From an uncultured Nitrospinaceae bacterium (GTDB taxonomy: Bacteria; Nitrospinota; Nitrospinia; Nitrospinales; VA-1), in NCBI GenBank assembly GCA_964584125.1, contig CAZOYP010000003.1, forward strand, positions 1 to 49,496: DNA of 49,496 nt, read 5' to 3'. The translations under genes and the position numbers were made by a program. Of the stretch, positions 1 to 49,496 are shown one piece after another. How positions within the stretch are numbered: the first letter of the stretch is position 1; each line of letters opens with the position of its first letter. The notes under the pieces are model-generated. The model was given only the letters and a program-made list of their open reading frames with translations, ran no database searches and was not told where the DNA came from.

Positions 1-1376
1 GCAACTGGGTTTGAGATGGGGACCCCTGCATCCATGAGTGCTAGAGCACCGCCACATACTGAGGCCATAGATGATGAACCGTTGGACTCTAGAATGTCTG
101 AAACAATCCGAATGGTATATGGGAACTTCTCTCTATCTGGAAGAACGGACACTAAAGCCCTCTCAGCCAGCATTCCATGCCCAATTTCTCTTCGTCCAGG
201 ACCGCCAATGAACTTAGTTTCACCTGTACAAAATGCTGGGAAATTGTAGTGTAGGTAAAAATGTTTTGTACCTTTAAGTTCGAGAGTATCTAGTCGTTGC
301 TCATCTGAGTTGGTACCCAATGTCGCGCTTACTAAAGCTTGGGTTTCTCCACGAGTAAAAACAGATGATCCATGAACACGTGGAAGATAACCTGTTTTAA
401 TACTTATAGGACGAACTTCATTAAGATTTCTTCCATCAACACGCTTTTTCTTTTCTAAAATCATTTTGCGTACTACGTTTTTCTCAGCATCATGAAACAC
501 ATTGCCAAGCATTGCCTTCAAGTCTTCGTCTTCTTCTGAATTGATTTCAGCTTCTAAATCGGTTTTAATTTGGCTAACAGCATTTGTTCTTTCCTGTTTA
601 CCTGTTATTTCCATAGCTTGCTCAAGCTTTGGGCAAGCGATGCTGTTGACTCGCTCTTCCAAGGCGATATCGATTTCTTCCTGAACAACAGTAGCTTTTT
701 CTTTATTAATGCGTTCTTGAAGTTGAACTTGGAGATCAATTAGCTTTTTAATACGCTCATGCCCAAATTCTAGAGCGTTCATCATTTCTTCTTCACTAGC
801 CTCTTTAGCGCCTGCTTCTACCATAACAATACCATCTGCAGTTCCGGCCATGAGGAGCTGTATATCGCTTTTTTCGCTTTCTTCGTAGGTAGGATTGAAT
901 ACAAAATCACCTTCAACTCTACCAATGCGTGCTCCCGCAATTGGATTGTAAAAAGGAATATCCGAAATCATCAAAGCAGCAGAGGCACCGGTCATAGCAA
1001 TAATATCTGCAGGATTAACCTGATCGTGGGAAACGACAAAACAAACGAGCTGAGTTTCATTGCGGAATCCGTCAGGGAAAAGTGGGCGTAGCGGTCTGTC
1101 AATTAATCTACATGTAAGTGTTTCATAGTCACTAGGTCGAGCTTCTCTCTTTAAGTATCCGCCTGGAATTTTCCCAGCTGCGTAGGTTTTTTCTCTATAG
1201 TCTACAGTTAGAGGAAAAAAATCTATTCCTTCTCTCGGTTTTGGCGCCATCGTTGCTGCAACTAGAACCATTGTATCCCCTTGCCTTACAATAACTGAGC
1301 CACCAGCTTGTCTGGCCAGGTCGCCTGCTTCAAAAGATATAGTCCTTCCGTCAAGTTCAATTTCTACTTTTTCCAT
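1..1376 (-). CDS. pnp: Polyribonucleotide nucleotidyltransferase (PNPase), 5' part; runs off the left edge
   Basis: Manual translation from ATG at 1376 gives MEKVEIELDGRTISFEAGDLARQAGGSV...DFFPLTVDYREKTYAAGKIPGGYLKREARP...RVHGSSVFTRGETQAL. GGAG RBS upstream; lies downstream of rpsO. Not in the ORF track because it has no stop in the window. Confidence 0.97.
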   Translation of the reverse strand, partial: MEKVEIELDGRTISFEAGDLARQAGGSVIVRQGDTMVLVAATMAPKPREGIDFFPLTVDYREKTYAAGKIPGGYLKREARPSDYETLTCRLIDRPLRPLFPDGFRNETQLVCFVVSHDQVNPADIIAMTGASAALMISDIPFYNPIAGARIGRVEGDFVFNPTYEESEKSDIQLLMAGTADGIVMVEAGAKEASEEEMMNALEFGHERIKKLIDLQVQLQERINKEKATVVQEEIDIALEERVNSIACPKLEQAMEITGKQERTNAVSQIKTDLEAEINSEEDEDLKAMLGNVFHDAEKNVVRKMILEKKKRVDGRNLNEVRPISIKTGYLPRVHGSSVFTRGETQALVSATLGTNSDEQRLDTLELKGTKHFYLHYNFPAFCTGETKFIGGPGRREIGHGMLAERALVSVLPDREKFPYTIRIVSDILESNGSSSMASVCGGALALMDAGVPISNPV

Positions 1377-1398
1377 TCAAATTTTCTCCAAGTGTTTA

Positions 1399-1668
1399 TT
1401 AGCGTCTAATATTTAGACGTGAAATAATTTGCTGATATCTGTTTACATCTTCTTTTTTGAGGTGATCTAGTAACTTTCGCCGCCGACTAACAATTTTTAG
1501 AAGTCCTTGCCTAGAATGTTGATCTTTATTGTGGGACTTAAAATGATCGTTAAGATAATTGAGTCGATTGGTCAAAAGTGCTATTTGCACCTCTGAAGAA
1601 CCAGTATCATTGTCATGCAGTTTATAATCGGTAATGATATTTGTTTTCGTTTCCTTATCGAATGCCAT
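1399..1668 (-). CDS. rpsO: 30S ribosomal protein S15
   Basis: [13 protein letters not shown]...[22 protein letters not shown] signature, 89 aa, truB-rpsO-pnp synteny. Confidence 0.98.
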
Positions 1669-1698
1669 TAAGCTTGTCCTATTAACAGGTTAGATATA

Positions 1699-1798
1699 GA
1701 GAATGACTGAAAAATGTTTTCGTAGAGGAAACTGTGGATATAGTATTTGATTGGTGCCCTTATGCTACTCCACCGCGAAAACATTTCAATCACCTCTC
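1699..1798 (-). promoter_or_regulatory. Long stem-loop in the rpsO 5' leader, candidate S15 autoregulatory RNA
   Basis: In mRNA sense, GAGAGGUGAUUGAAAUGUUUUCG pairs with CGAAAACAUUUUUCAGUCAUUCUC, with an inner GUGGA/UCCAC helix. It ends about 30 nt before the rpsO ATG. Confidence 0.6.
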
Positions 1799-1814
1799 TT
1801 AAAATATCAAAAAT

Positions 1815-2756
1815 TCAAGATAATACTCGTTTTGCTTTAAATACAATATCGTCTGGAGTTAGCTCAGAAAGTTTATCCTGATCTACCACAGGTTCAACAA
1901 CGGCAAGCACCTTGTCGTTATTTCCAAAAACCCGAAAGTACTGGCCAGGTTCAAAACGGTCGGGAAGAGTATCTAAAAAACATTTCGAAAGTGCTACTCC
2001 GTGAGAAACGGATTCGAGGTATTCTTGTTTTACACGGATCGCTGGGAGAAAGTTGAGGGCTTCTTCTAGTGGCAAAAGCTTTTTAGGCAGACTGCCTTCC
2101 TTATGTGCGTCTTTTAATTCTTCCAGAGTCAAGGTACGTCCTAAACCGAATAACCCAACCTTGGTTCGAGTCAATCGAACCATATGAGCATAACAACCCA
2201 ATTTTTTACCAATATCATGCGACAGAGTGCGAACGTAAGTTCCGGTAGAACATCGCACCTCAAATGAAATCTGATTTTTCTCCTTCTTTATAAAATCTAT
2301 TGAATATACAGTAACTTTAACGGGATTCCTAGCGATATTAATACCATTTCTGGCCAATTTGTAAAGAGGAATTCCATTTTTCTTTTTTGCTGAATACATT
2401 GGGGGAACTTGATCTTGTTCCCCAATAAATGTTTGAAAAACTTGTTTAACCATAGCTTGATTGACAAAGGATGGGTCCTTGATGGATATTTTTTGTCCTG
2501 TAGCGTCTTGAGTGTCAGTTTCTGAACCTAGTTCAAGAGTTGCTCGGTAGGTTTTTTGGAGAGGCGATAAAAATTGGATAATTCGCGTGGACCGGTTAAG
2601 ACATATGGGGAGGACTCCGTCCGCTGCAGGATCCAAAGTTCCAATATGTCCGGCTTTTTTAACGCCAAGAATTTTTCTAACCGACCATACCATATCAAAA
2701 GATGTGGGCCCCGCCGGCTTAAAAAGGTTTACTATGCTATCTTGAGTGTAGTCCAT
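1815..2756 (-). CDS. truB: tRNA pseudouridine(55) synthase TruB
   Basis: KAGHIGTLDP, QVPPMYSAKK and CSTGTYVRTL motifs; follows rbfA. Confidence 0.97.
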   Translation of the reverse strand: MDYTQDSIVNLFKPAGPTSFDMVWSVRKILGVKKAGHIGTLDPAADGVLPICLNRSTRIIQFLSPLQKTYRATLELGSETDTQDATGQKISIKDPSFVNQAMVKQVFQTFIGEQDQVPPMYSAKKKNGIPLYKLARNGINIARNPVKVTVYSIDFIKKEKNQISFEVRCSTGTYVRTLSHDIGKKLGCYAHMVRLTRTKVGLFGLGRTLTLEELKDAHKEGSLPKKLLPLEEALNFLPAIRVKQEYLESVSHGVALSKCFLDTLPDRFEPGQYFRVFGNNDKVLAVVEPVVDQDKLSELTPDDIVFKAKRVLS

Positions 2757-3081
2757 TGATAATTCTATTTATTTTGGCAACGTGATCCGCTGTTTCATCG
2801 AGTATAAATTCCAATACAGGAATATATCTAAGATTGAGGTCCTTACCTAGAGAACCTCTAATAAATCCAGATGCATTAGCTAGACCTTCAATAGTATTCT
2901 GCTGTTCGTGCTCTGTCCCTAAAACACTAATATAAACTTTTGCGTGCTTTAAATTATTGCTCAAATTGACCTCTGTTACTGTGGCAAAACCGATCCTTGG
3001 ATCTTTCAATCCCCTTTGAATTAGAGCTGAAATTTCTTGGAGTAGTAATTCCTGAATTTTTTCTGACCGTTTGAACCTCAT
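2737..3081 (-). CDS. rbfA: Ribosome-binding factor A
   Basis: LKDPRIGFATVTEV...AKVYIS...LRYIPVLEF; synteny. Confidence 0.96.
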   Translation of the reverse strand: MRFKRSEKIQELLLQEISALIQRGLKDPRIGFATVTEVNLSNNLKHAKVYISVLGTEHEQQNTIEGLANASGFIRGSLGKDLNLRYIPVLEFILDETADHVAKINRIINGLHSR

Positions 3082-3118
3082 AGCTTTGTGACAAAGTGAA
3101 GAAGATTAATCAGCTTGA

Positions 3119-3412
3119 TTATGGGCTCAGCCTAGAAATTTGGGTTTGGCAATCTATTATTTCCGCCAAATGCATTCTTTCAATGGCGACCACCAGTTTT
3201 CTCGATTGGCCCTCAAGGTACTTTGGATCCGAACTGACAGCTACGATTCCAATATGTAAGCTTTGCCAAAGATTCTGATCTCCTACTTCGGCAATCGATA
3301 TGTTAAAGCTGTTTTTTAATCGGTCTTTAAGAGATCGAACGATACGTCTTTTCCCCTTTAAAGAGTGGTTCTCGTGAAGAAAAAACTTTATAGAGCAGCA
3401 ACTAACATACAT
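3119..3412 (-). CDS. DUF503 (YlxP-like) protein
   Basis: HSLKGKRRIVRSLKDRLKNSFNISIAEV motif; typical position between infB and rbfA. Confidence 0.88.
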   Translation of the reverse strand: MYVSCCSIKFFLHENHSLKGKRRIVRSLKDRLKNSFNISIAEVGDQNLWQSLHIGIVAVSSDPKYLEGQSRKLVVAIERMHLAEIIDCQTQISRLSP

Positions 3413-3521
3413 AATAAAACTTAACTACAGAATGAATTTGTTGAGATTAAGGTGCCTATATTTAAAATACTTAAGTTACGTCCATAAAAAAAGAGGAATT
3501 AGGTCAGAGAGTATTATTTTG

Positions 3522-5879
3522 TCAACGCTGGATTTCTTCTAAAACAAAAGCTTCTATAATGTCACCTTGCTTTATATCCTGAAAATTTTCTAGAGAAATT
3601 CCACATTCGTAACCTTGTTGGACCTCCTTCACATCTTCTTTGAAACGTCTTATTGAAATAATTTTCCCTTGATAAACCACAACGCTATCACGAATAAGCC
3701 TAGTATCGAGATTGCGTTCCATTTTTCCTTGAGATACATGGCATCCAGCAATTGATCCTATTCTTGGGAGATTAAATACTTCTCTTACTTCAGATCGACC
3801 AATAACTAGTTCTTTGAACTTTGGAGCGAGCATGCCTTCTAGAGCTTTCTTCATATCTTCAATAGCTTCGTATATTACGCTATACAATCGAACGTCTATT
3901 TTTTCTCGTGTTGCTAATTCGTCTGCTTTATCTGTTGGGCGCACATTAAACCCGATAGTAATTGCGTTAGATGCACTTGACAAAAGAATGTCGGATTCTG
4001 TTATTCCCCCAACTCCATCATGAATTATTTTAAATCGGATTTCTTCGGTCTCTAACTTTGAGAAGGCTTCCTGTACTGCGGAAATTGAACCTTGAGTATC
4101 AGCTTTAACCACAAGATTAAGTACTTGAATTTTACCTTCTATGATTTGCTCGTGAAGATCTTCCATAGTTACTTTAGCGGATTCGGCTAATTGTACTTCT
4201 CGCCTTTTTTTGAGCCGCATTTCACTGTATTGCCTTGCTTTTCGTTCATCTTCAACTACATAAAACTTATCTCCTGGTTGAGGAACCTCAGGTATTCCTA
4301 CTATTTCTACTGGTATAGACGGGGCGGCTTTTGGGGTTTTATCACCATTATCGTTAATCAGTGCCCGCACCTTTCCAAAATAAGGCCCGACAACAAAAGG
4401 TTGCCCCACCTTAAGTGTTCCCTTTTGTACTATTACTGTGGCAATAGGACCTCTTCCTTTATCTAGTTTTGATTCAATTACAACACCTTGCGGGCGGAGA
4501 GTTGGGTTTGCTTTTAGTTCCATGATTTCAGCTTGCAGGATAATCAGCTCTAAGAGGTGATCGATTCCTGTACTTTGTAATGCAGAAACCTCTGTGAACA
4601 TTGTCTGTCCACCCCAGTCCTCAGGCAACAACCCTATTTCAGCCAGTTGTTTTTTTACCTCTTCTGGCTTGGCTCCAGGTTTATCAATTTTATTAATAGC
4701 AACCAAAATGGGCACATTGCCTGCGTGGGCATGGTCTATCGCCTCTTTCGTTTGAGGTTTAATTCCATCATCAGCAGCAACTACTAAAATGACGATGTCT
4801 GTTACCTGCGCTCCGCGGGCACGCATTGCTGTGAATGCCTCATGCCCAGGAGTGTCAAGAAAAGTAATGAATTGATCTTTAACTTTTGCTCGGTAGGCCC
4901 CTATATGTTGAGTGATACCACCCGCTTCAGCGTTAGTGAGATTGGTTTTTCTCACGGCGTCAAGCAATGATGTTTTCCCATGGTCAACATGTCCCATAAT
5001 TGTTACGATTGGCGGTCGAAGGCAAACATCTTTGGGATCTTCTTTTTCTTCTTCTTCAAAGTCAATAGCCGATTTATCCTTGATCAATTCAACCTCAAAA
5101 CCCCGTTGATCTGCTACTTTTGAGGCAACCTCGAAGCTTAGGCTTTGGTTTATGGTGGTCATGACACCTAGATTCATTAATTCTTTAATCACATCGTTAG
5201 GAGAGCAGCGCAATTTTTCTGCCAAGTCGCGAATCATTATGTTTTCTGGAAGTTGAACAACTTCAAAACTCTCTTCTTGAACTTCAGCGGGTAATGGCTC
5301 GGGTTTAAGTATTTCAGTAGGGGCTTCTTGTTGGGTTTCCTTTTTTACTGATTTTTTTGGGCTGGATACAGGTTTTGCTTTAGTGGGGGTAGGTTTTTTT
5401 TCGACTTCCGTGGGCTTCTCTTCGTGTTTTACAATTTTGAGCCCAAGTTTTTTAGCGACTTTAACAGGTTCATTAATAGGTTCTTTAACAGGCTCTTTTT
5501 TTGTTCGTTTTTTTGTCGAAGATTTACTGACAGTTTTAACAACGGTTGTTTTTTTTACAGTGGTAGTAGATTTTTTAGTGGTTTTTTTTACGGTCTTGGG
5601 TTTTACTTCGGGGCCTTTCTTTTTGGTAGTTGCTTTCTTTTTAACTACTCTAGCCTTTTTTGGAGTACTTTTTTTGGTTGCTTTCTTAGTGGCTTTTGAA
5701 GGCGTCTTTTTAGTTGCAGGTTTAGGATTAAATAAATTGCGGATTTGGTCTGCAATTGCCTCATCTATAGAGCTCATATAATTCTTAACAGCATGTCCCT
5801 TATCTTCAAGGGCGTCTAAGATCTGATCATTTTGAATGTTGAGTTCTAAGGCCAACTTATTAATGCGAATTTTCGCCAA
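3522..5879 (-). CDS. infB: Translation initiation factor IF-2
   Basis: [28 protein letters not shown] and NKID GTPase motifs; K/T-rich N-terminal linker; TTG start with GGAGG RBS. Confidence 0.98.
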
Positions 5880-5952
5880 AAAAAACCTCCTAAACCGATT
5901 AAAATTTTTATAATTAGTTTATAGCATGTTGCGTGCCCTTTAGATTCAGAAG

Positions 5953-7506
5953 CTACTCATCAGCTAATTGCTTTTTTGCTTGTTCAATAATTCCTGTGGC
6001 GGTTTCCAAGTCTATTCCATCGATTTCCATCAGCTCCTCTTTCTTCGTTATTGAAAGTTCTGCAAGTGTTTCAAATCCGTTTTTAAGAAGACTTTCTATT
6101 GCCAATGAAGAAACTTTAAGTAATTGGTTTATAGGAATTTCTTGTTCTTCTTGTTCTTCTTGTTCTTCAGAAGTTTCAGTTATTTGGGTTTCCTTATCAG
6201 TTTCTGTTGAACTCTCACTTTCTGCTTGTTTTTTTATGATTTTTTTTGCAAATTTTAGAATCAATTCTGCTTTTTTAGGCCCTATGCCGGGCAGAGTAGA
6301 CAACCCTTTTATCCCTTGTTCCACTACATTCAGAGCAGTAACGACGTTGCCTTCAAAAAGAATAGCTGTGATTTTTTCTCCCAATCCTTTTGCTGTATTA
6401 ATTTCACTTAAAAAACTAGCGCCAGAAGTAAGTTTTTTGGTCGCTGGCAATAGACTTGAAATATTTAACGTCTCATTGCTTTCCGACTGACCTTTAATAT
6501 CTATCTTAAGTTTAACTAATTTTGCTGCTAGTCTGACATTTTGTCCTTTTTTGCCAATCGCAAGTGACATCTGGTCATCTGCAACAATAATGGTCATCTG
6601 ATCATTCTCGCTGTTTTTAATTATACGCGAGACTTTGGCTGGGCTAAGGGCGTTTTTAATAAATACTTCTGGGTCGTCTGAGTATTCTACAATATCAATT
6701 TTTTCTCCGCGGAGTTCCTGTACGATCGATTGGACCCGCATGCCTCGCATTCCAACGCAAGCTCCAACTGCATCTACATCTCGGTCATTTGTTTTGACTG
6801 CTATTTTAGTTCTCCCATTGGGTTCACGTACAACCCCCATTATTTCTATTATTCCTTCATTAATTTCAGGTACTTCTAACTCGAATAGGTTTCTAATAAG
6901 GCCTGTGTGCGTTCGGGAGAGAATCACAGTGGCATTGCGAGCTGTTTTCCCAATATCAAGAACATAAGCACGGATACGGTCTCCACGACTGAATGATTCA
7001 CGAAACACTTGCTCTCTCCTTGGAAGGATTCCCTCTGCTTTTCCCAGATCAACAATAATATCGCCACCTTGAAAATGCTGAACAATTCCATTAATTAATT
7101 CGCCTTTTTTATCTTGAAAGTCTTTGTAAATAATATCAATTTCTGCTTCACGTACTTTTTGCACGATCACTTGTTTTGCTAACTGTGCGGCGATGCGACC
7201 AAAATTTTCAATTGGTACTGGGATGAGAACACTTTCCCCTATTTCAACTTTAGGGTTTATTGATTGGGCATCTTCTAATGAAATTTCTTCTTCAGGACTG
7301 TTTATTTTACTGGCAATAGTTTTTTCAGAAAATACCTCTACTTCTCCCGTTTCACGATTGAATTCGATTTGTAGAGGGCGCGTCGTTTCTAATTTTTTCC
7401 GTGCAGCCGTTTCCATGGCGTTTTTAAGGGCGTTGATCAAAATTTCCTCATCAATACCCTTTTCTCTGCCTAGCTGGCTTATAATTTCTAAAACTTCTTT
7501 GTTCAT
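5953..7506 (-). CDS. nusA: Transcription termination/antitermination factor NusA with C-terminal helix-hairpin-helix repeats
   Basis: FGRIAAQLAKQVI, S1/KH motifs (GACVGMRGMR, AIGKKGQNVRLA), C-terminal LPGIGPKKA and IDGIDLETA HhH-like motifs. Confidence 0.97.
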   Translation of the reverse strand: MNKEVLEIISQLGREKGIDEEILINALKNAMETAARKKLETTRPLQIEFNRETGEVEVFSEKTIASKINSPEEEISLEDAQSINPKVEIGESVLIPVPIENFGRIAAQLAKQVIVQKVREAEIDIIYKDFQDKKGELINGIVQHFQGGDIIVDLGKAEGILPRREQVFRESFSRGDRIRAYVLDIGKTARNATVILSRTHTGLIRNLFELEVPEINEGIIEIMGVVREPNGRTKIAVKTNDRDVDAVGACVGMRGMRVQSIVQELRGEKIDIVEYSDDPEVFIKNALSPAKVSRIIKNSENDQMTIIVADDQMSLAIGKKGQNVRLAAKLVKLKIDIKGQSESNETLNISSLLPATKKLTSGASFLSEINTAKGLGEKITAILFEGNVVTALNVVEQGIKGLSTLPGIGPKKAELILKFAKKIIKKQAESESSTETDKETQITETSEEQEEQEEQEIPINQLLKVSSLAIESLLKNGFETLAELSITKKEELMEIDGIDLETATGIIEQAKKQLADE

Positions 7507-7512
7507 GGTATT

Positions 7513-7974
7513 TTAAAACTCTACAATCAATTTAGCCTGCGCAATATCAGTTAATGGAACTTTTAAAATATCCTTTCTATCCTCTAAAAATAGAGTGTCC
7601 TTTGAAAAATCTATAACGGTACCTACATTTTCTTTTTTATTATTAATGGGTAAATAGGTTTTTATCCTAATTCGCTTTCCTTTATTTCTTAGAAAGTCGG
7701 CTTCTTTTTTAAGTGGTCGGTCTAGACCGGGGGAAGAAACCTCCAGAATATAGTGGCTGTCTATCAATTCGTGGATTTCAATTAAGTCTTCAATTTCTCG
7801 ACTTAATTCTTGACAGTCGTGAACTGTAATCCCTTGATTTTTTTCAACTAATACTCTTAGAGTCCAATTTTCCTCAATTTTTTTGTACTCAACATCAACC
7901 AATTCTATGTTTTTTTTTCTGAGAGTTGGTTGAATAAGATCGGTAACTGAATGATAAGTAGAGGTTTTTTTCAT
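7513..7974 (-). CDS. rimP: Ribosome maturation factor RimP
   Basis: YILEVSSPGLDRPL motif; first gene of the rimP-nusA-infB operon. Confidence 0.96.
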   Translation of the reverse strand: MKKTSTYHSVTDLIQPTLRKKNIELVDVEYKKIEENWTLRVLVEKNQGITVHDCQELSREIEDLIEIHELIDSHYILEVSSPGLDRPLKKEADFLRNKGKRIRIKTYLPINNKKENVGTVIDFSKDTLFLEDRKDILKVPLTDIAQAKLIVEF

Positions 7975-8085
7975 GCTCCAGCAGCAAGTATATTTAACTA
8001 CTTCTGTTTATGCTCTAGTTATGCCAATCTCTTTTTTCCCATGGGTTAGGAATTGGCAATTCGCATTATCATTTCTATTAAAAGC

Positions 8086-8113
8086 AAAAAAAAAGCGTGG
8101 CATAAGCCGCGCT
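8086..8113 (-). terminator. Intrinsic terminator/attenuator in the rimP leader
   Basis: AGCGCGGC-UUAU-GCCACGCU stem (one mismatch) followed by a U-run on the minus strand. Confidence 0.7.
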
Positions 8114-8145
8114 CTTAGAAAGGAACCAACTCTTTAACAGAAAAA

Positions 8146-8174
8146 ACTATACTAAAAGGGGGTAAGTGTTGCAA
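8146..8174 (-). promoter_or_regulatory. Sigma70-type promoter of the rimP-nusA-infB operon
   Basis: TTGCAA (8174-8169), 17-nt spacer, TATAGT (8151-8146). Confidence 0.65.
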
Positions 8175-8207
8175 GGGAAAAGTTTTTCTACTGAGGGGTA
8201 ACAATTT

Positions 8208-9917
8208 TTACAGTTTTGATAGGATTTCACAAACACCTTTGATTTCTTCTGGATATGAAACTAACAGAGATTCGCCATTTTTTCTTAGTTTTATTTCTAT
8301 TTTTCCTTCACTTAGGCTTTTTAGGCCGACGACTATTTGCATTGGAATGCCAAGGAGTTCTGCGTCTTTGAATTTTGCACCCAACCTGTCTGGGCGGTCA
8401 TCAAGTAAAGCCTCCACCCCCATTTCCAAAAGTGTTTCATAAATATTTTTTGCTGCCGAACTTACGGTATCGTTAGAAAAATTGACTGGGAGTATGATAG
8501 CTTGAAAAGGTGCAAGAGGGGGAGGCCAAGTGATTCCTTTCTCATCATGGTTTTGCTCAATGGCAGCAGCAGCTGTCCGGCCTACTCCTATCCCGTAGCA
8601 ACCCATGATCATAGGTTTTTCTTTCCCTTTATCGTCCAAGTATAAGGCTTGCATGGATTCGGTGTATTTTTTTCCTAGAATAAAAATATGGCCCACCTCG
8701 ATGCCCCGTTTTAATTTAAACTTCCCTGCATCGCATTTAGGGCATGGGTCATCTTCGTTGATATTCCTGATATCGCCTACTTTTTCAACGCTCAGATCTC
8801 GAGAAAACTGAACTCCGGTCAAATGGGTATCTATTTTGTTTGCCCCTGTGATACTGTTGGACATTAGTGGAACTTCTTTATCAGCAAAAACTTTAAGCTT
8901 AATCTTGACAGGACCTAAATATCCGCAAGGCAATCCAGTTGTTTTTGTAATTAAGCCTTCTGATGCGGGAGCAAGCCATTCGCAGTTGACCAGATTCTTC
9001 AGTTTGATTAGATTGATTTCTCGGTCGCCTCTAACGAGTCCCGCAATTAGTCCCTGTTCTGTTTCAAATACTACTGTTTTAATAATTGTTTTAGGGGAGA
9101 CTTGCAGAAATTGGGTTATATCTTCGATTGATTTTTTTTTGGGTGTAGCAATTTCTTTTAAGTCTTCCAGAAATGAAGAGGTAGTAACTGTTACAGTGTT
9201 TTTTGACTCAGCTTTTTCAAGATTTGAGGCGTAATCGCATTTATCGCAGAACCCAACACAATCTTCTCCAGAATTTGCAAGTACTACAAATTCGTGAGAA
9301 AAGTTTCCTCCAATTGTTCCGCTATCGGCCTCGACCATTTTAAAATCCAGCCCACATCTCTCAAAAATTCTGGAGTAAGCATTTGCCATGTTTGAATAAG
9401 TTTCGCGGGTGCATTCCTCGGTTGTATGGAAACTGTAGGCATCTTTCATTGTAAATTCGCGTCCACGCATAATTCCAAAACGGGGTCTGACTTCATCTCG
9501 AAATTTTGTTTGAATTTGGTACAAGGTGATAGGCAGTTGTCGGTAGGACCTAACGTCACGGCGAACGATATCTGTAACAACTTCTTCGTGAGTCGGCCCA
9601 TAACAAAATTCGCGGTCGTTTCTGTCTTTGAAGCGTAATAACTCCTTTCCATAAAAATCCCAGCGACCACTCTCTGTCCATAATTCCGCTGGTTGGACAC
9701 TAGGAAGAAAGATTTCTTGTCCACCAATCTGATCCATTTCTTCCCTGATGATATGTTCGACTTTCCTAAACACTCTTAGACCCAAAGGTAAAACTGAATA
9801 AATGCCAGCGGCCACTTGGCGAATCATTCCAGCGCGGACCATAAGCTGATGGCTAATTACCTCTGCATCAGCTGGGGACTCTTTTAGAGTAGGTATCAAT
9901 AGTTTTGAATAATACAT
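8208..9917 (-). CDS. proS: Proline--tRNA ligase (bacterial type with editing domain)
   Basis: GPTHEEV, QIQTKFRDEVRPRFG, GIEVGHIF and MGCYGIGVGR motifs. Confidence 0.98.
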   Translation of the reverse strand: MYYSKLLIPTLKESPADAEVISHQLMVRAGMIRQVAAGIYSVLPLGLRVFRKVEHIIREEMDQIGGQEIFLPSVQPAELWTESGRWDFYGKELLRFKDRNDREFCYGPTHEEVVTDIVRRDVRSYRQLPITLYQIQTKFRDEVRPRFGIMRGREFTMKDAYSFHTTEECTRETYSNMANAYSRIFERCGLDFKMVEADSGTIGGNFSHEFVVLANSGEDCVGFCDKCDYASNLEKAESKNTVTVTTSSFLEDLKEIATPKKKSIEDITQFLQVSPKTIIKTVVFETEQGLIAGLVRGDREINLIKLKNLVNCEWLAPASEGLITKTTGLPCGYLGPVKIKLKVFADKEVPLMSNSITGANKIDTHLTGVQFSRDLSVEKVGDIRNINEDDPCPKCDAGKFKLKRGIEVGHIFILGKKYTESMQALYLDDKGKEKPMIMGCYGIGVGRTAAAAIEQNHDEKGITWPPPLAPFQAIILPVNFSNDTVSSAAKNIYETLLEMGVEALLDDRPDRLGAKFKDAELLGIPMQIVVGLKSLSEGKIEIKLRKNGESLLVSYPEEIKGVCEILSKL

Positions 9918-10015
9918 AGTGATAAGTTTTTTAAGTCTATGACTTTTTGATCGCTACTAGGTTTTCTGAGGTATTTTTTTTGTTTAAGTAAAAACTATTC
10001 TCACGAAAGATGTGT

Positions 10016-11752
10016 TTAGCTAATGGACAGAAAATGATTGGCTAGTTCAATATCTTCTTCACGATGGATTTCAAGCCACCCCTTATGAATTTCAAGAAAG
10101 TTGACGACGTAGCCTCGGTCTATCATTTCTTGTATAAGATCAGTAAATTTAAACAGGCTTATATCATCTGCCTCCTGAAACTTGCCGTGATAGTTTTTTA
10201 CACAGTCTTCATAGGTTTGTAGAAGTTGTTCTGCTCCAGTTTTGGTAAACTTTGCAAGGCCGATAAACTCGTGGGTGGCGGTTTCTGGGTTTAGTTTTGA
10301 GCCAATTTTTGAAATAATATTTTCACAAACAAAACTAATTTTTCTTCTGGTAGGTTGGTATTTATTTTTGCTAATAACAAAATCCTGTATTTTATTTGTT
10401 TCAGGCGTATGGTACTGCATGGTGTTGTCTGCCACAAGCACAATGTCTTCTTGGCAAGTGAGTATTTTTGTCATTATGTGGTCTTCAAATAATATGTCCG
10501 AATATAGCATAATAAAACCGTTTATCATCTTTTTACGAGCTTCCATCAAGCTGTGTAGCTCGGAACCTTTTTTATAGTTTTTATTCTCCTGCAGGATTGT
10601 ACCCTCAGCTTTCATTTTGTCGCTCTTGTAACCTGTGATCACTGTGATATTTGTAAGGTTGTTATTATTGAGTGCACTAATTTGCCAGTCGAGAAGAGTT
10701 TTTCCTGCTATTTCAAACATAGATTTAGGTTTGCCATTTAGAATTGAGTTTAACGATGGGTCCTCGCCCGCAGCAGGGATGATTACAGGAGTATTTTTGT
10801 TATTTTCTTCGAGCTTGTCTTTTTCTTTAACATCTAGAAATCCTACTGTTTTAAATATTTCGCGAACAGGAGAACATATTGGGTCGGCTTCAAATGATCG
10901 CTGGTTGAGGAGTATGGTCCGTGCAGTTTCTTCCATTGCTTTATTAGCACTTCTTAAAAGGTGGTTAGCGTAAATAACAACACGAAACCCAGCCGAACGT
11001 AACTCTTCTTCGGTAAGCGTATTATATGTTGTTGGTACACATACCATTGGTTTATCACAATTAGTCTTTTGAATCATTTTTTGATAGCGTTTAGCAAACT
11101 CCATTATCTGGGCGGGATCTTTTTCTTTAGAATGGATCATTACACCATCAGCTCCAGATTCAAGATAGGTTTGTGCTCTTGAGAGCGCATCGTCAACGCT
11201 TTTTCCAGCTATTAAGCTTTCTAGTCGGGCTATGATCATGAAGTCGGAGGATATTTGGGCGTTTTTACCACGGTGAATTTTTTGAGCGAATACCTCAGGC
11301 TCTTGGAGTGTTTGCTGAATACCCGGCTCCAGGCTGTTTCGCTTTGGGAATATTTTGTCTTCAATGATTACAGCAGAAACGCCAGCTCGTTCAAGCTTAG
11401 TTACCATATATTCAAAGTTATTTGCATCGCCTCCTGTATCTCCATCAACTATCATTGGTTTATGGGTAACAGCCAATATTTCATTAATAGATTGAAGTCT
11501 CGAATCAAAGCTAACGACTTCAATGTCGGGGTGACCTTTTGAAGCAGAGTCAGTAAGACTGCTTTCCCATATTGCATCGAATTCTCGTTGAACTGGTAAT
11601 TCGTTCGACTGTCCTTCAACTCGTACATTATTAGCGATAATACCACTCAGCCCATTATGAGCTTCTAGGACTCGTACTATTTGCTCTTTTTGGAGAAGTG
11701 TTTTTAATTTACTGCGACGCGTCTCAGGGAGAATATTATTTAGTAATGTCAT
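10016..11752 (-). CDS. pepM: Phosphoenolpyruvate mutase fused to a C-terminal NTP-transferase (LicC/PntC-like) domain
   Basis: PepM-diagnostic EDKxxxxxNS motif (EDKIFPKRNS), EAHNGLSG, DGDTGG, VVIYANHLLRS. The C-terminal ~260 aa has IIPAAG...PKSM...YSDILF...EFIGLAKF...WLEI. Confidence 0.9.
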   Translation of the reverse strand: MTLLNNILPETRRSKLKTLLQKEQIVRVLEAHNGLSGIIANNVRVEGQSNELPVQREFDAIWESSLTDSASKGHPDIEVVSFDSRLQSINEILAVTHKPMIVDGDTGGDANNFEYMVTKLERAGVSAVIIEDKIFPKRNSLEPGIQQTLQEPEVFAQKIHRGKNAQISSDFMIIARLESLIAGKSVDDALSRAQTYLESGADGVMIHSKEKDPAQIMEFAKRYQKMIQKTNCDKPMVCVPTTYNTLTEEELRSAGFRVVIYANHLLRSANKAMEETARTILLNQRSFEADPICSPVREIFKTVGFLDVKEKDKLEENNKNTPVIIPAAGEDPSLNSILNGKPKSMFEIAGKTLLDWQISALNNNNLTNITVITGYKSDKMKAEGTILQENKNYKKGSELHSLMEARKKMINGFIMLYSDILFEDHIMTKILTCQEDIVLVADNTMQYHTPETNKIQDFVISKNKYQPTRRKISFVCENIISKIGSKLNPETATHEFIGLAKFTKTGAEQLLQTYEDCVKNYHGKFQEADDISLFKFTDLIQEMIDRGYVVNFLEIHKGWLEIHREEDIELANHFLSIS

Positions 11753-11760
11753 ATTTGACT

Positions 11761-12030
11761 TTAAATAGAATTATTAGTTTCAAGGCGTTCTCGAATCCAT
11801 GCAGGTAGGTATACTGACTCCAGATCAAACTCTTTTAGGGCTTGGATAATTATTTCGTTTTGTTCTTGGTTTGGAAGCGAGCTGTCAATGATGATTGTAT
11901 TTTTCCCATTTACCTTACAGTGGCCACTTTTAACAATGATTTCAGAGTCGAATAAGCTACTAGTTATTATATCAATTGAAAGTTCCGATGCGATTTTTTT
12001 CAGACCCTCTAATTGGGATATCGAATCCAT
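11761..12030 (-). CDS. Hypothetical protein (89 aa)
   Basis: ATG ORF filling the gap between rseP and pepM on the same strand; SGxCxV...ESVYLPxWIRE pattern. Confidence 0.7.
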   Translation of the reverse strand: MDSISQLEGLKKIASELSIDIITSSLFDSEIIVKSGHCKVNGKNTIIIDSSLPNQEQNEIIIQALKEFDLESVYLPAWIRERLETNNSI

Positions 12031-12056
12031 TTTCTGAAATGGCCTTAGAATCTTAC

Positions 12057-13424
12057 CTAATTGATAACTCGTACTATATCGTTATAGAAAGCAAATACCA
12101 TCAAGCTTATTAGCATGAAAAAGCCTATTTGTTGAGCTATTTCTCTATTTTTTTCACTAACCGGTCGTCCCTTCGCTATTTCTATGAGAAAAAACAAAAT
12201 GTGACCCCCGTCCAAAATTGGGATTGGGAGTAAATTAATTAATCCAAGGTTGATACTTAGTAAGGCGGTTAGTCTAAAAAATTCATAAAAGCCTTGCTCG
12301 GCCTGCTCTCCATAAATCTGAAAGATCAGTATGGGGCCACCAATTTGATCTGCTGGAATTGATCCAAATAGCATTTTTTGCACACTGACCGCGATCAAGG
12401 CGGTCATTTCCCAAGTTTCTTTTATGGATCTTCCGATCGCAGCAAGCAGGCCATATTGCTCGAGCACCATGTGGCCACTCATTCCAATACCAATCTCTCC
12501 AATTTCTAAATTTTTTCCATCTTTATCTTTAATTATTTTTGAGATAGGACTCAGGGGTATTAGTATTTCTGTGTCGTTACGTTGAATTTTGAAAACCAGG
12601 GATTTGCCTGGTTTATCGACTGCCGCAGGTCTAAGGTCCGACCAGCCAAATATGTTTGTATCGTCCACTGCGATAATACGGTCATTAATTTGTAGACCTG
12701 CCTTTTCGGCAGCACTTCCCTTTTTGACATAGCTAATAGTATTTGCAAGTGGGGTTATGCCAATTAGTCCGACTTTTTCTTTGTCGCCAAAAAGATTATT
12801 GATTTCTTCTGAATTGGGTATAACTTCTAAATTAATAATCCCTTTTGTTAAGCGTTCAATTTGAAAGTTGAGACTCTTCCCAGGTGAATCATATACCTTC
12901 TTCTGAAGCTCACTCCAATAAAGGATTGGTTTGTTATTGATAGATACTATTTTGTCTCCTGTCTGGAGGCCTGCCTCGAGGGCGGGTGAATTTGATTTTA
13001 CAGTTCCAATTATTGGACCTATTGTTTCAACTCCTACCATGAAGATAAATATATAGATAGCTAAAGCAAATAGAATATTAAATAAAGGACCAGCAAATGC
13101 TATTAAAAGACGGTGGTGTGGTGGCGCAGCTGAGAACGAACCTTTTTCATTTGTTTCTTCACCAAGTTCCTCTCCCTTCATTTTTACATAACCGCCCAGC
13201 GGGATAGCTGCAATAATAAATTCGGTGCCTTGGGAGGTTGTCCCAAATAGCTTTTTGCCAAAACCTATAGAAAACTTTTCTACAATGACACCACATTTTC
13301 GGGCAGCAAGAAAATGCCCTAGCTCATGGATAAATATGAGGGCGGCCAAGCCAGCTAGAAATGCGAAAACTTTGAGGCCAACAGTTGATAAAGCATCGAG
13401 AGATATAGATGATATTTCAAACAT
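12057..13424 (-). CDS. rseP: RIP metalloprotease RseP (two PDZ domains)
   Basis: HELGH zinc motif, FSIGFG, IPLGGYVKM, AGPLFN, NLLPIPILDGG. Confidence 0.95.
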   Translation of the reverse strand: MFEISSISLDALSTVGLKVFAFLAGLAALIFIHELGHFLAARKCGVIVEKFSIGFGKKLFGTTSQGTEFIIAAIPLGGYVKMKGEELGEETNEKGSFSAAPPHHRLLIAFAGPLFNILFALAIYIFIFMVGVETIGPIIGTVKSNSPALEAGLQTGDKIVSINNKPILYWSELQKKVYDSPGKSLNFQIERLTKGIINLEVIPNSEEINNLFGDKEKVGLIGITPLANTISYVKKGSAAEKAGLQINDRIIAVDDTNIFGWSDLRPAAVDKPGKSLVFKIQRNDTEILIPLSPISKIIKDKDGKNLEIGEIGIGMSGHMVLEQYGLLAAIGRSIKETWEMTALIAVSVQKMLFGSIPADQIGGPILIFQIYGEQAEQGFYEFFRLTALLSINLGLINLLPIPILDGGHILFFLIEIAKGRPVSEKNREIAQQIGFFMLISLMVFAFYNDIVRVIN

Positions 13425-13444
13425 AAGTAATTTAGGGTAATTGT

Positions 13445-14128
13445 TTAGGGGCTAGGTGTAAAATCTTGAATTTCTACTCCGGGAGGAACTTCGAAATCAA
13501 AAACACTTTCTGGTATTTCCTCGTTAGTACGGATGGCTCGAAATTTAATTTCTGTTTTATTACCCAATTTATCATACACGGTCGCCCCTGTGATTTGGTA
13601 GTTATTTTTGTTTGCTCGAAGGAGGAGGCGGCTTAAATTACTTTCAACTTCCTTTGGAGTAAAGACAACGATAAACTTATTCTTTTTAGTTAGAACCTGC
13701 ACAGTGTCAAAAGTGTCAGTCAACCTTCCTTGCCCTGCCAGAAAGAGCGCAGGAGTATTTGATGAATATACGTTTTCAATAGGCATTTTTGTTGCTTGCT
13801 CATCTTCAGGTGCGTAGAGCCATAAATTTTTTTGATCGCTAATAAGAATCTGTGGATCTGGAGAGTTATATGTCCATTTCATTTTACCCGGTTTTTTAAT
13901 CTGGACATTCCCTCGGGTAATTTCTGTTCTGTTTATCATCTTTACAAAGGCCTTTTGCTCAAAGGTTGCCTGAAATGTTAGAACGGATTCATAATTCTTT
14001 TGAATTGCATTAACAGTGGCCTGCTCGTTACTAGTAGCCCATGAAGGGATATGCCAATATAAAATAAGAAAAGTAAATAATAAACTGAATTTCATTTGCA
14101 TGAACATCTTTGTGTGATAATTCTTCAT
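13445..14128 (-). CDS. lolA: Outer membrane lipoprotein carrier LolA family
   Basis: Signal peptide, FQATFEQ, KKPGKMKWTYNSPDPQILISD, FDFEVPPGVEI. Confidence 0.9.
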   Translation of the reverse strand: MKNYHTKMFMQMKFSLLFTFLILYWHIPSWATSNEQATVNAIQKNYESVLTFQATFEQKAFVKMINRTEITRGNVQIKKPGKMKWTYNSPDPQILISDQKNLWLYAPEDEQATKMPIENVYSSNTPALFLAGQGRLTDTFDTVQVLTKKNKFIVVFTPKEVESNLSRLLLRANKNNYQITGATVYDKLGNKTEIKFRAIRTNEEIPESVFDFEVPPGVEIQDFTPSP

Positions 14129-14748
14129 TAACGGGTTTTGTGCGCCACTGTTCTACCGTTGATTTTGATTTGATTTTCTTTGATCATCTTGATTGCTTTT
14201 GGATAAAGGTGGTGCTCCTGCTCAAGTATTCTTTCAGAAAGAGACTTTTCGTTATCGTTGTCGTAAATAGGGACTGCAGTTTGTAAAATAATTGGTCCGC
14301 TATCAATACCCGAATCAACGAAGTGGACAGTGCACCCGGAAAATTTAACCCCGTATTCTATGGCTTGTTTTTGAGCATTTAAACCTGGAAATGCTGGTAG
14401 TAAGGAAGGATGTATATTTATAATTTTTTCCTTAAAGGTTTGTATCACCTCTTCTCCTAGGATGCGCATATATCCAGCAAGACAAATAAGGTCAACAGAA
14501 AATTCTTTTAATTTTTCTACAAGGGCTTTGTCGTACTCCTTTTTGTTTAAATAGCCAGCAGGATCAATAAAAATTGTTTTTATGTTATGTTTTGCTGCTC
14601 GCCTTAAAGCCATGGCGTCTTTGGTATTGCTAATGACTATGGAAATATTGGCGCTCAGTTCTTCTCTCTCAATACTGTCGATTATAGATTGCAAATTAGA
14701 ACCGCGGCCGGAAACAAGAACGGCTAATTTGAAAATATTTAATGTCAT
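14128..14748 (-). CDS. purN: Phosphoribosylglycinamide formyltransferase
   Basis: VLVSGRGSNLQ, LAGYMRIL, INIHPSLLPAFPG, GCTVHFVD. Confidence 0.97.
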   Translation of the reverse strand: MTLNIFKLAVLVSGRGSNLQSIIDSIEREELSANISIVISNTKDAMALRRAAKHNIKTIFIDPAGYLNKKEYDKALVEKLKEFSVDLICLAGYMRILGEEVIQTFKEKIINIHPSLLPAFPGLNAQKQAIEYGVKFSGCTVHFVDSGIDSGPIILQTAVPIYDNDNEKSLSERILEQEHHLYPKAIKMIKENQIKINGRTVAHKTR

Positions 14749-14964
14749 CTGTGATATAAGGTCGTTATTTTACTTAAAATTATAATACCTATCGTGTGGA
14801 GCTTAGCACTTTCTAAAAGGAGGTACAAACAGTTCATAAGAAATAACTTGTAGAGAGTTGTATGCTATTAAATGAGTCTAAAAAAATTATAGGGCTAAAA
14901 GTGTTTCTTAAAGGGAGTCTGTTTTGTAATGTTATATTAAGTAACGTGAAAACTGGGGAGTCTA

Positions 14965-16959
14965 TCAAAGCCCTGCGTTTGTCAAAGTTTTTAATAGCCC
15001 TATGTTTTGAGTGTGCCCTGATTTGTATGCTCTGATATGTCCTCGAATGGGCTTACCTAAAAGATAAAAATCTCCCAGGATATCAAGAATTTTATGTCTT
15101 GGGAATTCATTTTCAAATCGTAATTGGGTATTGATAACTTTCCCATCTCCCAGCAAAATAAAGTTGTCCAAGTTGCCACCAGAAGCAAATCCCATTTTTG
15201 TTAATTGGGCGATGTCTTTCATAAACCCGAATGTGCGTGCAGGGGCTATTTCTTTTTTAAAGCTTTTATTATCTATATATTCGAATGTGTGGCCCATCAC
15301 TCCTATTGGAGCCGGGTACTCCATATGGTAACTAACCTTAAAAGTATCACTTGGTTCAATGCTAATATAGGAAGTGCCCATTTCTTGAGTCCCGAATGTA
15401 TATTTTTTATCGATAATTAATTCCTGATAAAATTTTCCCTGTTCTTCAATTCCTCCGTCTTCGATTAGTTCACAAAAATCTTTTGAAGATCCATCCATGA
15501 CCGGAACTTCATCTCCGACCTTTATGAGCAAGTTTGTAATTTGGTACATGTGGAGAACAGCCATGATATGTTCTATGGTAGCCACGCTGGCTTTTCCTTT
15601 TTGGAGGGTTGTAGAGTAGCTGGTAGATATAATATTTTCAAGTCGCGCTGGAATAGTTTGTCCGCTGGAAATGTGACTAAAAATAATGCCGCTTTCGGGC
15701 GGCAAAGGTTGCAGGATTAGGCCAGTTTTGAGTCCTTTATGAAGTCCGCTTCCATATAATACGACGCTTCTTTTAAGTGTTCTTTGCTGAGGGTATTTAA
15801 GTTTGTTGATTTTTATTTTTTTCGGTTGGGCTTTTGGTCGACTGATTTCTAAAGGAATTTGATTAAGAGAAATGCCTTTCTGTGAAGTAGCGACTGCAAG
15901 AATGCGATCTAATACAGAATGAAGTTCCCTGATATTTTCTGGCCAATGATATTGACAAAAGGCTTCAAGTGCCGCTGAGTCTAATTCGGGGGTTGGGAAC
16001 CCATCCTTTTGTGATATTTTTTCAAGATGGTTGCGAACCAACACAGGAATAATCGAAGGATTCTCTCTTAAAGAAGGCACGTTAATAGTTGTATTTTTAA
16101 AAAATTTCAGTAGATCACGGTTAAACAGACTTTGTTGAGAAAGTTCCTCGAGATTTTTAGAAGAAGAGATGTATAGGCGTGATGGTAGTAATCTTTGTTC
16201 TTCAGTTTCATCAGGAGATAACGAATTGAATAGCTTCTTTTGAATGGTTTGATTCAGGGCATCTACATTATCTAAATAAACAACTTGGGATAGGGTTGGA
16301 TACGTGTTCAAGTCATTAGTCTGTGATGTATTTGAGCCTTTGTTTGATTGAAATAGAAAAGAATTGATTTCGTGAGGTGGCCTAGAAGCACAATTGAGCT
16401 TAATAAAAGGAATATTATTTTTTGAGCTTCTTTGATGGATTTCTTGCGCGATATATTCTTTTCCTGTTCCTATTTCTCCTAAAAAGAGCAGGGCATTATT
16501 TGATTGTGAGTGGGTTTTTATGGCTTTTTGTGTTTCAATTAGCGTGGCAAACCCTAGCAAGGCAGCGTTGTTTTTTTTTACTGGGTGGTTTTTTTTGAGT
16601 CCCAATGCACTTTTTACAGATTGAGTTAATCTGTCCATTGAGAACGGTTTTTCAATAAAGTCAAAAGCTCCAAGCTTAGTTGCTTTTACTGCTGTGTCGA
16701 TGGTCCCGTGCCCAGACATGACCAGGACTTCTATTTCAGGGTGATAAGTTTTAACAGTCTTTAATACCTCTATCCCATCCATTCCAGGAAGCCAGACATC
16801 GAGCAATAAAAGATCTGGTGGATCAGATTGAATCATATCCAGTGCGTTGAGCCCGTCCTCGGTTACCAAAACATCATAGCCCTCATCAGATAAGATTTCT
16901 TTAAGGGAATTTACGATATTGGTTTCATCATCAATTACTAAAATACGTTCTCGAGGCAA
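14965..16959 (-). CDS. lpxC: Fusion protein: response-regulator receiver + degenerate sigma54-type AAA+ domain + UDP-3-O-acyl-GlcNAc deacetylase LpxC
   Basis: N-terminus ILVIDDE...LLDVWLPGMDG...MSGHG...FIEKP; middle GEIGTGKE...KLNCA...YHWPENIREL; C-terminus QRTLK...GLHKG...TIEHIMA...APARTFGF...HKILDILGD...SGH. One uninterrupted frame with TTG start and GGAG RBS. Confidence 0.92.
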   Translation of the reverse strand: MPRERILVIDDETNIVNSLKEILSDEGYDVLVTEDGLNALDMIQSDPPDLLLLDVWLPGMDGIEVLKTVKTYHPEIEVLVMSGHGTIDTAVKATKLGAFDFIEKPFSMDRLTQSVKSALGLKKNHPVKKNNAALLGFATLIETQKAIKTHSQSNNALLFLGEIGTGKEYIAQEIHQRSSKNNIPFIKLNCASRPPHEINSFLFQSNKGSNTSQTNDLNTYPTLSQVVYLDNVDALNQTIQKKLFNSLSPDETEEQRLLPSRLYISSSKNLEELSQQSLFNRDLLKFFKNTTINVPSLRENPSIIPVLVRNHLEKISQKDGFPTPELDSAALEAFCQYHWPENIRELHSVLDRILAVATSQKGISLNQIPLEISRPKAQPKKIKINKLKYPQQRTLKRSVVLYGSGLHKGLKTGLILQPLPPESGIIFSHISSGQTIPARLENIISTSYSTTLQKGKASVATIEHIMAVLHMYQITNLLIKVGDEVPVMDGSSKDFCELIEDGGIEEQGKFYQELIIDKKYTFGTQEMGTSYISIEPSDTFKVSYHMEYPAPIGVMGHTFEYIDNKSFKKEIAPARTFGFMKDIAQLTKMGFASGGNLDNFILLGDGKVINTQLRFENEFPRHKILDILGDFYLLGKPIRGHIRAYKSGHTQNIGLLKTLTNAGL

Positions 16960-16976
16960 ACTTAATCTCCAAGGTG

Positions 16977-17627
16977 TTATGTTAAGGGGGTTTTGTGCTG
17001 CTTTTGAAATTCTAAATAAAAAATACGCTCTCCTGCGCAGATAAATTTTTTTTCGTATTTGCTTTTAGGGACCCCTTCTTTTTGAAATAGAAATGTACCA
17101 AGCCCATTTTTGTTTTTCAAGGCCAATTCATTCTCAAAAAAATAAAGAATTTCCATGGCGTAGGCCTCGTGATCTGTCGCGATATGAATTTCACCATTAG
17201 GCTTAAGCTTTTCGGTCAGAACTTTGATGAAGTCTGGTTTAATTAGTCTACGTTTATGATGCTTTGTTTTTGGCCACGGGTCGGGGAAGTTTATGTATAC
17301 ATTGCTAACTTCTTCAGGGTTAAATAAAAGGGGGATTTTATTTTTCGCATCACCATATATGATTCTGGCATTGTGCATTTCATGTTTGTCAATTCGAGTA
17401 ATAACTTTTCGGATCCCTTTGTGATAAAAATCAATTCCAATAAAGTTTTCATTAGGTTCTCGAATACCCATTTCTATAAGAAAGTTTCCGACTCCAAAAC
17501 CGATTTCTAGGTTCAATGGATTACGATTTCCAAATAAATTTTCCCAATTGGGTCTAGTTTCGACGTCGAGAAAGTTGGAACTGTTTTCTGCTATTTCTTC
17601 AAATGAAATAAGATTTTTAAAAGACAT
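16977..17627 (-). CDS. trmB: tRNA (guanine-N7)-methyltransferase TrmB
   Basis: LEIGFGVG, INFPDPWPKTKHHKRRL, ATD, SKYE. Confidence 0.95.
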   Translation of the reverse strand: MSFKNLISFEEIAENSSNFLDVETRPNWENLFGNRNPLNLEIGFGVGNFLIEMGIREPNENFIGIDFYHKGIRKVITRIDKHEMHNARIIYGDAKNKIPLLFNPEEVSNVYINFPDPWPKTKHHKRRLIKPDFIKVLTEKLKPNGEIHIATDHEAYAMEILYFFENELALKNKNGLGTFLFQKEGVPKSKYEKKFICAGERIFYLEFQKQHKTPLT

Positions 17628-17634
17628 TAGATGT

Positions 17635-18120
17635 TTACGCTTCTTCGTCTTCTGAGAACTCGTGAATGGTTTTTATGCGAACAACTTCGTATTCTATGTT
17701 ATGGTCTGGCAAAGATATTATAACCTCATCTCCTTCTTGTTTTCCCATTAATGCTCTTCCGATGGGTGATCCACCAGAAATTTTACCTGCCTCGGGATCA
17801 ACATCCTCAGGAAATACTAGTTGAAATTTTTTTTCTTGGCCAGTTTTGATTTCAGAAAGAAACAGTGTACTACCCAATCCGGACCTGTCCCGCGGTATTT
17901 TATCTATGTCAAGCGAAGTGACGTCGCTGATCCTTTTTTGCAATAGAGAAATTCTGGCTTGAAGAAATGTTTGCCTTTCTTTTGCGGCCTTATATTCGGC
18001 GTTTTCTTTTAAATCACCATGTTCTCTTGCTATTAGTATTGCCTTTGGGATATCTACCTGTAGCTCTTTTTGAGACATCAAAAGTTCATTATCAAGTTTT
18101 TTAATAATAGCCTGCTTCAT
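17635..18120 (-). CDS. greA: Transcription elongation factor GreA
   Basis: AREHGDLKENAEYKAAKE, SPIGRALMGK. Confidence 0.94.
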   Translation of the reverse strand: MKQAIIKKLDNELLMSQKELQVDIPKAILIAREHGDLKENAEYKAAKERQTFLQARISLLQKRISDVTSLDIDKIPRDRSGLGSTLFLSEIKTGQEKKFQLVFPEDVDPEAGKISGGSPIGRALMGKQEGDEVIISLPDHNIEYEVVRIKTIHEFSEDEEA

Positions 18121-18188
18121 GCAGATTTTCTCCGATTGAATTGTATGATTTTTAGTATTAGATTAACCTTCTTAAGCGTTAAATGCGC

Positions 18189-18217
18189 ATTCTAGAAAAC
18201 CATTTTGCCTTGCGCAA
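18189..18217 (-). promoter_or_regulatory. Sigma70-type promoter for greA-trmB-lpxC fusion
   Basis: TTGCGC (18217-18212), 17-nt spacer, TAGAAT (18194-18189), followed by GCGCA. Confidence 0.55.
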
Positions 18218-18257
18218 GGTAAAACTATATAATAAGCCAATAGCATTTATATGTGGG

Positions 18258-19220
18258 CTAAGGTTTTTTTGTGAAACTTTTAGTCAGCGTGTATACATAC
18301 CCTGTTCCGGCAAGTGGTAAGAGAAAGCATAAGTGTTGAGTTAGAGCTAGTGCAATGGCTTGCTCGGGTTCTATCCCAAGATATTGGTAAATAAAAAAAA
18401 CGGTTGCTTCATAAACACCAAGGTTCCCTGGTGCTAATGGAACTATAGTTGTTAGGTTCAATGCGGCTAGAACCAACAGGACACTCCAGATTGGTAGGTC
18501 TATACCGAAACCCTTCTGTATTGCCCAGATTGCCGAAGCTTCACTCAATTTCATTCCATAAGCTAAAATAACACCATAAAAAAAAGTTTGGAAATTGCGG
18601 AGTCCTTCCAATTGTCGTCCCCAGCGAGATACAAAGTCAATGGTCTTTTCTTTAAAGTTTTTTTTGCAAGAAGAAACTTCCTTTTTATAATCATGAAAGC
18701 GAAAAGAGAAATATAAAAGAATACTCATGAAAAGAAAAATAATGACAATTAACCCAAGTATTCCTTTTTTCATTAAGGGTGGTATGGGAGTAAGCAAACT
18801 TACAATTAAAAGAACAGTCAACTTAGCTATTCCTTCAGCGAGTTGATCAAGCGACATTACTGAAAGGGCGGTCGAATGATTAATACCTTCTTTTTTTGCA
18901 AGAAGAAAAACCCCGCAAGCATGTCCGCCAGGAAATGGAATTATGTTCATTGCAGTACTCATAAGGGCATTAACTTTAAACATTTCTTTAAATGTGACAG
19001 AAGCTTTACCTGGCAAGAATATAATCCACTGCTTGGCCCAGAATATAAAAATTAAAAAATGTCCAGCAATCCCAAGAAAAAGCCATAAAGGGTGAACTTG
19101 TTTGATGCTATCCCAAGATTGATTCCACTGTATTTTACTAAAGCATAAAAAAAGTAGGTAGGTTGAAAAAGTCCATGCAATTAGTAGTAAAATTTTCTTT
19201 AGTTTTGGACTGGGCATCAA
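18258..19220 (-). CDS. Lysylphosphatidylglycerol-synthase TM / flippase-like (UPF0104) membrane protein
   Basis: Multiple hydrophobic helices; W...N.IPFPGG, PLAPGNLGVYEA motif. ATG at 19217 is an alternative start. Confidence 0.8.
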   Translation of the reverse strand: MMPSPKLKKILLLIAWTFSTYLLFLCFSKIQWNQSWDSIKQVHPLWLFLGIAGHFLIFIFWAKQWIIFLPGKASVTFKEMFKVNALMSTAMNIIPFPGGHACGVFLLAKKEGINHSTALSVMSLDQLAEGIAKLTVLLIVSLLTPIPPLMKKGILGLIVIIFLFMSILLYFSFRFHDYKKEVSSCKKNFKEKTIDFVSRWGRQLEGLRNFQTFFYGVILAYGMKLSEASAIWAIQKGFGIDLPIWSVLLVLAALNLTTIVPLAPGNLGVYEATVFFIYQYLGIEPEQAIALALTQHLCFLLPLAGTGYVYTLTKSFTKKP

Positions 19221-19317
19221 AATTAATTTTGTAACTAATTTGGTTTAGTTTTTTTTGCTCAAAGTATGTTGATTGTGTTTTCACCTTTGGGTAGATTTTT
19301 AACGGGCGGGTCTTGGC

Positions 19318-20049
19318 TCACTTTTTCTTTTTTGTTTTTTCCTGCCATAATATAAGCCAGTGCTGTAGTAACTTTAGTGGTTGGACACCTTGAAATTTTC
19401 TTCGTTTAAACTTTGGTGTTTGGTCATGTTGTATTTTTGCTATAACCGTTGCGCCAACAGCTTCTTCTATAACTACTCCAAGCTGGGCATGTTCTAGTTT
19501 TTTTGATGTGCACTGGTCGCGCAATGCAACTACTAGGCGGCAGTCCAAAGGGCGGTCTTCATAAATTATACATGCATGATCTTCATTCAAAAACGGACAG
19601 GGTTGGTTGATGACAAGGCGATGCCAGTCGACTTGTTTTAAGCTTTTGTTTGAGCGTAATGTTTCACGTACGCGATCAATTGTCCGCTTCGATCGTTCAA
19701 TAACTTTCTCGAGATCAATCTTGTTCTCCAAAGCATTATTTAAGATGCCATCCCATTCAACTTGAGTTGCCGCTACACCAGTATGACAGCAATGTGCGCA
19801 ACCTTTTCCACATTTAAGTGGAGGAATATTTTTATAGGAGTTGTTAAGTGCTTTCCAAAAATTTCGTAGCGGGCTGATGCCCTCGGACCGAGCAGTCTTA
19901 ATATGATCTTTTGTTAAAATGCCATAAGCTCTTTGGATGTCTTCTTCTTTGAATTTTCTCTGCAGATAGCCAGCCAACTCTGCTGAGTTTGTCATCCCTT
20001 CTATGAATAGTCCGAGTGCGTCACTTTTTAATTCCATGGTAAAACTCAA
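19318..20049 (-). CDS. YkgJ family cysteine-cluster (CxxxCxxCC) protein
   Basis: CGKGCAHCC, CPFL, CIIYEDRPLDCR. Confidence 0.85.
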   Translation of the reverse strand: MSFTMELKSDALGLFIEGMTNSAELAGYLQRKFKEEDIQRAYGILTKDHIKTARSEGISPLRNFWKALNNSYKNIPPLKCGKGCAHCCHTGVAATQVEWDGILNNALENKIDLEKVIERSKRTIDRVRETLRSNKSLKQVDWHRLVINQPCPFLNEDHACIIYEDRPLDCRLVVALRDQCTSKKLEHAQLGVVIEEAVGATVIAKIQHDQTPKFKRRKFQGVQPLKLLQHWLILWQEKTKKKK

Positions 20050-20133
20050 GATGATTAATAATGTGGATCTAGAGTGGCACGTTAAAAGCGGGAGTCATAA
20101 CTTTTTAAAACTAAAATGGAAATACACAGAAAT

Positions 20134-20535
20134 CTATTCTTTTGTTTTGGCGACGTACTTTACTTGTAATTCGTATATGAGTTGTTCGATAAGTTTGTTT
20201 TCGTCTTCGTTAAGGTTGCCCTTTGTTTTTTCTCGTAACATGATTAGCATATCGATTGATTGTTGGACTGCGGGAAGGTTCACTTCTTTTTTGCCAGTTG
20301 AAGGGTCGGGCATATCCCCTAAGTGGTAAAAGGCCGATGATGTGAGAGACATGATGAATGTAGAAAAGTCTATCTGGAAAGGCTCGGTTTCTTTTTCTTT
20401 CTGGGGTTCTGTTTGTCCTTCTGGTTCCTTTGTTTCTTGACCATCTTTTAAATTAGCGTCATCTTCTGAAATTTGAGAAGACCGTTTATCTTTTATAACA
20501 AAATTTTCACCTTCTACGCCCTCTTTTTTATCCAT
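20134..20535 (-). CDS. DUF1844 domain protein
   Basis: IDFSTFIMSL...LG..PDP...IDMLIMLREKTKGNL..DE..L...YELQ. Confidence 0.85.
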   Translation of the reverse strand: MDKKEGVEGENFVIKDKRSSQISEDDANLKDGQETKEPEGQTEPQKEKETEPFQIDFSTFIMSLTSSAFYHLGDMPDPSTGKKEVNLPAVQQSIDMLIMLREKTKGNLNEDENKLIEQLIYELQVKYVAKTKE

Positions 20536-20561
20536 GGACTTTAATTCCTAAATTCGAGCAA

Positions 20562-20798
20562 CTATTCTTTTTCTTCACCGATTAGCAGGTTTACAGATAT
20601 TCCCAAAATAGTCATAATGAGTCCCAGCATTAGAGCAAGATACCCATCTCCTTCAATAAAATCCATGTAGGATTTCCCTTCAATTGGCCATTGTCTTATG
20701 ACACCCACTATAATGAAAATAATTCCTAATCCGATTAAAATTTTTTTTATCAGGGTTATGCTCTGTTTCTCTGTTTTTTTATCAATTTCATCCAGCAT
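20562..20798 (-). CDS. Small hypothetical membrane protein (2 TM)
   Basis: Two hydrophobic segments; same strand and tightly spaced before DUF1844. Confidence 0.65.
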   Translation of the reverse strand: MLDEIDKKTEKQSITLIKKILIGLGIIFIIVGVIRQWPIEGKSYMDFIEGDGYLALMLGLIMTILGISVNLLIGEEKE

Positions 20799-20975
20799 TC
20801 TAACAAAGTCTAGGGTTAGTTTGAACCTAAGTTACTAATTGATTTTTTATAAGCACGTGAATTACTGATTAAACTTCCGCTCATATCATTTCTCTGCAAG
20901 AAATGCTAGCAGAACGTTGAAATTATGTCAAAATATAAGCATTTGGTTGCGAAATATTTATTTGAGTTTTGGTAT

Positions 20976-21206
20976 ATGTTTAGGTTTTTTTATTTTATAT
21001 TTGTTTGCCTCCCACTTTTTGCTTCGTGTTTTACTAAACGCATGGCTGTGCAAATCGCACTCTCTATAATAGAGGTACAATATCAATCTATGAGCGAAGA
21101 AGCCGACCTTCGTTTTGCAGAGCAATCAATTCCTTCGAATTTAAAAATGATGGAAGGATTCCTTAGGATTGATGAGGCAAATATCGATAGATATCGATGC
21201 GTGTAG
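20976..21206 (+). pseudogene. Truncated TRAP-transporter TatT-like lipoprotein (N-terminal remnant)
   Basis: Lipobox-like LFASC followed by EEADLRFAEQSIPSNLKMMEGFL..D..N, resembling TatT N-termini; stops after about 76 aa. The ORF track starts it at 20925. Confidence 0.5.
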
Positions 21207-21212
21207 TTTTGC

Positions 21213-22865
21213 TTACTTGCTGATTTTTTTAGTCGCCCATTGAGCTAGCTTTTCCCGAAATATTTTTGCGTTATGGCGAATGTCTACCGGAAACTCTGCT
21301 AGGTGTATGAGAATATTTTTTATTTTGAGGGTATGATTATCTTTACTCCTAAATCTTAGCAAGTCTTTGATAAGCGCTTTTTGCTCAGAATCACTTTTCA
21401 GATTGCTTGGGTGCTCAGGCTCGATAACTATGACGGGTTTTTGATTGTCAAGTTTTCCGACACCAACTAGAGCAGAACGTTTTACCTTGGGATGAGCATT
21501 AAACACTCCTTCGCACTGGATGGTGAACAATGTACCATCGGTTGTTCGAACGCGTTGACTTTTTCTACCACAAAACCAGAGTCGACTTTTATCGTCTATA
21601 TAACCTACATCACCCATTCGATGCCAAAAGGTATTTCCGTGATCTTTAATTTTTGCCAGCCTATTGGCCTTACTGTGGTTGAGGTACTTCCGAGTTACCC
21701 ATTTGCCTTTCACTACAATTTCACCAATTTCTCCATGAGCTAATTCGAGAGAATCATTCCATTGATGAATCGAATCATCGGTTATTTTTATGATTCTAAA
21801 TTTTATGCCTGGGACAGCACGACCCACGCAGGTGCCATATCCTTGTTGAGATTTTTTGTAAGTATCTTCTGAGATTTCTTTTTGTTCAATTGTTGTTACT
21901 GGAAGTGCTTCTGTAGCGCCATATGGCGTGTGAATTTCTGCGTTAGACCTTATAATCTGATCAAACTTTTCAAGTAATGATCCTGGAATAGGTGCTCCTG
22001 CCATCAAAATTCTTTTAAGTGAATAAAGATTTCGATTATTTGAAATACAATAACGGCTGATTGTATTCCATAGAGCAGGGGAACCAAACCCGCTAGTCAC
22101 TTTATACTTGTTAATCGTTTCTATAATTTTTTCAGGGTTGACTTTTGCGGGGCAAGTGAAGTCCATTTCAGGGAGAATAGATGTTATGCCAATGCCAACT
22201 CCAAACAATGAAAAAAGTGGAAAGGTTGATAAGTCTACATCTTTTGGTTGAATCTTGTAACAGGAACGTAATACTTCTAGTTGGTGAGAAAACATCTCAT
22301 GTGTATACACAACTCCTTTGGGAGGACCGGTGCTTCCACTGGTAAATAAGATTGCTGCGGATTCATCAGGGAGTGTTTCTTCGCGAGTCCAATTTGATTC
22401 ACCCATGGTGCTTATTCTTTTAAGAGAATACCCTCCCCACGGCCAGCAAGAGGTGGTAGTAACCTTATGCTTTAAATCGCGAAAAGATTTTGATAAAAAC
22501 TTTAATGCAATATGAACGATTGGAGTTGAAATAACTCCCTGTGGTTCTGATTCTTTAATGCATTTTAGAATATTGTTTTTCCCTAGTCCTGGATCAATAA
22601 ATATTGGTATAGCCTGTGCTTTAAATAGAGCGAAGGCGATGGAGATGAATTGTATGCTAAATGGAACAAAGAGCAAGACACGGTCACCTTTTTTAAATCC
22701 ATATTGGTTTAACCCAGAAGCAAGAAGAGAACTCTGGTCATATAGCTCTTGAAATGAAATAGAATTCCCAGTACGTGATTCTGTGATTGCTATTTGATTT
22801 GGGAAGTTTTGCGAGGCGCTTTCAAGTGAAAAAGCTATGTTGTGAAGTGCCTGTTTCATAACCAT
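21213..22865 (-). CDS. oleC: OleC-like AMP-dependent ligase (beta-lactone synthetase / fatty acid CoA ligase family)
   Basis: IDPGLG, FTSGSTGPPKGV, STFPLFSLF, PEMDFTCPA, FGSPALW, TPYGATEALP, WHRMGDVG, FPVDIRHNAKIFREKL. Confidence 0.8.
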   Translation of the reverse strand: MVMKQALHNIAFSLESASQNFPNQIAITESRTGNSISFQELYDQSSLLASGLNQYGFKKGDRVLLFVPFSIQFISIAFALFKAQAIPIFIDPGLGKNNILKCIKESEPQGVISTPIVHIALKFLSKSFRDLKHKVTTTSCWPWGGYSLKRISTMGESNWTREETLPDESAAILFTSGSTGPPKGVVYTHEMFSHQLEVLRSCYKIQPKDVDLSTFPLFSLFGVGIGITSILPEMDFTCPAKVNPEKIIETINKYKVTSGFGSPALWNTISRYCISNNRNLYSLKRILMAGAPIPGSLLEKFDQIIRSNAEIHTPYGATEALPVTTIEQKEISEDTYKKSQQGYGTCVGRAVPGIKFRIIKITDDSIHQWNDSLELAHGEIGEIVVKGKWVTRKYLNHSKANRLAKIKDHGNTFWHRMGDVGYIDDKSRLWFCGRKSQRVRTTDGTLFTIQCEGVFNAHPKVKRSALVGVGKLDNQKPVIVIEPEHPSNLKSDSEQKALIKDLLRFRSKDNHTLKIKNILIHLAEFPVDIRHNAKIFREKLAQWATKKISK

Positions 22866-23609
22866 CTACGGAAGGTTCAAGGTTTCCTTGACTAAAGGCA
22901 CGGTCACTTTCTTTTTTTGAATATAAGATTCTTGATTAATTTTAGAGATTGCATGCTTTATCGACATAAAATCTCTTGGCATGCGTGTAAGGAGATATTC
23001 TATGACTTTTTCAGGTAAATTTAGCCTGACATCGCTCGCTAGTTTAGTGACTATCTTTGCGGTTGTCTTGTCATCAATTGGTTTGAGCTCGGCACACATG
23101 CCCCACTGAAAACGTGAAACAAGGTAATCCGCCATGTTTTTTAATTTTGCAGGATTGAGATTACCTGCGAATGCGATTTTTTTTTCTTTTTCAACTAGAG
23201 AGTTCATAATAAGATAAAGTTTTTCTTGGGAAGCGCGGTTCCCGTCAATATGATCTACTGAATCCAATAAAAATAAGTCGACGCCGGAAAGAATTGATAT
23301 GAATTCTCCTGAAGATCCGTTCGAGTTTTCGTTTGTTTTTTTTACAAAATCTGCACCGTGAACATACAGAGCTTTTTTATCCTTAGAAGCAGACTGATTT
23401 CCGATGGAAAGTAAAAGGTGAGTCTTCCCTAAGTTTTTACCTCCAAAAAAAAATAGTGTGTTGAAGGAGGAGGAGTCGCTACAAAATTGATGAGCTGCAT
23501 TAAAAGCGATCTTTGAGCCGTCTGAAACGATAAAATTTGAAAAAGAATATTCAGGCTGTGAAGGAAAGTTCAATATAAGCTGGTGCGACAAGCGGTCCTT
23601 ATTAGGCAT
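22866..23609 (-). CDS. hda: DnaA regulatory inactivator Hda-like AAA+ protein
   Basis: N-terminal clamp-binding-like QLILNF, YSFSNF, Walker A GGKNLGKTHLL, LVSRFQWG; no DnaA domains I or IV. Confidence 0.75.
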   Translation of the reverse strand: MPNKDRLSHQLILNFPSQPEYSFSNFIVSDGSKIAFNAAHQFCSDSSSFNTLFFFGGKNLGKTHLLLSIGNQSASKDKKALYVHGADFVKKTNENSNGSSGEFISILSGVDLFLLDSVDHIDGNRASQEKLYLIMNSLVEKEKKIAFAGNLNPAKLKNMADYLVSRFQWGMCAELKPIDDKTTAKIVTKLASDVRLNLPEKVIEYLLTRMPRDFMSIKHAISKINQESYIQKKKVTVPLVKETLNLP

Positions 23610-23675
23610 AATGTGATTGATTAGATATTAAACAAAAAAAGAGAGGGTGGTTTCTTTTATATTTAAAATATGGAA

Positions 23676-24137
23676 TTATTTGGATTTCATCTGCACAGGT
23701 CCTATTTGTATTTCTATGATGGATCTATTGAAAGATCGTGGTCTTATGATAACTGTACATACCCAACCTTCTTTCTGGTAGTTTAAAATTGTTTCAGTAC
23801 TTGCCATGGAGTTTACTAGCGCCCATCCTTTGTTTATCATTTCATTTTGATAAAACTCTACAGTTAGCTCTAGGTTTTTATTTCCACTAAAGAAGAGGCG
23901 CCCAACTTTCATTTCATTGTTCCCAGTTTCGTAAACAAATGACCTTAGTTGATCTCTACTAAAACCAGAAGGGACCGGAACATCCGTGAATGGAAGAGCA
24001 TTGTTAATAATTTCAGGTTGCGGAGGAGGGGGGACGTCTATTTGATTCATCATCGCGCACCCGATCGAAAAAGAGAGAGATAAAAAAATAATTATTCCTG
24101 GGTAGGGTTTTGCTAGATTGTGTTTAATTGTTTTCAA
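23676..24137 (-). CDS. Hypothetical lipoprotein
   Basis: Hydrophobic signal ending SIGC; FTDVPVP...GRLFF...FYQNEM...GW. Likely start is the TTG at 24137 after GGGGAG; the ORF track extends to 24161. Confidence 0.65.
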   Translation of the reverse strand: MKTIKHNLAKPYPGIIIFLSLSFSIGCAMMNQIDVPPPPQPEIINNALPFTDVPVPSGFSRDQLRSFVYETGNNEMKVGRLFFSGNKNLELTVEFYQNEMINKGWALVNSMASTETILNYQKEGWVCTVIIRPRSFNRSIIEIQIGPVQMKSK

Positions 24138-24324
24138 AAAAAGATCTCCCCAAATAAACAACTGTTAAGCCAGCTAGCATCAGGGCAAAGCCTATAACTC
24201 TTAAAACCTGATCTGGTACGGCACTAATTTTTTGAGCAAAAACTTTCACCTGAGAAGGGGCACAGAAATATGGAATACCTTCGAAGATCATCATAAGTCC
24301 TAAGGCGGATAGAAACAGACTCAT
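24124..24324 (-). CDS. DUF2065 small membrane protein
   Basis: ALGLMMIFEGIPYF..P...LRVIG..LM..GL. Confidence 0.85.
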   Translation of the reverse strand: MSLFLSALGLMMIFEGIPYFCAPSQVKVFAQKISAVPDQVLRVIGFALMLAGLTVVYLGRSFFENN

Positions 24325-24523
24325 TTAAAATATGTGATTTTTTATAGTATAAGGTTGCAACGTGATCCTACAGAGGTGTCGACCGGACACTATAAAGATT
24401 GGTTTAAGTTCAATTCTTAACAATTTTCTGCCTACTTTACTGGAAGTAAAAAACAATCCGTCAACGATTATCTTTAATATATAAGATGGAGTCAATAAAT
24501 ATTTGCGTTAATGGGAATAGGAC

Positions 24524-24553
24524 TTGTCAATAAATAATTTAGCGTTATATAAT
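24524..24553 (+). promoter_or_regulatory. Sigma70-type promoter for the htrA pair
   Basis: TTGTCA, 18-nt spacer, TATAAT. Confidence 0.55.
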
Positions 24554-24643
24554 GTGAAAGAGATTAGTCTTAATTAGGTTAGTATTAAAAGCTTCTAGGG
24601 GAAGCATCGATTAATTTTTTTAAGTGAATAGCGAGGTTTTCTG

Positions 24644-26140
24644 ATGAATTTTAATGTCACTAAGATGGTGTTTTTGCTTTTTTTTCTGGTGGGTTCATGC
24701 TTTCCCATTTCATTTACAAATGAGAATAATTTTAGTTCATTAGTTCCTCAAGCTAGGGCTTTGAGTTCTGAGTCCATGCCATTGACGAGCAACATATTTG
24801 TCGATATTGCAAAACAACAGAACCCAGCTGTTGTTAGTGTAAGCATGAAGGCCAAACCAAAAAAACCCAAAGGCCAATTTAGGTCTCCTGGGCGTCCAGA
24901 CCAGAGGGAGCAATTTCGTGACTTCTACGATAAATTTTTTAGGCAGCAACCAGGACCTAGGGGAGATAATACTCCCAGGCGGGGAGGGGCTGGGTCTGGT
25001 TTTATTATTGACGCTGATGGACACATTTTAACTAACAACCATGTTGTTGAAGGAGCAGATACCCTTCTTGTTAGTTTAGACGGTGACAAAGAATACACCG
25101 CAACTTTGATTGGTAATGATCCTAAAACCGATCTTGCCTTGATCAAGATCAAAAGAGAAGACGGAGATAGCACACCTTTCCCATATTTGCGAATGGGCGA
25201 CTCCGATAAATTAGAAGTTGGTGAATGGGTAGTAGCGATTGGCAATCCATTTGGTCTTTCCCACACCGTAACAGTAGGAGTCGTTAGTGCAAAAGGAAGG
25301 AACATAGGTGCAGGACAATACGATGAATTTATACAAACAGATGCGTCTATTAATCCAGGCAATAGTGGTGGCCCGTTGATAAACATCAAAGGCGAAGTTA
25401 TAGGCATAAACACAGCCATCATATCAGGTGGTGGCCCTGGCGGGGGGAATGTTGGGATTGGTTTTGCCATTCCTGTGAATATGGCTAAATCGATTTTAAC
25501 GGACTTACGTGAAAAAGGAAAAGTTACACGAGGATGGTTGGGTGTGATGATTCAAAAGATCACACCTGATTTAGCTAAGTCATTTTCACTAACGGATAAG
25601 AAGGGTGCTTTGGTAGGAGATGTTATTCCTGAAGGTCCAGCAGCTAAGGCAGGAATAAAGCGCGGAGATGTCATTGTTAAATTTAATGGACAAGAAGTAA
25701 GTAGTATGGAGCAGTTACCAAAAATAGTAGCCCGCACAACCCCAAATACTGATGTTAATGTGGAAGTGGTCCGTGATGGAGAGCCTATGACACTTAATGT
25801 TCGTATCGCTATACTTAAAGATGGCGAACAGAAAGTTGCACGTGGAGAGACTGCTGAAGATCCCTTAGGTATGCAAGGGCAGGATATAACACCTGAATTA
25901 GCTCAGAGTTTAAATTTAGATAGCGAAGAGGGAGTATTAGTTTCTGACGTTACCGCTGGTCTTTCTGCAGCAGAAGCAGGAATTAAGCGCGGTGATGTTA
26001 TTACAGAAATTGATCGAAAGCCGATTAGTAATATGGTTCAATATAATCGTTCTCTGGGGGCTATTAAAAAAGGACGTACGGTTTTATTTTTGATTCGTAG
26101 GGGTGGTTCAACTATATACATCGCGGTTAAGATTAAATGA
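24644..26140 (+). CDS. degP: DegP/DegQ (Do family) serine endoprotease, two PDZ domains
   Basis: Signal peptide, GSGFII, TNNHVV, DLALIK, QTDASINPGNSGGPL, two PDZ domains. Confidence 0.93.
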   Translation: MNFNVTKMVFLLFFLVGSCFPISFTNENNFSSLVPQARALSSESMPLTSNIFVDIAKQQNPAVVSVSMKAKPKKPKGQFRSPGRPDQREQFRDFYDKFFRQQPGPRGDNTPRRGGAGSGFIIDADGHILTNNHVVEGADTLLVSLDGDKEYTATLIGNDPKTDLALIKIKREDGDSTPFPYLRMGDSDKLEVGEWVVAIGNPFGLSHTVTVGVVSAKGRNIGAGQYDEFIQTDASINPGNSGGPLINIKGEVIGINTAIISGGGPGGGNVGIGFAIPVNMAKSILTDLREKGKVTRGWLGVMIQKITPDLAKSFSLTDKKGALVGDVIPEGPAAKAGIKRGDVIVKFNGQEVSSMEQLPKIVARTTPNTDVNVEVVRDGEPMTLNVRIAILKDGEQKVARGETAEDPLGMQGQDITPELAQSLNLDSEEGVLVSDVTAGLSAAEAGIKRGDVITEIDRKPISNMVQYNRSLGAIKKGRTVLFLIRRGGSTIYIAVKIK

Positions 26141-26182
26141 TATCTGGGTGTTTACCACCAGTTGAAGAATTACTTTTTTCTC

Positions 26183-26219
26183 GACGGCAAGCCTTAAGGC
26201 TTGCCGTCTTTCGTTTTTA
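26183..26219 (+). terminator. Intrinsic terminator between the two htrA genes
   Basis: Perfect 26-bp palindrome GACGGCAAGCCTTAAGGCTTGCCGTC (26183-26208) followed by TTTCGTTTTT. Confidence 0.75.
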
Positions 26220-26222
26220 CCA

Positions 26223-27593
26223 ATGAATTTTTCCCAAGTTTTTATAAAAGTAGTAATTCTATCTAATTTCTTTTTTGTACCTAATAGTTGGGCAGAAGGT
26301 GGCAATCGCAGAACCCCAATTGTTGAAGTGGTGGAAAAAATAGGTAATTCTGTTGTTAATATTAATACTGAAGAAGCCGCACCAAAACAAAAAAATCCAT
26401 TTAGAGATTCACGAAATCCACTTTTTGATCAATTTTTTAAAGAATTTTTCCCACGTTTAAATAACAATCGTAGGAGTTTGGGGTCTGGTGTGATCATTCA
26501 CCCCGAGGGATATATCCTCACTAATGAACATGTTGTTGCAAGAGCAGCTAGTATTAAAGTAACCCTTATAGATAAGCGTGAGTTTGATGCTCGCTTAGTA
26601 GGGGCTGATATTAAGTCAGACTTGGCAGTTATTAAAATTGAAACAAAGGAAAGCTTACCTCATGTAGCTTTGGGTCAGTCAAGTGATTTGATGATTGGTG
26701 AAACTGTAGTAGCGATTGGAAATCCTTTTGGGCTTCAACATACAGTTACCACAGGAATCATAAGCGCCCTTCATCGTAGTATTAAGGGAGGCAGAAACCG
26801 AGTTTACAGGGACTTTATTCAGTTAGATGCTTCAATCAACCCTGGTAACAGTGGAGGTCCTCTTCTCAATATAGACGGCTCGCTAATCGGAATCAATACA
26901 GCTATTTTCAAACAGGCAGAGGGGATTGGATTTGCAATTCCCATCAATAAGGCTAAGCGAATCATAAACGACCTTATTCGCTATGGCAAAGTGCGGCGAG
27001 GATGGTTAGGTGTTTCCGTGCAGAGTATGACTAAAGAGATGCTTCGATTTTTTCATATCGATAGGGTAACAGGTGTGGTAGTTGCTCAGGTTATTAAAGG
27101 AAGTCCCGGGGCAGCGGCTGGTTTAAGGCGAGGTGATGTGATTTTATCTTTAGAAAATAATGAAGTAAGTGGTAAGTCTGATTACATGGAGCGAATTTCA
27201 ACTTATCCAGTAGGTAATACGATATATATGAAAACATTGCGCAAAGGTAAGGAACGGATTGTTTCTTTGAAAGTTTCGTTGCTTCAGGAAAGTCAAGTTT
27301 CTGATTACGTTAAAAATTGGTTAGGGTTTAGTGTGGACGAGATTAAACAATCGGTGATAAGAAGATATCGTTTGGCGAGCACTCAGGGTGTTATTGTTAT
27401 GAACGTGGTACCCAATAGTGTGAGTGGTAAGATAGGAATCAGATCAGGGGATATTATTCGTCAAATCAATCAAGTAAGAATTAAGAATGGTAAAGATTTT
27501 AGGGCGGCGATGGTTAAGGCTGCAGGGCGAGACACTGTTCTTATGTTAATTCAAAGAAGACAGAATGGATACTATGTGACGTTGGAGCCTTAA
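26223..27593 (+). CDS. Second HtrA/DegQ-like serine protease with PDZ domains
   Basis: RRTPIVEVVEK, SLGSGVII, TNEHVV, QLDASINPGNSGGPL. Confidence 0.92.
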   Translation: MNFSQVFIKVVILSNFFFVPNSWAEGGNRRTPIVEVVEKIGNSVVNINTEEAAPKQKNPFRDSRNPLFDQFFKEFFPRLNNNRRSLGSGVIIHPEGYILTNEHVVARAASIKVTLIDKREFDARLVGADIKSDLAVIKIETKESLPHVALGQSSDLMIGETVVAIGNPFGLQHTVTTGIISALHRSIKGGRNRVYRDFIQLDASINPGNSGGPLLNIDGSLIGINTAIFKQAEGIGFAIPINKAKRIINDLIRYGKVRRGWLGVSVQSMTKEMLRFFHIDRVTGVVVAQVIKGSPGAAAGLRRGDVILSLENNEVSGKSDYMERISTYPVGNTIYMKTLRKGKERIVSLKVSLLQESQVSDYVKNWLGFSVDEIKQSVIRRYRLASTQGVIVMNVVPNSVSGKIGIRSGDIIRQINQVRIKNGKDFRAAMVKAAGRDTVLMLIQRRQNGYYVTLEP

Positions 27594-27683
27594 CTTCTCA
27601 TGTGATGAAACATCAAAACTATCTGAGGCTATATTGATGTTGTGTTGCGTTATTTTTTTTACCATGTGTTTCTTTTGGAATGA

Positions 27684-29699
<2,016 letters not shown>

Positions 29700-29806
29700 C
29701 AATAAACTGAAAATGTGGCAGTTGTTCAGAGGTTGGTTTGTTTCAATTTTCAAAATAAAGCAAACTCCATTTTCCCGTTTAGTTTAATTGTGTTTTTGTG
29801 ATCGCC

Positions 29807-31114
29807 TTAACGACTTTTTCTTGAGTGGGGCCGGCGGTTTTTGCTGTTAGATTTGGGGTTATTTTGTCTTTGGTTTGATTTGCCAGGTTTGTTGCGACTT
29901 TCTGCTTTAATTGAAGAGCGCCTTTTAAGGTGGGGTGCACCTTCTTTTGCAGATAAGAAAAGTTCTTCTTCGGCCCATTCGACGGGAATTTTATTTTTCA
30001 AGTATTGCTCAACGCGCTCAAGGTGGAGTGCATAGTTTTCACAGCACAGCGTAATCGCTGTTCCTTTCGCGCCGGCTCTAGCGGTTCGGCCTATTCTGTG
30101 AACGTAGTCCTCAGGGTCTTGTGGCACGTCATAGTTAATGACGTGAGTAATATTATCTACGTGAATTCCCCGTGAAGCTACATCTGTGGCAATTAATATG
30201 TTTAGCCTACCTGTTTTAAAGTCTTCCAATACGCTAATACGTTTCTTTTGATGAAGGTCACCACTTATTAGTGCAGCCACATAATTGTTGTGTTTAAGCA
30301 GTAGTTCTAATCTTTCCGCCCACATCTTTGTGTTGCAAAAAATTAAAACCTTTTCCCCAGATTCTTTTTTTAGGAGACCGAGTAATAAATTGAATTTTTC
30401 ATGAAGGCCAACGTGATAAAGAACTTGCTTTATATCATCCACCACTGCTTTTCCTGGTTCCACCATAATTTTTACAGGGTTATTCATGTGTTCGTAAGCT
30501 AACTCCATAACTTTGTAGTTCAGGGTGGCGGAGAATAACATAGATTGCCTTTTGTCGTATGGGGAACAGTTTCTGAATAAATATCTTAAATCTAAAATAA
30601 AACCCATATCAAACATACGGTCTGCTTCATCTACAACCAAGACTTCCAGTTCTTTTAGACTAAACAGCTTTTGTTTGTAGTAGTCAATGATTCTTCCGGG
30701 GGTGACAATTAAAACATCAGCCCCGCTTTTGATTTGATTGCGTTGTTTTTCGTAATCCATACCTCCATAGATGCACATGATGGTTAATTTACAGTGTCCA
30801 CCAATTAACCGCGCATCAATCTCAATTTGTCTTGCCAACTCACGTGTTGGAGCTATTACTAGAGCCCGTGGAGCCACCCACCCTTTTCTTTTAAGTTTAG
30901 GTTTCGGATTATTTAAAAGTCTGGTAAACAAAGTTATTAGGAAAGCAGCTGTTTTTCCCGTTCCTGTTTGCGCTTGGCCCGCTATATCTTTTCCTGAAAG
31001 AGAGATGGGAAGAGTTTTTTCCTGTATTGAGGTGCAGTATTTAAAGTCTGCATCTCTAATACCTTTTAGAACTACTTCGGGAATAGGTAGAGATTCAAAT
31101 GCGATCTGATTCAA
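29807..31114 (-). CDS. rhlB: DEAD-box RNA helicase, RhlB-like
   Basis: GQAQTGTGKT, PTRELA, DEADRMFDMGF, SAT, HRIGRTARAG. Confidence 0.88.
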   Translation of the reverse strand: MNQIAFESLPIPEVVLKGIRDADFKYCTSIQEKTLPISLSGKDIAGQAQTGTGKTAAFLITLFTRLLNNPKPKLKRKGWVAPRALVIAPTRELARQIEIDARLIGGHCKLTIMCIYGGMDYEKQRNQIKSGADVLIVTPGRIIDYYKQKLFSLKELEVLVVDEADRMFDMGFILDLRYLFRNCSPYDKRQSMLFSATLNYKVMELAYEHMNNPVKIMVEPGKAVVDDIKQVLYHVGLHEKFNLLLGLLKKESGEKVLIFCNTKMWAERLELLLKHNNYVAALISGDLHQKKRISVLEDFKTGRLNILIATDVASRGIHVDNITHVINYDVPQDPEDYVHRIGRTARAGAKGTAITLCCENYALHLERVEQYLKNKIPVEWAEEELFLSAKEGAPHLKRRSSIKAESRNKPGKSNQRQNNPKSNSKNRRPHSRKSR

Positions 31115-31219
31115 TTATTGCTCCACTCTGTGGAATATGGAGAGTATTGAGTTCCAAATATAATGGTAAAATCTAAGGAAGGAGTTTTCAATACAATAGG
31201 TTAGGTTATCTATTTGCTC

Positions 31220-31247
31220 ATTATAGTTTGTCCTGGTGTTTTTGCAA
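31220..31247 (-). promoter_or_regulatory. Sigma70-type promoter for rhlB
   Basis: TTGCAA (31247-31242), 16-nt spacer, TATAAT (31225-31220). Confidence 0.5.
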
Positions 31248-31265
31248 CCCTGAAACTCATTTTTC

Positions 31266-31300
31266 TTGACAGTTTATAGTCCCAAGTGATTCAATGCGCA
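31266..31300 (+). promoter_or_regulatory. Candidate promoter for the sdh operon
   Basis: Perfect TTGACA (31266-31271), 18-nt spacer, weak TTCAAT followed by GCGCA. Confidence 0.35.
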
Positions 31301-31496
31301 CCCCGTTTATAGTTGTTTTCTTAAACAATGCTGGGTTTTCCTACAAGTTACTTTGAAACCCCTAAGAATTAAGAATAGAAATATTTCTGAGGGATTAATT
31401 TTTAAATAGTAGTTGAAATATGGTTTTGAGTAATTGAGAATACGGGACTTTATAGAACTTTTTGTTGGTTTGTAAATTAGCTAATAGAGGTTTGCA

Positions 31497-33206
31497 TTGA
31501 TTAGGCACGATGTTGTAATTGTTGGTTCTGGGTTGGCGGGTATGAGAGCTGCCCTCGAGGTTTGTGAGGGGCTAGATGTTGCTATCTTAAGCAAAGTTTA
31601 CCCTACTCGTTCTCATTCGGGAGCCGCTCAGGGAGGGATTGCAGCCTCTCTAGGGAACTCTGAACCTGATAGCTGGGAAGAGCACCTGTACGATACGGTC
31701 AAAGGTGGGGATTTTCTATGTGATCAGGACGCAGTGGAGGAATATGTTAAAGTTGCTCCTAAAGTTATTTACGAGCTTGAACATTTTGGTTGTGTGTTCA
31801 GCCGTACGCCCGATGGGAGGATCGCACAACGCAGTTTTGGTGGTCATTCAAAGCCACGAGCGTGTTTTTCTGCTGACCGTACTGGCCATGCAATTCTTCA
31901 TGCCTTGCACGAACAACTTTTAAAACGCTCAAAATCGATTAAAATTTACTCCGAATGGTTTATGCATTCACTGGTTCTTGAGGGTGATTCTTGCAATGGC
32001 ATTGTAGTTAGTGATGTTCGATCAGGCGCGGTTGAGGTAATCCAGGCTAAAGCAGTGATCTTTGCAACCGGTGGATATGGGCGTGTATTCAACATAACAT
32101 CCAATGCATTTGCTAGTACCGATGACGGAGTTATGGCGGCTTATAATGCTGGGCTTCCACTTGAAGATGCGGAGTTTGTTCAATATCATCCTTCGGGTCT
32201 TTACCGTCAGGGAATCTTGTTTTCTGAAGCGGCAAGAGGTGAGGGCGGTTATCTTCTGAATGGTAAAGGTGAGCGTTTCATGGAAAAATACGCCCCTTCT
32301 CGAATGGAACTGGCACCGAGAGATATTGTTGCACGTGCAGAGCAAAGTGAGATTGATGCGGGGCTCGGGGTTGATGGGAAAGATATTATTCATCTAGATC
32401 TTAGACATCTGGGTCAAGCTCGAATTATGGAACGCCTGCCTCAAATCCGACAGTTAGGAATTGACTTTATTGGTGTTGATTGTGTTACAGATCCTTTACC
32501 TATTCAACCTACTGCCCACTATTCCATGGGAGGAATTCCTACTGATAAGTTTGGGCAAGTTTTAAAGGATGCTGAAGGAACCCCTGTTAAAGGTTTTTTT
32601 GCTGCTGGTGAGTGTTCTTGCGTTTCGGTTCATGGGGCCAATCGCCTAGGAACTAATTCTTTGTTGGATGCCGTTGTTTTTGGTGAACGGGCAGGTCGTG
32701 CCGCCCTTGAGTATGCAAAAAATATTAGTCATGCTCCTATTAATGAAAGCCATGAAAAAACTAAGGTGTTAGAATTGTTTGAAAATGTTTTTCAAAGGGA
32801 GGGTGAGGAGAGCTACAACGATATCAGAAATGAAATGAAAATCATTATGACTGAAAACTGTGGTGTTTTTCGCGATGAAAGTCGGTTGCAAATATGCATA
32901 GAAACTATTAAAAAACTCAAAGCAAGATATAAAAGAGGAAGAATCACTGACAAGGGCAAGCTATTCAACACCGAAATATATGAAGTTTTAGAACTCGGTA
33001 ATATGCTTGGTATGGCTGAGATAATAGCTTTCGGTGCCATCAATAGAAAGGAAAGTCGTGGTGGCCATTCCCGAACAGACTATCCTAAACGTGATGATGA
33101 AAATTTTTTAAAACATAGTTTGATTTATAACACTGACAGTGGTATCGAAATTAAATATAAGCCAGTAATAATCACAAAACATAAGCCTGCGGAAAGAACC
33201 TATTGA
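31497..33206 (+). CDS. sdhA: Succinate dehydrogenase/fumarate reductase flavoprotein subunit
   Basis: [16 protein letters not shown] (covalent FAD His), [32 protein letters not shown]. Confidence 0.96.
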
Positions 33207-34147
33207 TGATTACTTTTAAGATCAAACGATATAACCCAGAGAAACAAGCAGAGTCTTATTTTGAGGAATTCCAATTGAGTGGCACAGATGATCTTACGTT
33301 GTTGGATTGTTTGAACCAAATTAAATGGACTCTCGATGGTAGTTTGACTTATCGCATGTCTTGCCGAAGCGCAATATGCGGCTCCTGTGCGGTAAAGGCA
33401 AATGGGCATTCTATACTTGCTTGTCAGAAGCAAGCAAGCCACTTGGTAAAGGATAATGATACTATTACTCTTGAACCGTTAGGCAATATGAAGCCAATTA
33501 AAGATCTAGCTGTTGATTTCAAGCCTTTCTGGGATAAAGTTAATAAGGTTAGTCCTTATCTGCAGCCAAATAAAAAAACACCAGAAAAAGAAATAAAACA
33601 ATCACCGGAACAATTTAAACTCATTGACGATGCAAGTACATGCATAATGTGCGGTGCGTGCTATTCGGATTGTAATGTTCTTGAAGTGGATGATAGTTTT
33701 TTGGGTCCAGCTGCGCTTGCCAAGGCTCAGCGATTTGTGCAGGATTCTCGTGACGGAAAAACTTTAGCTCGTGTAAAAGAATTGAGTAAACCAGGTGGAA
33801 TCTGGGATTGCACCCACTGTGGAGAATGCGTTGAGCGTTGTCCTAAACCGGCGGAACCTTTTGATCGCATTAAGGAGATCATGACCGTTGCGTTGGAACA
33901 GGGTGTTACTAGTAATAATGGTGCCCGTCATGCTCTATCATTTACCAAGTCAGTCAAATCTAGTGGTAGTCTCAATGAAAATATTATTCCTGTAGAGTCA
34001 GTGGGTTTTTTCAACTTCAAGGGATTGTTTGATTTGTTGCCCGTTGGTTTACGTATGTTTTTTAAAGGAAAGAATCCGCCGATTTTGCATAAGTCGATTG
34101 ACGATGTTGAAGATGTTAAGCGAATTTATATGGAGCTAAACGAGTGA
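33203..34147 (+). CDS. sdhB: Succinate dehydrogenase/fumarate reductase iron-sulfur subunit with C-terminal extension
   Basis: CRSAICGSC...[27 protein letters not shown] at 33206 is the likely start. Confidence 0.95.
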
Positions 34148-35022
34148 TGAAATTTGCTTTGTTTACAGGATGTGTTGCTAAGGGTGCTACGCGAGAACTA
34201 ATGCTTTCGACGATGAAATCTGCTGAGGGGCTGGGTATTGATTTTGTAGAAATGAAAAGCGCTGCATGTTGTGGCGCCGGAGTTGTTTCTGAAAAAAATC
34301 CACTTCTTGCTGATGCATTAAACGCTCGTACCATTGCAATAGCTGAAGAACAGAATCTGGATCTTGTGACTATTTGTTCTACCTGCCAAGGAATTTTAAA
34401 AAAAACAGAATGTCATGTCGACTCTGACCCTACTTATAAGGGAAAAGTTAATAATGTTCTCGAGGAAGGTGGTCATCAATATGCAGGTGGGAAGGTAAAA
34501 ATTCAACACTTTGCGAATGTACTTGGTACTGAAGAAGGATTAAAACTTTTACGTGATAAAGTGAAGCGCCCGCTAACAGGTCTGAGGACTGCGGCATTTT
34601 ATGGGTGTTATGTTTTGCGTCCATCAGAGTTATCCTTGTATGAAGATCCTGATAATCCAACAGGAATGGAAGAGATTTTTGAAATCTTAGGGGCTACACC
34701 CGTTTACTATGAAAGTCGTACTAAATGCTGCGGGTTTCCTATTATCATGATGAACAAGGATGCGTCTCACGACATGGCAGGCAATGCTCTTATAGATGCA
34801 ATTGATAGCGGCGCAGATTGCGTAGTAACAGGGTGTCCATTGTGTCATTTAAGTCTTGATGCTTATCAACCTGAAATAGATAAAATGAATAAAAAGGGTT
34901 GTTCGATTCCAATCTTACATTTGCCCCAGCTCGTTGCTTTAGCTTTGGGTTATTCGCCACAGGAATTAGGGATGGATAAGCATATTGTTTCTACTACCAG
35001 ATTAGATAAAATTCTAACCTAG
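34144..35022 (+). CDS. CCG-domain (HdrB-like / SdhE-type) subunit
   Basis: Two CCG repeats: FTGC...ACCG...CSTC and FYGC...KCCG...CPLC; overlaps the sdhB stop. Confidence 0.9.
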
Positions 35023-35074
35023 ATCCAGGTCCTACGATTGATCTTTCACTAGTACCTTCTTCCATGCGGAGGAT

Positions 35075-36634
35075 GTGTTGGATAACTCTCAATCTTCATA
35101 CAAGAAAAAAATTTTTGTGCTCGTAAGCGGTTTGGTTTTATTTTCAATCATTCTACTTATGCCACTTCCAGAAGGGATGACTTTTTCTGGGAAACGTCTC
35201 TTAGCAGTTATAGTTTTGATGGCTTGTTGGTGGATTGGTGAAGGGACCGCTATAGCTGTTACGGCACTTATTCCTCTTATTCTTTTTCCCTTATTGGGCA
35301 TCATGTCGAGCAAGGAGGTTGCTCCCAACTATGCTAATCACTTCGTGTTCCTTTTTTTAGGCGGATTTATGATTGCATTAGCTATGGAGAAGTGGAATTT
35401 TCATAAGCGCCTAGCATTATGGATTATTGTCTTGATAGGAACGGGAGTTACAAGAATTATCCTAGGTTTTATGATGGCATCAGCATTTTTATCTATGTGG
35501 ATTTCAAATACAGCTACAACGATGATGCTTCTTCCAGTGGGGATGGCTGTTGTGGGACAAGTTGCTCGCCAGTCTAATTTAAATGGCAGACGTGATAAAT
35601 TTTCTGAGAAACAGGTGGTAGAAAGCATGGGACTTGTCCTTATGTTAGGCTTGGCTTATTCAGCTAGTATAGGAGGGGTTGGCACGCTTATTGGCACAGC
35701 GCCTAACATTGTTTTTGCAGGATTCTATAAAAATCTTTACCCGGAAAATCCAGCAATTAGTTTTGTGGAATGGATGACTATGGCAGTTCCTGTGATAATT
35801 GTTTTCATTCCCATTGTATGGATTTACCTTTGCAAATTTGTATCTCCAATTCCTTTGAGTCAGATTGAGTTTTCAAAGGGCAACGAAAATATTATTAAAC
35901 ATGAGCTTGCAGAATTGGGTAAAATTACTCGCCCGGAAAAAATGGTTGCCTGCGTTTTTGCTGCTACAGCCTTGATGTGGATTTTTCGTAAACCCCTTGA
36001 GTTAGGATCAATTACTTTGCCAGGATGGTCAAGTCTTTTTTCAAACCCTGAAATGCTTAATGATTCAAGCGTGGCAATGATAATGGGTATTTTGCTAATG
36101 CTCCTTCCTGTTCATTTTAGCCAAGGTGTCATAGTTGATGGGCAGCGTGAATATTTCCTTCTTGACTGGAAGACAGTAGAGACACGGATGCCCTGGGGAA
36201 TATTACTATTATTTGGCGGTGGTTTTGCTCTTGCTTCAGGTTTTACCAAAACTGGGCTGACAGGTTGGATTGGAAATCAGTTGACTGGACTATCCTTATT
36301 TCCTTTGTGGTCAGTAGTTTTATGCGTATGTTTGATTATAACATTTTTAACCGAGCTTACTTCGAATACGGCGACATCTACAATTATTTTACCAGTAATG
36401 GGGGCAGCTGCAGTGGTTGCTGGTTTTCACCCATTGATGTTCATGTTGCCGGCAACACTTTCAGCATCATTTGCCTTCATGCTACCTGTTGCGACGCCTC
36501 CTAATGCTATTGTATTTGGAAGTGGTTGGGTAACTATTCCTGCGATGTCGCGTGCCGGATTTGCTCTTAACCTGATTGGGGCGGTGCTTGTGACAGCACT
36601 TACTTTACTGCTTATTCAGACTCTTTTTTTGTAG
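35075..36634 (+). CDS. SLC13/DASS family sodium:dicarboxylate/sulfate symporter
   Basis: FLSMWISNTAT, GTLIGTAPN, TELTSNTAT, AFMLPVATPPNAIVFG. Confidence 0.92.
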   Translation: MLDNSQSSYKKKIFVLVSGLVLFSIILLMPLPEGMTFSGKRLLAVIVLMACWWIGEGTAIAVTALIPLILFPLLGIMSSKEVAPNYANHFVFLFLGGFMIALAMEKWNFHKRLALWIIVLIGTGVTRIILGFMMASAFLSMWISNTATTMMLLPVGMAVVGQVARQSNLNGRRDKFSEKQVVESMGLVLMLGLAYSASIGGVGTLIGTAPNIVFAGFYKNLYPENPAISFVEWMTMAVPVIIVFIPIVWIYLCKFVSPIPLSQIEFSKGNENIIKHELAELGKITRPEKMVACVFAATALMWIFRKPLELGSITLPGWSSLFSNPEMLNDSSVAMIMGILLMLLPVHFSQGVIVDGQREYFLLDWKTVETRMPWGILLLFGGGFALASGFTKTGLTGWIGNQLTGLSLFPLWSVVLCVCLIITFLTELTSNTATSTIILPVMGAAAVVAGFHPLMFMLPATLSASFAFMLPVATPPNAIVFGSGWVTIPAMSRAGFALNLIGAVLVTALTLLLIQTLFL

Positions 36635-36768
36635 TAGTTCCTAATATTTTTACAATGTTATGAAATGGGGGTCTTTTCTATTATTCAATACCTTAGCTTT
36701 TCATTCGGCACTAACGCTGGAAAGGTAGCTCTTTATAAAAAATATTTTTGATTTTTTTTAATGTGTTT

Positions 36769-38292
36769 TTACGTGGATGCAGAGCTTACTGGCTTCCATT
36801 TCAGTTGTGGATTTCGGGCGGCCATGATTTCATCTGGACGAGATACAACGGGGATTTGAGGTGAGTCATGAAAAACTTCTGGAGTTTTTTCTGCTAGTTC
36901 AGCTATTTTTTTCATGGCTTTAATGAATTCGTCCAGTGTTTCCTTTGATTCTGTTTCGGTCGGTTCGATCATCAATGCACCCTTTACAATTAATGGGAAG
37001 TAAACTGTAGGGGGGTGAAATCCGTAGTCAATGAGCATTTTTGCTATATCCATTGTGCTTACCTTTTTTGCAAGTTGATATTTGTCGTTGAATACGCACT
37101 CATGCAAACTTGGCCCATCGTAGGGGAGATGATAGTCTTTGCCAAGCGAGGCCTTGATATAGTTGGCATTTAGAACTGCCATTTCTGAAGCTTTTTTGAT
37201 TCCTTCTGGACCAAGAGACCTAATATAGGTATAAGCCCGAACGAGGATGCCAAAGTTGCCGTAAAAGGCTTTCATTTTTCCAATGCTATCAGGGCGGTTA
37301 TTATTAAGTACATATTTACCATTTTTATGCTCGATAGTTGGTTTTGGGAGAAAAGGCTCTAGTTTGCTGACGATCCCTACAGGACCAGCTCCTGGTCCAC
37401 CGCCACCGTGAGGAGTGGAGAATGTCTTGTGTAAATTGAAGTGTAAAACATCTATTCCCATGTCTTTTATTTTCGTTTTGCCCATTACTGCGTTTAGATT
37501 GGCCCCATCGCAGTATACTAGTCCACCCTTCTTATGAACGATCTCAGTAACTTTTAATATGTCCGTTTCGAACATTCCTAGAGTGTTTGGATTAGTCAGC
37601 ATTACAGCTGCAGTTTCTTCATCCATAATAGATTCTAGTTTTTTTGGATCTATTAGGCCTCGTTCATCTGACTGTATTTGTACTACACTATATCCACATA
37701 AATTTGCAGTGGCTGGATTAGTTCCATGGGCTGAGTCGGGTAAGATAACTTTTTGTCTCTGTTTTCCTTGAGCCGAGTGATATGCATGAATCATGAGCAT
37801 TCCTGCTAATTCCCCTTGCGCACCCGCTGCAGGTTGCAAGCTTACATGTTCCATGCCACTAATTTCTTTGAGGTACTCTTGCAATTCAAACATGAGCTGT
37901 ATGCTACCTTGTGAAAGAGATTCAGGTGTGTACGGATGATGTTGTGCGAACCCGGGAAGAGACGCGGTTTCGTTATTAACCTTAGGGTTATATTTCATTG
38001 TGCAGGAACCTAGTGGATAAAAATTTGTGTCAATACTGAAATTCCATTGTGAAAGTCTTGTGAAGTGTCGAACAACATCGAGTTCAGTCAGTTCGGGAAA
38101 ATTTTCAATTGGACCACGAATTTCCGCAACAGGGAGAATAGCTTCAAGTTCTACTTCAGGGACATCACATTTTGGAAGGGAGTAAGCTTCGCGACCCGGT
38201 GACCCCATTTCAAAAAGTAACGGTTCGTTGAAAACCAAGCCTTTTTTTCCTATTGACGAGTCGTTTAATAATTGGTGAGGAGGTTTATTCAT
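36769..38292 (-). CDS. gcvPB: Glycine dehydrogenase (aminomethyl-transferring) subunit 2
   Basis: YPLGSCTMKYNPK, SAHGTNPA, NLHKTFSTPHGGGGPG (PLP Lys), MIEPTETE. Confidence 0.96.
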   Translation of the reverse strand: MNKPPHQLLNDSSIGKKGLVFNEPLLFEMGSPGREAYSLPKCDVPEVELEAILPVAEIRGPIENFPELTELDVVRHFTRLSQWNFSIDTNFYPLGSCTMKYNPKVNNETASLPGFAQHHPYTPESLSQGSIQLMFELQEYLKEISGMEHVSLQPAAGAQGELAGMLMIHAYHSAQGKQRQKVILPDSAHGTNPATANLCGYSVVQIQSDERGLIDPKKLESIMDEETAAVMLTNPNTLGMFETDILKVTEIVHKKGGLVYCDGANLNAVMGKTKIKDMGIDVLHFNLHKTFSTPHGGGGPGAGPVGIVSKLEPFLPKPTIEHKNGKYVLNNNRPDSIGKMKAFYGNFGILVRAYTYIRSLGPEGIKKASEMAVLNANYIKASLGKDYHLPYDGPSLHECVFNDKYQLAKKVSTMDIAKMLIDYGFHPPTVYFPLIVKGALMIEPTETESKETLDEFIKAMKKIAELAEKTPEVFHDSPQIPVVSRPDEIMAARNPQLKWKPVSSAST

Positions 38293-38433
38293 TCTTGGTC
38301 CTTATAGCTAAATATTAGACAGATTTTGTAGAGATAGGATGTGATATGAAACTTTGTATCAGCAGCCTTATCATGAATTAAGTGGTGCCTTGTTATAACG
38401 AAAAAAAATATAGATTAATAGAGATCCCCGCAA

Positions 38434-39513
38434 TTATATCGTTTTATGAATAGGAGTGTTAGTGAGCAATTGATTAATTTTATCTAGGATGGTCTCGGGT
38501 GAAAGGGTATCTGGTTTTTTTTCTTCAAGTAGAATATGTGGAGTATTTATAGGTTTCCAGCGCGCGATTTCTCCGTGCTTAAAGATCACCACTATCGGTG
38601 TTTCTACTGCAGAAGCAAGATGCATTATTCCGGTATGGTTGCAAAGCAAGAGGTCGCTTTTTTTAATGACTAGAGCCAGCTCTTTTATTGAAAGAATTGG
38701 TAGTTTATTAATTTTCTGGTTTGCCATTTGATTGATCTGATCTATTAATAGCTCTTCACCTGGAGCGCATATAAAAAAAACCTCTGCTTTTTTAGAACTA
38801 GATAGTTTATCTGCCACGACTTGAAAGTTCTTCGCTTCCCATCCCCATTTTTCGATACGTGTTCCAGGTTTTATTAGCACGAGTGGGTATTGAGGGTGTT
38901 TGCGGAGTGTGTTCAGCATGGCAGTAATTTTTTTTTCTTCATCCTGATTAAAATATAGGCGCGGATACTTCGAACTTATTTTTAATCCTGAATGATTTAA
39001 CAATTCAAGATTATTTAAGCTTTCGTGGCGTTGCTGGTTATCTATGGGTAAGCGAATATCATAGAGCCAAACTGTTTCATCGTGTGCATAGCCTATTTTA
39101 TATTTGGCTCCGCTGATTAAGGCAATAAGGGAAGAAATTACACTGAATTTTTTGTTTAGTGTAAATGCAACATCAAATCTATTTTGGCGAAGTTGTTTTA
39201 TAGTGGTTCCAATATTTTTTGGGGCAAAGGAGATTATTTTATCTATATTGGGGTTGTCAGTTAGGATGGAGACATTATTACTATCTACGACTGCAGTTAC
39301 TTGAAGATGTGGAAAGGAGTTTTTGATAGATTCATAAACAGGTGTTGATAAAACTACATCACCAAGGCGATCGGGTCTTATCACTAAAATAGATGAGAGA
39401 GAGTTGAAATTTATAGGGAGTGGAGGGGATATTTTTTTACCTGAAAGCAATCCAATCACTAGCCATAGGACATGCTTTGCAATGCGTTCTATTTTGCGAG
39501 CCAGTTCGCCCAT
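38434..39513 (-). CDS. Glycosyltransferase family 9 (heptosyltransferase-like)
   Basis: ILVIRPDRLGDVVLSTP, HE, CNHTGIMHLASAVETPIVVIF. Confidence 0.9.
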   Translation of the reverse strand: MGELARKIERIAKHVLWLVIGLLSGKKISPPLPINFNSLSSILVIRPDRLGDVVLSTPVYESIKNSFPHLQVTAVVDSNNVSILTDNPNIDKIISFAPKNIGTTIKQLRQNRFDVAFTLNKKFSVISSLIALISGAKYKIGYAHDETVWLYDIRLPIDNQQRHESLNNLELLNHSGLKISSKYPRLYFNQDEEKKITAMLNTLRKHPQYPLVLIKPGTRIEKWGWEAKNFQVVADKLSSSKKAEVFFICAPGEELLIDQINQMANQKINKLPILSIKELALVIKKSDLLLCNHTGIMHLASAVETPIVVIFKHGEIARWKPINTPHILLEEKKPDTLSPETILDKINQLLTNTPIHKTI

Positions 39514-39542
39514 AAGGTTTGTTTAGCCAAGAGGCAGTGCGT

Positions 39543-39713
39543 TTACAGCAATGGTTGGGCTTGATCTATGAGCATGATAGGAATGTCATCCTGAATGATA
39601 TACTTTAGCTTACATGCTTTGCAGTCAAGGCTATCTTCTTTAAGAGTTAATTCTAAATCGCCTTTACATTTTGGGCAAACCAAAATTTCTAAAAGTTCTT
39701 TGTCAAAAGCCAT
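39543..39713 (-). CDS. Trm112/YcaR family protein (56 aa)
   Basis: Manual translation: MAFDKELLEILVCPKCKGDL...CKACKLKYIIQDDIPIMLIDQAQPLL; below the ORF-track size cutoff. Confidence 0.9.
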   Translation of the reverse strand: MAFDKELLEILVCPKCKGDLELTLKEDSLDCKACKLKYIIQDDIPIMLIDQAQPLL

Positions 39714-39742
39714 CGTGCTGCCTTTCTCTTCTGATTTTAGTG

Positions 39743-40819
39743 TTAAGAGGAGGTTATCATCTTAATGTGCTCAGAAGCTAATTTTTTCGTTGCTTCGAAC
39801 ATGTTTTGTACTGTTACTTTGTCCATGCACTCAGTTGTTCCTAAGGGGCACTGGCGCTTCCAGCAGAAGCTACAGTTTAATTTGTGAAAAACAGCTTCAT
39901 GTTTCTTTGAATAGGCGCCATTTCGGTTTGGGTCAGTGGGGCCCCATACCGAAACCGTAGGAATACCTAATGCCCAGCAGATATGAAACGGTCCAGAATC
40001 ACTTCCCACAAATAAAGAAAGCTTTTTATAGATTCCTATAGATTCTGCTATAGAGGTAGCAGGTGCTATCCATGATTGTTGTTTCATTGAATTTGAGATA
40101 TTGCGGACCATATCTTCTTCCCCTGGCCCCCATGTAAGAAGAATTGAAAAGCCCAATTCTTCCGTTAGTCTGTCGGCAAACCGAGCGTAACGTTCTATAC
40201 TCCAAAGTTTAGTTGGAAATCCAGCTCCCGGGTTTATACCAGCTATGGGTTTTTTTGTGAGCTTGCTATTTTTCATCATAAAAGCTTCTGAGGTGTGCTC
40301 ATCCTCCGCGCGGATGGATATTGTGAACTCCGTCTGAGGATGAAAGTCTCCTAAGGCTGAAAGTTGAGATAGGCAACGGTCCACTATATGACTACTAGAA
40401 GAAAGATACTTGCTTTGGTTATTGTTAAACCAGGTATTAATTTTTTCTCGACAGTTGTTGCGATGAAACCCAACCCTGTTGGGTGCGCCTGTCATGCGAG
40501 CAATGACTCCGGTTTTAATGAGACCTTGTAAGTCGAAGGTCCAGTCAAACTGGCGTTTCTTTAATAGTTTTCTTATTATACAGATTTCATCCCAGGATTT
40601 GGTGCTGAGATTTTTGCGCCAATATTTAGTTCGGATTGGGATTACTTCATCAAGATCTGGATTCCATTTGATTAAGTCCTGAAAGCTTTCCTCGATTATC
40701 CAAGCAATATAAGCGTCAGGATAATTTGTTCTCAGGGTTCGAAGAAAGGGCAAGGCATGAACAATATCGCCTATGGAGCTAAGTTTAATGATTAGAAATT
40801 TTTGTTTTAGGGAGTTCAT
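39743..40819 (-). CDS. waaC: Lipopolysaccharide heptosyltransferase I
   Basis: LIIKLSSIGDIVHALP, DLQGLIKT, HIVDR, GSDSGPFH, WGPTDP. Confidence 0.85.
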   Translation of the reverse strand: MNSLKQKFLIIKLSSIGDIVHALPFLRTLRTNYPDAYIAWIIEESFQDLIKWNPDLDEVIPIRTKYWRKNLSTKSWDEICIIRKLLKKRQFDWTFDLQGLIKTGVIARMTGAPNRVGFHRNNCREKINTWFNNNQSKYLSSSSHIVDRCLSQLSALGDFHPQTEFTISIRAEDEHTSEAFMMKNSKLTKKPIAGINPGAGFPTKLWSIERYARFADRLTEELGFSILLTWGPGEEDMVRNISNSMKQQSWIAPATSIAESIGIYKKLSLFVGSDSGPFHICWALGIPTVSVWGPTDPNRNGAYSKKHEAVFHKLNCSFCWKRQCPLGTTECMDKVTVQNMFEATKKLASEHIKMITSS

Positions 40820-41378
40820 TGTCGGTTAGTTTAGAAAGCTTGTTTTTAAAAAGATTAAGTATGTTGAGATAAAAATATTTATACCCTATGTAACCGATTA
40901 GAACGCCTAATAGAGTTCCACTCAAAATATCTGTGGGGTAGTGCACACCAAGGTAAACCCTCGAGTAGCCTATCAGCAAAGCTAAAATATATAAAAAAAA
41001 CGCGAGGTTTTTGTGAGCAAGAGAGAAGATGGTGGCAAATGAGAATGAGTTTATCGCGTGGTTAGAAGGAAATGAAAAACTGTTAGAACAACTGGCAATA
41101 TCCCTCACATTGTCAAGGACGTGGCAAGGCCTATCACGTGCAATTAGTTCTTTTAATGTTGCTCCCAAAAGATCGGAAATAGATACGGTTAAGCCTGTAG
41201 CTAGAACCAATGCCAGTCCGTGCATCTTCTTGAACCAGAGAAAAACCACCAAACAAATACTCCCAGGCCATATGAAGTTTTGCTTGATAGAAATGAACTG
41301 CATGAACTTTTGGAATATTCGAGATTGAAAATGCGTATTGATCCAGTAGAATAATGAAATGTCTAGCTCAGAAAGAAT
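40785..41378 (-). CDS. PAP2 family phosphatase (lipid A or undecaprenyl-PP phosphatase-like); probable ATT start
   Basis: KELIARDRP, SFPSNH and SRVYLGVHYPTD motifs. The frame extends 25 codons upstream of the ATG at 41303 to an ATT preceded by AAGGGGA. Confidence 0.85.
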   Translation of the reverse strand: MLSELDISLFYWINTHFQSRIFQKFMQFISIKQNFIWPGSICLVVFLWFKKMHGLALVLATGLTVSISDLLGATLKELIARDRPCHVLDNVRDIASCSNSFSFPSNHAINSFSFATIFSLAHKNLAFFLYILALLIGYSRVYLGVHYPTDILSGTLLGVLIGYIGYKYFYLNILNLFKNKLSKLTDNELPKTKISNH

Positions 41379-41529
41379 GGTTGAATCCCCTTGAAAGTTT
41401 AAGTCATACGCATGTCTGCATAGATTTTATTGGCTTTGAAACTTGTAGTCAAACGATTTGTGGGAGAAGAATCTTCCTAAAGCCTCTTTGGCTCATAGTT
41501 AAGAACCAACTACGAAAATATAGACTTTA

Positions 41530-42210
41530 ATGGCAAAACAAAATAAAAGTGCTTTGGTTATTTTTGCTCGAGATCCTATAGTGGGGCAGGTTAAAACGCG
41601 CCTCAATCCATTTTTAGACTTGCAAACGACTTGTGATCTGTATACTTGTTTTCTTTCCGATAGTCTCGACAAAATCTGTGCTGTGGAATCTACCGATTGC
41701 TTTGTTGGTGTTTACCCTTCGATTACCTCGGGATATTTCGAGAGATTGGATCCCTCTTTATCTATTAATACTTTTGTTCAGGAGGGGAAAGACCTCGGCG
41801 ACAGGATGAAAAATACTTTTTCCGCAAGATTTGCAGATGGTTATGAGAAGGTTGTTATTATAGGAGCTGATAGTCCGAGTTTGCCTTTAATTTATATCGA
41901 GCAAGCTTTGTTTTCCAAGGAAGATGTGGTTTTGGGCCCTAGTATTGACGGAGGATATTATTTGATAGGCATGAGAGGAAATTTGACAGATGTTTTTGAT
42001 GGTATAGCGTGGGGCGGTGACATGGTTTTGAAAGATACTTTTTGCAAGTTGAAATCAAGTGGAGTGTCTTTGTCACTTCTTCCTGCCTGGTACGATGTAG
42101 ATCGGTCGAATGATTTGATATTTCTTAAAACACATTTGGAACTTATGTCTGCCGTGGGGCAGAAAGAAGGGGCGTTGACTAAAAAATTTTTAAGCGAACT
42201 ATCTTTTTAA
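41530..42210 (+). CDS. DUF2064 / TIGR04282-type glycosyltransferase-like protein
   Basis: IFARDP..GQVKTRL, QEGKDLGDRM, IIGADSP, VLGPSIDGGYYLIG, WYDVD. Confidence 0.88.
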   Translation: MAKQNKSALVIFARDPIVGQVKTRLNPFLDLQTTCDLYTCFLSDSLDKICAVESTDCFVGVYPSITSGYFERLDPSLSINTFVQEGKDLGDRMKNTFSARFADGYEKVVIIGADSPSLPLIYIEQALFSKEDVVLGPSIDGGYYLIGMRGNLTDVFDGIAWGGDMVLKDTFCKLKSSGVSLSLLPAWYDVDRSNDLIFLKTHLELMSAVGQKEGALTKKFLSELSF

Positions 42211-42240
42211 TTTTTGATTCAGAAAGTTTAAATTCTATCA

Positions 42241-43539
42241 ATGAAAATTTTTAAATATTCCGACCCAGACTTTGAACTAGCTTTAAGCGCAGTTGTTAAT
42301 CGAGCTAACCATGACCTCGTGGCCTACGATGCCTCGGTCCGTGAAATTTTAAAACAGATCAAAGAGTGCGGCGATGCCGCATTGCTTGAATACACTCTTC
42401 AATTTGATAAGTTCGATCCATCTGTGGGAGGAATCGAGGTAACACAGAGTGAGATCGATCAAGCACGGGAGAAGGTAGGAGATAAGGAAGTAGAAGCATT
42501 GAAGCGGGCTGCGGAAAACATACGCGAGTTCCATGGGCACCAGATCCAGAAGTCTTGGGAATATAAAAAAAATGGTGTGTTGTTGGGGCAGAATATAAGG
42601 CCTCTTGAAACTGCAGGAATTTATGTTCCAGGTGGCAAGGCTTCCTATCCGTCATCTGTTTTGATGAATGCGATTCCCGCAAAAGTTGCAGGGGTGGAAA
42701 ATGTCGTGATGTGTAGCCCCGCTTCAAAAGGAAAATATAGTCCACATGTCCTTATTGCGGCCGAGATTGCCGGAGTTGATGCTATCTTTAAAGTAGGCGG
42801 GGCGCAAGCAATTGGTGCAATGGCATATGGTACGGATACTATTCCAAGGGTGGATAAGATTGTGGGGCCTGGCAATATTTATGTTGCGTTAGCTAAACGA
42901 ATGGTATTCGGGTTGGTGGATATCGATATGATTGCAGGTCCGAGCGAAATCTTGATCCTAGCTGACGATAGTGCGCATGCGGATTTCATTGCAGCCGATT
43001 TGTTATCACAGGCAGAGCATGATGAACAGGCAGTTCCAATATTGGTGACTTGTTCTGAAAAACTAGCCCAAGATGTGATGAAGGAATTGACAAAACAGAC
43101 TAATCGGTTGAACAGGCAGTCTATTATTAAAGAGTCTCTTAGTGGTCAATGTCGCCTATTTGTTGTGAGATCTATGGCCGAGGCCGTAAAGGCGGCCAAT
43201 GACATCGCACCGGAGCATTTGGAACTTGCAGTGAAAGATCCTCAAACTTTTGTCAAGCAAATTAAGAATGCCGGTGCTATATTTTTAGGGCATTACACAC
43301 CCGAGGCAGTCGGAGATTATTTAGCGGGCCCCAACCATGTTTTGCCTACTAGCGGGACAGCTAGATTTTCGTCACCCCTTGGAGTTTATGATTTTATGAA
43401 AAAAATGAGCGTCATGTCCTATTCCCCTGAAGCTCTTGCAAAAGACGCTCCCTTAATTAGGATAATTGCTGATATGGAGCATTTGGATGCCCATGCTAAT
43501 GCTGTGGATTTGAGGATCAAAAGGCTAAATGATGGGTGA
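42241..43539 (+). CDS. hisD: Histidinol dehydrogenase
   Basis: YVPGGKASYPSS, KIVGPGN, IDMIAGPSE, QAEHD, APEHLEL, GDYLAGPNHVLPT. Confidence 0.98.
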   Translation: MKIFKYSDPDFELALSAVVNRANHDLVAYDASVREILKQIKECGDAALLEYTLQFDKFDPSVGGIEVTQSEIDQAREKVGDKEVEALKRAAENIREFHGHQIQKSWEYKKNGVLLGQNIRPLETAGIYVPGGKASYPSSVLMNAIPAKVAGVENVVMCSPASKGKYSPHVLIAAEIAGVDAIFKVGGAQAIGAMAYGTDTIPRVDKIVGPGNIYVALAKRMVFGLVDIDMIAGPSEILILADDSAHADFIAADLLSQAEHDEQAVPILVTCSEKLAQDVMKELTKQTNRLNRQSIIKESLSGQCRLFVVRSMAEAVKAANDIAPEHLELAVKDPQTFVKQIKNAGAIFLGHYTPEAVGDYLAGPNHVLPTSGTARFSSPLGVYDFMKKMSVMSYSPEALAKDAPLIRIIADMEHLDAHANAVDLRIKRLNDG

Positions 43540-43584
43540 TTTAAAAAGGCGATTTTTGCTAGACAAATAAAGGGTTTTTTTATC

Positions 43585-43613
43585 TTGACATGCAATTGTG
43601 CGCATGATAAAAA
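43585..43613 (+). promoter_or_regulatory. Candidate promoter of the bd-like oxidase/cytochrome c operon
   Basis: TTGACA, 17-nt spacer, TAAAAA with an extended-10 TG; about 250 nt upstream of the ATG, which has a strong AAGGAGG RBS. Confidence 0.5.
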
Positions 43614-43864
43614 TCCCGAAATGGCTCAAGGTGCGCCTTTTTGTGTTGTATTGATTCATAGGCACTGAAAGCCGTATCCATTAGTAGTCACCGGTGATTG
43701 AGAAACAGTTTAGTTATGGTGACTTTGTATTGAGTTATTGTGAATTTTTAAAAAGAAAATCAATTAAGTCTATTGCTGGACCAACTTAACTAACAAACTA
43801 ACAAATACTAATTTAAAATATTTTAAAACTACGTATTATTAAGTCCACAAAGGAGGACAAGGCT

Positions 43865-45838
43865 ATGCAGGGGAAAACTAGAAGTTTAAATATTCTGCCC
43901 GTTGCTCTGTTTTTTGCAGTCGCATTATACATGATGCCTGGGCTGGCAGGAGATGCTTTCGCGAAGGAAGCTTTTGCGGAGCAGGTCTTCGCTGAGCAGG
44001 CATTTGCGAAAGAAGTGATGGCTGCTGAAGGCGATGCTGAGGGGGAAGGTGAGCCTGAGATCGAATGGAGCCAAGACGTCTTCTATAAGGACTTTGAAGG
44101 TAACCCTCTTAGGGGGCCTGTGAGCGGTGCTCCAGCGCCTGAATTGGGTGAGAATGACTATAATAACTATGACTTTGCTCCAAGTCGCATGATTTTGTGG
44201 ATGGCAAACCAACAGCATCTTTATTTTGGTAGTTTTGTTCTTGCCGTTCCAATTTTCTGTATGCTGATTGAGTTTGTCGGTATCAGAAGTCGCGAGAGTG
44301 ACCCCGTAATGTCAGAGAAGTATGACCGTTTGGCTCATGACCTTATGAAGGTTAGTCTTACCGCTTATTCCTGGACAGCTATACTGGGTGGTATACTGCT
44401 GTTTACCTTTATTACGCTCTTTCCCGGATTCTTTAAATATATGGCAACTATTTTCCGCCCGGTAATGCACGTTTATGCATTGATGTTCTTGGCCGAAAGT
44501 GGTGTTCTTTATGTCTACTATTATGGTTGGGACAAGATGAATGATGGTGGTTTCTTAAAATGGATTCACTGTAGTCTTTCCGTTTTGCTTAACCTTGTAG
44601 GAACAGTTTTAATGTACCTAGCTAATTCATGGGCAACCTTCATGCAGGCTCCTGGTGGAATTGATGAGCAGGGGCGCTTCTTGGGCAATATCTGGCACGT
44701 AATTCACTCTACTTTATGGAACCCGGTCGGTGTTCATAGAATTTTAGGAAATATCGTTTTTGGTGGTGGTATTGTCGGAGCTTATGCTGCATATCACTAC
44801 CTCACAGCAAAAGATGAGGAAACCAAAGCCCATTATGATTGGGTTTGTTATATCGCGATGTTTATCGCCATATTTGGTCTTATCCCACTTCCGTTCGCTG
44901 GTTACTGGTTGATGAAGGAAGTGTATGCGTTCCGTCAGCAGATGGGTATTACCTTGATGGGTGGAATCATGGCTTGGTTGTTTATCATCCAGGCGGTAAT
45001 GATCGGGTTGCTCTTTTTCGGTGCTAACTCATACCTGCATAACAGTATGTCGCGGGTAAACGGTTCGCAGCGGTACATGAAATATTGTAAATACATGGTT
45101 CTGCTCCTGATTGTGTGCTTTACCATGTGGATGACGCCTCATACGATAGTAATGACACCCGCTGAATTAAAAGAGATGGGGGGTGCCCAGCACCCAATTG
45201 TAGGTCACTTTGGGGTTATGTCTGCAAAGAATACGGCTGTCAACTTGATGATCACTTGTACGGTTCTTTGTTTTCTACTTTATCAGAGGTCCAATAAAAA
45301 GATAACAGTGCCGTGGGCGACAGTAGGTAACTGTTGGATCTCCGCTATTTTCGTAGGCGCGGCCTTGAATATTATTTTCTTAGGTGTTTATGGATATTTT
45401 CTTCCCGCAAACCAACGTGTTGGCCTTTCGGTGCCGCAGGTAACAACCACTCTTACAACGTTATTCGCGGGTACAGCTATTAATATCTCCATGTTTAAGG
45501 ATTCCGAATCTATGGGTGATATTAAATGGGGTACTCAGTCTAAGGTTGGAACTTATGCAATCTTCCTGCTTGCGATTTCGTTTACATGGTTGATGGGACT
45601 GATGGGATACATTCGTTCTGCCGTAAGATTATTCTGGCATGTAACTGAGGTGTTAAGAGATAACTCGCCTGATGCATACACCCTGACTATTGGTGAAGCT
45701 GGTAAGATGCTGACATTCAATACTCTTTTTGTGTGGGTTCAGTTTGTTGTGGTTTTCTGGGTTGCTAGTTTGACGGTAAAACCGGCAAAAGGAAAGGTGC
45801 CAGACGCAGTTCCTGTTCCAGCTCAGCAACAACAGTAG
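43865..45838 (+). CDS. Cytochrome bd-like (CydA-related) oxidase subunit I, Nitrospira/Nitrospina type
   Basis: Many TM helices; QQHLYFGSFVLAVP, FLAES..LYVYYYGW, ANSWATFMQAP, HRILGN and MGLMGYIRS segments paralleling CydA; no cydB downstream. Confidence 0.8.
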   Translation: MQGKTRSLNILPVALFFAVALYMMPGLAGDAFAKEAFAEQVFAEQAFAKEVMAAEGDAEGEGEPEIEWSQDVFYKDFEGNPLRGPVSGAPAPELGENDYNNYDFAPSRMILWMANQQHLYFGSFVLAVPIFCMLIEFVGIRSRESDPVMSEKYDRLAHDLMKVSLTAYSWTAILGGILLFTFITLFPGFFKYMATIFRPVMHVYALMFLAESGVLYVYYYGWDKMNDGGFLKWIHCSLSVLLNLVGTVLMYLANSWATFMQAPGGIDEQGRFLGNIWHVIHSTLWNPVGVHRILGNIVFGGGIVGAYAAYHYLTAKDEETKAHYDWVCYIAMFIAIFGLIPLPFAGYWLMKEVYAFRQQMGITLMGGIMAWLFIIQAVMIGLLFFGANSYLHNSMSRVNGSQRYMKYCKYMVLLLIVCFTMWMTPHTIVMTPAELKEMGGAQHPIVGHFGVMSAKNTAVNLMITCTVLCFLLYQRSNKKITVPWATVGNCWISAIFVGAALNIIFLGVYGYFLPANQRVGLSVPQVTTTLTTLFAGTAINISMFKDSESMGDIKWGTQSKVGTYAIFLLAISFTWLMGLMGYIRSAVRLFWHVTEVLRDNSPDAYTLTIGEAGKMLTFNTLFVWVQFVVVFWVASLTVKPAKGKVPDAVPVPAQQQQ

Positions 45839-45856
45839 TAAATAGCAACTTGAATG

Positions 45857-45901
45857 GCGCTACCATTGTTATGCTTAGAAAAAGCTTAATTTTGGTGGCG
45901 C
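45857..45901 (+). other. Intergenic stem-loop
   Basis: GCGCTACCA ... TGGTGGCGC inverted repeat followed by TTTCG. Confidence 0.5.
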
Positions 45902-45963
45902 TTTCGTTAATGTGTTTTTGGCAAGTTTAATTATTGTGAATTATAAAGGAGAGGAGTAGGGGG

Positions 45964-47310
45964 ATGCTTCCAGAGCAACGTGACATTTTATGGACATTTT
46001 TATCTATCATGTTTACGGTTTTTGCGCTTTACGCTTTTATTAACGTCATAAAGCACTGCCGTGAGCGGGATGATGTAAGTACGACATTCTGGGGAGGTAT
46101 TTTCGGTGCCTTTCTTACTGTCATGTTTCTCGAGACCGTTCATATGTTTGGTCTTACGCAGGTTGAGCAGTTAGGTTTCTTTTTTGGCAAGATGGTGTTG
46201 ACGGTTTTCTTGTTGTTGCTCACTTGGGGTATCTTTTTCAAGAGTACTGCGATTGAAAACCAATCCCCCCCAATAATCCGAGCATTTTTCTGGTGGACTA
46301 CAATTTCTGTTCTGCTTGCAGGTTATAGTAACTGGTTGCCGCAGCAACGTAGTGATCCGCCGCCAAAGGCGACTGCCTTTGTTGGTGAGATTACAATGGA
46401 AGAGTATGCGGAGATGGGACGAGTAATCATATTTGGCACAAAGCAAATCGCTGGGGAAAAGGCTATTGGAAAAGGCCAGTGCCCTCTTTGCCATACTTTC
46501 GATGCGGGAGATAATATTGGTCGATGTCCTAATTTATTTGGTGTTGGGGAACGTGGTTTCACGCGAGTTAAGGAAGAAAGATATAAGACAGAGCCTGTTG
46601 CCGTTGGAGAAAACGAGCCTAAATCAAATATTATTAAAGGTGCGCCGGATCAGATTCCTGAGGAGTATAGAAGAGCGGGTGCCCCAGGTTATGATGGCAT
46701 GACTGCTGAAGATTATATACGAGAGTCTATGATGTGCCCCTCTTGTTACGTGGTTAAGGGTTATGGTAAGGCCGGTGATAAGGTAAGCCCGATGCCAGTT
46801 ATAAGCAAGCCTCCGATTAGTTTGAGTAATATTGAGGTTAATGCTGTTATCGCTTACCTGCAGTCATACAATACTCCAGGTGACTTTGCTGGAGTGACTG
46901 TGCCCCTGCCATCGGCTGATGATGGTCCTGCAGAAACAGCAGAAGAAGAAGGGGAAGCGCCCATTTTTGTAACAGGTGCTGAACCTATTGGGGAGATGAT
47001 TAATACGTTAGGTTGTCCTTTGTGTCATACGATACCTGGTATCGAGGGTGCGGTTGGTGAACTTGGTCCGAAATTACATGAGAAGATCAATGCCCCGAAT
47101 CGCATTAAGGATTCGCGATATAAGGGGAAGGCAACAAATACCAAAGAATATGTTAGGGAGTCGATTTTGAATCCTAATGCATATATTGTTATGAATGAAG
47201 AAGAAAATGAGCTCTACCCAGAGGGTGTTATGCCACAAGATTTTAAGAACAAACTCTCGGTAGATGCTATTGATAAATTAGTTGATTTTATCAGTCAGAC
47301 AGAAGGCTAA
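45964..47310 (+). CDS. Membrane-anchored diheme cytochrome c
   Basis: About four N-terminal TM helices, two CPLCH motifs, repeated YxRES and distal MP motifs. Confidence 0.88.
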   Translation: MLPEQRDILWTFLSIMFTVFALYAFINVIKHCRERDDVSTTFWGGIFGAFLTVMFLETVHMFGLTQVEQLGFFFGKMVLTVFLLLLTWGIFFKSTAIENQSPPIIRAFFWWTTISVLLAGYSNWLPQQRSDPPPKATAFVGEITMEEYAEMGRVIIFGTKQIAGEKAIGKGQCPLCHTFDAGDNIGRCPNLFGVGERGFTRVKEERYKTEPVAVGENEPKSNIIKGAPDQIPEEYRRAGAPGYDGMTAEDYIRESMMCPSCYVVKGYGKAGDKVSPMPVISKPPISLSNIEVNAVIAYLQSYNTPGDFAGVTVPLPSADDGPAETAEEEGEAPIFVTGAEPIGEMINTLGCPLCHTIPGIEGAVGELGPKLHEKINAPNRIKDSRYKGKATNTKEYVRESILNPNAYIVMNEEENELYPEGVMPQDFKNKLSVDAIDKLVDFISQTEG

Positions 47311-47323
47311 ACGATAGGAGAGT

Positions 47324-48292
47324 GTGTCAATGAACAAATCATTTCTTAGTTTGATCTTGGCGGTAGTAGGTTGGGCTGTGTTTCACTACGGCTTACTTCC
47401 TATCTTTTCGCCAGAACCAGTAGGTTGGGTGTTGAACCCATATGTTTATTATCTGCTATTTGTTGCGTATTTGATCGTAGTGAATGTTGGTATGAGGTTA
47501 AAGCCGGCGATGACTCTGAGGGCTTTCTATGTTTGGATGCTAGGGTATTATTTTTACGATAGTATCCTTGCACCGCATATTCCTTGGACCTTATTTGTTA
47601 CGTATATGATGTTGTGGTCGATTGGTACTTTTCTTTATATCAGTCAAGATCCAATCACTTTCCGAGAGTTTAGGGCACCGATAGTTAAAACAATTGTCGG
47701 TGAGTATAAGATGGCACGGGTGGTTGTTTTTACCTTATTGCCACTTATGGTGGGCTTTGCCACTTACAACACAATTTATCCTTCTTTTTCAGAGCCTGTG
47801 GAGTTAAGAACTGTTCATCCGGCACCTCCTTCTACTACCAAGGTGCACGGTAAAACTTACAAGCTCGAAGAGATTGGTAATCCTTTTAGAACTGACGAGC
47901 AGGATAATTACAAGGATAGTTTTCCATTTCTTGATGAGACGGAATATATGAAAAACGTTACCGAGGGTGGAACCGTCTTTTTTCAGAATTGCCACTACTG
48001 TCATGGTGATCAGTTGAACGGGCTGGGTATGTTCTCCCACGCATTCAACCCTACACCAGCTAACTTTATTGATCCTGGTACAATTGCCATGCTTCAGGAG
48101 TCATTCCTGTTCTGGCGTGTATCTAAAGGTGGGCCAGGGCTTCCAAATGAATCAACTCCTTGGTCGTCAGCAATGCCTCCTTGGGAGGAGCATCTGACTA
48201 CAGATGAAATCTGGAAGGTTATTCTTTTTGAATACTGGTATACCGGATGGCATCCAAGAACCTTCGATACAGAGGGAGCTGTGGCTGAGTAG
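47324..48292 (+). CDS. Membrane-anchored monoheme cytochrome c
   Basis: N-terminal TM helices, CHYCHG, PANF, SAMPPW. Confidence 0.88.
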   Translation: MSMNKSFLSLILAVVGWAVFHYGLLPIFSPEPVGWVLNPYVYYLLFVAYLIVVNVGMRLKPAMTLRAFYVWMLGYYFYDSILAPHIPWTLFVTYMMLWSIGTFLYISQDPITFREFRAPIVKTIVGEYKMARVVVFTLLPLMVGFATYNTIYPSFSEPVELRTVHPAPPSTTKVHGKTYKLEEIGNPFRTDEQDNYKDSFPFLDETEYMKNVTEGGTVFFQNCHYCHGDQLNGLGMFSHAFNPTPANFIDPGTIAMLQESFLFWRVSKGGPGLPNESTPWSSAMPPWEEHLTTDEIWKVILFEYWYTGWHPRTFDTEGAVAE

Positions 48293-48354
48293 GAGTTAAT
48301 TTATTTAAAAATTGGTTGAATGAATAACCTTAAAAATATTTAGTGGGGATTAAA

Positions 48355-49496
48355 ATGAACATTAAAATTAAAACTGGAAAGATGCTAAAGGCCATTTTGG
48401 CACTCATGTTTTCCGTTTTGTTAGCGGGAACGGCCTTGGCTGAAGATAAACCGGCTGATCCAATTCAGCAGGATAAGCTTGAAAAGGGAAAGAAGGTTTA
48501 TTTCAAACGTTGTGTTTGGTGCCATGGAGTTGAGGGTGCAGGTGATGGCCCCTCTCATGATCGTTTGTTCACTAAGCCTAGGAACTTTGTGCAAGGAACT
48601 TTCAAGATTCGCTGGACAAACTCAGGGGAGCTTCCTAGAGATGTAGATCTCATTAATACTGTCACGCACGGTCTGACAGGTTCGGCTATGCCTGCCTGGG
48701 GTGATTTCCTGAGCAAGGATGAAATTGAATCAGTTGTTCAATTTGTTAAGAGTCTTGTTCAGGATAGGGACTGGAGCGACGAGGATGAGACAGTTGAGGA
48801 TGTAGTGTCCGAGCTTGGATCAAATCCTTGGGGAGCTAAAGCGCCTTACTACCATGAAATTCCCCAGGAAGCCATTGATGAAGGTAAGAAGATTATGGTG
48901 GCTAATAAGTGCTTTGAGTGTCACGGTGGAGAGGGTGCTGGAGATGGCAACCCTACCATGAAGGATGATTGGGGATTTCCTATAGTTGCTGCTAGTTGGA
49001 AGGAGTGCTGGAATTTTCGTGGAGCGCGACGTGATCACTATGATCCATTCAACGTCGCTCGCACGATTTCAACTGGATTGAATGGGACACCAATGCCGAA
49101 CTTCAGAGATAAAGTCAGCATTGAGGACCGATGGAAATTGGCAGCTTTCGTGAATTCTTTATGTCCGCGTAAGAAGATCGATAAGCTAACCAACAAACCC
49201 ATCCCGGACTTTTTGATCGCTTCTAAATACACAGAGGGTGAAATAGTGCCTAAGATTTCTGACCCGATGTGGCAAGCGCCTGACCACGACCCAAAAATAG
49301 TAGAACGGTCTGAGGATAAGGTTGATCATCCTAGAAGAAACTACATTGCTTTAGCTGGTCAGATCACTATTGGCGAGCGGAACTTTGATCCGAAATCAGA
49401 TAACCTTTGGGTTTCTTCACGGTGGAATAAAGATCAGGGTCTCTACTACCTAGTAGAGTACGATAACCGATTTCTTTCTACAGACCCAGAATATCC
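48355..49496 (+). CDS. Exported multiheme cytochrome c, partial; runs off the right edge
   Basis: Manual translation from ATG 48355: signal peptide ending GTALA, then CVWCHG..GAGDG, PRNF, SAMPAW, CFECHG..GAGDG, GTPMPNF; no stop in the window. Confidence 0.9.
   Translation, partial: MNIKIKTGKMLKAILALMFSVLLAGTALAEDKPADPIQQDKLEKGKKVYFKRCVWCHGVEGAGDGPSHDRLFTKPRNFVQGTFKIRWTNSGELPRDVDLINTVTHGLTGSAMPAWGDFLSKDEIESVVQFVKSLVQDRDWSDEDETVEDVVSELGSNPWGAKAPYYHEIPQEAIDEGKKIMVANKCFECHGGEGAGDGNPTMKDDWGFPIVAASWKECWNFRGARRDHYDPFNVARTISTGLNGTPMPNFRDKVSIEDRWKLAAFVNSLCPRKKIDKLTNKPIPDFLIASKYTEGEIVPKISDPMWQAPDHDPKIVERSEDKVDHPRRNYIALAGQITIGERNFDPKSDNLWVSSRWNKDQGLYYLVEYDNRFLSTDPEY

What the first reader, a model, noticed from the sequence alone, without database searches (positions are those of the whole stretch)
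14965..16959. LpxC fused behind a phospho-receiver and a degenerate NtrX-like AAA+ domain: possible phosphorelay-gated lipid A synthesis
Seen: one 664-aa frame with three parts. (i) A receiver with all canonical residues (DDE pocket, phospho-acceptor D in LLDVWLPG, S in MSGHG, K in EKP). (ii) A sigma54-activator AAA+ remnant that keeps Walker A (GEIGTGKE) but has lost the GAFTGA loop (EINSFLFQSNKG), has Walker B DE changed to DN, and has WPGN changed to WPEN. (iii) In place of the usual Fis HTH, a full LpxC (about 14965-15789) with Zn ligands and catalytic residues (TIEH, HKILD, SGH). Known: LpxC is the committed step of lipid A synthesis and in enterobacteria is controlled by FtsH/LapB proteolysis; the familiar LpxC fusion partner is FabZ. 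Inference: an NtrX-type transcription factor has been repurposed as an allosteric or oligomerization module, so a kinase could switch LPS synthesis directly. No cognate kinase and no other lpx gene is in the window.
Basis: partly seen in the sequence, partly recalled or inferred. Interest (0 to 1): 0.85.

Follow-up and report, generated by a model that had tools for sequence, protein, structure and literature searches.

The report
Response regulator fused to LpxC
This marine Nitrospinota bacterium makes its only LpxC, the enzyme that commits a cell to building lipid A for its outer membrane, as the tail of a two-component signalling protein, so a membrane sensor kinase probably switches the enzyme directly, a control not described in the papers I could search.

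Summary
Window 14965-16959 (-) is one 664-aa gene: an intact receiver, a sigma54-type AAA+ domain that keeps its P-loop but has lost GAFTGA, the Walker B glutamate and the arginine finger, then a full LpxC with all catalytic residues. It is no chimera. All 120 best database relatives share the architecture, and a contig from another sample bridges the junction. It is the only LpxC match in this genome, and 108 of 120 Nitrospinota genomes show exactly one.

New here:
- The partner exists. An NtrY-type kinase lies unlinked on contig C19 of this genome and directly upstream of the fusion gene in 11 genomes of three other families.
- The AAA+ and HTH modules are dispensable. Relatives carry REC-HTH-LpxC or REC-LpxC, and one genome of the same family has deleted the AAA+ module outright.
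- Such fusions also occur in Acidobacteriota, Binatota, Thermodesulfobacteriota and Nitrospirota.
- Receiver and LpxC are equally conserved (79% mean identity); the AAA+ is not (48%).

Best reading (about 0.6): receiver phosphorylation sets LpxC activity post-translationally; how, and in which direction, is unknown. Five paper searches found no description. Earlier agents of this scan reported the same fusion in eight other genomes.

The parts
14965..16959 (-). Whole gene: 664-aa REC / dead AAA+ / lid / LpxC fusion protein (P0001), TTG start
   Evidence: All 120 best relatives carry LpxC plus the AAA+ lid, and 119 of 120 also REC and Sigma54_activat; the exception is a partial record.
16967..16970 (-). 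GGAG Shine-Dalgarno-like motif 7 bases before the TTG start. The trmB stop codon is at 16977-16979, so co-transcription with trmB is possible.
   Evidence: read directly from the sequence
16615..16944 (-). Receiver (REC) domain, residues 6-115. The acidic pocket D10/D11, S82, F101 and K104 are all present.
   Evidence: Pfam PF00072, E 1.5e-31. D11, D54, S82, F101 and K104 are invariant in 35 relatives.
16798..16800 (-). Codon of D54, the predicted phospho-acceptor aspartate (LLLLDVWLPG)
   Evidence: invariant column D54. It aligns with the corresponding aspartate of Brucella NtrX 5m7n.
16093..16536 (-). Sigma54-activator-type AAA+ core, residues 142-289, catalytically degenerate
   Evidence: Pfam PF00158, E 2.6e-20. 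Motif comparison.
16456..16479 (-). Walker A P-loop GEIGTGKE (residues 161-168), retained
   Evidence: G161, E162, G164, T165, G166, K167 and E168 are invariant in 35 relatives.
16267..16272 (-). Walker B remnant D230-N231, where Brucella NtrX has D-E. The catalytic glutamate is replaced by asparagine.
   Evidence: None of the 27 AAA-bearing fused forms examined keeps DE.
15823..16050 (-). AAA+ lid domain, residues 304-379 (WPENIREL instead of WPGN)
   Evidence: Pfam PF25601, E 1.8e-13
14980..15786 (-). LpxC domain, residues 392-660: E463/H464 (TIEH), T576/F577, H622/K623/D626/D630 (HKILD..GD), H649 (SGH). No C-terminal tail beyond the catalytic fold.
   Evidence: Pfam PF03331, E 1.2e-82. TIGR00325 above its cut-off. 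These residues are invariant in 35 relatives. Alignment to solved LpxC ends at chain residue 274 of 299.
14128..14748 (-). Downstream neighbour: formyltransferase (PurN-like). The same order [fusion]-purN-lolA is seen in G001 of another order.
13445..14128 (-). Downstream neighbour: LolA outer-membrane lipoprotein carrier
   Evidence: Pfam PF03548, E 4.7e-37
12057..13424 (-). Downstream neighbour: RseP-type M50 site-2 protease with two PDZ domains. An M50-type gene also follows the fusion gene in G108.
   Evidence: Pfam PF02163, E 3e-70
16977..17627 (-). Upstream neighbour: TrmB-like methyltransferase. Here it occupies the place that the NtrY-like kinase gene has in families f5, f7 and f9. The same GreA-TrmB-[fusion] order is seen in G040.

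Best explanation
The gene encodes the cell's LpxC as the output domain of an NtrX-derived response regulator. An NtrY-type membrane histidine kinase most likely phosphorylates D54 of the receiver. In this genome that kinase is unlinked, at G000:C19:23541-25754, behind a DUF4390 gene. The phosphorylation state then sets how much LpxC activity the cell has, after translation. [quoted passage not shown]

The functional core is REC plus LpxC. The AAA+ domain cannot act as a sigma54 activator and very probably cannot hydrolyse ATP. In this lineage it most likely survives as a nucleotide-binding spacer or oligomerisation scaffold that transmits or tunes the receiver's switch. The HTH has been lost.

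Shown:
- the architecture
- integrity of the REC and LpxC residues
- sole copy among what was assembled
- existence of the kinase, and its adjacency to the fusion gene in relatives
- dispensability of the AAA+ and HTH modules

Inferred:
- phosphotransfer from that kinase
- any effect of phosphorylation on LpxC
- the direction of that effect (activation or inhibition)
- the physical mechanism (dimerisation through the receiver, release of an intramolecular block, or ring assembly)
For: 1. Real and conserved. All 120 best relatives, down to 52% identity, carry LpxC plus the AAA+ lid, and 119 also REC and Sigma54_activat. Of 108 LpxC matches in 120 Nitrospinota genomes, 92 sit in open frames of at least 670 aa. 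Every genome with a match has exactly one, including single-contig genomes. A contig from a sample not flagged as the source (X3, 15430-15937, no differences) bridges the lid/LpxC junction.

2. The receiver is under the same constraint as the enzyme. Mean pairwise identity is 0.79 for REC and 0.79 for LpxC, against 0.48 for the AAA+ core and 0.47 for the lid. Invariant columns number 57 of 120 in REC and 123 of 274 in LpxC. D11, D54, S82, F101 and K104 are invariant. The equivalent residues also hold in 23 short REC-LpxC forms, most of them from unnamed metagenome records.

3. Kinase. Of the 120 genomes, 103 have a match at E <= 1e-100 (one each in 101, two in G002 and G032). It is directly upstream of the fusion gene in 11 genomes: f5, 4; f7, 2; f9, 5. 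It is also directly upstream in 9 of 21 fusion loci from other phyla. The own-genome copy has NtrY_N, HAMP, PAS, HisKA and HATPase_c, and no response regulator gene beside it. The three next-best kinase hits each have their own bEBP-type regulator adjacent.

4. LpxC looks active. It is a full-length match above the curated cut-off, and all metal-binding and catalytic motifs align with solved LpxC. lpxA and lpxD are present elsewhere in the genome.

5. The core is REC plus LpxC. G001 has REC-HTH-LpxC (514 aa). G108 has REC-LpxC (447 aa). G040, of the same family, has REC-LpxC (453 aa) with the AAA+ and lid deleted and the same GreA-TrmB neighbours. On an LpxC tree, long and short forms are interleaved.

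6. An independent functional link. In the passages I read, NtrYX represses lpxC transcription in Rhodobacter sphaeroides (8.8-fold) and Caulobacter (PMC7240162, PMC12444477).

7. The protein ends 4 residues after the LpxC match and has no counterpart to profile positions 272-297 or to the last 25 residues of the solved chain. From recall, the FtsH degron of E. coli LpxC lies in that C-terminal tail.
Against: - No biochemical or expression data exist; none of the listed runs that hold this DNA is on record as RNA.
- In this genome, and throughout families f1-f4, kinase and fusion gene are unlinked, at least 90 kb apart where both lie on one contig. The pairing here rests on orthology and elimination.
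- The full-length AlphaFold model gives no confident arrangement between domains (pTM 0.49), so no physical route from REC to LpxC is visible.
- One short form (P0147) has N at the acceptor position, so some family members may work without phosphorylation.
- The genome is 88% complete, so a second LpxC cannot be strictly excluded here. The single-contig relatives argue against one.
- The standalone LpxCs in the tree were those most like the query, and the root is unknown, so 'single origin' is not proven.
Confidence: 0.6

Rival explanations
1. Phosphorylation controls turnover, not catalysis. The receiver, with or without the AAA+ remnant, acts as a switchable degron or adaptor handle. The kinase then sets LpxC abundance through a housekeeping protease, a functional analogue of FtsH/LapB control in enterobacteria.
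For: LpxC is controlled by proteolysis in the systems studied so far (FtsH/LapB; Lon in alphaproteobacteria), according to passages of PMC12444477. This LpxC lacks the C-terminal tail, so a degron would have to lie elsewhere. The conserved receiver and kinase fit this reading as well as they fit direct control.
Against: Nothing in the sequence points to a protease. The short REC-LpxC forms leave little room for an adaptor surface. A LapB-type zinc-ribbon match exists at C133, but that model also fires in Gram-positive controls, so it says nothing.
Confidence: 0.17
2. The N-terminal module is an evolutionary relic. LpxC is constitutively active, and REC and AAA+ serve only as a folded N-terminal extension.
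For: The AAA+ and HTH parts are plainly decaying or lost in many lineages. The kinase gene is no longer linked in f1-f4. One short form has N at the acceptor site.
Against: The receiver is as conserved as the enzyme (0.79 against 0.79), with all phospho-chemistry residues invariant. The parts that really are dispensable have drifted to 0.47-0.48 or been deleted. The kinase orthologue is kept in 103 of 120 genomes. The receiver is retained in every one of the 70 fused forms classified, apart from one truncated frame.
Confidence: 0.12
3. The protein is mainly a regulator, and the LpxC domain is its sensor. The domain would bind the lipid A precursor and report pathway flux to a transcriptional or protein-protein output.
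For: Longer relatives keep an HTH-derived segment. In G001 and P0143 it still scores above the Pfam HTH_8 cut-off (27.8 and 25.7 bits against 22). NtrX regulates envelope genes in alphaproteobacteria.
Against: This protein has no HTH at all. The catalytic residues are invariant, which a mere binding domain would not need. It is the only LpxC match in the genome, while lpxA and lpxD are present, so it must supply the enzyme.
Confidence: 0.03
4. Assembly chimera or frameshift artefact joining two separate genes.
For: None found. The source is a metagenome-assembled genome of 149 contigs.
Against: The same architecture appears in all 120 best relatives from many sources and in closed genomes. Contigs from a sample not flagged as the source bridge the lid/LpxC junction, and contigs from two such samples the REC/AAA+ junction. 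There is no in-frame ATG, GTG or TTG between residues 375 and 401 that could start a separate LpxC.
Confidence: 0.01

Closest known systems
NtrY/NtrX two-component system (Brucella abortus NtrX, PDB 5m7n/5m7o/5m7p; Rhodobacter sphaeroides and Caulobacter NtrYX)
   Same: - Best NCBIfam model (NF051870, 243 bits) and best solved structure (5m7n, 171.6 bits) for residues 1-388.
- Both lack GAFTGA.
- The partner kinase has the NtrY_N-HAMP-PAS-HisKA-HATPase architecture.
- NtrYX is already tied to lpxC and the envelope in alphaproteobacteria (passages of PMC7240162 and PMC12444477).
   Different: - The score is far below the equivalog cut-off (243 against 600).
- There is no HTH.
- Walker B is DN where Brucella NtrX has DE, and FNRD replaces FRED.
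- An LpxC enzyme is fused at the C-terminus.
- The known NtrX acts on lpxC at the level of transcripts, and in R. sphaeroides only indirectly, not as one polypeptide.
LpxC, UDP-3-O-acyl-GlcNAc deacetylase (PF03331 / TIGR00325; solved structures, example chain 29ah_A)
   Same: Full-length match above curated cut-offs. The TIEH, ARTFGF, HKILD..GD and SGH motifs are conserved and align to solved LpxC.
   Different: It carries a 390-residue N-terminal signalling module. It lacks the C-terminal tail (it ends at the equivalent of chain residue about 274 of 299). Fused LpxCs lie apart from 59 of 64 standalone LpxCs on a tree.
Response regulators with enzymatic output domains (CheB methylesterase, PleD/WspR diguanylate cyclases, RpfG HD-GYP); named from recall
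   Same: An N-terminal receiver is joined by a linker to an enzyme, and a dedicated kinase is encoded next door in many lineages.
   Different: The output is a biosynthetic enzyme of an essential envelope pathway, not a signalling or adaptation enzyme. A dead AAA+ domain lies between receiver and enzyme in this lineage. I did not test how far the mechanisms resemble each other.
Bifunctional LpxC/FabZ (NF009667)
   Same: It is the one LpxC fusion with a curated NCBIfam model. Its LpxC part matches (207.5 bits, profile 4-299 of 464).
   Different: It scores below the cut-off of 465 and has no FabZ part. The partner here is N-terminal and regulatory, not a second pathway enzyme.
Desulfovibrio vulgaris DVU2931/DVU2934 two-component system, whose only mapped target is lpxC (PMC3333781, passages read)
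   Same: A two-component system dedicated to LpxC control in a deltaproteobacterial lineage. The paper notes that lpxC lies next to the orthologous regulator operon in Syntrophobacter fumaroxidans. REC-LpxC fusions with an adjacent NtrY-like kinase occur in Syntrophobacteraceae MAGs (L023, L024).
   Different: There the control is transcriptional and the genes are separate. Whether DVU2934 and DVU2931 are homologous to this NtrX/NtrY-like pair was not tested, because I held no sequence of them.

Membership tests
LpxC (PF03331 / TIGR00325) | Full-length profile match above the curated cut-off | tested here: met
   PF03331 scores 277.9 bits (cut-off 27), profile 1-267 of 268. TIGR00325 scores 235.5 bits (cut-off 187.25).
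LpxC (PF03331 / TIGR00325) | Zinc ligands (His, His, Asp) and the catalytic Glu/His pair; their roles are recalled from the LpxC literature | tested here: met
   E463/H464, H622, D626, D630 and H649 are invariant in 35 relatives. They align with the identical motifs of a solved LpxC.
LpxC (PF03331 / TIGR00325) | Deacetylase activity on UDP-3-O-acyl-GlcNAc | not testable with these tools
   Indirect only: it is the sole LpxC match in the genome, while lpxA and lpxD are present.
Response regulator receiver (PF00072) | Profile match, plus acidic pocket, phospho-acceptor Asp, Ser/Thr, switch aromatic and Lys | tested here: met
   109.3 bits (cut-off 30.2). D10/D11, D54, S82, F101 and K104 are present; all but D10 are invariant, and D10 holds in at least 90%.
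Response regulator receiver (PF00072) | Phosphorylation by a cognate histidine kinase | not testable with these tools
   The candidate kinase was found by orthology at G000:C19. It is adjacent to the fusion gene in 11 related genomes.
NtrX (NCBIfam NF051870, equivalog) | Score at or above the curated cut-off of 600 bits | tested here: not met
   243.1 bits over profile 3-392 of 452. It is the best-scoring model but far below the cut-off.
NtrX (NCBIfam NF051870, equivalog) | C-terminal Fis-type HTH for DNA binding | tested here: not met
   No HTH_8 hit. The roughly 50-residue HTH-derived segment of the 730-aa relatives is absent here.
NtrX (NCBIfam NF051870, equivalog) | Partner kinase of NtrY architecture | tested here: met
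   The C19 kinase has NtrY_N (34.9 bits, cut-off 23.2), HAMP, PAS, HisKA and HATPase_c. It is unlinked here and adjacent in f5, f7 and f9.
Sigma54-dependent enhancer-binding protein (PF00158 AAA+) | GAFTGA loop that contacts sigma54 | tested here: not met
   FLFQSNKGSNTS stands in its place. It is absent in all 27 AAA-bearing fused forms examined.
Sigma54-dependent enhancer-binding protein (PF00158 AAA+) | Walker B Asp-Glu and the arginine finger needed for ATP hydrolysis | tested here: not met
   D230-N231 instead of DE, and FNRD instead of FRED. None of 27 fused forms keeps DE.
Sigma54-dependent enhancer-binding protein (PF00158 AAA+) | Walker A P-loop | tested here: met
   GEIGTGKE; the pattern GExGTGKE is invariant in 35 relatives. 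Nucleotide binding itself was not tested.
Bifunctional LpxC/FabZ (NF009667) | FabZ dehydratase domain after LpxC, and a score of at least 465 bits | tested here: not met
   207.5 bits, covering only profile 4-299 of 464. The protein ends 4 residues after the LpxC match.

The most novel reading that the evidence does not exclude
An NtrY-to-(REC-LpxC) phosphorelay is the main post-translational valve on lipid A synthesis in at least five bacterial phyla, standing in for FtsH/LapB-type control. In Nitrospinaceae the ATP-binding but hydrolysis-dead AAA+ domain makes the switch cooperative, by assembling LpxC into phosphorylation-dependent oligomers. The transcriptional NtrYX-lpxC link of alphaproteobacteria, the lpxC-dedicated two-component system of Desulfovibrio, and these fusions would then be three states of one ancient regulatory relationship.
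Probability: 0.2. Interest if true: 0.9.

Novelty: new variant of a known kind. Interest (0 to 1): 0.75.

Why it matters
LpxC is the committed, flux-controlling step of lipid A synthesis and a major antibiotic target. Its control has been worked out mainly in a few proteobacteria: proteolysis by FtsH/LapB or Lon, and transcription through NtrYX or ChvGI. That summary comes from the passages I read of the 2025 review PMC12444477, where the words fusion, fused and response regulator do not occur in the main text.

A receiver domain welded to the only LpxC, with its kinase next door in several phyla, would be a direct signal-to-enzyme route. It would show that outer-membrane synthesis can be wired to a two-component sensor without going through gene expression.

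It also acts as a 'Rosetta stone' fusion. It independently supports the otherwise puzzling link between NtrYX and the envelope, and it gives a simple in vitro system (one protein, one kinase) for asking what NtrY senses. Nitrospinota are the main nitrite oxidisers of the ocean (recalled), so the physiology matters for the environment too. The natural series of domain deletions (REC-AAA-HTH-LpxC, REC-AAA-LpxC, REC-HTH-LpxC, REC-LpxC) is a ready-made set of constructs.

Tried and rejected
- Complex prediction of REC (1-125) against LpxC (388-664), each with a 35-row alignment: verdict 'no answer', scores 0.00 and 0.00 against a mark of 0.32. It counts neither for nor against binding.
- AlphaFold2 of the full protein: mean pLDDT 76.6, pTM 0.49. 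The domains fold, but the arrangement between them is not confident. The short form P0156 gave pLDDT 90.5 and pTM 0.77. Without inter-domain error estimates I cannot say whether REC packs on LpxC, so I did not run fold searches on these models.
- Sequencing runs: no RNA holder is listed, so nothing can be said on expression.
- LapB search with PF18073: one match at G000:C133, but the model also fires in Bacillus, Lactococcus and other controls. I dropped it as uninformative about FtsH/LapB control.
- Cluster look-up of ten short REC-LpxC representatives gave no organism names. Taxonomy came instead from the Atlas and from record titles.
- Search for unfused forms (proteins of 30-364 aa). Most of the 120 listed lie on contigs of a few kb. 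I read 7 of the 11 whose longest contig exceeds 10 kb, and the other 4 were not read. Five of the seven are truncated or frameshifted calls that start inside the fused frame or inside the LpxC fold. Two (P0326, P0370; 51-52% identity) start 28-50 residues before the LpxC fold and could be true receiver-less forms or cut calls. I could not inspect their contigs.
- Five 'standalone' rows fall among the fused LpxCs on the tree. L037 is a fusion with a frameshift in the linker. The other four (P0165, P0176, P0179, P0236) could not be checked.
- L004 and L005 (G099, G088) were fetched to explain short open frames. Their contig ends account for the truncation (coordinates); I did not read them further.
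- Homology of Desulfovibrio DVU2934/DVU2931 to this system could not be tested, as I held no sequence.
- Internal start for a free LpxC: no in-frame ATG, GTG or TTG between residues 375 and 401, so I rejected it.
Full report
WHAT IS THERE

Window 14965-16959 (- strand) is a single 664-aa open reading frame with a TTG start. A GGAG lies 7 bases before the start, and the stop codon of the upstream trmB-like gene lies 17 bases away.

Pfam finds four domains:
- Response_reg, residues 6-115, E 1.5e-31
- Sigma54_activat, 142-289, E 2.6e-20
- AAA_lid_14, 304-379, E 1.8e-13
- LpxC, 392-660, E 1.2e-82, covering 267 of 268 profile positions

NCBIfam's lpxC equivalog is passed (235.5 bits against a cut-off of 187.25). 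The best model for the N-terminal 380 residues is NtrX, at 243 bits, far under its 600-bit cut-off.

NOT AN ARTEFACT, AND THE ONLY LpxC

- All 120 best relatives in the 5.8-billion-protein search, down to 52% identity, carry LpxC and the AAA+ lid. 119 of them also carry REC and Sigma54_activat; the exception is a partial record. They come from many sources. Some sit on contigs of megabase size, and some are named Nitrospina, Nitrospinaceae or Candidatus Nitromaritima.
- Contigs of public runs laid on the gene bridge both domain junctions. One bridging contig comes from a sample not flagged as the possible source (X3, 15430-15937, no differences), though from the same study.
- The own genome (2.43 Mb, 149 contigs, 88% complete) has one LpxC match, which is this gene.
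- Across 120 genomes of the phylum, 108 have a match, and each has exactly one. 92 of the 108 lie in open frames of at least 670 aa. Nine single-contig genomes are among them.
- lpxA and lpxD are present elsewhere in the genome, so the pathway exists and needs this enzyme.
- No in-frame ATG, GTG or TTG lies between residues 375 and 401, so a separate LpxC from an internal start is unlikely.

STATE OF EACH MODULE

I aligned 35 relatives spanning 57-91% identity to the window protein.

Receiver:
- D11, D54, S82, F101 and K104 are invariant.

AAA+ domain:
- The Walker A pattern GExGTGKE is invariant.
- The Walker B position that should be Glu is an invariant Asn (N231).
- The preceding Asp is kept only in this clade; elsewhere it is S, K, G, R or T.
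- No member has GAFTGA.

LpxC:
- E463/H464, T576/F577, H622/K623/D626/D630 and H649 are invariant. They align with the same motifs in a solved LpxC.

The closest solved structure for the N-terminal part is Brucella NtrX (5m7n, 171.6 bits). NtrX also lacks GAFTGA, but it keeps LDE and FRED where this protein has LDN and FNRD. So the AAA+ domain here is more degenerate than that of NtrX itself. I examined 27 AAA-bearing fused forms from several lineages. None keeps Walker B DE, and a few have lost the P-loop as well.

Mean pairwise identity by domain:
- REC 0.79
- AAA+ core 0.48
- lid 0.47
- LpxC 0.79

The receiver is therefore held as tightly as the enzyme, and the middle is not.

THE MIDDLE IS DISPENSABLE

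- Relatives of about 730 aa carry a segment of roughly 50 residues between lid and LpxC that aligns with a Fis-type HTH. Pfam no longer recognises it in the four I scanned, P0042, P0062, P0069 and P0091.
- In G001, of another order, the protein is REC-linker-HTH-LpxC (514 aa, no AAA+). Its HTH_8 still scores above the cut-off, 27.8 bits against 22.
- In G108 it is REC-linker-LpxC, 447 aa.
- G040 belongs to the same family as the window's genome. It has a 453-aa REC-linker-LpxC whose REC is 76% and whose LpxC is 77% identical to ours. Residues of about 134-380 are simply gone, and the upstream neighbours GreA and TrmB are the same.
- The window's own lineage has lost the HTH segment, while its nearest tree neighbours P0042 and P0062 keep it. 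P0065 and the P0099 group lack it too. So the HTH was lost more than once.

WIDER FAMILY

- The search of 1.84 billion representatives found many REC-LpxC proteins of 400-460 aa.
- The Atlas assigns such clusters mostly to Thermodesulfobacteriota and Candidatus Binatota.
- In one genome per species, record titles place short fusions in Acidobacteriota (Holophagales, Thermoanaerobaculia, Terriglobia), Binatota, Syntrophobacteraceae, Desulfocapsaceae, 'Deltaproteobacteria' and a Thermodesulfovibrionia bacterium. AAA-bearing long forms occur in Desulfomonile and other Thermodesulfobacteriota MAGs.
- I built an LpxC-domain tree of 134 rows with the quick method.
  - 59 of 64 standalone LpxCs form one starred clade.
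  - All 70 fused forms lie outside that clade, together with five rows scored as standalone. One of the five, L037, is a fusion with a frameshift in its linker. The other four are short gene calls that I could not check.
  - Long and short forms are interleaved; starred branches force at least four changes of the AAA label.
  - This fits one old fusion of a complete NtrX-like regulator to LpxC, followed by repeated loss of the AAA+ and HTH.
  - Caveats: the standalone rows were those most like the query, and the root is not known.

THE KINASE

- In G001 and G108 a kinase gene of 740-745 aa overlaps the start of the fusion gene.
- Its orthologue in the own genome lies at G000:C19:23541-25754 (48% identity, 718 bits).
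- That copy has NtrY_N, HAMP, PAS, HisKA and HATPase_c domains. It is preceded by a DUF4390 gene, as in G001, and followed by an aldehyde dehydrogenase-like gene (my reading of the translation, not scanned), not a response regulator.
- The three next-best kinase hits in the genome (C75, C35, C85) each sit beside their own bEBP-type regulator.
- The closest paralogue of the fusion's N-terminal part is only 31% identical.
- Across the phylum, 103 of 120 genomes have a match at E <= 1e-100: one each in 101, two in G002 and G032.
- Comparing coordinates shows the kinase directly next to the fusion gene in 11 genomes.
  - Family f5: G001-G004.
  - Family f7: G108 and G109.
  - Family f9: G112, G115, G116, G118 and G119. 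These carry the full-length 731-755-aa form.
- In families f1-f4 the two genes are 90 kb to 1.35 Mb apart wherever they share a contig.
- In loci from other phyla, the kinase is directly upstream in 9 of 21 (Binatota, Syntrophobacteraceae, 'Deltaproteobacteria', Thermodesulfovibrionia). It is not within 4 kb in the Acidobacteriota loci.

CONTEXT IN THE LITERATURE

Passages of a 2025 review of lipid A regulation (PMC12444477) and of Lemmer et al. 2020 (PMC7240162) report three things. NtrYX lowers lpxC transcripts in R. sphaeroides and Caulobacter. Loss of ntrYX raises lpxC 8.8-fold and doubles LPS. No NtrX site lies upstream of lpxC. Passages of Rajeev et al. 2011 (PMC3333781) report a Desulfovibrio two-component regulator whose only mapped target is lpxC. 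I could not test whether that system is homologous to this one.

Five full-text searches found no paper that describes a receiver-LpxC fusion:
- LpxC with response regulator, fusion and receiver domain
- LpxC with Nitrospina
- NtrX with LpxC
- LpxC with output domain and response regulators
- the phrases 'fused to LpxC', 'LpxC fusion', 'REC-LpxC', 'LpxC domain' and 'LpxC fused'

In the review's main text, the words fusion, fused and response regulator do not occur. Subscription journals are outside the library. Public databases do hold the proteins, annotated simply as LpxC or NtrX.

MECHANISM

The conserved unit is a phosphorylatable receiver, an active-looking LpxC and an NtrY-type kinase. 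The simplest reading is that the kinase sets the receiver's phosphorylation state and that this state sets LpxC output after translation. I give this about 0.6.

How the signal reaches the enzyme is open. The candidates are receiver-driven dimerisation, release of an intramolecular block, or, in AAA-bearing forms, nucleotide-dependent assembly. My attempts to see a contact gave nothing usable. The direction is also unknown. The alphaproteobacterial precedent (NtrYX lowers lpxC) hints at inhibition, but that is analogy only.

The protein lacks the C-terminal tail, which, from recall, carries the FtsH degron in E. coli. This fits control having moved to the N-terminus. It also leaves room for the rival reading that phosphorylation governs turnover (0.17). 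A relic reading (0.12) is hard to square with the receiver's conservation.

VERDICT

The gene is real and conserved, and I found no paper describing it. It is a new variant of a known kind, a response regulator with an enzymatic output. His emphasis on the AAA+ domain as the working allosteric module does not.

Earlier agents of this scan reached the same overall reading on eight other genomes. Apart from naming NtrX as closest known, I ran each check reported here myself. Kinase adjacency I had found before reading the notes.

Noticed in passing
L006 (G040:C134) 1372-2733 +: A genome of the same family carries a 453-aa REC-linker-LpxC. The whole AAA+ and lid module is deleted, yet REC and LpxC stay 76-77% identical to the window protein, and the upstream GreA-TrmB genes are the same. 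It amounts to a natural deletion construct.
   Followed up: yes
L007 (G000:C19) 3719-4399 -, and L002 5921-6499 -: A DUF4390 gene sits directly upstream of the NtrY-like kinase in both the own genome and G001. I did not test that.
   Followed up: partly
window 12057-14748 -: The fusion gene is followed by purN, lolA and an RseP-type M50 protease. The purN-lolA order recurs in G001, and an M50-type gene follows the fusion in G108. So the gene keeps company with envelope-biogenesis genes across orders.
   Followed up: partly
L037 4001-5235 +: In one 'delta proteobacterium' MAG the receiver and the LpxC part lie in different reading frames, with a shift in the linker. This is either an assembly error or a pseudogene or split form.
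   Followed up: partly
P0147 (alignment A2, acceptor column): One short REC-LpxC form has Asn instead of the phospho-acceptor Asp (LLNIWLP). It may be a phosphorylation-independent member.
   Followed up: no
G000:C149:5-553 - and G000:C71:3832-4587 -: The genome has two lpxA matches above the cut-off: a complete one on C71 and a partial one at the end of the small contig C149. This could be a duplicate contig, strain variation or contamination (3.3% estimated).
   Followed up: no
L033, L035, L036 (Thermodesulfobacteriota / Desulfomonile MAGs): Long REC-AAA-(HTH)-LpxC forms of 707-764 aa open frame occur outside Nitrospinota. Their Walker B and arginine-finger motifs are even more degenerate.
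   Followed up: partly
window 16627-16810: Contigs of runs X1 and X2 show clustered third-base-like differences and extra depth over the receiver-coding part. This probably comes from related strains or species whose highly conserved receiver sequence maps here.
   Followed up: no
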